A stretch of 46,228 nt of DNA, from contig CADBOX010000011.1 in assembly GCA_902796415.1 (NCBI GenBank), positions 1 through 46,228 on the forward strand, read 5' to 3'. Source of the DNA: an uncultured Lachnospiraceae bacterium (GTDB lineage: Bacteria > Bacillota > Clostridia > Lachnospirales > Lachnospiraceae). Positions 1 to 46,228 of the stretch are shown piece after piece; position 1 is the first letter of the stretch; the number at the start of each line of letters is the position of its first letter. A program made the translations under genes and the position numbers. The notes beneath the pieces are model-generated. The model was not told the DNA's origin. It made no database searches and worked only from the letters and a program-made list of their open reading frames with translations.

Positions 1-1
1 C

Positions 2-430
2 AGGCATCTGATTGCGTTTACTTTTTGAGTAATTCGATTTCCAGCTTCTCAGACCGAACACTCTTTTCTCAAGCTTTTTGTAGGTCAAGGCAGGAGTGTA
101 ATTCGCAAACCTCTGAGAGTGGGCACTTAAAACTGTTGTCAGAGAACTGACGGCACATCCATGGGTTGCCACATAGTCCTTCTTCACACTAAGAGTGTTT
201 ATCACATGAGCATTTCCACCCTGGGAGAAGACCCGATAGGAAAGGACTTTATTCCCTGTTCCGTTAATCTGGACTACATATTCATTTACATCTGTATCCA
301 TAGGTAAGGAATCGATGGGTGTAGTGATGGCCTGGGCGTATCCGGCTGCGTGAAATGAGAACAACATTACGAAGGCCAGGAGCAGTGAACTGATTCTGCA
401 GGTCTTTTTTATCTGATGCATATTTATCAT
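2..430 (-). CDS. Secreted protein with peptidase C39-like (papain-fold) motif; partial, runs off the left edge
   Basis: Not in the ORF track. Open frame read by hand from ATG 430 (or ATG 421, which has SD AGAGGA at 431-436): MINMHQIKKTCRISSLLLAFVMLFSFHAAGYAQA is signal-peptide-like; later YRVFSQ...HGCAVSSLTTVLS resembles the Gln...Cys motif of C39-like proteases. Confidence 0.6.
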   Translation of the reverse strand, partial: MINMHQIKKTCRISSLLLAFVMLFSFHAAGYAQAITTPIDSLPMDTDVNEYVVQINGTGNKVLSYRVFSQGGNAHVINTLSVKKDYVATHGCAVSSLTTVLSAHSQRFANYTPALTYKKLEKRVFGLRSWKSNYSKSKRNQMP

Positions 431-638
431 TCCTCTCTGGTAAATCTCTTATCTATCTCTTTTTCATCCTGCTTGTGCCAGTACAATGCAAGGGATGAAA
501 ATCAGCGTCGTACTCAAGATTATACATGAAAACCAGGGCGGAGTCCAGTACGATTTTCCGGATTCCTTGTGTTTTTCTGTCCGATATGGTAGGATTACGA
601 TGTTTATTGCAGGATTAGAAACAGTTAGGAGAAGAGAT

Positions 639-1376
639 ATGCCGATTGGAATTATAGTTAATATCATTTGTGTGGTTTTGGGCGGAATCCTGGGAAGTCT
701 GGTTGGACATAAACTCCTGGATTCTTTTAAGAATGGTTTAAATACGGTTTTTGGTGTGTGCTCCATGTCCATAGGAATCAGCTCCATCATCCTGATGACC
801 AATATGCCTGCCGTGATATTCTCAGTGATTGCAGGAACTGCACTAGGTCTTGCCATTCATCTGGGGGATAAAATCAATAAAGCCGGTGAGGGGATGTCCC
901 GTCTGGTGGAGAAATTTATGCATGAAGACCAGGGAGGTCAGCATGATCAGGATGAGGGAAGAAAAGGACTCCTGGTCACCACGATTGTGCTGTTCTGCTG
1001 CAGTGGGACAGGAATATACGGATGTATCGTCTCGGGGATGACAGGAGATCACAGTATCCTGCTGGCCAAATCTATTCTGGATTTTCCTACTGCCCTGATT
1101 TTTGCCTGCACTCTGGGAATCGTTGTATCTGTCATAGCAGTGCCCCAGCTTGTCATCTTCCTACTCTTGTTTTTCTTTGCCCGTATGATCTATCCCCTTT
1201 GTTCACCGGAGATGATCAATGATTTTAAGGCCTGCTGCGGTATCATCCTCCTGGCCACCGGATTTCGTATTGCCAGGATAAAGGACTTTCCCATCGCTGA
1301 CATGATCCCTTCCATGGTCATCGTTTTGCCGGTGAGTTATCTTTGGGCAGCATATATTCTTCCTCTGGTCAGTTAG
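639..1376 (+). CDS. DUF554 family membrane protein
   Basis: Hydrophobic protein starting MPIGIIVNIICVVLGG with motifs LFCCSGTGIYG and LLAKSILD typical of DUF554. SD AGGAGA at 627-632 favours ATG 639 over 486. Confidence 0.85.
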   Translation: MPIGIIVNIICVVLGGILGSLVGHKLLDSFKNGLNTVFGVCSMSIGISSIILMTNMPAVIFSVIAGTALGLAIHLGDKINKAGEGMSRLVEKFMHEDQGGQHDQDEGRKGLLVTTIVLFCCSGTGIYGCIVSGMTGDHSILLAKSILDFPTALIFACTLGIVVSVIAVPQLVIFLLLFFFARMIYPLCSPEMINDFKACCGIILLATGFRIARIKDFPIADMIPSMVIVLPVSYLWAAYILPLVS

Positions 1377-1466
1377 GTGATTTCTGCTTTCTGCCCGGCC
1401 AAAAAGAACCCTGCCCGGAGGTAAAAAATAGGGGAATCGAGGGAAAACAGACCAATTTCCTCAGAG

Positions 1467-1495
1467 TTGTCAGCCAGGGTGAAAAGTGATACAAT
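1467..1495 (+). promoter_or_regulatory. Sigma-A promoter of the large acidic gene
   Basis: TTGTCA-N17-TACAAT with extended -10 TG. Confidence 0.65.
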
Positions 1496-1541
1496 AAGGG
1501 CAATTATGGGAAAGAAACGATAAAAAGGGGGTCAGATATAG

Positions 1542-4500
1542 ATGGAAGATATCATTAATGCTCTGCTTGATGTGGTGAGAGCCCAACATACAGCTACCCA
1601 GGGAACGGATGAAACGCCATTTGGCATGGATGATGTCATCGATATGGCTATGAATCTGCTGGGACGCCCGGATGACAAAGCAGAGGAAGAGGCCATGATT
1701 GACGATATCCAGAAGATGGTAGAATCCATGGCTCCTGACATTTTTCCACCTAAGACATTTGAACAGATGGATGATGACGAGAAATTCCTGTCGGCATCAA
1801 ACATGATAGAGAATCGATTTGCCAGAGTAACAAATGACAGCAGTCAGAGTGAAAACACGGTTTCTGCAGATACCGTACAGCCTTCCTACTCTTATAATCA
1901 GGAAGAGGAGGAAGAGGAAGAACCGGATCCCGGAGATCTGAATGACCTGATCTATAAGAACTTTATGGAGATGATGGGTCTCTCTTCCCCAAAGGTTGAA
2001 TATCCTTTTGACCGGAGTCAGATTGTATACGGGAAAGAAAAAACAGCCACGGAGATGCTGGCTGAAGAAGCCGAGGAGAAGAGAAGAAGAGATGCGGAAG
2101 ATATGGAAAGGGATCGAAAACTCTCTGCCTGGGAACTGGCACAGAATGTCATAGACCAGGATGAGGCAGCCCACGCCAAAGAAGAGTATGTTCCACAACC
2201 TGTTGAACCTCCGACGACAAAGTCGGCTTCTCAGATGGCCAACGAAGCAATCCGGAAGGCAGAGGAAGAAAAAAGGATGAAACTTGAGATAGAACGCCAG
2301 GCAGAAGCCCTGATGGCAGAAGCAAAAAGACGTGGGAAGAACCCCATGGACTTCATGCTTCACCAGCAGGAGATTTTGCGGTACATGGAGAAAAACAGCG
2401 ATGAGCTGGTCTCCTTTGAAGATTATGAGGATCTGAGCCCGGAGGAGAAGCTGGAGATTGAACGCCAGGTATATATCGAGAGGCAGCTCGCCGACGGTGT
2501 GAATCCGGATGAGGTAGACAGAGAGGTTCCGGAGGAATATATTCCGGAAGAATTAAAGAAAACCTCCGGGGAAGCTGAAAAACCGGAGGAAGGAGAAGAG
2601 GAGAAAGTCACAACTTTTGATGACGATGTATTAAGAGCCTTATCTCAGCAGGTTCTCAGCGAGAACTCTGATATGATTCTCTCGGAGAATGCAGACGAAG
2701 ACATGACCGGCCTTCAGGAAGAATTATTCCAGAATCTGAAGCGTATGATGGCCGGAAGCGGTACTCCGGTACCTCAGGAGAATGTGGCCTCCCTGCTCTC
2801 ACAGGCAGCGGCCAATCAGATGTCGTCTTTTGAGGAAAAGACGGAGAATGAAACAGAGGATACTCCTGTAGTTCCCGAGCCTGTAGAAGAAAAAGAACCT
2901 GTCCGCCCCATGTCTGCGGTGGAACTGGCCAGAGCTGCCCAACAGGCAGCTAAACCACAGGCAGCCCAGCCAGTCACTCCGGAAGAAGTGACTGAGTCGC
3001 TGGAAGATATGGATTTAACATTTGACGAGATGGATGATCTCTTTGAAGCGTCCTCCGAACCGGAGGAAACTCCCCAGGAAGAGCCGGCTATTGAGATGCC
3101 TTCAGAAGATACCACGGAGACTTCTGCCGAGGAGAATGAGGAGAAGACAGAAGGTAGCGAGACAGCGGAGGAGGAACCGGAAGCCGATGAGGAAGAATCT
3201 GACATTTCAGAATCTGCCATCGAAGAAACAGATTCCTCCGAAGAATTATCAGAAGAAGAATACGAATATGTGGATCCGGACGAGATGGTTCTGGGTGAAC
3301 ATACACAGGCCGAGATTGATGAGGCTCTGGAGAACCTTAACAGCCTGGGACTGGAAGGTGAAGTCTATGAGAGAGCAAAACGGATGCTCCTTCTGGAACT
3401 TGCCAACTCAGAAGCGGAACTGGATGCATGGCTTTTGGCCCAGGAACAGGGTAAGAAGAAAAAAACTAACAGATCTGCACTGGATGAGGATGGTTTAGAT
3501 GATTTATCGGATTTTGATGAAGATCTTTTTGAAAAAGAGCTTGATATGGCAATCGAAAAGGGCTTTGAGGAAGAGATTCCCGAGATTGATGAGCCTGAGG
3601 ACCCGGATCTCGGGGAAGGATCCGAAGAACCAGAAGAAAAGCAGGAAGACGGAGAGTCTGAAGGAATCGAAAGGATCGACTTCGACGAAGGACAGGAAAC
3701 CGATGGAGAAGCCGAACCAGCCGAAGAAAAAGAAGAAGTCGATCGCTCTGATGTCGATGATTCTGCGACGGATCTGGAAGAAGCACCGGAAGAACCAAAG
3801 GAAGAATCAGAAGAAAAAATAGAACAGGAACAAAGGGAAGAAAAGGGTCATCTGTCGATCCGCAAACCTTTTATACTGAAGAACGCTACCAGTTTTATAG
3901 ACAAACTGGAGGATTTCATTACGGAGAACCAGGAGAACCGCAGGCTGAGTACAGGATTTAAGAAACTGGATACTCTTCTCAGATTCGGACTCCACAAGGG
4001 AAGCTATTTTATCGATTCCAGGCCTCAGTATCTGAAGAATGCATTCATGCAGCAGATTGCGGATCGCGCTGCGGAAACCGGTGTGGACGTCCTTTATATT
4101 TCCACAGAGTTATCCCGCTATGACCTGATGGTAGATACCTTGTCCCGACTTAGCTACGAGATGAACGGTCATGATTCCGAGAAGGCACACTCTGTCATGT
4201 CGATCATGACAGGTGAGGGCGGAGCGACCCTCGATCAGCTTACAGATGAGTTGAACTGGTATCGTGGAAGAATCAGTGAGCATCTGTTCATCCTGGACCA
4301 GGAAGCAGTGGATGAGTTCATCGATTCCCTGGAAGGAGAGGTGTCCGCAGGGGAGATCCTGGAGGAACTGATCCGCTCCATCGTGACGGAAGGGACTCAT
4401 AAACCGGTGGTATTTATCGATAATATTGAGAATATTCTGTCTGCGGAAGATTCTGAGGATATGAAACCTCTCATGGACGGAATCGGAAAACTGTCGAAGG

Positions 4501-4802
4501 AGTTAAGTATTCCGATCATCATGTCTTATGGTTATGAACAGGCAGAAAATGAAGCAGAGCTTTCCTCTGAAGAGAGAGAATTCCACACCTCACTGGGAAA
4601 TATGTGTGATGTATATCTGGAGATCGAATTTGCGGATATGATTACCGAAGAGTCAGGGGAACTGACCGAACAGGATATCAGAGAGATGGTGGAAGATGGT
4701 GATAATCTTCTGTTCAATGTGATGGTCTACAGGAATCGAAGACCTATGCGGGCTTCCTGCCAGATACAAGGAACCCCGAAATACAATTATTTTGAGGAAT
4801 AA
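1542..4802 (+). CDS. Large acidic low-complexity protein with C-terminal DnaB/RecA-fold ATPase-like domain (degenerate Walker A)
   Basis: About 780 aa Glu/Asp-rich region, then STGFKKLDTLL..GLHKG, SRPQYLKNAF (Walker A position), VLYISTEL, VVFIDNI (Walker B) and RNRR, matching the DnaB_C motif order. Confidence 0.75.
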   Translation: MEDIINALLDVVRAQHTATQGTDETPFGMDDVIDMAMNLLGRPDDKAEEEAMIDDIQKMVESMAPDIFPPKTFEQMDDDEKFLSASNMIENRFARVTNDSSQSENTVSADTVQPSYSYNQEEEEEEEPDPGDLNDLIYKNFMEMMGLSSPKVEYPFDRSQIVYGKEKTATEMLAEEAEEKRRRDAEDMERDRKLSAWELAQNVIDQDEAAHAKEEYVPQPVEPPTTKSASQMANEAIRKAEEEKRMKLEIERQAEALMAEAKRRGKNPMDFMLHQQEILRYMEKNSDELVSFEDYEDLSPEEKLEIERQVYIERQLADGVNPDEVDREVPEEYIPEELKKTSGEAEKPEEGEEEKVTTFDDDVLRALSQQVLSENSDMILSENADEDMTGLQEELFQNLKRMMAGSGTPVPQENVASLLSQAAANQMSSFEEKTENETEDTPVVPEPVEEKEPVRPMSAVELARAAQQAAKPQAAQPVTPEEVTESLEDMDLTFDEMDDLFEASSEPEETPQEEPAIEMPSEDTTETSAEENEEKTEGSETAEEEPEADEEESDISESAIEETDSSEELSEEEYEYVDPDEMVLGEHTQAEIDEALENLNSLGLEGEVYERAKRMLLLELANSEAELDAWLLAQEQGKKKKTNRSALDEDGLDDLSDFDEDLFEKELDMAIEKGFEEEIPEIDEPEDPDLGEGSEEPEEKQEDGESEGIERIDFDEGQETDGEAEPAEEKEEVDRSDVDDSATDLEEAPEEPKEESEEKIEQEQREEKGHLSIRKPFILKNATSFIDKLEDFITENQENRRLSTGFKKLDTLLRFGLHKGSYFIDSRPQYLKNAFMQQIADRAAETGVDVLYISTELSRYDLMVDTLSRLSYEMNGHDSEKAHSVMSIMTGEGGATLDQLTDELNWYRGRISEHLFILDQEAVDEFIDSLEGEVSAGEILEELIRSIVTEGTHKPVVFIDNIENILSAEDSEDMKPLMDGIGKLSKELSIPIIMSYGYEQAENEAELSSEEREFHTSLGNMCDVYLEIEFADMITEESGELTEQDIREMVEDGDNLLFNVMVYRNRRPMRASCQIQGTPKYNYFEE

Positions 4803-4807
4803 TATAT

Positions 4808-4839
4808 AAAGAGCGGTCACAATAATGTGACCGCCCTTT
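4808..4839. terminator. Bidirectional intrinsic terminator
   Basis: GCGGTCACA-ATAA-TGTGACCGC flanked by A and T tracts, between convergent genes. Confidence 0.8.
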
Positions 4840-4852
4840 GTTTTAGCGCACC

Positions 4853-6046
4853 TCAGTCAGCATAGAGGCCGATGTCATCCGTCACGGCTTCTATTTTTTT
4901 GCTGATTTTACTCATTTCTTCGGTTGGTTCATAATCTTTGGTGCCGAAGAGGTATTTATGGGCCTTTTTAACATTTTTATAAGCTGTCAGAGGGAATCCA
5001 TAGTAGATACCCCCGTACCTTTCATCCTCCGAATCAAAGGGGTAGGCTTTGGAATCTTCTATGCCATAGAAGGGCAGAGCCATGCACATCCTGGTCATCT
5101 CCGAAGTGGAGAGGCTGGTTACACATTGTGGTAATACTGCATTGATCAGTTTGTTTAATTTCCAGGGCTTCTTCTTTGCAGCGCTTACCAGTCCTTCTAC
5201 CACAAGCCGTTGATGACTGGCTCTTGCGTGGTCCCCGCCTTCCATATAGCGGATCCTGGAATAAGCCACGGCCTGATTGCCATCAAATACCGCGGTAAAC
5301 GGATATTCATCCGGAGATTTGAAGGTTGGGGAATCTCCTCCGTTGATATGGTTCATGTTACGAATGTAATCATTAAGATTCTTTCGCTCTTTTTCGGACT
5401 GGACAGTGAGGGGGATGCCACCCAGGATATCTACCGCATCTGCCAGAGCTTTAAAATTCACCGTTGCAAAATCTGTGATATTAAGGTCAAGATTACGGTT
5501 GATGGTACTGATTGCCAACTCCGGCCCCCCATAAGAGTAGGCGGCATTGATTTTGTCATACTGACCGTTGATGCTGACATAGGTATCCCTGTAGATAGAC
5601 ATAAGCTTTACTTTTTTGCTGCGTTTGTTGATGCTGGCCACGATGATGCAATCCGTTCTGGATCCTTTATCCCTTATCACATTATCCTGACTATCTACCC
5701 CGAACAAGGCGATATTCTGATACTTTCTCATATTCTTATCAGAGGCTCTGACATCATCATTGATGATAACCTTTTCCTCGTTGAGGGCATACCGCTCTAC
5801 TTTTTTCAGGGATGCCCGCAGAAAGAACCACATTCCTCCCAGTAGCAGCAGGATAAGGAAGAAAAGTGGAATGAGACGGGGAAGGCAGCCCCCTCTTTTT
5901 TTCTTTATCTCCCCGGATTCTTCGTGCATAGAATCGGTCTGCTTCCAGGAAGCAGACCGGGCATTTTGATAAACATATCTACTTGTTTCTTTTTTCGGTG
6001 CAGGTGTATGGGATCTGGTCCTTTCTGAATTGTTCCGATCTTCCAT
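4853..6046 (-). CDS. LCP (LytR-CpsA-Psr) family glycopolymer transferase
   Basis: N-terminal TM helix; NIALFGVDS, RTDCIIV, SIYRDTYV, KINAAY, AYSRIR motifs. SD GGAGA favours ATG 6046. Confidence 0.9.
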   Translation of the reverse strand: MEDRNNSERTRSHTPAPKKETSRYVYQNARSASWKQTDSMHEESGEIKKKRGGCLPRLIPLFFLILLLLGGMWFFLRASLKKVERYALNEEKVIINDDVRASDKNMRKYQNIALFGVDSQDNVIRDKGSRTDCIIVASINKRSKKVKLMSIYRDTYVSINGQYDKINAAYSYGGPELAISTINRNLDLNITDFATVNFKALADAVDILGGIPLTVQSEKERKNLNDYIRNMNHINGGDSPTFKSPDEYPFTAVFDGNQAVAYSRIRYMEGGDHARASHQRLVVEGLVSAAKKKPWKLNKLINAVLPQCVTSLSTSEMTRMCMALPFYGIEDSKAYPFDSEDERYGGIYYGFPLTAYKNVKKAHKYLFGTKDYEPTEEMSKISKKIEAVTDDIGLYAD

Positions 6047-6068
6047 TTTACCATCTCCATTTCTGTGA

Positions 6069-7484
6069 TTAGTATGCATTTTTATTTACGAATCCCTTGA
6101 AAACGGTGAGAAACAGGATCTTAATATCAAAACCCAGAGTCCAGTTTTCAATATAGAAGATATCGTGTTCAATCCTTCCAAGTATGGAGGTGTCCCCACG
6201 GAATCCGCAAACCTGTGCCCACCCCGTCATACCGGGACGAACCTGGTGCTTGATCATATAACGAGGAATCTCCTCCTTGAATTTCTCCACGAACTGAGGA
6301 CGTTCCGGACGTGGTCCGATCAGACTCATATCCCCGATCAGAACATTGAAAAGCTGAGGAAGTTCGTCGATACTTGTCTTGCGGATTACTTTTCCCACAG
6401 GTGTGACACGTGGGTCATCCTGCGTCGTCCATCCCTGTTTTTCCTTCTCCGCACTCTGAACCCCCATAGATCGGAATTTGTACATCTTAAAAGGCTTGTT
6501 GTGGAGTCCGATTCTCTCCTGGCAGAAAAGAATAGGCCCGGGAGAACTTCTCTTAACCAGGATGGCTGTGACAATCATGACCGGAGAGAATATAACGATA
6601 CAGATCAGAGATCCGAAGAAATCGATCAGACGCTTTATTATCCGGTTAAAGGTGTTTGTCAGGGGAACATTACGTATATTGATTACCGGAAGACCATTCA
6701 GATCCTCGGTCACCGGATGTGTCGGGATAAACTTATAATAATCCGGAATCAGTTTGGTGTGAACCCCGCTCTTTTCACAGATATTAACAATAGCTTCCAG
6801 CTTATGGTACTCTCTTAAGCTGAGGGCGATAGCAACCTCATCCAATGAGTTTTCCACCAGAAATCCCTGGAGCTGATGGATCTTGCCGATACAAGGAATA
6901 TCCTTATACTCAAATCCCTCCGGTACGTTATCAGCGAAGATGCCATGAACGTAATAGCCCCACTGGGGATTGCCTTTGATTCGATCGATGTAGGCTCTGG
7001 AAGCCGCACTTTCACCAACCACTATGACATGCTTCAGATTTCGTCCCTGAGCTCTCTCTGTCTGCAGGAAGAGTCGTATAATGATTCGTACCAGAATGGA
7101 CAGAATCATGGAAATGACATAGAAAATAAGCAGTAGGCTTCTCGGCACATGCTCTATCCTCAGAAAGAAGATGTAGATGAATACGAAAACCATTCCGCAG
7201 GAATTTGCCTTAAATAAAGAAGTAATCTCATTCCAAGGCTGCTGGAAACGTTTCGGCTTGTAGAGTCCGAAGCGCCCGTAAAGTATCAGATAGACAGGGA
7301 TGATCACCAATAGCATGCTTTGATACTGCGACAGAAGCCGGTAGTATCTGGTAGGAGGCATGAAAGGTTTTAAGAAATCTATCTTGAAACGTATTACATA
7401 ACTCAGACAAAAAGAACAATAGATTACAATGGCATCAAGCACAACATGTAACCGGTTGAAATATTTTTGATTTTGTTTTATCAT
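6069..7484 (-). CDS. Undecaprenyl-phosphate glucose phosphotransferase (WcaJ/CpsE family priming glycosyltransferase)
   Basis: N-terminal TM helices; C-terminal KFRSM, DDPRVT, SIDELPQLFNV, GPRPERP, VRPGMTGWAQV motifs. Confidence 0.92.
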   Translation of the reverse strand: MIKQNQKYFNRLHVVLDAIVIYCSFCLSYVIRFKIDFLKPFMPPTRYYRLLSQYQSMLLVIIPVYLILYGRFGLYKPKRFQQPWNEITSLFKANSCGMVFVFIYIFFLRIEHVPRSLLLIFYVISMILSILVRIIIRLFLQTERAQGRNLKHVIVVGESAASRAYIDRIKGNPQWGYYVHGIFADNVPEGFEYKDIPCIGKIHQLQGFLVENSLDEVAIALSLREYHKLEAIVNICEKSGVHTKLIPDYYKFIPTHPVTEDLNGLPVINIRNVPLTNTFNRIIKRLIDFFGSLICIVIFSPVMIVTAILVKRSSPGPILFCQERIGLHNKPFKMYKFRSMGVQSAEKEKQGWTTQDDPRVTPVGKVIRKTSIDELPQLFNVLIGDMSLIGPRPERPQFVEKFKEEIPRYMIKHQVRPGMTGWAQVCGFRGDTSILGRIEHDIFYIENWTLGFDIKILFLTVFKGFVNKNAY

Positions 7485-7541
7485 AACTAAGGTCTCCTGA
7501 AATGTTGTTTGTTATGATATATGATCGATAGTTCCTTATAG

Positions 7542-7570
7542 ATTATACATTCCAAAAAGGTATTCTACAA
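7542..7570 (-). promoter_or_regulatory. Sigma-A promoter of the glycosyltransferase-LCP operon
   Basis: Minus strand TTGTAG-N17-TATAAT. Confidence 0.55.
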
Positions 7571-7586
7571 TCTTTTTTTATCATTA

Positions 7587-7639
7587 TCACAAATGAGACA
7601 CAAATGGAACACATTTTCTTCACAAAATGCTGTTAGTAT
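7587..7639 (+). promoter_or_regulatory. Four 11-bp-periodic WCACA direct repeats plus extended -10 upstream of htrA
   Basis: TCACAAAT 7587, ACACAAAT 7598, ACACATTT 7609, TCACAAAA 7620; TGtTAGTAT at 7631-7639. Confidence 0.6.
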
Positions 7640-7709
7640 TACTTTCAGTGAAAGATGATGGCCGGGAGAAAGGCTTCCGGCATGCTATATATAGAAAGGA
7701 TGAGTGCAT

Positions 7710-9194
7710 ATGAGTGATTATTTCAACGAATATAATGATAACCCGGAAGGGAACATGGAAGGGTCCGGGTATAGTTCTATGAGTACCGGGGCTTCAGATC
7801 CGATATTTTCCTCCCCGAGAAGCCCGAAGAAGAGGCGCAAAAACAATGGATTTAAGAAATTGGCCAAGCTTGTGGCATCTGCCATGGTGTTTGGTCTGGT
7901 GGCAGGTGGCACCATGGTGGGTGTCAATGCGGCCAAGGATTACTTCTTCCCCTCCAATATAGCCAAGATTGAGACCACGGATTCTACCACACAGGAAGAG
8001 AAGAAGACCACGGAAAGTTCACAGGATAGTTCTCAGGACACAGCGACTTCAACTGCAACTGCCACAAGTTCCATGACTACGACGGATGTTTCTTCTGTAG
8101 TCCAGAATGTGATGCCATCTGTGGTATCCATTACCTGTACCGTTCAGCAAACGAACTATTTCTATGGAACTACCGAAGCGCAGGGAGCAGGCTCAGGATT
8201 CATCATCTCCAAGGATAATGATAATCTCTACATCGCAACCAACAACCATGTGGTTTCCGGTGCTACCTCTCTCACAGTAGGCTTCGCTGACGGTAAGACA
8301 GCAGCTGCGCAGATCGTAGGTACTGATTCTGACGCGGACCTGGCAGTAATCTCTGTAAAGAGTGAAGATATCTCCAAAGAAACGGCAAATGCGATTAAAG
8401 TAGCGGTTCTCGGTAATTCAGATGATCTGAAAGTCGGCCAGCCGGTGATCGCCATCGGTAATGCTCTTGGTTATGGGCAGTCCGTCACCACAGGCGTTCT
8501 GAGTGCCAAAGACCGTGAGGTTTCCTTCACTGACGGAACCATGGTCTTATTACAGACTGATGCAGCAATCAACCCCGGTAACAGTGGCGGGGTACTCATC
8601 AACCAGAATGGACAGGTCATCGGAATTAACAATGCAAAACTGGCAGACACTTCCGTGGAAGGAATGGGTTATGCCATTCCGATTACCACCGCAAAAGAGA
8701 TCCTTACCGACCTCATGAACTCCACCACTATCGATGAAAAGGATGCTTCCTTCCTGGGTGTAGTGGGAAAGACCATCGACAGTACTTATTCCAATACACT
8801 TGGAATGCCGGTCGGCATCTATGTGACACAGGTCGTTGAGGGATCCCCCGCAGAGAAAGCAGGAATCAATGCAGGCGATATCATTACTGAATTTAACGGC
8901 AGCTCTGTGTCCACCATGGAGGGACTTAAGAGCAAGCTTGCAAGAAAAGCTGCAGGGACAAAGGTCAAACTGACTGTCAAGCGTTCCAACCAGAACGGCG
9001 AGTATCAGGAACAGGAGATTGAAGTGACTCTCGGCAAGAAGAGTGATTTCGCAGATGCGTCTTCCAAGCAGGACAACGGAAATCAGAATAATCAGAATAA
9101 TTTCGATAACGGAAATAATAACGGAGGAGAAAATAACGGAGGTGGTTACTATACCAATCCTTATGATTTCTTCTTCGGAAATGGAAACCGGTAA
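7710..9194 (+). CDS. htrA: HtrA/S1C serine protease with PDZ domain
   Basis: TM anchor, TNNHVV, DLAV and NPGNSGG catalytic triad motifs, one PDZ domain, Asn/Gly-rich tail. Confidence 0.93.
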   Translation: MSDYFNEYNDNPEGNMEGSGYSSMSTGASDPIFSSPRSPKKRRKNNGFKKLAKLVASAMVFGLVAGGTMVGVNAAKDYFFPSNIAKIETTDSTTQEEKKTTESSQDSSQDTATSTATATSSMTTTDVSSVVQNVMPSVVSITCTVQQTNYFYGTTEAQGAGSGFIISKDNDNLYIATNNHVVSGATSLTVGFADGKTAAAQIVGTDSDADLAVISVKSEDISKETANAIKVAVLGNSDDLKVGQPVIAIGNALGYGQSVTTGVLSAKDREVSFTDGTMVLLQTDAAINPGNSGGVLINQNGQVIGINNAKLADTSVEGMGYAIPITTAKEILTDLMNSTTIDEKDASFLGVVGKTIDSTYSNTLGMPVGIYVTQVVEGSPAEKAGINAGDIITEFNGSSVSTMEGLKSKLARKAAGTKVKLTVKRSNQNGEYQEQEIEVTLGKKSDFADASSKQDNGNQNNQNNFDNGNNNGGENNGGGYYTNPYDFFFGNGNR

Positions 9195-9200
9195 TTGATC

Positions 9201-9246
9201 AGAATCTCAGCCAAGGCGAAAGTTTTGGTTGAGATTCTTTCTTTTA
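9201..9246 (+). terminator. Intrinsic terminator
   Basis: AGAATCTCAGCCAAGGC-GAAA-GTTTTGGTTGAGATTCT followed by a T-rich tract. Confidence 0.8.
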
Positions 9247-9295
9247 TTTACTATAATATTCTTGCAAAAGTTTTGAGAGATGTGAGGATACGGAT

Positions 9296-10219
9296 ATGAA
9301 CCAGGTGCTGTTGATCGTGAACCCAAAATCCGGACGTGGTATGGTAGGAAAATACCTTCTGGACATCATAGATACCTTTTCGAAGAAGGGTATTTTTCTG
9401 ACAACCTATGTAACACAATCTAAATCAGATGCCTACAGAACAGCCAAGTATCAGGCCGGCAATTTTGATGTGATTATGTGCACAGGGGGAGACGGAACAC
9501 TGGATGAAGTCGTGGCAGGTGTCTCAAAATCCGGATATAAGCCGAGAATAGGATATATTCCCTCCGGCAGCACCAATGATTTCGCACACAGCCTTCAGCT
9601 GCCCTCTGACATGAAAAAATCCGCGGAGATCATCGCGGATGAAAATGTGTTTACGGTGGATATCGGTACCTTCAACAACTGGTATTTTGTCTACGTGGCA
9701 GCCTTTGGAGTATTTGCTGATGTCTCCTACAAGACAAACCAGGATATGAAAAATATGTTAGGCCATATGGCGTATGTCCTGGAAGGTGCGAAAAGCCTGT
9801 TTGATATCAAACCTTACCATATGGTGGTTACGATTGATGAAGATACTGTGATCGAAGGGGACTTTATCTTTGGCATGGTAACAAATTCCGAATCTGTGGG
9901 CGGGGTAAACAATATCGCAGGAAATGATGTGGAATTGGATGATGGTTATTTCGAGGTTGTCCTGGTCCGCAACCCGGTCACACCTTTCGACTGGCAACCC
10001 ATCATCTCCGGTCTGATGAGCAGAGAAGGGGACGGTGAATTCATCTATTATATGAAAGCCAAGGAAGTACATATCAGCAGTTCCGAACCGGTCGCCTGGA
10101 CGGTGGACGGTGAGGAGGGCGGAAGCCACCAGGAGGTGGATATCGTCGTCCATAAACAGATGCAGGATATTTTTGTGGAGAAGAAATATCTGGAGTTGAT
10201 AGGGAAAAATAAAGAGTAA
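9296..10219 (+). CDS. Diacylglycerol/lipid kinase family protein (YegS/DagK/BmrU)
   Basis: NPKSG, GGDGTL, PSGSTNDFA and DGE motifs. Confidence 0.9.
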   Translation: MNQVLLIVNPKSGRGMVGKYLLDIIDTFSKKGIFLTTYVTQSKSDAYRTAKYQAGNFDVIMCTGGDGTLDEVVAGVSKSGYKPRIGYIPSGSTNDFAHSLQLPSDMKKSAEIIADENVFTVDIGTFNNWYFVYVAAFGVFADVSYKTNQDMKNMLGHMAYVLEGAKSLFDIKPYHMVVTIDEDTVIEGDFIFGMVTNSESVGGVNNIAGNDVELDDGYFEVVLVRNPVTPFDWQPIISGLMSREGDGEFIYYMKAKEVHISSSEPVAWTVDGEEGGSHQEVDIVVHKQMQDIFVEKKYLELIGKNKE

Positions 10220-10227
10220 ATAAGTAA

Positions 10228-10269
10228 AGGAGGTTACATCCGCTTTCCGAAGTCAGCGGGTAACCTCCT
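10228..10269. terminator. Hairpin between convergent genes, probable bidirectional terminator
   Basis: AGGAGGTTAC...GTAACCTCCT inverted repeat. Confidence 0.65.
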
Positions 10270-10274
10270 GTTCT

Positions 10275-12221
10275 TTATTTTGTGAGAAGATTAAGTATCT
10301 TGTTGGATCTGGTGACAAATGCGGTCATCTCTTCCGGTTTTAACGGGTGATTGGAAATCTTTGCGAGATCGTAGATCTGCTGACAGATCATCTCCGTGTT
10401 CTCGTTTTCCGGATTGTCCATGACGAACTGTACCAGTTTATTGTTAACATTCAGTACGAGTGTCTCACCCTGGGCTCCCATACCGGTAAGACTACTTTCC
10501 ATTCCATACATTTCCATCATCTCAGCCATTCGTCTGGTCTGTTCCTGAACCGTGATCATGGAGGTGATCTCCGGATTCTTCAGTTTTTCAACCTTGATGA
10601 TCAGGTGTTCTTCGCCGGTGGCTTTCTTGAAGATCTCGGCAAGCTTGTCTGTGATGCTCTTGGCATCTTCTTCGGACAGCTCCTCCTTCAGGGTTTCGGT
10701 CAGATCGGAATCAATGCGCAGGAACTGTACATCCTGATTTCTCCGCTCAAGGTAGGTGATGAAGGTGTTGTCAATCAGCTCTGTGAGATAGACAGCATCG
10801 ATACCCTGCTCCTTGAACATGTTCATATACTGAGACTGAACCAGCTCATCGGAGATGTAGAATACCTTGTTTTCGTTGGTTTCCTTGGCAGCCTCCAGAT
10901 ATTCCGGAAGGGTGATGTATTTTTGTTCCATGTTCTTGAAAATGATATAATCTTTCATCCTGTCGCTGAATTTGTCATCACGGATGCATCCGAACTTGAT
11001 GAAAGGTGAGATATCATCCCAGTATTTCTCATAAGATTCCCGGTCTGTCTTGCACATACCGGATAGTTTTTCTGCCACTTTTTTAGTGATATAGTCAGCG
11101 ATTTTTTTCACGAATCCATCATTCTGCAGAGCACTTCTGGATACATTGAGGGGCAGGTCCGGACAATCGATGCAGCCTTTTAACAGAAGAAGGTATTCCG
11201 GGATAACTTCCTTGATATTATCTGCGATGAAGACCTGGTTGTTGTATAATTTGATAGTTCCCTCGATGGTGTCATACTGCGTATTGATCTTTGGGAAATA
11301 CAGGATTCCCTTCAGATTAAAGGGGTAATCCATATTCAGATGGATCCAGAACAAGGGCTCCTTGAAATCATGGAATACGTTTCGGTAGAATTCTTTGTAC
11401 TCCTCTTCCGTGCAGTCATTCGGATGTTTTGCCCACAGAGGAGTCGTCTGGTTGATTGGTTCCGGACCTTTCTCTTCCTCTTCTTCCTCTTCTTCATCTT
11501 CCAGGGTGACATCCCCGTTTTCGTCCTTCTCTTCTTCAGAGGGTTCCATGTCGATGACTTCTTCTTTTTCTTCCTGCTCCGGCTGCTCGGCATCTTCATT
11601 CTCAAAATAGATCGGTACCGGCATAAAGGAGCAGTATTTCTCCAGAACTTCTCTGCAGCGGTATTCATTGGAGAACTCAAAACTATCATCATTGAGATAC
11701 AGTGTGACAGTTGTACCTCTCTCGGTTTTATCCCCCTCATTCATATCGAACTCGGTTCCGCCGTCACATTCCCAGTGAACCGGAACGGCCCCTTCTTTAT
11801 AAGACAGGGAATCGATGGTGACGCGGTCGGCAACCATATAGGCAGAGTAGAAACCAAGACCGAAATGACCGATGATCTGGTCTTCGTTTGTCTTATCTTT
11901 ATACTGGGCCATAAATGCTTCCGCACCGGAGAACGCAATCTGATTAATGTATTCGTCCACTTCGTCTTCTGTCATTCCGATACCGTTATCGATAAACTGG
12001 ATTGTCTTATCTTCAGGACTTACGATCACCTTCACCATATATTCTTCTTCTTCCGGTTTCTCGAATTCCCCGATCATCTCCAGTTTTTTCAACTTGGTCA
12101 CGGCATCACAACCGTTGCTCACCAGTTCTCTTACGAAGATATCGTGATCAGAATAAAGCCATTTTTTAATAATAGGAAAAATATTTTCACTGTTGATCGA
12201 TAGATTTCCTCTTTTTGCCAT
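10275..12221 (-). CDS. htpG: Molecular chaperone HtpG (Hsp90)
   Basis: FVRELVSNGCDA, DNGIGM, IGHFGLGFYS and DLPLNVSRS motifs. Confidence 0.97.
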   Translation of the reverse strand: MAKRGNLSINSENIFPIIKKWLYSDHDIFVRELVSNGCDAVTKLKKLEMIGEFEKPEEEEYMVKVIVSPEDKTIQFIDNGIGMTEDEVDEYINQIAFSGAEAFMAQYKDKTNEDQIIGHFGLGFYSAYMVADRVTIDSLSYKEGAVPVHWECDGGTEFDMNEGDKTERGTTVTLYLNDDSFEFSNEYRCREVLEKYCSFMPVPIYFENEDAEQPEQEEKEEVIDMEPSEEEKDENGDVTLEDEEEEEEEEKGPEPINQTTPLWAKHPNDCTEEEYKEFYRNVFHDFKEPLFWIHLNMDYPFNLKGILYFPKINTQYDTIEGTIKLYNNQVFIADNIKEVIPEYLLLLKGCIDCPDLPLNVSRSALQNDGFVKKIADYITKKVAEKLSGMCKTDRESYEKYWDDISPFIKFGCIRDDKFSDRMKDYIIFKNMEQKYITLPEYLEAAKETNENKVFYISDELVQSQYMNMFKEQGIDAVYLTELIDNTFITYLERRNQDVQFLRIDSDLTETLKEELSEEDAKSITDKLAEIFKKATGEEHLIIKVEKLKNPEITSMITVQEQTRRMAEMMEMYGMESSLTGMGAQGETLVLNVNNKLVQFVMDNPENENTEMICQQIYDLAKISNHPLKPEEMTAFVTRSNKILNLLTK

Positions 12222-12260
12222 ATAAATTACTTCCTTTCTTATTTCATTACCTTTGTACCA

Positions 12261-12289
12261 ATACTAACCCCGCCCGGATAGAATGTCAA
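12261..12289 (-). promoter_or_regulatory. Sigma-A promoter of htpG
   Basis: Minus strand TTGACA-N17-TAGTAT. Confidence 0.75.
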
Positions 12290-12296
12290 GAGAAAA

Positions 12297-12323
12297 CTAG
12301 CACTCAATTTATAAGAGTGCTAA
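12297..12323. promoter_or_regulatory. CIRCE element (HrcA operator)
   Basis: CTAGCACTC-N9-GAGTGCTAA, one mismatch to TTAGCACTC-N9-GAGTGCTAA. Confidence 0.93.
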
Positions 12324-12353
12324 CAAAAAATGGATGTTTTTTTGGCTCAGGGT

Positions 12354-12382
12354 TTGACAAATAAAAAAAAAGAGCATACAAT
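12354..12382 (+). promoter_or_regulatory. Sigma-A promoter of the COG0523 GTPase operon
   Basis: TTGACA-N17-TACAAT. Confidence 0.75.
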
Positions 12383-12445
12383 CAACTATTAAAAGGAAAA
12401 ATTCAGGTAAGTTCAGTGTATTATATAGAGAAAGGGCTGAGTATT

Positions 12446-13522
12446 ATGACTAAGATTGATATCATATCCGGTTTTCTTGGGGCCGGTAAGACAACTTTGA
12501 TTAAAAAGCTCATCGAAGAGGCTTTTATGGATGAGCAGGTGGTGCTGATTGAGAATGAATTTGGAGAGATCGGAATCGACAGTGGATTCCTCAAAGAATC
12601 CGGCATCCAGATTAATGAGATGAACTCCGGCTGTATCTGTTGCTCTCTGGTGGGAGATTTCAAGACAGCTTTAGGGGAAGTATTGGATCAGTTTCACCCG
12701 GATCGTATCGTCATTGAACCTTCAGGTGTAGGGAAACTCTCCGATGTCATGAGTGCTGTTGGAAATGTGGTTTCTGATGATGTGGTACTTAACTCCCACA
12801 TCGCGGTATCCGATGCCAAACGTGCCAAGACCTATATCAAAAACTTTGGTGAATTTTATAAAAACCAGATTGAATATGCCAGTGCCATCATCTTATCCAG
12901 GACACAGGACATGAAGGAAGACAAGCTGGAGAAAACCATCGAATTACTTCGCAACCTGAATGACAGATCTCCGATTGTTACAACTCCCTGGGATCAGCTT
13001 ACCGGAAAACAACTGCTGGAAGTCATCGAGGGGAAGAACTCCTTTGAAGAGGAAATGATTGCCGCAGCTCAGGCTGCAGCTGAAGCTCATGCGAAAGAGC
13101 ATGAGGAAGAGCACGAGCATCATCACCACCATGACCATGAGGAAGAGCACGAGCACCATCACCACCATGACCATGAGGAAGAGCACGAGCATCATCACCA
13201 TCACGACCATGGACATGGCCATCATCACCACCATCATGCGGAAGATATCTTCAGTGAGTGGGGCAAAGAGTCGCCCAAGAAATTCACAAAAGAGAAGATC
13301 GAGAATATCCTTGCTCAACTGTCAGAAGAAGATTCCACAGAATATGGTACCATTCTCCGCGCAAAAGGAATCATTCCTTCCGAAGATGGCAGATGGTTTC
13401 ATTTTGACCTGGTTCCGGGGGAGACGGAAGTGCGTTATGGCAGTCCGGATTATACTGGAAGGATCTGTGTCATCGGTGCTGATCTGAAGGAAGATAAATT
13501 AGCAGAATTATTTGGTTTATAA
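12446..13522 (+). CDS. CobW/COG0523 G3E metallochaperone GTPase with His-rich insert
   Basis: GFLGAGKTT, ENEFG, GCICC, IEPSG motifs, CobW_C-like RAKG region and His/Glu tract. Start at ATG 12446 after AAAGGG. Confidence 0.92.
   Translation: MTKIDIISGFLGAGKTTLIKKLIEEAFMDEQVVLIENEFGEIGIDSGFLKESGIQINEMNSGCICCSLVGDFKTALGEVLDQFHPDRIVIEPSGVGKLSDVMSAVGNVVSDDVVLNSHIAVSDAKRAKTYIKNFGEFYKNQIEYASAIILSRTQDMKEDKLEKTIELLRNLNDRSPIVTTPWDQLTGKQLLEVIEGKNSFEEEMIAAAQAAAEAHAKEHEEEHEHHHHHDHEEEHEHHHHHDHEEEHEHHHHHDHGHGHHHHHHAEDIFSEWGKESPKKFTKEKIENILAQLSEEDSTEYGTILRAKGIIPSEDGRWFHFDLVPGETEVRYGSPDYTGRICVIGADLKEDKLAELFGL
13100..13207 (+). repeat. Three 36-bp tandem repeats encoding HEEEHEHHHHHD
   Basis: Units at 13100, 13136 and 13172 differ only at synonymous CAT/CAC positions. 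Confidence 0.95.
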
Positions 13523-13543
13523 AGAGGACTAGTTGGAGGAAAT

Positions 13544-14512
13544 ATGGCAAATAATCAGAAGAATGAGATTCCCGTTTATCTGTTTATGGGATTTCTTGAC
13601 AGTGGGAAAACCTCATTTATTCAGGACACTCTGGAGGAGGATTATTTTAATAATGGAGATAAAACTCTTCTGATTGCCTGTGAAGAAGGAGAGGAAGAGT
13701 ACGAGGACCAGATACTCGCTGATTCCAACACAGCGATTGTTTATGTTGATGAGGAAGAGGATCTCTCCAGAGAATACTTTCTGAACCTGATCGAGTCTCA
13801 CCAGCCGGAGAGGATTCTGATTGAGCACAATGGTATGTGGTCCATCGAGAAATTGTGTCTGGCGATGGAAGGGACACCCATGATGATCTATCAGACGATC
13901 GTTATGGTGAATGCCGAGACATTCGATCTCTATATGAACAATATGCGGTCTCTGGCTGTGGAGATGTTCAAAATCGGCGAGATGGTCATCTTTAACCGGT
14001 GCACAAAAGATACACCAAGGGCAACTTACCGGAGAAGCATCAAAGCCGTAAACCGACGCGCTCAGGTTCTGTTTGAATCCAGTGATGAGGACCTGGGAGA
14101 GGAAGACGAGACCCTTCCTTTCGACGTGGAGGGCGATGAGATCGTTCTGGAAGATGAGGATTTCGGAATATGGTTTGTGGATGCTGGAGAACGTCCCGAT
14201 GTTTACAGGGGAAAGACGATCACGATGAAGACTCTGGTTTTCAAAAGTGTCCGTTTCCCGAAAGGGACCTTTGTCCCAGGCAGACATGCTATGACTTGCT
14301 GTGCCGATGATATCCAATTTATCGGCTATCTTTGTCACACCAATCATGCAAAGTCTTCCAGCTTAAAAGCAATCAAGAATAAGATGTGGATCATGCTTAC
14401 TGCCCAGATACGATATGAGTACAATGACCAGTATGGAGAAGAAGGTCCTGTATTATATGCAACACGTATCGAGGCGGCGGAGAAGCCGGAAGATCCATTG
14501 ATTTATTTCTGA
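13544..14512 (+). CDS. CobW-like GTPase domain fused to a TIGR03943/DUF1980-like C-terminal domain
   Basis: N-terminal GFLDSGKTS and IEHNG; C-terminal GRHAMTCCADD motif. Confidence 0.75.
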   Translation: MANNQKNEIPVYLFMGFLDSGKTSFIQDTLEEDYFNNGDKTLLIACEEGEEEYEDQILADSNTAIVYVDEEEDLSREYFLNLIESHQPERILIEHNGMWSIEKLCLAMEGTPMMIYQTIVMVNAETFDLYMNNMRSLAVEMFKIGEMVIFNRCTKDTPRATYRRSIKAVNRRAQVLFESSDEDLGEEDETLPFDVEGDEIVLEDEDFGIWFVDAGERPDVYRGKTITMKTLVFKSVRFPKGTFVPGRHAMTCCADDIQFIGYLCHTNHAKSSSLKAIKNKMWIMLTAQIRYEYNDQYGEEGPVLYATRIEAAEKPEDPLIYF

Positions 14513-14621
14513 TATGCCCGGTTTCAATTGTAATGAAGTCGTAAGATTATGATTCTTTACAAAGAAAATCATATAGAGTATTCTCTTTTTATGACCAGTA
14601 AGCCTTGGAGGAGAAATACTC

Positions 14622-15779
14622 ATGAGTACACTGTACCATTGGAGAAAAGGCGGTGTTCTGTTAACCGCTGGTTTCCTTGCCTTTACGTCCTGCTCCTGTT
14701 CGAATGCCGGCGACAGCATGCCTTCGGATGAGACAAGCACTCAGATTGAAGAAGAGGTTCAGACGGAGGGAATTCAGATCGATGAAGAACTGTCAGCCTA
14801 TGTGGCGGACGGTGTGGTTCTGCCGGAAGATTTCAATTTTATGATCTACCCTGTGGAGGCTCTTATGGTTGGATCTTATACCCAGGGTCTTCCTTATTAT
14901 AATGTACATAATGTACAGGGTCAGGCAAAATCTTTCTGGTTTCCCATGGCCGTATTATCTTCTTTACTGGAAGAGCACGGAGTTATGGGTAAATCATTAA
15001 ATGACAATTATTGTCTGTATAGTGAAGAAGAGATAGATTCTTTCGCAGCAGCTTTATACAGCAGCTTTGCATCCGGTAACATGCAGATTCCTGACACGGT
15101 GGATGGGGAGCCATATGTTATATACCATGAAGAGTCAGGCCAATATGCCATGTTGAATGGAAATATCGGAGATCTGGGCATACGGATCACGGGCTGCACG
15201 CCCTCCGATTCCGGTTATATGATAGAGACGGAATTACTGGATCTGGAATCCGGAGAAGGGATCACCGAGTATCAGGTTTCAATAGAACCCCGGGAAAAAT
15301 CAGCCGGTGATGGACTCTTTGGTTATTCTGTCAGTGGTTTGACGGAGATAACCGCTGCCGGGGAAGAAATGAAGAACGAGGAAGCTCTGGCAACTTCTGA
15401 ATCCCCGGTCCTTATGGCAGATCCGGATAAAGATCTGAAAGCCGCCGCAGCTGAAGGGAAGAATGAAGAACAAAAAGATTCTTCGGATGTTGCGGACAGT
15501 AAACAGGAAGAAAGGGAGCCAAGGGAAGTGACTCCTGATCAGACGGATTCCGAAGAGAGAATACAGCAGGCAGATGCCTTGAATCTCGCCAGGAGTTTTA
15601 TGGGTGAGGAATACGTTCTTACTTATAAACAGATGATAAGCCTGTCTGATCGTGAATACTATGACTTCTCACTGGAAGGGAGTGAGTCCGGATCCACAGA
15701 TGTTCTAGTCAGTGTGGATGGATCCGATATCCTTACCGGTGTACAGAATATGGATGGCTCATGGACCCTGGATCCCTGA
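14622..15779 (+). CDS. Hypothetical lipoprotein
   Basis: SD GGAGGAG; basic N-terminus, hydrophobic stretch and lipobox-like FTSCSC; acidic body. Confidence 0.7.
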   Translation: MSTLYHWRKGGVLLTAGFLAFTSCSCSNAGDSMPSDETSTQIEEEVQTEGIQIDEELSAYVADGVVLPEDFNFMIYPVEALMVGSYTQGLPYYNVHNVQGQAKSFWFPMAVLSSLLEEHGVMGKSLNDNYCLYSEEEIDSFAAALYSSFASGNMQIPDTVDGEPYVIYHEESGQYAMLNGNIGDLGIRITGCTPSDSGYMIETELLDLESGEGITEYQVSIEPREKSAGDGLFGYSVSGLTEITAAGEEMKNEEALATSESPVLMADPDKDLKAAAAEGKNEEQKDSSDVADSKQEEREPREVTPDQTDSEERIQQADALNLARSFMGEEYVLTYKQMISLSDREYYDFSLEGSESGSTDVLVSVDGSDILTGVQNMDGSWTLDP

Positions 15780-15833
15780 GCAGAAGATCGATCAAAGATG
15801 AAAACCTGATTATTAAACAGCATATAGAAGATC

Positions 15834-15879
15834 AAAGACAGAATTCCTTTCCGGACAAAAGGAATTCTGTCTTTTTTTT
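15834..15879 (+). terminator. Intrinsic terminator
   Basis: AAAGACAGAATTCCTTT-N7-AAAGGAATTCTGTCTTT followed by a T tract. Confidence 0.9.
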
Positions 15880-16157
15880 GGTGAAATAAGGGTGATATCA
15901 GATTTCTTAACAATGAGGGGAGAGACCCGATGACATAATACAGTAAAATAATCACTGCCGGTACATAGTTTTTATCAATTATTTACTGTTATAATCAATT
16001 AATTACTAGATACTGTGAAATATGACAAAAATCAAAGATACTTTTTGGTAAAAAGTAAGATAAAAATATGTCATACTGTAAATTATTTCCATATTCAGGT
16101 AGGAATATAGAAAAACTTAACAAGAAAAGATAAAGTCTATAGTAAAAAACACAGAAT

Positions 16158-16172
16158 AAATGGGTAACCCAA
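16158..16172. promoter_or_regulatory. Putative FadR/LldR-type operator 1
   Basis: AAATGGGTAACCCAA with palindromic core TGGGT-A-ACCCA; identical copy at 16274. Confidence 0.65.
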
Positions 16173-16235
16173 TTATAAAATGCAAACAAATAAAGTTAAG
16201 AAAACAGTAAAAGATGACGAAAAAAATATTGATTA

Positions 16236-16264
16236 TTGCATAATTATCTGAAAATTATTATAAT
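16236..16264 (+). promoter_or_regulatory. Sigma-A promoter of the lactate operon with a CodY-like box in the spacer
   Basis: TTGCAT-N17-TATAAT; AATTATCTGAAAATT at 16242-16256 matches AATTTTCWGAAAATT at 14/15. Confidence 0.7.
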
Positions 16265-16273
16265 AAAAGCAAG

Positions 16274-16288
16274 AAATGGGTAACCCAA
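16274..16288. promoter_or_regulatory. Putative FadR/LldR-type operator 2
   Basis: AAATGGGTAACCCAA just downstream of the -10 box. Confidence 0.65.
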
Positions 16289-16334
16289 AAATGTATCAAC
16301 TACTTACACATCATTTAACATCGGAGGTTTTAAA

Positions 16335-17891
16335 ATGCTATTTGTAAAATTCTTATTGGCAATGATTCCTATCCTTTGGCTGATCATCGCTCTCAGTATC
16401 CTGAAAATTCCAGGACACAAGGCTTGTATCATCGCCCTGGTTATCACTGCGGTTTTATCCGTCGCTTATTGGAAACTCAGTGTGATCAATACAGTCACGG
16501 GAGCTTTGGAAGGTGTTCTCAATGCACTGTGGCCTATCTGTCTCGTAATCATTGCTGCCTTGTTTACTTATAATCTTACTTTAAAGACCGGTGCCATGGA
16601 TACGATCAAGAAGATGCTTGCCGGTGTATCCACCGACAAACGTATTCTCCTTCTTATCATCGGATGGGGATTTGGTAACTTCATGGAAGGTATGGCAGGT
16701 TTCGGTACTGCTGTTGCAATTCCTGCCTCCATGCTGGTAGCCGTTGGCCTGGATCCTCTCGGTTCCGTTCTGGCTTGCTTCTGTGCTAACACAACACCTA
16801 CAGCTTTTGGTTCTGTCGGTGTTCCTACCACTACCTTGGCAACTGTTACAAACCTGGACGTACTGCCCCTGTCAGGAGATGTTGCCACGATCCAGCTTAT
16901 TTTGACCCTGCTTTCCCCGTTTATCATGGTAATAATCATTGGAAAGGGCATTAAAGCTCTGAAGGGAATGATTCCATTTACCGTAGTAGCTTCCCTTTCT
17001 TTCGTGGTTCCATGGTTCTTTGCAGCCCATGTAATCGGATGTGAACTTCCGGATATCATCGGATCCATCATCTCCCTGGTTATTATGGTTCTGGCTGCAA
17101 GAATATTAGGACCTAAGGGTGAGACAGAGTATTCCATTGTACTTGAACAGAAAGAAGAAAGCAGTATTACAGCCAAGGAAGGTATCGTTGCATGGAGCCC
17201 CTTTATTCTGATTTTTATTCTGCTCATGATCACTTCCAAACTGTGCCCGCCGATTCAGAATGCCATCGCAGGTATCAAGTCAAACGTCATCGTATATGCA
17301 GACAAAGAGGTTGGAGCAACCCTTGGATTCAGCTGGATTAACACTCCTGGTGTCATGATCTTCATCGCTGCCATTATCGGCGGGCTGATCCAGAAAGCAT
17401 CTTTTGGAGATATGGCCAGCGTTCTGGCTGCCACATTAAAGACTTATTGGAAGACCATTGTAACCATCTGCTCTGTTGTGGCGGTGGCCAAGGTTATGGG
17501 CTACAGTGGAATGACTAAGGATATCGCCAACTTCCTGGTAGCAGTAACCGGTCCGATCCATATCTATCCATTGATTTCTCCGCTGATTGGAGCCATCGGA
17601 GCCTTTGTAACCGGTTCCGGAACTTCCACCTGTGTTCTTTTCGGACCACTGCAGGCTTCCACCGCTTCACAGCTTGGCCTGAGTCCTTCCTGGATCGCAG
17701 CTGCCAATGTTATGGGAGCAGGTATCGGTAAGATGATCAGTCCGCAGGGTATTGCCATCGGAGCCGGAGCCATCAGTATGGTCGGAAAAGAAAGTGAGAT
17801 CTTAAGTGCTGTATTTAAATACTTTGTCCTCTATGTGGTTATTGCCGGAATCGTATGTTTTGCAGGAACCATGATGGGATTTGGCGCTTAA
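16335..17891 (+). CDS. lctP: L-lactate permease (LctP/LldP family)
   Basis: Polytopic membrane protein with FMEGMAGFGTAVAI, ANTTPTAFGSVG and GKMISPQ motifs; SD GGAGG. Confidence 0.93.
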   Translation: MLFVKFLLAMIPILWLIIALSILKIPGHKACIIALVITAVLSVAYWKLSVINTVTGALEGVLNALWPICLVIIAALFTYNLTLKTGAMDTIKKMLAGVSTDKRILLLIIGWGFGNFMEGMAGFGTAVAIPASMLVAVGLDPLGSVLACFCANTTPTAFGSVGVPTTTLATVTNLDVLPLSGDVATIQLILTLLSPFIMVIIIGKGIKALKGMIPFTVVASLSFVVPWFFAAHVIGCELPDIIGSIISLVIMVLAARILGPKGETEYSIVLEQKEESSITAKEGIVAWSPFILIFILLMITSKLCPPIQNAIAGIKSNVIVYADKEVGATLGFSWINTPGVMIFIAAIIGGLIQKASFGDMASVLAATLKTYWKTIVTICSVVAVAKVMGYSGMTKDIANFLVAVTGPIHIYPLISPLIGAIGAFVTGSGTSTCVLFGPLQASTASQLGLSPSWIAAANVMGAGIGKMISPQGIAIGAGAISMVGKESEILSAVFKYFVLYVVIAGIVCFAGTMMGFGA

Positions 17892-17968
17892 AGGATAAAA
17901 AAAGAGTATCATTATAAAACTAAATCAAAATAGACAATCCTATAACTATTATTAAGGGAGGTAGAACG

Positions 17969-19381
17969 ATGAACTACAATCAAGTAACACCGGAAATTAT
18001 TGATCAGATTAAGGCAGCTGCCCAGTTCGTTTATACCGGAGCTGATATCAACCCGGATTATGCAAAGGACGAGATGCCTATCTATGGAACCCGCATGCCT
18101 GACGTTGCTGTACAGGCAACATCCACAGAAGAAGTGGCTGCAGTTATGAAGATCTGTTATGACAACAATATCCCTGTAACTCCTCGTGGAGCAGGTACCG
18201 GTCTTGCAGGTGGAGCAGTTCCGCTGTGTGGCGGTGTCCTGATTGACACTATGAAGATGAACAAGATCATCGGTTATGACATGGAGAACTTTGTTGTAAA
18301 TATCCAGGCCGGCGTGATCTTAAATGACCTGGCAGAAGATTGTCTTTCCAGAGGAATGATGTATCCTCCGGATCCGGGCGAAAAATTCGCTTGTGTCGGT
18401 GGAAACGTAGCTACCAACGCCGGTGGTATGAGAGCTGTAAAATATGGCGCTACCCGTGATTACGTAAGAGCTATGACTGTTGTTCTTCCGACCGGTGAGA
18501 TCACACATCTGGGAGCAACGGTATCCAAGACATCCTCCGGATATTCCTTACTGAACCTTATGATTGGTTCCGAAGGTACCCTTGGTATCATTACAGAGCT
18601 TACTTTAAAAATTATACCTGCACCGAAAGCTGCAGCTTCCATGATTATTCCATTTGAGGATCTTAAGAGTGCTTTGAAACTTGTACCGATGATCAAGACG
18701 AATTTCAATCCGCAGGCTTGCGAGTTTATGGAGAGAGAGATCGTGCTTGCATCCGAACGTTTTATCGGAAAAGCTACCTTCCCGAAGACAGTGGATGGAG
18801 TGGAAATCGGCGCTTATCTTTTAGTTACTATCGATGGTAATTCCATGGACGAAGTTTATGAAGTTGTAGAAAAAGCTGCTGAGATGGTACTGGAAGGCGG
18901 AGCTGTTGACGTACTGATCGCAGATACACCGGATAAGATGAGAGATGCATGGGCAGCACGTTCTTCTTTCCTGGAAGCTATTTTGGAAGAAACCAAACTT
19001 CTTGATGAATGTGACGTTGTTGTTCCTGTGGACAAGATTGCTGATTACCTTGAGTTTGTAAATAAAACAGGAGAAGAATGTGATCTGATCATCAAATCCT
19101 TCGGACATGCCGGAGACGGTAACCTTCATATCTACCAGTGCTCCAACGACCTGGAAGAAGAAGAGTTCAAGAAGAGAGTTGACAAATTCTTTGAGATTAT
19201 CTACAAAGAAGCTACAGATTGTGGCGGACTTGTATCCGGTGAGCACGGAATCGGTTCCGGCAAGGTGAAATATCTCCTGGAATCCGTGGGCGATACCAAC
19301 ATGAAGATCATGGAAGGAATCAAACGTGTATTTGATCCTAAGATGATCCTCAACCCCGGAAAGGTTTGCTATTTCCTGTAA
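17969..19381 (+). CDS. FAD-binding oxidoreductase, GlcD/LctD-like D-lactate dehydrogenase
   Basis: PRGAGTGLAGG, PPDPG, GGNVATNAGG, GSEGTLG, HAGDGNLH and SGEHGIG motifs; adjacent to a lactate permease. Confidence 0.88.
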   Translation: MNYNQVTPEIIDQIKAAAQFVYTGADINPDYAKDEMPIYGTRMPDVAVQATSTEEVAAVMKICYDNNIPVTPRGAGTGLAGGAVPLCGGVLIDTMKMNKIIGYDMENFVVNIQAGVILNDLAEDCLSRGMMYPPDPGEKFACVGGNVATNAGGMRAVKYGATRDYVRAMTVVLPTGEITHLGATVSKTSSGYSLLNLMIGSEGTLGIITELTLKIIPAPKAAASMIIPFEDLKSALKLVPMIKTNFNPQACEFMEREIVLASERFIGKATFPKTVDGVEIGAYLLVTIDGNSMDEVYEVVEKAAEMVLEGGAVDVLIADTPDKMRDAWAARSSFLEAILEETKLLDECDVVVPVDKIADYLEFVNKTGEECDLIIKSFGHAGDGNLHIYQCSNDLEEEEFKKRVDKFFEIIYKEATDCGGLVSGEHGIGSGKVKYLLESVGDTNMKIMEGIKRVFDPKMILNPGKVCYFL

Positions 19382-19432
19382 TCGGATTTGATGTTATCTA
19401 AAAAGATTTTCCGTATAATACCTTAAAAATAA

Positions 19433-19469
19433 AAAAGGAGGGGCTGCCATCTGGTAGCTCTTTCCTTTT
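19433..19469 (+). terminator. Intrinsic terminator
   Basis: AAAAGGAGGGGCTGCCA...TGGTAGCTCTTTCCTTTT stem with T tract. Confidence 0.7.
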
Positions 19470-19518
19470 ATATAGCATTATGATATAATATATATATCAA
19501 GAAATAAACCTGATCTGC

Positions 19519-20259
19519 ATGATAAGAAATGGATGGTGCCAGATGAATCAGTTATCTGAAAACATGGATAAGGAAATACACGGGAACATGAAAACATATG
19601 AATATGTCTTCCAATACTTTTCGGATCAGATTCTCTCCGGAGAGATGAAGATTGGTGACAAGATCCCGCCGGAGCGCGAGATTGCAGAAAAACTGGGAGT
19701 GAGCAGAAATTCCATACGGGAAGTCATGCATATGTTTGAAATCAACGGACTGATTGAATGTGTTCAAGGCAGTGGGAATTATGTGCGATGTGACCCACAG
19801 GAATACATTACTTTATTTGCCCATATGATTATAACTTTGATGGATATCGGATATGAAGAGATTCTATATATCCGTATCGGGTTTGAGCTGGTGGCATTGC
19901 GCCAGGCGATTACTAATGTTGAGGAAGAGGAACTGGAGAAGATCCATGAAGCCCTCCTGAATATGGAGAAAGCCGAAACCAGAGAGGAAAGTGTCTTCTG
20001 GGATCAGGAGTTTCACAAAAGACTGATAGAAGCTTCCCATAACCGTATGTTGATTTTATATTCCTCCATGATACGGGAGATAACCAATCGATTCATCTCG
20101 GATCTGCGTGTGAAGATCCTCTCTACCCAGGAAAAGTCTGATGAACTGGGCAGGTCCCATTGGGGGATATATGACGCTTTGACCAACAAGGATTACATAG
20201 CAGGAAGTGTGGCCATGAATCGCCATTTTGAGATTGTAGGGAATGAATTATTCTCCTGA
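19519..20259 (+). CDS. FadR/GntR family transcriptional regulator
   Basis: GDKIPPEREIAEKLGVSRNSIRE winged HTH plus FCD domain (DQEFH, SHN). Start codon uncertain (19519, 19543 or later). Confidence 0.9.
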   Translation: MIRNGWCQMNQLSENMDKEIHGNMKTYEYVFQYFSDQILSGEMKIGDKIPPEREIAEKLGVSRNSIREVMHMFEINGLIECVQGSGNYVRCDPQEYITLFAHMIITLMDIGYEEILYIRIGFELVALRQAITNVEEEELEKIHEALLNMEKAETREESVFWDQEFHKRLIEASHNRMLILYSSMIREITNRFISDLRVKILSTQEKSDELGRSHWGIYDALTNKDYIAGSVAMNRHFEIVGNELFS

Positions 20260-20388
20260 ATCATCGCCCCGGCTTCAGAAATAAATCACAATATTCATAG
20301 TTACAAAAAATGTCTGAAAATTTAAAAATCAAGTAGTACTTTTTGAGAATCTCATTTTTGTAAAAAGTGACGAAATTATTTGGAAAAT

Positions 20389-20525
20389 TAGGGATAAAAC
20401 CCAGTTTTTACTCCCGAAAGTGGAAAAGCCCCTGATCTGTCCACATGAGAAAAGAGAAAAAAAGTGCAGAAAATGCGATTATCCACAAAGTTATCCACTT
20501 TGTCCACAAAAGAGTTAGTGGATGA
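20389..20525. promoter_or_regulatory. DnaA-box cluster
   Basis: TTATCCACA 20479 (perfect), TTATCCACT 20491 and TTGTCCACA 20500 (one mismatch each); two-mismatch boxes at 20389, 20419, 20437 and 20517. Confidence 0.7.
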
Positions 20526-20651
20526 AAACCGGAAAACTGTGTCAACGCAAAACATTTGTTTTGTTTATATTTAATTAAATTGTAATATTTTCCAGAAGTG
20601 AATTGACAGATAATCTGTAAAACAATTGTGAATTTGGTTAGGAATTGTGAG

Positions 20652-20680
20652 TTGATTTGAATACTGATTCTTGTTATACT
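20652..20680 (+). promoter_or_regulatory. Sigma-A promoter of hpf
   Basis: TTGATT-N17-TATACT with extended -10 TG. Confidence 0.65.
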
Positions 20681-20753
20681 GACATTGGAGGATCTGATTG
20701 ATTTGCCTGGGGGGCAGAGGTCTTCCAAATGTGTAAAAGAAGGAGTGTTGTAT

Positions 20754-21281
20754 ATGCGTTATTCAATTTATGGGAAGAATCTCGAAGTGACAGATGGTTT
20801 AAAGGAAGCCATCAATTCTAAGTTTTCAAAGTTAGATAAGTTTTTTACGAAAGATACAGAGGTCCAGATCACCTTATCTCTTCAGAGAGAAGAGCAGAAG
20901 GTGGAGGCCATGATTCCCATGAAGGGCAATATTCTTCGTGCGGAGCAGGCCAGCAAGGATATGTATGTATCCATCGAAAAGGTTGTTGAGATCTTAGAGA
21001 GAATGATCCGCAAATACAAAACAAAGATTTCCCACACCGGCAAGGGTGGCGGACAGTTTTCCGAGAGTTTTATGGATGAAGATGTGGAAGCTCCGGAGAG
21101 CATCGTTATCTCCAGAAGCAAACGTTTTGCCATCAAACCTATGGATGTGGAAGAAGCATGTATCCAGATGGAATTGCTGGGCCATGGTTTCTTTGTATTC
21201 CGCAATTCCGAGACCTTTGAGGTAAATGTAGTTTACAAACGAAAAGACGGAACCTACGGACTCATCGAGCCTGAGTTTTAA
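20754..21281 (+). CDS. hpf: Ribosome hibernation promoting factor (long HPF/RaiA)
   Basis: GKNLEVT, DMYVSI, KPMDVEEA..QMELLGH.FFVF and VVYKRKDG motifs; SD AAGGAG before ATG 20754. Confidence 0.95.
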   Translation: MRYSIYGKNLEVTDGLKEAINSKFSKLDKFFTKDTEVQITLSLQREEQKVEAMIPMKGNILRAEQASKDMYVSIEKVVEILERMIRKYKTKISHTGKGGGQFSESFMDEDVEAPESIVISRSKRFAIKPMDVEEACIQMELLGHGFFVFRNSETFEVNVVYKRKDGTYGLIEPEF

Positions 21282-21304
21282 TTCATAGATACAACTGATA
21301 TACC

Positions 21305-21332
21305 AAGGCACCATTTTTATGGTGCCTTTTTT
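21305..21332 (+). terminator. Intrinsic terminator
   Basis: AAGGCACCAT-TTTT-ATGGTGCCTT followed by a T tract. Confidence 0.85.
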
Positions 21333-21345
21333 CTATGCCAATACC

Positions 21346-21374
21346 TTGCATTGGCAAATGATTGATGTTACAAT
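21346..21374 (+). promoter_or_regulatory. Sigma-A promoter of secA
   Basis: TTGCAT-N17-TACAAT with extended -10 TG. Confidence 0.65.
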
Positions 21375-21481
21375 GTACTTTGTATGCGTATGTCTATATA
21401 GGGGAAGTCTGCCCTTTTTTAGATAATTTCGAATTCTCCGGAGGCAATCCGGAGAGAGTCATCATAATAGGAGGTTGATCT

Positions 21482-24115
21482 ATGGGATTCATGGATAAGC
21501 TTTTTGGTAATAAAAGCGAAAAAGAAATAAAGAGAATACAGAAGAGCGTGGATGCGATCCTTGCTCTGGATGAGCAGATGCAGGCTTTGACTGATGAGGA
21601 ACTTCGGGGAAAAACCGTAGAGTTTAAAGAGCGTCTGGCTGCCGGGGAGACTTTGGATGACCTGCTGGTAGATGCTTTTGCTGCAGTGCGAGAGGCTGCA
21701 GACCGGGCCATCGGCCTGAAACACTATCCGGTGCAGCTCATGGGTGGAATTATTTTACATCAGGGGCGTATCGCTGAGATGAAAACAGGTGAAGGTAAAA
21801 CCCTCGTGGCAACTTTGCCGGCATATCTGAATGCTCTGGAAGGTAAAGGAGTACACATTGTAACGGTCAATGATTACCTGGCAAAGCGTGACGCTGAGTG
21901 GATGGGTAAAGTCCATGAATTCCTGGGACTGAAAGTAGGCGTGATCCTGAACAGCTACGATTCAGCAGAACGTCAGCAGGCTTATAACTGTGATATTACC
22001 TACATCACAAACAACGAACTGGGATTTGATTACCTTCGTGATAACATGGTTATCTTCAAGAAGGATCTGGTGCAGAGAGACCTTCATTATGCCATCGTGG
22101 ATGAGGTGGACTCTGTTCTGATCGATGAGGCCAGAACTCCTCTGATCATCTCCGGACAGAGCGGAAAATCCACAGACCTGTATCGTGCCTGCGATGTTCT
22201 GGCTCGTCAGATGCAGAAAGGTACCTCCGACGGGGAACTGTCCAAGATGGATGCCATCATGGGAATTGACATCGAAGAAGACGGGGATTTCCTGGTAAAT
22301 GAGAAGGAAAAACACGTGATGCTGACTTCTGAAGGTGTGAAGAAGGTAGAACAGTTCTTCCACATCAACAATCTGGCAGATCCCGAGCATCTGGAGATCC
22401 AGCATAACATTATTCTTGCGCTGCGCGCCCATAATCTTATGTTCCGTGATCAGGATTACGTGGTGAAGGATGATGAAGTTCTTATCGTCGATGAATTTAC
22501 CGGTCGTATCATGCCGGGAAGAAGATATTCGGACGGACTTCATCAGGCTATCGAGGCCAAGGAAGGCGTGAAGGTGAAACGTGAGTCCAGGACGTTGGCC
22601 ACCATCACTTTCCAGAACTTCTTTAATAAATATAAGAAGAAAGCCGGTATGACCGGTACCGCCATGACGGAAGACAAGGAATTCATGGACATCTACGGGA
22701 TGGATGTTGTTGAGATTCCTACCAATATGCCTATGATCCGTGTGGATAAGGATGACTCTATCTACATGACGAAACAGGCAAAACTGAAGGCAGTAATCAA
22801 TGACATCATCGAAGCTCATGAAAGAAAACAGCCTGTTCTGGTAGGTACCATCAATATCGATGCCTCCGAGGAGATCAGCCGTCTTCTCACCAAGAAGGGA
22901 ATCCGTCATAATGTATTAAATGCCAAGTTTCATGAGATGGAGGCGGAAATCATCTCCCACGCAGGGGAGAAGGGCGCGGTTACCATCGCTACCAACATGG
23001 CCGGTCGTGGTACCGATATCAAGCTGGAAGATGGTGTGGCTGAGTTAGGAGGTCTTAAGATCATCGGTACGGAGCGTCATGAGAGCCGTCGTATCGATAA
23101 TCAGCTGCGTGGTCGTTCCGGACGACAGGGCGATCCCGGCGAATCCAAATTCTACCTGTCCCTGGAGGATGACCTCATGCGCCTGTTCGGATCGGAGCGT
23201 ATGATGAGCATCTACAAAAACCTGGGGATTGAAGAAGATGAAGAGATCCATCATAAGACCATCACCAAGCAGATTGAGAAGGCTCAGAAGAAGATTGAGA
23301 ATAACAACTACGGTATTCGTAAGAACCTCCTGGATTATGACCAGGTTAACAATGATCAGCGTGAGGTGATCTATGCGGAAAGACGGCGTGTTCTTGACGG
23401 AGAGAGCATGCGTGACGTCATCTACCGTATGATCCGCGACGTGGTCAAGGACGAAGTGGATATGGTGGCAGGGGAACTCCCTGTAAGAGATTGGAACCTG
23501 GTGGAACTCAATGAGTCTTTACGCCATAAGATTCCTCTGAAACACATCCGTTTTACCGAGGAAGAGATAGAGAATGATGATTATCAGGGCATCCTGGAAA
23601 GACTTCAGGAAGAAGCCATGGATATCTATCATAAGAAAGAACAGGAATTCGACGCATTCAAACAGGGCATCTCTCCGGAGGAACTGGAGGAGATGGATCT
23701 GGAAGAAGAAGCAATCTACAACGATGGAATCCGTGAGGTGGAACGTGTCATCCTGCTGAAGGTGATCGACCGGAAGTGGATGAACCACATCGATGACATG
23801 GACCAGCTGAGACAGAGCATCGGTCTTCAGTCCTACGCCCAGAAGGACCCTGTGGTACAGTATAAATTCTTAGGATATGATATGTTCGAGGAGATGACCA
23901 GAAATATCAGTCATGATACGGTCACTGCCCTTATGCATGTGGAGATCCAGCATAACGTGGAGAGAGAACAGGTGGCAAAAGCCACAGGAACCAACAAGGA
24001 TGATTCTGTCGCCAAGGGACCATACCGCCGGAAACAGCCGAAAGTAGGACGTAATGATCCGTGTCCTTGCGGTAGCGGCAAGAAATACAAACAGTGCTGC
24101 GGTCGTTTCGAATAA
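21482..24115 (+). CDS. secA: Preprotein translocase subunit SecA
   Basis: [34 protein letters not shown] and SEC-C motif [19 protein letters not shown]. Confidence 0.99.
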
Positions 24116-24130
24116 AAGGAGGAGCATAGA

Positions 24131-25258
24131 TTGATTGAATTAGATCAATATAAACTCACATTAAATCAGTATAAAGATCCCCTGGCTGATCTGAAGAAAG
24201 CTTTGGAACTGGACCGGAAGCAGAATCTGGCAGCGGAGCTGGAGAAACAGATGGAGAGCCCGGACTTCTGGCAGGATCCTGAAAATGCCCAGAAGATATC
24301 CAAGGAAGTGAATTCTCTGAAGGAGAGTATCAAATCCTATCACAAGCTGGAGACAGCCATGGATGACATCGATGTCATGATAGAGATGGCCCAGGAGGAA
24401 GAGGATGAGGATATGATTCCTGAGATCGGAGGTATGCTGGATCAGTTTATCGAGGATTATGAAAACATGAGAATCCAGACATTACTCTCCGGGGATTACG
24501 ATAAGGATAACGCTATCGTCACTTTACATGCCGGTGCCGGGGGAACCGAATCCTGTGACTGGTGCAGTATGCTCTACCGCATGTATACCAGATGGGCTGA
24601 CCGCCATCAGTTCCAGTATGAAGTACTGGACTTTCTGGATGGGGATGAAGCCGGCATCAAATCCATCACGTTTGAGGTGAAGGGTGAGAATGCCTACGGC
24701 TACCTGAAGTCCGAGAGGGGGGTTCACCGTCTGGTGCGCATCTCTCCATTTAACGCTGCCGGTAAGAGGCAGACCTCTTTCGTGTCCTGTGATGTGATGC
24801 CGGACATTGAGGAGGACTTGAACATTGAGATTGACGAGAAGGACATCCGCATCGATACCTATCGTTCCAGCGGCGCAGGCGGACAGCATATCAACAAGAC
24901 CAGTTCCGCCATCCGTATCACCCACTATCCCACAGGGATCGTGGTTCAGTGCCAGAACGAGAGATCACAGCATATGAACAAAGATAAAGCGATGCAGATG
25001 TTAAAAGCAAAACTCTATCTGCTGAAGGAGCAGGAGAACAGGGAGAAACTCTCCGGCATCCGCGGGGAAGTCTCTGATAACGGCTGGGGAAGCCAGATCC
25101 GCTCCTATGTGATGCAGCCTTATACCATGGTAAAAGACCACCGCACTTCCCAGGAAGTCGGAAATGTGCAGAGCGTGATGGACGGAAATCTGGACCCATT
25201 CATCAATGCCTATCTCCGCTGGATCAATCTGTCCGAAAATGCCGGGGAGAATCAGTAA
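24131..25258 (+). CDS. prfB: Peptide chain release factor 2 (single uninterrupted frame)
   Basis: SPF and GGQ motifs; TTG start with SD AAGGAGGAG. Confidence 0.97.
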   Translation: MIELDQYKLTLNQYKDPLADLKKALELDRKQNLAAELEKQMESPDFWQDPENAQKISKEVNSLKESIKSYHKLETAMDDIDVMIEMAQEEEDEDMIPEIGGMLDQFIEDYENMRIQTLLSGDYDKDNAIVTLHAGAGGTESCDWCSMLYRMYTRWADRHQFQYEVLDFLDGDEAGIKSITFEVKGENAYGYLKSERGVHRLVRISPFNAAGKRQTSFVSCDVMPDIEEDLNIEIDEKDIRIDTYRSSGAGGQHINKTSSAIRITHYPTGIVVQCQNERSQHMNKDKAMQMLKAKLYLLKEQENREKLSGIRGEVSDNGWGSQIRSYVMQPYTMVKDHRTSQEVGNVQSVMDGNLDPFINAYLRWINLSENAGENQ

Positions 25259-25306
25259 ATTATAGAACCAATTACAGAAGCATCGATGGAAGGAGTTTTG
25301 TTAAGA

Positions 25307-27448
25307 ATGAATATCGTCACACAATTGGCGGAGGAATTAAAGATCCGTCCACAGCAGGTGGAGGCGGCAGTCACCCTTATCGATGAGGGGAACACGATTC
25401 CTTTTATCGCCAGATATCGTAAAGAAGCAACCGGAGCACTCAATGATGAAGTGCTCCGTAATTTACAGGAAAGACTGGTCTATCTTCGCAATCTTGAAGA
25501 GAAAAAACAGCAGGTTATGCGAAGTATCGAGGAGCAGGGTAAACTGACGGAGGAACTTAAGAAAAAGATTGAGATGGCCACCACCCTGGTGGCAGTGGAT
25601 GATCTTTACCTGCCTTACCGCCCCAAGAAGAGAACCCGTGCCACCATGGCAAAAGAACGGGGTCTGGAGCCTCTTGCAGATATCCTTTCTCTCCAGGAAA
25701 CCACGCGCAGCATGGAGGAGGAAGCCCTTCCCTTCCTGGACGAGGAGAAGGGGGTATCTACGGTGGAAGATGCCATCGCGGGTGCTAAGGATATCCTGGC
25801 TGAGACCATAGCAGATAATGCGGAATTTCGGAAGAGTATCCGCAAGTGGTCCATGAAAGAAGGAAATCTTGTCGTCAAGGCAAAAGACGAGAAGGAAGAA
25901 TCCGTCTATGAGATGTACTATGATTTCCGGGAACCCCTGGAGAAGATCAGCGGGCATCGGGTCCTGGCAATCAATCGGGGGGAGAAGGAGAAGATTTTAA
26001 CCGTAAAGGTCGAGGCTCCGGAGAGACAGATCCTTCATGCCCTGAATAAAACCCTGATCCAGGGGGAGAATCCCAATACAGAACCTTATGTCCGGGAAGC
26101 CATCGCGGACAGTTATCAGAGACTGATCGCACCGGCCATCGAAAGAGACATCAGAAATGAGCTGACAGAACGAGCCCAGGAAGGGGCCATCACAGTGTTC
26201 GGAAAGAATCTGTCCCAGCTTCTGATGCAACCACCCATCAAAGGACAGACTGTCCTGGGATGGGATCCCGCTTTCCGTACCGGATGTAAACTGGCTGTGG
26301 TTGATGCCACGGGAAAAGTTCTGGACACTGTGGTGGTCTATCCCACGGAACCCCAGAAGAAGATCCGGGAGACGGAAAGGATCGTCCATGACATGATCCG
26401 GAGATATCACGTAACTCTGATCAGTCTGGGAAACGGGACGGCATCCAGAGAATCGGAACAGGTGATCACAGAGCTCCTGAAAAAGATTCCGGAGAAGGTA
26501 TCTTATGTGATCGTAAGTGAAGCAGGAGCCTCCGTCTATTCTGCCAGCAAACTGGCCACGGAGGAATTTCCGGAATTCGATGTAGGACAGAGAAGCGCTG
26601 CTTCCATCGCAAGACGTCTGCAGGATCCTCTTTCCGAATTAGTTAAAATTGAACCAAAAGCCATCGGGGTAGGCCAGTACCAGCATGATATGAATCAGAA
26701 GAAACTGGAGGAAGCTCTGCATGGCGTGGTGGAAGACTGTGTGAACAAGGTGGGAGTGGATCTGAATACTGCCTCGGTATCCCTTTTATCCTACATCGCT
26801 GGTGTTAATAAAACTATCGCTAAGAATATCGTGACTTACCGGGAAGAGCATGGTGCCTTCGAGGAGAGAAAGGAACTCCTCAAAGTTCCAAAGATTGGTC
26901 CCAAAGCCTTTCAACAGTGTGCAGGTTTCCTTCGGATACCGCAAGGAAAGAATCCTCTGGATAACACGGCAGTTCATCCGGAGTCCTATGATGCCGCCGG
27001 AAAGCTCATTGATTATATGGGTTACAAGGGGGAAGACCTCTCCCATGGCGGATTGAAGACTCTGGGGAAAAAGATAAAGAACCGTGAGGAGATGGCAGAA
27101 AGATTACAGATCGGTATCATGACGTTGAATGATATCATAGAGGAACTGGAAAAACCGGGGAGAGATCCCCGTAACGATATGCCGAAACCTATTCTACGAA
27201 CCGACGTGCTGGACATGGCAGATTTGAAAGAAGGGATGGTCCTTAAAGGAACGGTTCGAAATGTCATTGATTTCGGAGCCTTTGTGGATATCGGTGTACA
27301 CCAGGACGGGCTGGTGCACATTTCTCAGATGAGTGACAAATATATCAAACATCCTCTCGAGGTTGTCAGTGTCGGGGACATCGTAGAGGTGAAGGTAATG
27401 AGTGTGGATCTGAAGAAGAAGAGGATCCAGCTTACCATGAAGGGATAA
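25307..27448 (+). CDS. tex: Tex family RNA-binding transcriptional accessory protein
   Basis: PFIARYRKE, DPAFRTGCK, EAGASVYSAS motifs and C-terminal S1 domain; SD AAGGAG. Confidence 0.95.
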   Translation: MNIVTQLAEELKIRPQQVEAAVTLIDEGNTIPFIARYRKEATGALNDEVLRNLQERLVYLRNLEEKKQQVMRSIEEQGKLTEELKKKIEMATTLVAVDDLYLPYRPKKRTRATMAKERGLEPLADILSLQETTRSMEEEALPFLDEEKGVSTVEDAIAGAKDILAETIADNAEFRKSIRKWSMKEGNLVVKAKDEKEESVYEMYYDFREPLEKISGHRVLAINRGEKEKILTVKVEAPERQILHALNKTLIQGENPNTEPYVREAIADSYQRLIAPAIERDIRNELTERAQEGAITVFGKNLSQLLMQPPIKGQTVLGWDPAFRTGCKLAVVDATGKVLDTVVVYPTEPQKKIRETERIVHDMIRRYHVTLISLGNGTASRESEQVITELLKKIPEKVSYVIVSEAGASVYSASKLATEEFPEFDVGQRSAASIARRLQDPLSELVKIEPKAIGVGQYQHDMNQKKLEEALHGVVEDCVNKVGVDLNTASVSLLSYIAGVNKTIAKNIVTYREEHGAFEERKELLKVPKIGPKAFQQCAGFLRIPQGKNPLDNTAVHPESYDAAGKLIDYMGYKGEDLSHGGLKTLGKKIKNREEMAERLQIGIMTLNDIIEELEKPGRDPRNDMPKPILRTDVLDMADLKEGMVLKGTVRNVIDFGAFVDIGVHQDGLVHISQMSDKYIKHPLEVVSVGDIVEVKVMSVDLKKKRIQLTMKG

Positions 27449-27462
27449 AACAGGAGGGTAAG

Positions 27463-28110
27463 ATGGAAGGATTCGACAAAATCAAGAATATTAAACTGTC
27501 TGATCTGGATGAAGATAATACTTTGGAAGATCAGTTACAACCTGAAAAGAAAAAAGACAAAACTCCGGAGGAAGCAGATCTTTCCGGGAAGTCTGCAGAA
27601 GAAAACCAGGAAGAGAGAACACCGGTGGGCAGGCACTATGTGATCGACGCGGAGATTACGGAGCAGGAGCTGCGTAATTTCAGGCTCGCTCATGAGTATC
27701 GAAGACCAACCATTCTGCTGGTAAATGCAGTGGCAATCTTCTTTATAATATACTCCGCCCTTTCCGGAGTGAAGGGGATGAATCTGGGATTAACAATCGG
27801 GCTTGGTATCCTGATTATCCTGTACTACCCCTTTATCATAGCGACTAAAACAAAAGGAATTAAGAATAACAGCAAAGTGTTTCAGCAGGTATTCCATTAT
27901 ATGTTGGATGAAGAGGGACTTCATCTGAAGGTGGACAAAGAGTCCGTGGATGTTGAATGGAAATATGTCAGAAAACTGATGGTACTGAAATCATCCCTTG
28001 TGGTCTACACAGGTAAGGCTAACGCATGGATTATTCCTACCAAGGATATGGGCGATCAGAAGGATGAGATCACCGCCTTCCTGCAGGAAAAGATTCAGAC
28101 AGGAAAGTAA
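27463..28110 (+). CDS. YcxB family membrane protein
   Basis: Two TM helices followed by a soluble domain ending in W..V.K...AWIIP. Confidence 0.7.
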   Translation: MEGFDKIKNIKLSDLDEDNTLEDQLQPEKKKDKTPEEADLSGKSAEENQEERTPVGRHYVIDAEITEQELRNFRLAHEYRRPTILLVNAVAIFFIIYSALSGVKGMNLGLTIGLGILIILYYPFIIATKTKGIKNNSKVFQQVFHYMLDEEGLHLKVDKESVDVEWKYVRKLMVLKSSLVVYTGKANAWIIPTKDMGDQKDEITAFLQEKIQTGK

Positions 28111-28114
28111 TGGT

Positions 28115-28546
28115 ATGATTATAGAGAGTTATTCAGCAGAAGATACTTTTTTATGTGGATACCGGTACGGGCAGAAGGCAAGAGCCGGGGAAGTTTACTG
28201 CCTCTATGGTGACCTTGGTGTAGGGAAAACCGTTTTTACCCAGGGATTTGCCAAAGGGCTGGGTATCGAAGAACCGGTGAACAGCCCCACCTTCACCATC
28301 CTCCAGGTCTATGAGGATGGAAGGCTTCCCTTCTACCATTTTGACGTATATCGGATCAGTGATCCTGATGAGATGTATGAAGTGGGATTTGATGAGTATG
28401 TAGATGGAGAGGGCGTTACTTTTATCGAATGGGCCGATCTGATCGAGGAGATTCTTCCGGAAGGATGTACAGAGATCACCATCGAGAAAGATCTGTCCCG
28501 GGGATTTGATTATCGCCGTATCATCATCAAGGAGGAGGAAGCATGA
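28115..28546 (+). CDS. tsaE: tRNA threonylcarbamoyladenosine biosynthesis ATPase TsaE
   Basis: GDLGVGKT, SPTF, HFDVYR and IEWAD motifs. Likely start ATG 28115. Confidence 0.95.
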   Translation: MIIESYSAEDTFLCGYRYGQKARAGEVYCLYGDLGVGKTVFTQGFAKGLGIEEPVNSPTFTILQVYEDGRLPFYHFDVYRISDPDEMYEVGFDEYVDGEGVTFIEWADLIEEILPEGCTEITIEKDLSRGFDYRRIIIKEEEA

Positions 28547-29277
28547 GAATACTTGCAATGGACAGTTCCGGCCTTGTGGCCAGTGTGGCTTTGGTGGAGG
28601 AGGAGAATCTCCTGGCCGAGTACACCATGAACCTGAAGAAAACCCATTCCGAAACGTTGCTTCCCATGATCGATGCCATCGTGGAACTGACAGGTATCGA
28701 CTTGTCCGGGATCGATGCCATCGCAGTCTCTGCCGGCCCCGGGTCCTTTACAGGACTTCGCATCGGATCCGCCACTGCCAAGGGACTTGGATTTGCCCTG
28801 AAAAAACCTTTGATCTCCGTACCGACTTTGGAGGGGATGGCTTATCATTTCGTGGAAAGTGACAGACTGATCTGCCCGATGATGGATGCCCGCAGAAAGC
28901 AGGTATACACTGCCATCTATCGGTTTGTTGATGGGGAACTAACCACGGTCATGGAAGGCTGTGCCTGTTCCGTGGAGGAACTGATCCGGAAGGTAAATGA
29001 ACTGAATCAGGAGATAATCTTCCTGGGGGATGGTGCCGCCATGGCCCGGGAGATGCTGGAAGAAGGAGTCAGGGTGGAGCACAGATATGCCCCCTTGCAC
29101 ATGAACAGGCAGAGGGCATCTGCCGTAGGCGCCAGAGCCTTTGACCTATATAAGAAGGGAAAGACCCAGACAGCAGCGGAACACGCCCCGGTGTATTTTA
29201 GGAAATCCCAGGCGGAGCGTGAACTGGAGGCAAAAGGGAAGCATCTGGCTTCTGACAGTGTAAGCCGTGCCCATTAG
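28543..29277 (+). CDS. tsaB: t6A biosynthesis protein TsaB
   Basis: ILAMDSS, HSETLLP, GPGSFTGLRIG and DARR motifs. Confidence 0.95.
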   Translation: MRILAMDSSGLVASVALVEEENLLAEYTMNLKKTHSETLLPMIDAIVELTGIDLSGIDAIAVSAGPGSFTGLRIGSATAKGLGFALKKPLISVPTLEGMAYHFVESDRLICPMMDARRKQVYTAIYRFVDGELTTVMEGCACSVEELIRKVNELNQEIIFLGDGAAMAREMLEEGVRVEHRYAPLHMNRQRASAVGARAFDLYKKGKTQTAAEHAPVYFRKSQAERELEAKGKHLASDSVSRAH

Positions 29278-29288
29278 GAGAAAATAGA

Positions 29289-29726
29289 ATGATGCGATAC
29301 CGAAACATGGAAAGAAAAGACTGTCAGGCAGTGCAGGCACTGTTTGAGGAGTGCTTTTCCCATCCCTGGAAGAAGGAAGCAATCGAAGAAACCTTGTGCA
29401 TGGAAGGCTATGTCTCCCTGGTGGTGGAAACAGATCAGCGGATCGTGGGCTATATCGGTTACCGGTCCGTCCTGGATGAGGCAGATATCACCAATGTGGC
29501 AGTAAGTCCTGATCTGCGTCGGCAGGGAATCGGCCATGAACTCCTGGATAGACTTCTGTTTCTGGCCGGCCAAAAAGGAATCTGTACCATATATCTGGAA
29601 GTAAGGGTTTCAAATACAGCGGCTATCACTTTATATGAACATGCCGGATTCCGTGTCTGTGGACAGAGAAAGAACTATTATACAGAACCGGAAGAGGATG
29701 CTTTATTGATGAGTTACAGTGGTTAA
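29289..29726 (+). CDS. rimI: Ribosomal protein S18 alanine N-acetyltransferase
   Basis: GNAT motifs NVAV..RRQGIG, LEVRVSN..A..LY and RKNYY..EDA; tsa gene context. Confidence 0.9.
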   Translation: MMRYRNMERKDCQAVQALFEECFSHPWKKEAIEETLCMEGYVSLVVETDQRIVGYIGYRSVLDEADITNVAVSPDLRRQGIGHELLDRLLFLAGQKGICTIYLEVRVSNTAAITLYEHAGFRVCGQRKNYYTEPEEDALLMSYSG

Positions 29727-29786
29727 AAATATACAATAGTTTTTTAGTAAAAGTTTTAACAGTAATTATGGAAATGAGGAAATGAA

Positions 29787-30707
29787 ATGCTGGAATTATG
29801 CCTGATTGGCTGTGGAGGAATGATGCCCCTCCCTTATCGGAGACTGACTTCCCTGATGGCCAGATATAACGGCAGCAGTATCCTGATAGATTGCGGGGAA
29901 GGGACTCAGATCGGAATCAAACAGAAAGGATGGAGTTTCAAACCCATAGATGTCATCTGTTTTACCCACTATCATGCGGACCATATCAGTGGTCTGCCCG
30001 GGCTTTTGCTTACTCTGGGTAATGCAGACCGGACGGAACCCATTCTCCTGGTAGGACCAAAAGGGCTTGTCCACGTGGTCGATTCCCTGCGTGTGATCGC
30101 GCCGGACCTTCCTTATCCCATCCTGTTCAGGGAGCTGGAGGAGCAGGAAGAGCGAATTGATATGGGTAGTTATTATATCGAGGCGTTCCGTGTCAATCAC
30201 AATGTGACTTGCTACGGATATGCCATATGTGTGGACAGGGCAGGCCGCTTTGATGTGGACAGAGCCAAGACCCATGAGATACCCATGAAATATTGGAGCC
30301 GGCTCCAGAAAGGGGAGACCATCGAGACCCCGGAAGGAATCACTTACACCAGTGATATGGTGCTGGGCCCGGCCAGAAAAGGTTTAAAATGTGTCTACAC
30401 CACAGATACCAGACCTGCAAAGTTTATCTACAAATATGCATCCCAGGCAGATCTGTTTATCTGTGAGGGTATGTATGGAAATCCTGAGAAAAAAGAGAAA
30501 GCAATGCTGAATCGGCATATGATGATGTCCGAGGCGGCGAAGATCGCTAACAAGGCACAGGCAAAGCGTCTGTGGCTTACCCATTATAGTCCGTCCTTAG
30601 CTTATCCGGAAGAATACCTGGAAGGTATCCGGAAGATTTGTCCATTTGCAGAACTTGGAAAAGACGGAAAGAGTCTGACCCTTCGTTTTGAAGAGGAGGA
30701 TTCCTGA
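29787..30707 (+). CDS. rnz: Ribonuclease Z
   Basis: DCGEGTQ, THYHADH, TDT and THYS motifs with exosite arm. Confidence 0.93.
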   Translation: MLELCLIGCGGMMPLPYRRLTSLMARYNGSSILIDCGEGTQIGIKQKGWSFKPIDVICFTHYHADHISGLPGLLLTLGNADRTEPILLVGPKGLVHVVDSLRVIAPDLPYPILFRELEEQEERIDMGSYYIEAFRVNHNVTCYGYAICVDRAGRFDVDRAKTHEIPMKYWSRLQKGETIETPEGITYTSDMVLGPARKGLKCVYTTDTRPAKFIYKYASQADLFICEGMYGNPEKKEKAMLNRHMMMSEAAKIANKAQAKRLWLTHYSPSLAYPEEYLEGIRKICPFAELGKDGKSLTLRFEEEDS

Positions 30708-30731
30708 GAGAAACGCAGCTTTGGAGGAATT

Positions 30732-31766
30732 ATGGAAAAAAATAAGAAGGATATACGGATCCTGGCTATCGAGACATCCTGTGATGAGACGGCCGCAGCC
30801 GTCGTACAAAACGGCAGGGAAGTATTATCCAATGTCATATATACACAGATTAAGCTCCATACTGTCTTCGGGGGAGTCGTCCCGGAGATTGCATCCAGAA
30901 AACATATCGAGAAGATCAATCCGGTGATTGAGACTGCCCTGAGTGAGGCGGGGGTCACCTTGGATGAAATCGATGCGGTGGCTGTTACATACGGCCCCGG
31001 ACTTGTGGGAGCTTTGCTGGTTGGGGTGGCCGAGGCGAAGGCCATTGCTTATGGAGCCAGGAAAGCATTGATCGGCGTCCATCACATTGAGGGACATATC
31101 AGTGCCAATTACATTGAACATAAAGAACTGGAACCTCCTTTTCTATGTCTGGTGGCATCCGGAGGACATTCCCATCTGGTGCTGGTCAAAGACTATGGCG
31201 TATATGAAATCATAGGAAGAACCAGAGATGATGCAGCCGGGGAGGCTTTTGACAAGGTCGCCAGAGCCATCGGACTGGGTTATCCCGGAGGACCCAAGGT
31301 GGACAAACTTGCCAGGGAAGGGAACCGTCATGCCATCACTTTCCCCAGGGCAAAGATTATGGACCACCCTGATGATTTTAGCTTCAGCGGCCTGAAATCC
31401 GCCGTATTGAACTATCTGAACCAATGTCAGATGAAGGGGATTGAGGTAAACCGGGCAGATGTGGCCGCCTCATTTCAGCAGGCGGTAATCGACGTGCTGA
31501 CAGAGCATACTATCGATGCTGCAAAAAGGATCGGCGTAGATAAAGTAGCCATCGCCGGCGGTGTGGCTTCTAATTCTTCTCTTCGAAGTCAGATGAAAGA
31601 AGCCTGTACCCGCAGGCGGATCCGCTTCTATCATCCGTCTCCGGTTTATTGCACCGATAATGCAGCCATGATTGGCACTGCGGCATATTACGAATACATA
31701 AAAGGGGTACGCCACGGCTGGGATCTGAATGCCATCGCGAACCTGAAGATTGGTGAGAGAAGATAA
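30732..31766 (+). CDS. tsaD: t6A transferase TsaD
   Basis: [34 protein letters not shown] and TDNAAMI motifs. Confidence 0.97.
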
Positions 31767-31770
31767 AATT

Positions 31771-32478
31771 ATGGATGAAAACAGGACGATAGCCATCGTG
31801 ATGGCTGCCGGAAGAGGCAGTCGGATGAAATCAGACATTAATAAGGTATATCTGGATCTCCTGGGAAAACCGGTTCTGTACTATTCCCTGAAAGCTTTTG
31901 AAAAAAGCAGAATCCATGAAGTGATCATCGTGGTTTCCCCAGGGGATGAAGATTATGTGCAGAAGGAAATCGTGGAGGCCTATGATCTGCGGAAAGTGAC
32001 GAAGATCGTGACGGGAGGTAAGGAACGCTTTGAGTCGGTTTCTAATGGAATCGATGCCTGCCCGGAAGAAGGCTACATCTTTATCCATGACGGGGCCAGG
32101 CCCTTTATCCTGCCGGAACAGATCAATACCTGTATCAAAGAGACGGCCAGATATAAAGCCTGTGCGGTAGCTATGCCGGTGAAAGATACCATAAGGATCG
32201 TGGACGAGGAAGGCTATTCCTCCCTCACTCCAAACCGGAACTATGTATGGCAGATGCAGACGCCCCAATGTTTTCTACTGTCAGAAGCAAAAAAGGCTTA
32301 CAAGGTCATGATGGAATCCGGGGACAGGGATATCACAGATGATGTGATGGTGCTGGAACGATACGGAAACAGACGTTCCAAAATGATTCCGGGCAGCTAT
32401 GATAACATAAAACTTACCACACCGGAAGATATGGTGATTGGAGAAAGTATCCTGAAAAAGTATTTAGGAGATGAGTGA
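31771..32478 (+). CDS. ispD: 2-C-methyl-D-erythritol 4-phosphate cytidylyltransferase
   Basis: AAGRGSRM, HDGARP, QTPQ, TDD and NIKLTTPED motifs. Confidence 0.92.
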   Translation: MDENRTIAIVMAAGRGSRMKSDINKVYLDLLGKPVLYYSLKAFEKSRIHEVIIVVSPGDEDYVQKEIVEAYDLRKVTKIVTGGKERFESVSNGIDACPEEGYIFIHDGARPFILPEQINTCIKETARYKACAVAMPVKDTIRIVDEEGYSSLTPNRNYVWQMQTPQCFLLSEAKKAYKVMMESGDRDITDDVMVLERYGNRRSKMIPGSYDNIKLTTPEDMVIGESILKKYLGDE

Positions 32479-32481
32479 CAG

Positions 32482-34074
32482 ATGATAAATATGATGAATA
32501 TGCCGGAAGATATGCTTCGGAATGGATTGGAATCCGGGAACAGTCCCTGTGACTTTTTGTATCCGGAAGAAAGACCGGATAAGATAAATATGCTTGAATC
32601 CGATGATTATGATGATGCAGAGGAAGAGTCGGAGGAGGAAGCCGAGGAAGTCGAAGTGATCGATGACGATGATGAGGAAGAAGACCCTAAGAAAAAAGGA
32701 CCGGAATACTGCAGCGTGTGTCATCGCAGCGAATCCCAGGGAGCTACTCTGATCCACATGCCCAATAACATGTGCATCTGCACGGACTGTATGCAGAAAT
32801 CTTTTGATGCATTCGGGAAAGGTTTCCCGGGAGGAGGTGTCCAGTTCCTGGACCTGTCCAACTTTGATTTCAACAGTCTGAAGAATATGAATCTGGGGGA
32901 TCTGCTTACGGGTTCCAACACAATTCAGAAACCAAAAAAAGCCAAAAAGAAAAAAAAGAAGAAAAAACAGGAAGAGACAGCCCTCACTTTGAAAAATATA
33001 CCTGCTCCTCACCAGATCAAGGCAAGTCTTGACGAGTATGTGATCGGTCAGGATTATGCCAAAAAAGTGATGTCTGTTGCAGTCTATAATCATTATAAAC
33101 GTGTGATCACCAACACCATGGATGAAATCGAGATCGACAAATCCAATATGCTGATGATCGGACCGACAGGTTCCGGAAAGACCTATCTGGTGAAAACTCT
33201 GGCCAGATTGCTGAACGTTCCTCTGGCCATCTGCGATGCCACCTCCCTCACAGAAGCAGGCTATATCGGTGACGATGTGGAGAGTGTGCTTTCCAAATTG
33301 CTTGCCAATGCCGACAATGACGTGGAGAAGGCGGAAAGAGGGATCATCTTTATCGATGAGATCGATAAGATTGCCAAGAAGAAGAATACCACCAGCCGTG
33401 ATGTCAGCGGGGAATCCGTACAGCAAGCTCTTCTCAAACTTCTGGAAGGAAGCGAGGTGGAAGTTCCTGTGGGAGCCAGTTCAAAGAATGCCATGGTTCC
33501 TACCACCATGATGGATACCAGGAATATTCTTTTTATCTGCGGTGGAGCTTTCCCTGATCTGGACCAGATTATCAAGCAGAGGATGAAGAAACAGACTTCC
33601 ATCGGTTTCCGGGCTGAGCTAAAGGACAAATATGATAACGAAGAAAACATCTTGCAGTATGTCACCATCGAAGACATCCGCAAGTTTGGTATGATTCCGG
33701 AATTCATAGGCCGTCTGCCAATCCTCTTTACCCTGAAACCTCTCTCTAAAGAGATGCTGGTAGATATCCTGAAAGAGCCTAAGAATGCCATCATCAAGCA
33801 GTATCAGAAACTGTTGGCTCTGGATGAGGTGGATCTTCAGTTTGAAGACGGTGCTCTGACTGCCATCGCTGAAAAGGCCATGGAGAAAGATACGGGAGCC
33901 AGAGCTCTGCGTGCGATCATCGAGGAGATCATGTTGGATATCATGTTCGAGATTCCAAAGGATGACAATATCGGAAGGGTTATCATCACGGAAGATTACA
34001 TCCGTAATCATGGGCTTCCCATCATTGAGATGAGACAGTACCTGCAGTTAAAACAACAGGATGAGCAACGCTAG
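32482..34074 (+). CDS. clpX: ClpX-family AAA+ unfoldase, divergent paralog
   Basis: C4 zinc domain, GPTGSGKT, IDEIDK, IGF loop and TGARALR; pore and RKH loops altered; start codon uncertain. Confidence 0.9.
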   Translation: MINMMNMPEDMLRNGLESGNSPCDFLYPEERPDKINMLESDDYDDAEEESEEEAEEVEVIDDDDEEEDPKKKGPEYCSVCHRSESQGATLIHMPNNMCICTDCMQKSFDAFGKGFPGGGVQFLDLSNFDFNSLKNMNLGDLLTGSNTIQKPKKAKKKKKKKKQEETALTLKNIPAPHQIKASLDEYVIGQDYAKKVMSVAVYNHYKRVITNTMDEIEIDKSNMLMIGPTGSGKTYLVKTLARLLNVPLAICDATSLTEAGYIGDDVESVLSKLLANADNDVEKAERGIIFIDEIDKIAKKKNTTSRDVSGESVQQALLKLLEGSEVEVPVGASSKNAMVPTTMMDTRNILFICGGAFPDLDQIIKQRMKKQTSIGFRAELKDKYDNEENILQYVTIEDIRKFGMIPEFIGRLPILFTLKPLSKEMLVDILKEPKNAIIKQYQKLLALDEVDLQFEDGALTAIAEKAMEKDTGARALRAIIEEIMLDIMFEIPKDDNIGRVIITEDYIRNHGLPIIEMRQYLQLKQQDEQR

Positions 34075-34086
34075 ACTTTGATCTTT

Positions 34087-34125
34087 TCCCTATCTGAGGG
34101 TTTTCCTCAGATAGGGATTTTTTTT
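34087..34125 (+). terminator. Intrinsic terminator
   Basis: TCCCTATCTGAGG...CCTCAGATAGGGA followed by T8. Confidence 0.9.
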
Positions 34126-34225
34126 ATGAAATCTTGAATTTCTTCTTTGGATATGTAAGAATATAAGAGACTACAACTTGAAATTCATGATAGATCCCTT
34201 TGAGAAGGGTTACACAGGAGGCAAT

Positions 34226-36190
34226 ATGGACGATTTATATTTGAAATATTTAAAAAGCCTGTCGGTGCAGTTCCCGACCATTGCTAAGGCTTCCACAGAG
34301 ATGATCAACCTACAGGCAAGGCTCAATCTTCCCAAGGAAACAGAGCATTTTGTATCGGATATTCATGGGGAATATGAACAGTTCCTTCATATTCTCAGAA
34401 ATGGTTCCGGAGCCATCCGTAATAAGATAGAGGATGTATTCGGCAGCACATTATCTCAGAAAGATAAAAAGAGTCTGGCTGCCTTGATCTATTATCCGGA
34501 GCAGAAGGTAGAGCAGATGAAATTACATCTGTCCCAGGATGACCTTCTGGATTGGTATAAAGTATCTCTTCACCGGCTGGTGGCTGTGTGTAAGGAAAGC
34601 TCTGCCAAATACACCCGGTCCAGATTACGTAAGAATCTTCCGTCGGATTATGCATACATCCTTGAAGAACTTCTCAGTGAGAACAACCGGGTAGTACAGA
34701 AGGAAGAATACTACAACGAAATATTTGATACCATCATCCGCATTAACCGCGCCAAAGAGTTCATCGTGGCTATCTCCACAGCCATACAGAGGCTGGTTGT
34801 CACCCGGCTTCATATCATCGGCGATATCTTTGACAGGGGTCCGGGTCCTCATATCATTATGGATCACCTGATGAAGGACAATGTGGAAGTAGATTTCCAG
34901 TGGGGTAATCACGATATCGTCTGGATGGGTGCAGCTTCCGGATCCTGGGTATGTATCGCTAATGTAATCAGGCTCTGTGCCCGCTATAATAACATGGATG
35001 TGCTGGAGGATGGTTATGGGATCAACCTCCTTCCATTAGCCACCTTCGCCCTGGACACCTACAAGGATGATCCTTGTGAGATCTTCCGTGGCAAGACTAT
35101 GGTGGAGGTGCCGGAAAATGAGCTTGAACTCAATACCAAGATGCACAAAGCCATCGCAATCCTTCAGTTTAAGCTGGAAGGACAGGTCATCAAAAAACAT
35201 CCGGAGTTCAAGATGGAGAAGAGAAATCTCCTGGATAAGATCAATTATGATAATGGAACCATCACCATCGATGGCAAAACTTATCCGCTTCTGGATACCT
35301 CTTTCCCAACCATTATGCCGGAAGATCCCTATGCACTGACCCCGGAAGAAGAAGAGCTTATGAACAGGCTCTGCCTTAATTTTAAAAACTGTGAGAAACT
35401 GCAGGAACACATCCGCTTTATGTTTAACAAGGGAAGTATGTACCTGTGTTATAACGGTAATCTTCTCTACCATGGCTGTGTGCCTATCGATGAGGATGGG
35501 ATGTTCCGCGAGGTACTGATCAAGGATAAATACTACAAGGGCAAGGGTCTCTATGATATCCTGGAATACTATATGAGAAAAGGGTATTATGAGCAGGAGA
35601 ACGAAGAAGACCATGAATATGGAAAAGACATCATGTGGTACACCTGGTCCAACGAGAATTCCCCGGTTTTTGGCAAGGAGAAGATGGCAACCTTTGAGCG
35701 TTATTTTATAGACGATAAAGCCCTCCACGAAGAAAGGAAGGATTATTATTATCAACTCATAGAAAACGAGGATATGGTAAACCGGATCATGGTGGAATTC
35801 GGCCTGAATCCGGATACTGCCCATATCATAAACGGGCATATGCCGGTGAAGACCAAAAAAGGAGAGTCCCCTGTAAAATGTGGCGGTAAGGTTATGATCA
35901 TCGACGGTGGTTTCTCCAAAGCCTACCATAAGACCACAGGTATCTCAGGATATACCCTGATCTATAATTCCTACGGATTACGCCTGGTAGCCCATGAGGC
36001 ATTCACCTCCACAGAGGATGTGATCGAGAAGGAGATCGACGTACATTCCAGTACGGTAATTCGCGAACTTAACAGTGTGAGAGAGCGGGTCTATGATACG
36101 GAAAACGGAAAGAAATTCCGTGAGAAGATCAAAGACCTGGAGGAACTGCTTCAGGCCTATCGTTCAGGTCTTATCCTGGAAAGAGAGTAA
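34226..36190 (+). CDS. fbp: Fructose-1,6-bisphosphatase class 3
   Basis: SDIHGE, GDIFDRG, WGNHD, INGH and IDGGFSKAY motifs; SD AGGAGG before ATG 34226. Confidence 0.95.
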   Translation: MDDLYLKYLKSLSVQFPTIAKASTEMINLQARLNLPKETEHFVSDIHGEYEQFLHILRNGSGAIRNKIEDVFGSTLSQKDKKSLAALIYYPEQKVEQMKLHLSQDDLLDWYKVSLHRLVAVCKESSAKYTRSRLRKNLPSDYAYILEELLSENNRVVQKEEYYNEIFDTIIRINRAKEFIVAISTAIQRLVVTRLHIIGDIFDRGPGPHIIMDHLMKDNVEVDFQWGNHDIVWMGAASGSWVCIANVIRLCARYNNMDVLEDGYGINLLPLATFALDTYKDDPCEIFRGKTMVEVPENELELNTKMHKAIAILQFKLEGQVIKKHPEFKMEKRNLLDKINYDNGTITIDGKTYPLLDTSFPTIMPEDPYALTPEEEELMNRLCLNFKNCEKLQEHIRFMFNKGSMYLCYNGNLLYHGCVPIDEDGMFREVLIKDKYYKGKGLYDILEYYMRKGYYEQENEEDHEYGKDIMWYTWSNENSPVFGKEKMATFERYFIDDKALHEERKDYYYQLIENEDMVNRIMVEFGLNPDTAHIINGHMPVKTKKGESPVKCGGKVMIIDGGFSKAYHKTTGISGYTLIYNSYGLRLVAHEAFTSTEDVIEKEIDVHSSTVIRELNSVRERVYDTENGKKFREKIKDLEELLQAYRSGLILERE

Positions 36191-36348
36191 TCCTTTCTGA
36201 TGGGGGTCATCTTCCTGATCCTTATTTTAATAAGCTGAAAATGATTCTATCCGGAACCAAAATGGACTTTTACAGGCTGTTTTGGTTCCTTTTATATCTG
36301 ATTACATTTTCTCAGATGGAAATTTAACGATTTAATGGGCTGATGTGA

Positions 36349-36378
36349 TTGACAAATAGCAGCAACCTGTTATATATT
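36349..36378 (+). promoter_or_regulatory. Sigma-A promoter of ilvBN
   Basis: TTGACA followed 16-18 nt later by TATATA/TATATT. Confidence 0.6.
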
Positions 36379-36421
36379 CTAAATTATCATGCAATAATTA
36401 TGGGAAAAGGAGTATAACAAG

Positions 36422-38155
36422 ATGAAGATTTCTGGCAACAAGTTGTTTGTGACGGCGTTGAAAAAAGAAGGCGTGGATACGATTTTCGGGTATCCGGGCG
36501 GTATGGTCGTCAATCTTCTCGATGAACTCTATAATGCCCCGGGGATAAATATGGTACTTCCAAGACATGAGCAAGGCCTGATCCATGCGGCGGACGGATA
36601 TGCCAGAGCCACCGGCAAGGTGGGTGTATGTCTCGTTACAAGTGGACCCGGAGCGACGAATCTGGTTACCGGGATTGCCAATGCCAACTATGACAGTATT
36701 CCACTGGTATGTTTCACCGGACAGGTTCCGGAGTATCTGATCGGAAATGATGCCTTCCAGGAGGTGGACATCGTCGGAATCACGAGAAATGTAGCCAAGT
36801 TTGTCATTATGGTGCGCGACCGTGAGATGCTTGCCCAAAGGATTAAAGAAGCTTTCTATATCGCCCGTTCCGGTAAACCGGGTCCGGTGCTGGTAGATCT
36901 CCCGGCGGATGTCATGGCGGAACTGGGCTCTACGTCCTACCCCACAGAAGTAACAATTCGAGGATACAAACCCAATACCAGTATACACATCGGTCAGCTC
37001 AAGAAAGCGCTTACTTTATTAAAAAGAGCGAAAAAACCAATGTTCCTGATCGGGGGCGGTGTTAACATCGCACGAGCCCAGGCAGAACTGACGGAACTGG
37101 TGGAAAAACTGGAAATCCCCGTGGTGACTTCCGTCATGGGCAGAGGCGCTATCGCTACAGATCACCCATTATATTTTGGAAACATTGGTATGCATGGATG
37201 CTTTACTGCAAACCGTATCGCCAATGAATGTGACCTGATGGTTTCCATCGGATGCCGTTTTAATGATCGTGTCACAGGAAGGATTGCGACTTTTGCCCCA
37301 AATGCCAAGATCGTTCATATTGATATCGAATCAGCAGCAATCTCAAGAAATATCATCGTGGACATCCCTATCGTGTCAGATGCAAAACTGGCAATCACTA
37401 AGATGCTGGAACTGACCAAACCGATGAAACATGAGAAATGGGTGGCCGATATCGTTAAGTGGCAGGAGAAATACCCTCTTTCTGTGGATTGTAATTCCGG
37501 CGTCAACCCCCAGAAGATTATGGAGACCTTAAATGAAATCTATGCTGATAAGGACACCATATTTACTTCCGATGTAGGACAGCATCAGATGTGGGCCAAC
37601 CAATATCTGAGACTGGATGCCAGACACCGTCTGATTCAGTCCGGCGGACTGGGGACCATGGGATTCGGTCTGCCTTCTGCAGTGGGGGCGAAAATCGGCT
37701 GTCAGGAAAAGGAAGTTGTGTCCATCAACGGCGACGGCGGATTCCAGATGAATATGCAGGAGCTGGCGACAGGAGTTGTGGAGAGACTCCCCTTAGTAAA
37801 TGTCATTCTGAACAATACCTTCCTTGGTATGGTCCGCCAGATGCAGACTCAATTCCATAAAGGACGTTTTGCATTGACCAATCTGAATTGCTACAAATCA
37901 GAGACAGGCGAAGTGATCAATGAAGGATTTGAGGAGATGGAATATGTGCCTGACTTTGTGAAAGTGGCCGAGAGTTATAACTCCAAAGGCTATCGTGTCA
38001 CAAAGGATGAGGACCTGAAATCTACTATAGAGGAAGCCAGAGCTTATGCCCTGGAGCATAAGAGACCGGTCATAGTGGAGTGTATGGTATCTCCGGATCA
38101 ACTGGTAATGCCCTGGATTCCAGGTGGAAAGAGCTTTGACGATATATTATTATAA
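36422..38155 (+). CDS. ilvB: Acetolactate synthase large subunit
   Basis: FGYPGG, RHEQ, TSGPGATN, DVGQHQMW and GDGGFQM (TPP-binding) motifs. Confidence 0.96.
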   Translation: MKISGNKLFVTALKKEGVDTIFGYPGGMVVNLLDELYNAPGINMVLPRHEQGLIHAADGYARATGKVGVCLVTSGPGATNLVTGIANANYDSIPLVCFTGQVPEYLIGNDAFQEVDIVGITRNVAKFVIMVRDREMLAQRIKEAFYIARSGKPGPVLVDLPADVMAELGSTSYPTEVTIRGYKPNTSIHIGQLKKALTLLKRAKKPMFLIGGGVNIARAQAELTELVEKLEIPVVTSVMGRGAIATDHPLYFGNIGMHGCFTANRIANECDLMVSIGCRFNDRVTGRIATFAPNAKIVHIDIESAAISRNIIVDIPIVSDAKLAITKMLELTKPMKHEKWVADIVKWQEKYPLSVDCNSGVNPQKIMETLNEIYADKDTIFTSDVGQHQMWANQYLRLDARHRLIQSGGLGTMGFGLPSAVGAKIGCQEKEVVSINGDGGFQMNMQELATGVVERLPLVNVILNNTFLGMVRQMQTQFHKGRFALTNLNCYKSETGEVINEGFEEMEYVPDFVKVAESYNSKGYRVTKDEDLKSTIEEARAYALEHKRPVIVECMVSPDQLVMPWIPGGKSFDDILL

Positions 38156-38167
38156 GGAGGGACAACC

Positions 38168-38686
38168 ATGAGGGAAGTCAGTAATATAAAGAAAAAAAGA
38201 TGGGTCTCTCTTTATGTGGAGAACCGGATCGGTGTAATGGCCCGCATCGCCAGTATGATGGCAGGTAAATCTTACAATATCGACAGTATCACTGTCGGGA
38301 AGACGGAAGATCCCACGGTATCACGCATGACGATCGGTTTATCCTCCGATGATCCGACTTTTGAGCAGATCAAGAAACAGTTAAATCGATGCGTGGAGGT
38401 CATCAAGCTGAATGATATCACGGATGCTCCAACCCACATGAAGGAGATACTTTTCTTCAAGATCCATGACTGCTCAGAATTTGAGAAAGGGGAAATCTTC
38501 CGGATTGCCACCGTATTTGGAGCGAAAGCCATCGATTATGGTATCGACAGTGTTCTTCTCGAATGTGTCGCCACCGAAGGGAAGAATAACGACCTTATCA
38601 AACTCCTGATGGAGAAATTCAAGAAAGTCGAAGTGGTTCGTGGTGGTATCGTAGCCATTGAATCCATCAGTATGACTGATCGTTAG
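38168..38686 (+). CDS. ilvN: Acetolactate synthase small (ACT) subunit
   Basis: VENRIGVMARI..YNIDSITVG..SRMTI..QIKKQLN pattern. Confidence 0.9.
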   Translation: MREVSNIKKKRWVSLYVENRIGVMARIASMMAGKSYNIDSITVGKTEDPTVSRMTIGLSSDDPTFEQIKKQLNRCVEVIKLNDITDAPTHMKEILFFKIHDCSEFEKGEIFRIATVFGAKAIDYGIDSVLLECVATEGKNNDLIKLLMEKFKKVEVVRGGIVAIESISMTDR

Positions 38687-38739
38687 AAAACGAATAACTT
38701 CTTCTTAGAAATAATCATAATAAAAAACAGCTGAGAATC

Positions 38740-38775
38740 AGTGCCGGGAATATTACATCCCGGCGCTTTCTTTTT
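38740..38775 (+). terminator. Intrinsic terminator
   Basis: AGTGCCGGGA-N8-TCCCGGCGCT followed by a T-rich tract. Confidence 0.8.
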
Positions 38776-38787
38776 CTACATAGACAC

Positions 38788-38816
38788 TTGACAGGCATGA
38801 AACATTAATATATTAT
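38788..38816 (+). promoter_or_regulatory. Sigma-A promoter of the adhesin gene
   Basis: TTGACA-N17-TATTAT. Confidence 0.7.
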
Positions 38817-38909
38817 ATAACTGTAAAAATATTACAATTAAACTAATAAATGTAATTGAGGAGGTGGAGTGATCATATCTCATAAGAATGTGCGAATCAG
38901 CGAAGAATA

Positions 38910-41900
38910 ATGGAAAGAGAGGTTAAGTATATGCATCGTACATGGAAGAAGATCCTTGCATTCACGATGGCGGCGGTTCTTCTGTTGGGCAGCAGTAATC
39001 TGTCCTGGACCACAGAATCCGCTTATGCTTCCCAGGTGCAGGATCAGCAGGATGAACTTACCTCAGATAAAACGGTCAGAAAGACTGACGGACATGCCAC
39101 GGAGAAAGAACCGGAAGACAGAAGCAATGAAGATAGCACAGAAGAGAGTACGAAAGAATCCTTGTCAGAAGGAGATAAATCAGAAGAGAACTCATCAGAA
39201 GAAGAAACTGACAGAGAGGACTTTTCTGAAAAAGAACATGAACAAGGGGATTCCTCTGAAGAAAAACTTCCTGAAGAGATATCTTCTGAACAGAAACCTA
39301 CCGAGGAGAAATCACAGGAAGATACTTCGACCCATGAGCCTTCCAATGGGCCATCGCCGGAAGAAGCAAGCCCGGAAGATAAGATTCTTGAAGATGAAGA
39401 GAATTATACGCTCTTATCTACAACCGGACCACATGACGTAGATATGCCGGATGTCACCAGCCATTATTTCAACCTTCAGAAGAGCAGCACAAAGGTCAGT
39501 TCCGCTTCCGGAACATACCTTAAGGTGGTAAGTAATGTCAACGAAGCTTCCAGGTTTATTTCCACCGAGATGACAGATGGTGCACTCTACAGTTTTACCC
39601 CTCGAAAAACTTCCTCAACCACAGTAACCGTAGGCGGCGGGACCGGGGGAGGCATCTCTTTAACCGCAGTGGCAGGAACCAGCAGAGACCGTTTTGGAGA
39701 TGTATTCGATGCTGTGAACGCAGGTCGCATCAGCAGTAAGGTGTTCAATTTGTCCAAGTGCTCCAGCAATCCTTATGCCCTATATACGAATGTAGGTACC
39801 TGGTATGATGCATCCACCAGAAAAACCTATTCTGTGGATATGAAGATGGAGGTGACTGGGTATCTGTTCCCTTCCGAGAAGATTCGGGATCAGTTGTATA
39901 ACAAATATACGGCACCTTATGTAGGATTCAACAGCAACATGATTGGAATCACCGTCATGGGGACGGATTATGTACAGACTGGCTTCACTTTCTATTATCA
40001 TGGAACAAACACTGAGATATCCAACCTGCATGGTGTGATTCAATTCTGTGATGTGGACGCACAGCAAGGTGTGGATTTTGGAAGCGGTTTTCAGAAGATT
40101 ATTATGTTCAACACCTCCGGATCTCACTTGCAGTATAATCCTTCGGGAATCATGAGTGGCAGTCACGGATATGTCTCCAGCCGGACGGTGGAAAATGTGA
40201 AATCAGGAGATGCCAATACCACAGTCCTGGGAGTATTCACCGGATCCAGAGCATCCTGCCGTTGGACGATAGCCAAATGTGATCACAAAGATACCGGCGG
40301 ATCTGCTTCCCATGGAGTGTCTTCCGGATTCGGAATCCCGGCCGACAGCAAGCTAGCCGATGCCATCTCTTATTACAAAAGCAACAGTACCGGATTCCTG
40401 GGTATCTATGCAGACCTGGGTCTGATTACTCTCCCTCCCAGGATTGACAAGAATGAATACAGTGGAAAGGTAGACTCTTCCAAATCTTCCATCAATCAGA
40501 AAGAAATGAGTCTGACTGACAGGGAAGAAGAGATGACCTTTGTACTGACCTGTGCAGCGGCATCCCCATCCGATATTGGGAAAGCCCAATATACCACTTA
40601 TAACATAACAGATACATTAGAAGCTGCATTCTCACTGAAAGAAGATGGGGTGAAGGTATATACAGAAAAGTCAGTCGAAGACTCAGTAAATACCTACTCA
40701 GATGTGACCGGACAATTCTCCGTCAGCGTCAGTGATCAGGCAGACCATCGAACCAAGATTACGGTGGGGGCCAAAGCAGATTCCCTGAACACTGCATCAT
40801 TCTATGGGAGAACTTATTACGTTCATATACCGGTAAGGATTCGGACTGAGGAAGAACTGGCAACCTATGGGCTGTCCCTTTCCGATTGGTATCAGAAAGA
40901 TGAATCCCTCGGGAAAGCGGTTGGAAGCAGTCAAAGTTATCGAGGCCTTATCGCCATCGGAAATAACTCCCAACTTTATGTAGTCTCCAATCAAGGCACT
41001 TCGAATATTTTGACCAGCCCTACTACCGGAGTCCGGATTCCCATGCGTGTCCTGATCCGTAAATTCGGAGATGACAAAGATGCGCCGGTTAAAGGGGTGA
41101 CCTTCGCTTTATATGGCGGGGAACCAGGGGAAAATCGAGAAGGAAAAACTCCTTTGATGACAGCCGTGACAGACGAGGAAGGTTATGCATGGTTTGAGCC
41201 GAAGACCGGGACCTTTTTTAACGCTTCCTATGGAGACGGACCATATTATATCGCAGAACTTTCTGTGCCGGATCAATATAAAGATATATGGAGTCCTTCT
41301 GTTGACCCTGATTGGAACTACGTGATTGAGAAGCTCCCTGATCTCTCCCTTCTGGAGAAAAGGGAAGAAATGATCACGAAAATCATAACAAAGGATGAGG
41401 CGAATCTGGGTCACATCCTATGGAACCATGAGAAAGAGAACGAGAAAAACTCTGTGAGAGCTTATAAGAAGAGCACTGATACCGGAGAATTCCTGGGAGG
41501 AGCCCAGTTCATACTTTACGAATGGTCCGAGAGAAAAGGAGAATACATCGAGTTGATGCCTCTTACCGAAGGGAAGGACGAGAAAGGAGATATCTATTAT
41601 AGCAATGCTGTTTCTTTCCGTAACTCGATGGATAATCTAGGCAGATATAAGGTGTTGGAAACCAAGGCACCTGCTGGTTGCCTTCTGGCTAAAGACGCCT
41701 GGGAATTCACCATGGGAGAGAAGACGGAAAAGGTTGTCCACACCTTTGATAATGCTTTGCAGAAGGTGGCTCTGGAGATCCTGAAAAAAGGAGAAGACGG
41801 GAAACTCCTTCCTGAAGTTATCTTTCAGATAAAGGCTGCGGAAGACATCTATGCTCCATGGGCATCGGAAGATTCCGAGGATAAGAGCAGCTCCCTCCTG

Positions 41901-43853
41901 GTATCCAAGGGCACTGTGGTTGATACCATCACTACAGATGGGGAAGGAGTTGCAAGAAGTACAGACGGCCATGAACTGTACGTGGGTGAGTATCTGGTGG
42001 AAGAGATTCAAGGAGCAGAAGACTATGTAATGAATACTGAGCCACATAGAATCAGTCTGGAGTATTCATCCGAGATTAAGGAACCGGTTATCCAGCATCA
42101 GATTACCCTTAGCAACCCCAGGATGCAGCCTGCCATGGCTGTGGCAAAACTTGCCGACCACACAGTAAACCCTGTTGGTGAAAATGTGAAATTCAATCAG
42201 ACCACCGGTCGTTACGAAGAAGAAAAAGTGGACGGTATGTATAATAGCGAAGAAACAGTAGATTTTACTATCACTGTGACCAACACCGGAAATGTGGATC
42301 TGCTTGATCTTAAGCTGGAAGATTCCATGGATGAGATTAGTGAAGAGCAAGGATACAGCCTGAAGGAATTCGTGCAGGAGGAGGCTTCCTTTTTCCAGAT
42401 ACCTAAAGAGGGATATTATGTGTCTGATAAAGGAAACAAGGTAACTGTTTCTTATGAGGAAGGTAATCCAATGAATCTTATAATGGACTGTCTTGCGGTA
42501 CAGGATTCCGTAAAAGTTCATTTTCTCACAAAAGTAAAAGAAGACGCAGCAAATGTATATCATCTGAAGAACGATGTGAAACTGACTGCAAGATACCAGA
42601 CAGTACAAGGGAATAATGTGGAAAAGAAGTTAAAGGATGTTCCCACGGAAGATTTATTGGATGAAGATGGAAATTCCCTGACAGAAGACTGGGATCACAT
42701 CAATATCCCCGGTAAACCGGCCGCGAAAGTTGCAAAGATTGCAGATAAGACTACAGGAGCTGTTTTGAAAGATGGTCGCTATGAGGGAACGAAGACGGAA
42801 GGCCTTTACGAATATGGGGAAAATGTAGATTTCACTCTGACTGTAACCAATTCCGGTACAGCGGAACTATACCAGATTCTTGTGAAGGACACACCGGATA
42901 CTGAATTGTACGAATCCCTGGAAAGCGGATCCATTCAGTTCGAAGCGGGAACATTTATCACAGCACAAGGACGTGAAGTACATGCTGTGACGAAAGAACA
43001 GGAAGAAGAAAGAAGCTACGGCCTCTTGTTAGATACTTTATCTGCAGGGGACAGTGTAGAACTCCATCTCACAGGGAAGGTAAAGTCAGGTGCCAAAGCA
43101 GCCACTTCCCTCAGAAACCATGTTGTGATATCCGCCGAATACCAGGCAAGAATAGACAGCTTTATCTCTGTTCCACATACTCCGGAGATGGAAGACGAAG
43201 ATACCATCGGAATCGCAACTCCAATCCTGGTCATCGCCAAACTCGCTGACAAAACCACAGGAGCCACTTTAAAAAAAGGAAGATACACAGGAACCAAGAA
43301 ACCCGGTACCTACCAGGCAGGAGATAGCGTAATCTTCAGCTTAAACATCACAAATAAAGGAAAAGGAAAAGCCAAGGAGCTTGAAATCACCGAGCGCCCA
43401 TCCGGAAAACTGATTCAATACGTAAAACCGGTAGGATACCAGGCAAAAGAAGGGGACACTCTCACTACATCCAAAGGGAATACCGTTGAAGTAAAAAGTG
43501 CCTCTTCAGATAAGATTACATTAGATAAGCTCCTGCCCGGTGACTCTGTGGAGATACACTATGAATGCAAAGTGAAACAGCAGATAAAAACTATCCGGAA
43601 CCTGAAAAACCAGGCGAGGGTAACCGGAAAGAACCCGGACGGCAGCAAGATACCTGACACACCGGAGATGAAAGACGAAGACACCATTCATCTGAAAAAA
43701 GTTTCACCTCCATCTTCCAAGTTGCCGACCTATCCCTCCTCTTACCCGAAAACCGGGGATAGCAGTAATACAACAGCAAACCTGGCTATAGCAGGTATGG
43801 CTTTGCTGGGAATCCTGTATTCTGTCCGCAGACGGAGGAGACATATCTCTTAA
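38910..43853 (+). CDS. Sortase-anchored multi-domain adhesin with SpaA/CnaB-like and DUF11-like Ig repeats
   Basis: Signal peptide, acidic linker, E-box-like YKVLETKAPAG and YLVEEIQGAEDY, three FTxTVTNxG repeats, YPKTG sorting motif, hydrophobic helix and RRRRR tail. Start 38910 or 38931. Confidence 0.88.
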   Translation: MEREVKYMHRTWKKILAFTMAAVLLLGSSNLSWTTESAYASQVQDQQDELTSDKTVRKTDGHATEKEPEDRSNEDSTEESTKESLSEGDKSEENSSEEETDREDFSEKEHEQGDSSEEKLPEEISSEQKPTEEKSQEDTSTHEPSNGPSPEEASPEDKILEDEENYTLLSTTGPHDVDMPDVTSHYFNLQKSSTKVSSASGTYLKVVSNVNEASRFISTEMTDGALYSFTPRKTSSTTVTVGGGTGGGISLTAVAGTSRDRFGDVFDAVNAGRISSKVFNLSKCSSNPYALYTNVGTWYDASTRKTYSVDMKMEVTGYLFPSEKIRDQLYNKYTAPYVGFNSNMIGITVMGTDYVQTGFTFYYHGTNTEISNLHGVIQFCDVDAQQGVDFGSGFQKIIMFNTSGSHLQYNPSGIMSGSHGYVSSRTVENVKSGDANTTVLGVFTGSRASCRWTIAKCDHKDTGGSASHGVSSGFGIPADSKLADAISYYKSNSTGFLGIYADLGLITLPPRIDKNEYSGKVDSSKSSINQKEMSLTDREEEMTFVLTCAAASPSDIGKAQYTTYNITDTLEAAFSLKEDGVKVYTEKSVEDSVNTYSDVTGQFSVSVSDQADHRTKITVGAKADSLNTASFYGRTYYVHIPVRIRTEEELATYGLSLSDWYQKDESLGKAVGSSQSYRGLIAIGNNSQLYVVSNQGTSNILTSPTTGVRIPMRVLIRKFGDDKDAPVKGVTFALYGGEPGENREGKTPLMTAVTDEEGYAWFEPKTGTFFNASYGDGPYYIAELSVPDQYKDIWSPSVDPDWNYVIEKLPDLSLLEKREEMITKIITKDEANLGHILWNHEKENEKNSVRAYKKSTDTGEFLGGAQFILYEWSERKGEYIELMPLTEGKDEKGDIYYSNAVSFRNSMDNLGRYKVLETKAPAGCLLAKDAWEFTMGEKTEKVVHTFDNALQKVALEILKKGEDGKLLPEVIFQIKAAEDIYAPWASEDSEDKSSSLLVSKGTVVDTITTDGEGVARSTDGHELYVGEYLVEEIQGAEDYVMNTEPHRISLEYSSEIKEPVIQHQITLSNPRMQPAMAVAKLADHTVNPVGENVKFNQTTGRYEEEKVDGMYNSEETVDFTITVTNTGNVDLLDLKLEDSMDEISEEQGYSLKEFVQEEASFFQIPKEGYYVSDKGNKVTVSYEEGNPMNLIMDCLAVQDSVKVHFLTKVKEDAANVYHLKNDVKLTARYQTVQGNNVEKKLKDVPTEDLLDEDGNSLTEDWDHINIPGKPAAKVAKIADKTTGAVLKDGRYEGTKTEGLYEYGENVDFTLTVTNSGTAELYQILVKDTPDTELYESLESGSIQFEAGTFITAQGREVHAVTKEQEEERSYGLLLDTLSAGDSVELHLTGKVKSGAKAATSLRNHVVISAEYQARIDSFISVPHTPEMEDEDTIGIATPILVIAKLADKTTGATLKKGRYTGTKKPGTYQAGDSVIFSLNITNKGKGKAKELEITERPSGKLIQYVKPVGYQAKEGDTLTTSKGNTVEVKSASSDKITLDKLLPGDSVEIHYECKVKQQIKTIRNLKNQARVTGKNPDGSKIPDTPEMKDEDTIHLKKVSPPSSKLPTYPSSYPKTGDSSNTTANLAIAGMALLGILYSVRRRRRHIS

Positions 43854-43894
43854 GTTAATTATAAATCATCAGATGAAAATCTGGTAAACACAAA

Positions 43895-43924
43895 AATGCC
43901 GGTTCATAAGAACCGGCATTCTTT
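43895..43924. terminator. Intrinsic terminator
   Basis: AATGCCGGTTC-ATAA-GAACCGGCATT. Confidence 0.8.
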
Positions 43925-44087
43925 AAAAGAGAGAAAAGTATGAAAAATTTTTTATCAAAAGCTCTTTGTTTTGATGATTTTATTATAAATGATAAATCTT
44001 TTTTATGTTTTAATGAAACATAAAGAAATACTGAATAAAATTCTGAAGAAGTTCTTACATTCTTTCCCAAATTTCGAGAATTTCAAC

Positions 44088-44116
44088 TTGACTTTATACT
44101 TACCCAGTGATATTAT
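44088..44116 (+). promoter_or_regulatory. Sigma-A promoter of the tRNA
   Basis: TTGACT-N17-TATTAT with extended -10 TG. Confidence 0.75.
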
Positions 44117-44126
44117 TGTTTGGTAT

Positions 44127-44200
44127 CGAGGCGTGGCTCAGTTTGGTAGAGCGCTGCGTTCGGGACGCAGAGGCCGTGGGTTCGAGTCCCGTCGCCTCGA
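44127..44200 (+). tRNA. tRNA-Pro (anticodon CGG), CCA not encoded
   Basis: Acceptor stem CGAGGCG/CGCCTCG, D-arm GCTCAGTTTGGTAGAGC, anticodon arm CTGCG-TTCGGGA-CGCAG, T-loop TTCGAGT. Confidence 0.97.
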
Positions 44201-44210
44201 TTCGGGTTAA

Positions 44211-44255
44211 TCCTGGGAGTGGCTTTAATAGCCACTCCTGGGGTTTTGTTTTTTT
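44211..44255 (+). terminator. Terminator after the tRNA
   Basis: GGAGTGGCT-TTAAT-AGCCACTCC followed by a T tract. Confidence 0.8.
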
Positions 44256-44263
44256 CCAGGCAG

Positions 44264-44303
44264 CTTGAGTCAAGTCAAAATCGACTTGACGACTTGACTC
44301 AAG
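44264..44303. repeat. 13-bp inverted repeat built from GACTTGAC units; putative integrase arm-type sites
   Basis: CTTGAGTCAAGTC (44264-44276) / GACTTGACTCAAG (44291-44303), plus an extra GACTTGAC at 44283-44290. Confidence 0.65.
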
Positions 44304-44312
44304 TAATCAGCT

Positions 44313-45551
44313 TCACAAAGCACGATCGAGCTTAAAGTCCAAAAGATTATCTACTCTTCTCTGCTTTTCAGCCGATGACTTTCTGTCAAAGTGGTAATAA
44401 TTTTCAGATGTATTGATGTCAGTATGCCCCATAAGTGAGATTACCAGGTTTTTGTCAAAACCTGCATCGAGAATAATGCTGCAGAAAGTCTTCCGGATCT
44501 TGTGTGTGGATTTCTTTTGCAGACCACAACTGTCACATATCCGATAAAGTCTTTTTCTTAATGTTTCCGCAGTCATACGCTCTCCGGAGGAATTGGTTGC
44601 CAGATATTCCGTAAATGGCCTTAATTTCTTCAACGTCGTAATGATCCAGGCATAATCGGCAGGGATAAAGGCTTTTCGGAATCCGGCTTCCGTCTTTGGG
44701 GAATCCTTCACATCGTAATGATATTTCCCGTTTTCATCCCGCCACTTCGTCTGCGTTCTCTTTACTTCGAAACAAGTATCAGACAAAAAATCACTGTATT
44801 TCAGTGTGGACATCTCTCCGACTCTTAATCCGGTCAGGATCATCAGAAGAAGACAAAGGTTATGGACATCCTGATGGTCAAGCAGGTACTGAATAAGTAC
44901 CGGTAGTTCACGGTCTGTGAATACCTGTGACACTGGACTTTTATGAACTTTTCTTGGATGAACTTCCAACTCAGAAAATACATCGGCATAACTATAATCA
45001 ATCAGCCTATCCCGGCGTGCCCTCTTGAGGATATTCTTTGTCAAAGTTTTCATACTTGAAAAGGCTCTGCTGGTCAGCTTAAGATTCCCAACAGATTCTT
45101 CTAAAAAGTCAACCATACCTTCCATAGAAATATCAGATATTCTTTTCGTGTTCCACTCCTGATTTGTATAGAACCGTTTGAAATCAGAATCATATCTGTT
45201 GACTGTGGCTTTTGATACGTTACCGTAGTCAATTAATTTTTCTCTGAATCTGTAATATACCTCTTCGAAAGTAAGATCACCATCTTCTTCTCTGATATTC
45301 TCAATTAGATAATCCTCCAATGCCTTCCTTGTTTTTCTGGCGATTTGCCTCTTCCCTTTTGGTTTTGTCGGATCTTTAATATTTGTTACATAGTAACCTC
45401 GCTTATTCTGCCATATGGCATAAGGATGTTTTTTCAAGATCTGAGCTCTTTTATTCTGTATCATGTCTTGCTTTACAGCAGCTGCAATCTCATGACTTAT
45501 TATACCACTTTCCGCCCAGGTTTTAATTAAAGAATTGAGGTCCTCCTTCAT
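44313..45551 (-). CDS. Tyrosine-type site-specific integrase
   Basis: TGLRVGE (R), PKT (K), HKIR (HxxR), LMGH and NYY (Y) catalytic motifs; N-terminal arm-binding-like region HPYAIWQ. Start probably ATG 45551 (SD AAAGGA). Confidence 0.92.
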   Translation of the reverse strand: MKEDLNSLIKTWAESGIISHEIAAAVKQDMIQNKRAQILKKHPYAIWQNKRGYYVTNIKDPTKPKGKRQIARKTRKALEDYLIENIREEDGDLTFEEVYYRFREKLIDYGNVSKATVNRYDSDFKRFYTNQEWNTKRISDISMEGMVDFLEESVGNLKLTSRAFSSMKTLTKNILKRARRDRLIDYSYADVFSELEVHPRKVHKSPVSQVFTDRELPVLIQYLLDHQDVHNLCLLLMILTGLRVGEMSTLKYSDFLSDTCFEVKRTQTKWRDENGKYHYDVKDSPKTEAGFRKAFIPADYAWIITTLKKLRPFTEYLATNSSGERMTAETLRKRLYRICDSCGLQKKSTHKIRKTFCSIILDAGFDKNLVISLMGHTDINTSENYYHFDRKSSAEKQRRVDNLLDFKLDRAL

Positions 45552-45750
45552 GTGTTCGAAATCCTTTCTATAGATTTCTAAACAATATGGAAAGATTATC
45601 GAATCATACTTTTTCAAGAGAGAATATAGTATTACCAGAGAATGGAAACCAGAAAAATGAAAAACGAAAATGTCATCATATTATGCTTGTAAGTAATCAG
45701 TATTATAAGGAGATGACATCGTAGAAGAATGTATTATCAGAAATTGTTGG

Positions 45751-46016
45751 CATACCTTTTTGGTAATCGTTCCCTCTCAATCAATAGAATTGAGGCACGA
45801 TGGCTTACGTGGTTAAGTATGAGTAACCCGTTGGATTAGATAATCGCAGTTGTGATATACCTGCAGGAAATGACAAATATCACACCGTTCTTTTCCCAAA
45901 CGGTAGTGGATTATGGGATAAGAATTGCTGTGTAAGCACAGCTAAGGGCTCCGACTGGAAGACAGGGAGTATATTTTGCCGGAAAACCGGCTAACGAACT
46001 GAAGCAACTGTTTTTT
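45751..46016 (+). ncRNA. Candidate structured non-coding RNA, family not recognised
   Basis: At least six hairpins or helices, G-U pairs that work on the + strand, a loop-to-downstream complementarity (pseudoknot candidate) and a terminal T6 tract; no long ORF. Confidence 0.5.
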
Positions 46017-46041
46017 AAAATTTGTCACTATTATCTTTGTG

Positions 46042-46084
46042 TTGCCATAGAGGGGAAGGACATGGGACTTCCCCTCTATGGCAA
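46042..46084. repeat. Perfect 17-bp inverted repeat
   Basis: TTGCCATAGAGGGGAAG-N9-CTTCCCCTCTATGGCAA. Confidence 0.9.
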
Positions 46085-46132
46085 TCACCTTTTAAATACG
46101 TTTTTTGTGACTAATCTGATGGAGGTGGTGAA

Positions 46133-46228
46133 ATGTCACGTAACCTGAGGCAACAGGCCAGAGGAATCATCTTTGCCGCATTTCGCGAAAACCTGGATAA
46201 ACGTGCTATGAAAGCAGATGGAAAGGGG
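46133..46228 (+). CDS. Partial ORF running off the right edge; possible N-terminus of a second tyrosine recombinase
   Basis: Strong SD GGAGGTG at 46121-46127; MSRNLRQQARGIIFAAFRENLDKRAMKADGKG. The family guess is from recollection of similar N-termini and rests on only 32 aa. Confidence 0.55.
   Translation, partial: MSRNLRQQARGIIFAAFRENLDKRAMKADGKG

Follow-up and report, generated by a model that had tools for sequence, protein, structure and literature searches.

A compact fold of two hairpins and a pseudoknot, found next to genes for a tyrosine-recombinase-fold protein (P0001), lies at the 3' end of the window, by which we mean the whole 46,228-nt stretch analysed, the entire contig C11 of genome G000. 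Our preferred reading, drawn by analogy with known systems and held tentatively at somewhat less than even confidence, is that this conserved fold may be a small RNA that serves as cofactor to a predicted relaxase, and that this enzyme would mobilise the tRNA-Pro island and related small plasmids. What is supported directly is that core, U-tract, inverted repeat and gene follow one another in this order, that the module covaries and that unrelated replicons carry it. An earlier note had proposed a structured RNA of ~270 nt upstream of a recombinase-like ORF. On the RNA, a conserved single-strand structure on the + strand ending in a U-tract was found, with conservation limited to the 3' ~70 nt; on the ORF, the tyrosine-recombinase fold and its tie to a conserved structure stood, with a relaxase more likely than a recombinase.

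Table 1. Features of the window's 3' end, with coordinates in the 46,228-nt stretch.
Feature	Coordinates	Strand	Remarks
tRNA-Pro(CGG)	44126..44201	+	Inferred left attachment site of the element
Tyrosine integrase P0002	44313..45617	-	PF00589, E 1.8e-18; divergent from the structured region
Lineage-specific 5' hairpin array	45751..45944	+	Hairpins 45851-84 and 45927-42 are robust
Distal strand complementary to 46004-11	45846..45853	+	May replace the family's pseudoknot partner
Hairpin A	45948..45970	+	5-bp lower stem, 2-nt GA bulge (45953-54), 3-bp upper stem
Hairpin B	45978..45991	+	Directly 5' of the conserved purine-rich strand
Conserved 12-nt purine-rich single strand	45992..46003	+	
3' pairing strand and T6 tract	46004..46016	+	Pseudoknot partner in relatives
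Perfect 17-bp inverted repeat	46042..46084	.	Outer half-sites conserved in the family; missed by the earlier note
P0001, 5' end	46133..46228	+	290 aa, complete in near-identical copies; predicted TcpM/MpsA-type (MOB_M-like) relaxase

Reading away from the tRNA-Pro gene, the window holds the integrase gene on the - strand, the structured stretch, the inverted repeat and an ORF from 46133 that is cut by the contig end (Table 1). Integrase and adjoining tRNA, two of the features looked for in an integrative mobilisable element, are both present at the 3' end; a search for the right attachment site or right end of the tRNA-Pro element did not find it. The integrase, whose true start is probably near 45553, was confined among the loci searched to copies of the window's element, which has a GC content of 39-42% against 45% for the genome. 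When 201 related genomes were searched at the DNA level a single real copy of the region was recovered, in G023, and this copy and metagenome locus L013 are 99.8% identical to the window over 45601-46135. Both run on into the complete 290-aa gene, beyond which lie a 364-aa protein on the opposite strand (L007:4672-5766 and L013:2731-3825, both -) and a serine resolvase. The 364-aa protein is without a Pfam match, gives a weak Atlas lead to Phage_CRI replication proteins (31% of one cluster) and has Rep_trans-like motifs by eye; it is the probable replication initiator of the element. Past the resolvase (L007:6740-6788) the two copies part ways, and the G023 tail, which resembles unrelated coding sequence, may be a mis-join at the contig end.

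The predicted structure of P0001 (pLDDT 88.7) is a tyrosine-recombinase fold, with XerA, XerH and lambda Int as its best matches at a TM of about 0.4, and the protein combines the R-K-H-R-H-Y set with core-binding and catalytic folds, as members of the tyrosine recombinase superfamily do. Across 126 relatives R160, K180, R242 and Y285 are invariant and H239 and H273 nearly so; the family extends to 331 clusters at E up to 1e-10. With profile A2, pCW3 TcpM reached 63.5 bits (composition bias 14.8) in an alignment that runs through the C-terminal helices and the catalytic tyrosine; the only controls, four ordinary recombinases, reached 26-48 bits. An hhalign comparison gave E 2.5e-5, and no NCBIfam TcpM model was among the matches. 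PF12835 (Integrase_1) is matched by 48 of the 126 members and PF12834 by 13, and Atlas look-alikes of P0001 include clusters with both domains. We take MpsA and MpsB to be members of the PF12835 and PF12834 families. P0001 has a core-binding SAM-like N-domain, a domain described as absent from the three known relaxases of the MOB_M type (PMC8152469). P0001 is more likely a TcpM/MpsA-type relaxase than a recombinase and, by analogy, is likely a fused MpsB-MpsA-type relaxase.

Upstream of these genes a recurrent order is seen, of variable hairpins, hairpin A, an AU-rich linker, hairpin B, the purine-rich strand, the pairing strand, a T-tract and the inverted repeat, with the motif ~140-240 nt before the start codon and always on the gene's strand. 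In the window the conserved core is 45948-46016 (+), comprising the GA-bulged hairpin, the second hairpin, the 12-nt purine-rich strand and the U-tract. Hairpin A was parsed in 10 loci at anchors picked by eye, with a parser that required such a stem; all 10 keep at least 4 of the 5 lower-stem pairs with differing sequences, 9 have GA as the bulge, and a C-G pair follows in every one. The hairpin A loop is complementary to the strand 3' of the purine-rich motif, giving a pseudoknot, and this pairing is matched to lineage (mean score 15.1 versus 10.6 for mismatched combinations, permutation p 3.5e-5, 9 lineages, with L018 dropped as kin of L016 and stems chosen without using the pseudoknot). 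Two further loci, L035 and L038, show by eye the same loop-tail pairing with compensating changes and no GA bulge. When the long-range helix was tested without constraints, significance was not reached (combined p 0.12, 20 loci); an unconstrained hairpin test was weak (p 0.046) and no single helix was significant alone. Within lineages 98.9% of cells pair in alignment A4 (174/176; 4 rows) and 96.4% in A3 (of 768; 16 rows), against 29-48% in slid-register controls. Across these alignments 16 pairs vary through G-U and only 3 by double changes, a pattern that favours the + strand and is thin as covariation. In a more distant subfamily (L080-L083) a conserved structured region of its own lies ~100-350 nt ahead of the gene and contains long invariant stretches; covariance model R2 found no match in L080, L081 or L083.

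Whether the window belongs to this motif family was addressed with the same model R2, which holds 12 sequences, none from the window, although its alignment was fitted to an earlier model, R1, that included the window, a small leak. In genome G000 (2.7 Mb) the top-ranked R2 site is 45948-46022 (+), with 29.4 bits and E 2.5e-4, and the next site scores 15.9 bits (150 of 862 candidates scored); among 18 more distant loci R2 missed 17, including L055 and L010, which parse at hand-chosen anchors. Of 27 upstream regions, 7 matched a descriptor of the full core where it was expected and 2 matched it elsewhere, with 0-3 of 30 shuffles matching; this descriptor finds the core once in the 420 nt upstream, and a tighter version hit 2 sites genome-wide, one of them the window site, both descriptors having been tuned with knowledge of the window. 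A sequence-only leave-one-out HMM ranked the window site 6th (E 6.3). The window is a deviant member, its hairpin A loop measuring 5 nt against 14-21 nt in the other eight lineages tested and pairing only weakly with the U-tract (score 8, the weakest of 9 lineages). Its 3' strand is instead complementary to 45846-53, the long-range pair of the earlier note, and this segment may have taken over as pseudoknot partner. The likeness seen in plasmids of Clostridium and Bacillus, which takes in the hairpin, short motif, T-tract and repeat, was recognised by inspection. No fold is evident upstream of the repeat in locus L072, and directly upstream of the L074 repeat lie genes that are presumably those of an insertion sequence.

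The complementarities listed in the earlier note exist where it placed them, but not all coexist in the ensemble of the 266-nt region. Hairpins 45851-84, 45927-42, 45948-70 and 45978-91 form with a mean pair probability of 0.93-1.0, while the outer stem 45766-801 reaches only 0.2 and helices 45840-45/45909-14 and 45884-904 are disfavoured at about 0; the long pair 45846-53/46004-11 is real (6 Watson-Crick and 2 G-U pairs) but has a probability of 0.06 in this pseudoknot-free model, and the T6 tract sits at 46011-16 as described. Conservation does not extend to the 5' 200 nt, which is lineage-specific; blastn and nhmmer searches of 45751-46016 against 62 loci matched only copies of the element. 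In a low-depth strain contig (run X4) the changed window bases all keep the stems. Against shuffles the + strand gave z -2.0 (8 of 200 as good) and the - strand z -3.8, so the energy signal by itself is modest and gives no preference for the + strand. The region matched no Rfam family at its gathering score, in agreement with the earlier note, nor was there a match at the same position in 20 related loci. Sub-threshold Rfam matches were set aside as miRNA and snoRNA noise, and hammerhead, HDV-like, pistol, T-box and RNase P layouts are, by eye, a poor fit.

The inverted repeat at 46042-46084 is the predicted binding and nicking site (oriT core) of the downstream protein. From T-tract to repeat core the distance is 35 nt in the window and 29-41 nt in 11 of 12 loci; the T-tract is absent from L033 and L055. 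Complementarity between the core region and the repeat was not lineage-matched (p 0.225, 12 loci, the repeat being the sole target tried), and a guide role there is therefore unsupported. No covarying guide segment of the bridge type was seen for the repeat in the same test.

Homologues of P0001 were found in 49 further metagenome loci, 1 further GTDB contig, 2 of 400 family genomes and 10 of 400 class genomes, and in 16 plasmid records, all from Clostridium and all typed as non-mobilisable. An order-wide search with profile A1 returned 0 of 401, phage records and viral contigs held no homologue, and 120 matches to the inverted-repeat pattern in viral contigs had no adjoining family gene, two weak generic matches apart. 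Carriers include 3-5 kb circles in which the partners are RepL, Rep3, Prim-Pol or Rep_OBD proteins; terminal repeats were present in 8 of 14 small contigs checked, and no HUH-relaxase motif was seen in any of the 6 circles checked. Between L051 (RepL) and L060 (Rep3) only the upstream region and the P0001-type gene are common, at 81-90% identity, so the module appears to move independently of its replicon and of the window's integrase, which fits mobilisation. Given a TcpM-like protein family and unrelated Rep partners, the module is probably for mobilisation. Two carriers have no recognisable Rep beside the P0001-type gene, L064 (NZ_CP143540, a complete 3387-bp plasmid) and L220 (G090:C67, a 5191-bp circle with a terminal repeat); in both, the P0001-type gene is the sole recognisable DNA-processing gene and 1-1.6 kb is without long ORFs. 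These are possibly Rep-less replicons, or the P0001-type protein may initiate replication. The recombinase-fold gene of L060 seems split across contig ends or frames. L026 is a larger element with the module and an MmeI-like restriction-modification gene, and carries two SpF66 sRNA matches above gathering score (L026:900-1115 and 12497-12722).

The closest precedent is SGI1, for which the available parts of PMC9299015 and PMC6414798 describe a same-strand RNA, essential for transfer, with a ~280-nt core between oriT and mpsA. This sgm-sRNA works in trans; supplying MpsAB in trans does not make up for it, and PMC9299015 suggests that it binds transfer-complex proteins. As far as those sources extend (PMC9299015, PMC6414798), both systems have a tyrosine-recombinase-type mobilisation protein in an integrated element and, just upstream, a same-strand structured non-coding stretch (~280 nt) whose end lies near an inverted repeat, not far from the start codon; the window fold has this strand, position and 3' end. 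The likeness drawn here is one of position and layout. Unlike SGI1, the catalytic and core-binding domains are here in one protein, the hosts are Bacillota, many carriers are 3-5 kb plasmids, and the fold precedes the presumed oriT repeat; in SGI1 the order is the opposite, the mapped oriT lying upstream of the sgm-sRNA core.

In pCW3 (PMC6137059) and pIGRK (PMC8152469) oriT is described, in the sections available, as lying just upstream of the recombinase-type relaxase gene and containing inverted repeats, a repeat-rich intergenic arrangement shared by our module; the A2 match through the catalytic tyrosine adds a likeness to pCW3 TcpM, and six bases in a row are common to the motif consensus and the TcpK box, which sits at the 5' end of the pCW3 oriT (PMC6137059, in part). 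These accessible portions mention no RNA or pseudoknot, and model R1, in which the hairpin B pairs were mis-registered, found nothing on pCW3 at E up to 5. The section of PMC8152469 on these proteins describes TcpM, MobK and MpsA as without a core-binding domain, MpsA borrowing MpsB; P0001 differs from TcpM and MobK in having one. The plasmid elements ARRPOF, GEBRO and PAGEV (PMC5737381, in part) are similar as structured elements of 223-349 nt whose RNA or ssDNA nature is open; our fold differs in being tied to a relaxase-like gene rather than to a replicon, and in having no Rfam match. The IS110 bridge RNA, in the part of 10.64898/2026.10.21.760802 available, is likewise a structured RNA upstream of a recombinase-type gene; it differs in the fold of its protein, and our fold has no lineage-matched complementarity to the inverted repeat. 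A 2026 survey (10.64898/2026.01.13.699239) called the MOB_M class the commonest chromosomal relaxase of the species it focused on; the CONJscan profile for this class has a cut-off score of 84. For RNA beside such genes our literature search returned only sgm-sRNA, the candidate catalogues of Weinberg 2017, Fremin 2021 and COMPASS being outside the comparison. The fold is new to Rfam, and the kind of system has one precedent, SGI1 sgm-sRNA, which lacks a defined, testable structure.

Taken together, the oriT position in pCW3 and pIGRK and the sgm-sRNA of SGI1 lead us to read the repeat as the predicted nicking site, P0001 as a likely relaxase and the core as a likely RNA cofactor. A promoter upstream of about 45750 would make a transcript ending at the U-tract, P0001 would bind and nick the inverted repeat as origin of transfer, and the folded core would bind the relaxase or the helper's coupling protein; the RNA could thereby help deliver the relaxosome to a borrowed conjugation system, as has been proposed, not proven, for sgm-sRNA. 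A sigma-70 promoter search gave nothing that stood out. Runs X1, X3, X4 and X5 (two RNA-labelled, two possibly RNA) yielded contigs of depth 2-4 over integrase and region alike, as DNA carry-over would give, and six RNA runs from the same sample or study contained almost none of the region's words, which is uninformative either way.

Fold comparison and covariation cannot separate RNA from ssDNA, as argued in the available part of PMC5737381, and the same fold might instead form in single-stranded DNA as part of oriT, serving on the transferred strand as a signal for priming or for a coupling protein; the purine-rich strand would then be a TcpK-box-like protein site and the T-tract a bending or melting element at fixed distance. 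We regard this as unlikely, though it deserves serious consideration: the near-constant spacing of T-tract and repeat is a DNA-like constraint, the six bases in common with the TcpK box fit it (PMC6137059, in part), the RNA runs are without enrichment over the region, and in the portion of PMC8152469 available tyrosine-recombinase relaxases are argued to leave no 3'-OH and to need single-strand origins. However, TcpK boxes are tandem dsDNA repeats and the window motif is single-copy. RNA is also the more typical setting for a pseudoknot, for frequent G-U variation and for a U-tract that immediately follows the last helix. The strand and distance of the motif relative to the start codon, a U-tract directly 3' of a helix-forming strand and, in several lineages, an SD-like sequence with a short non-conserved ORF at the 5' end would suit a cis-acting 5' leader of the gene, either an attenuator or an autoregulatory switch bound by protein, in which the U-tract would be a conditional terminator. 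Such a leader is improbable, as no classic GC hairpin directly precedes the U-tract on the + strand, the inverted repeat lies between fold and start codon, and L033 and L055 have no T-tract.

A complete recombinase catalytic set with a core-binding domain, and the want of a recognisable Rep in L064 and L220, would also be explained if P0001 worked on the inverted repeat as resolvase or initiator of replication, with the RNA being a plasmid-maintenance RNA, of which Rcd at ColE1 cer is an example, or a primer. We consider this slightly more improbable still, as an unrelated Rep of their own is present in most carriers, a serine resolvase is already encoded by the window's element and by L063, and the conserved outer half-sites stand much further apart than the 6-8 bp of a recombinase core. 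That the hairpins arose by chance in a GC-richer intergenic stretch is a very remote prospect overall: the modest + strand z, the single helices not significant alone and the low HMM rank speak for it, but the leave-window-out covariance model, the permutation test and the positional conservation largely refute it for the 3' core, leaving the 5' 200 nt as the place where it could apply.

Should the RNA cofactor reading be right, it bears on the open question of the way in which relaxases of the tyrosine-recombinase type initiate transfer and gain access to an unrelated secretion system; sgm-sRNA is the only RNA known to be necessary for such transfer, and its mechanism is not known. A bolder generalisation, which we think rather unlikely, is that ribonucleoprotein relaxases are widespread in Bacillota, a fused tyrosine-recombinase relaxase being paired with a compact pseudoknotted RNA that would prime at the nick or serve as adaptor to foreign conjugation systems. 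If true, such a particle would meet the problems of the class, no free 3'-OH after nicking and no cognate coupling protein, and sgm-sRNA would turn from oddity into rule. Small gut plasmids now typed as non-mobilisable would be reclassified. A covarying core of 70-100 nt on 3-kb two-gene plasmids (Rep and a P0001-type gene) offers a minimal system for testing directly, one by one, whether RNA or ssDNA is involved, whether action is in cis or in trans, and the role of the pseudoknot.

Several observations concern the surroundings of the tRNA-Pro gene. Between it and the integrase end lie a terminator-like hairpin (window 44209-44245) and a perfect 13-bp inverted repeat with a 14-nt spacer (44264-44303), possible integrase arm or accessory sites. 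In genome G017 a 2.1-kb insert without integrase occupies the same tRNA-Pro (L219, G017:C69:9346-11561), flanked by a 45-bp repeat of the tRNA-Pro 3' end 2.1 kb downstream of the tRNA, and its gene pair is presumably a Phd/Doc-like toxin-antitoxin. Upstream of the tRNA the window encodes an LPXTG surface protein of 1647 aa with SpaA and DUF11 repeats (38910-43853), and genes related to it precede the tRNA in G023 and G020.
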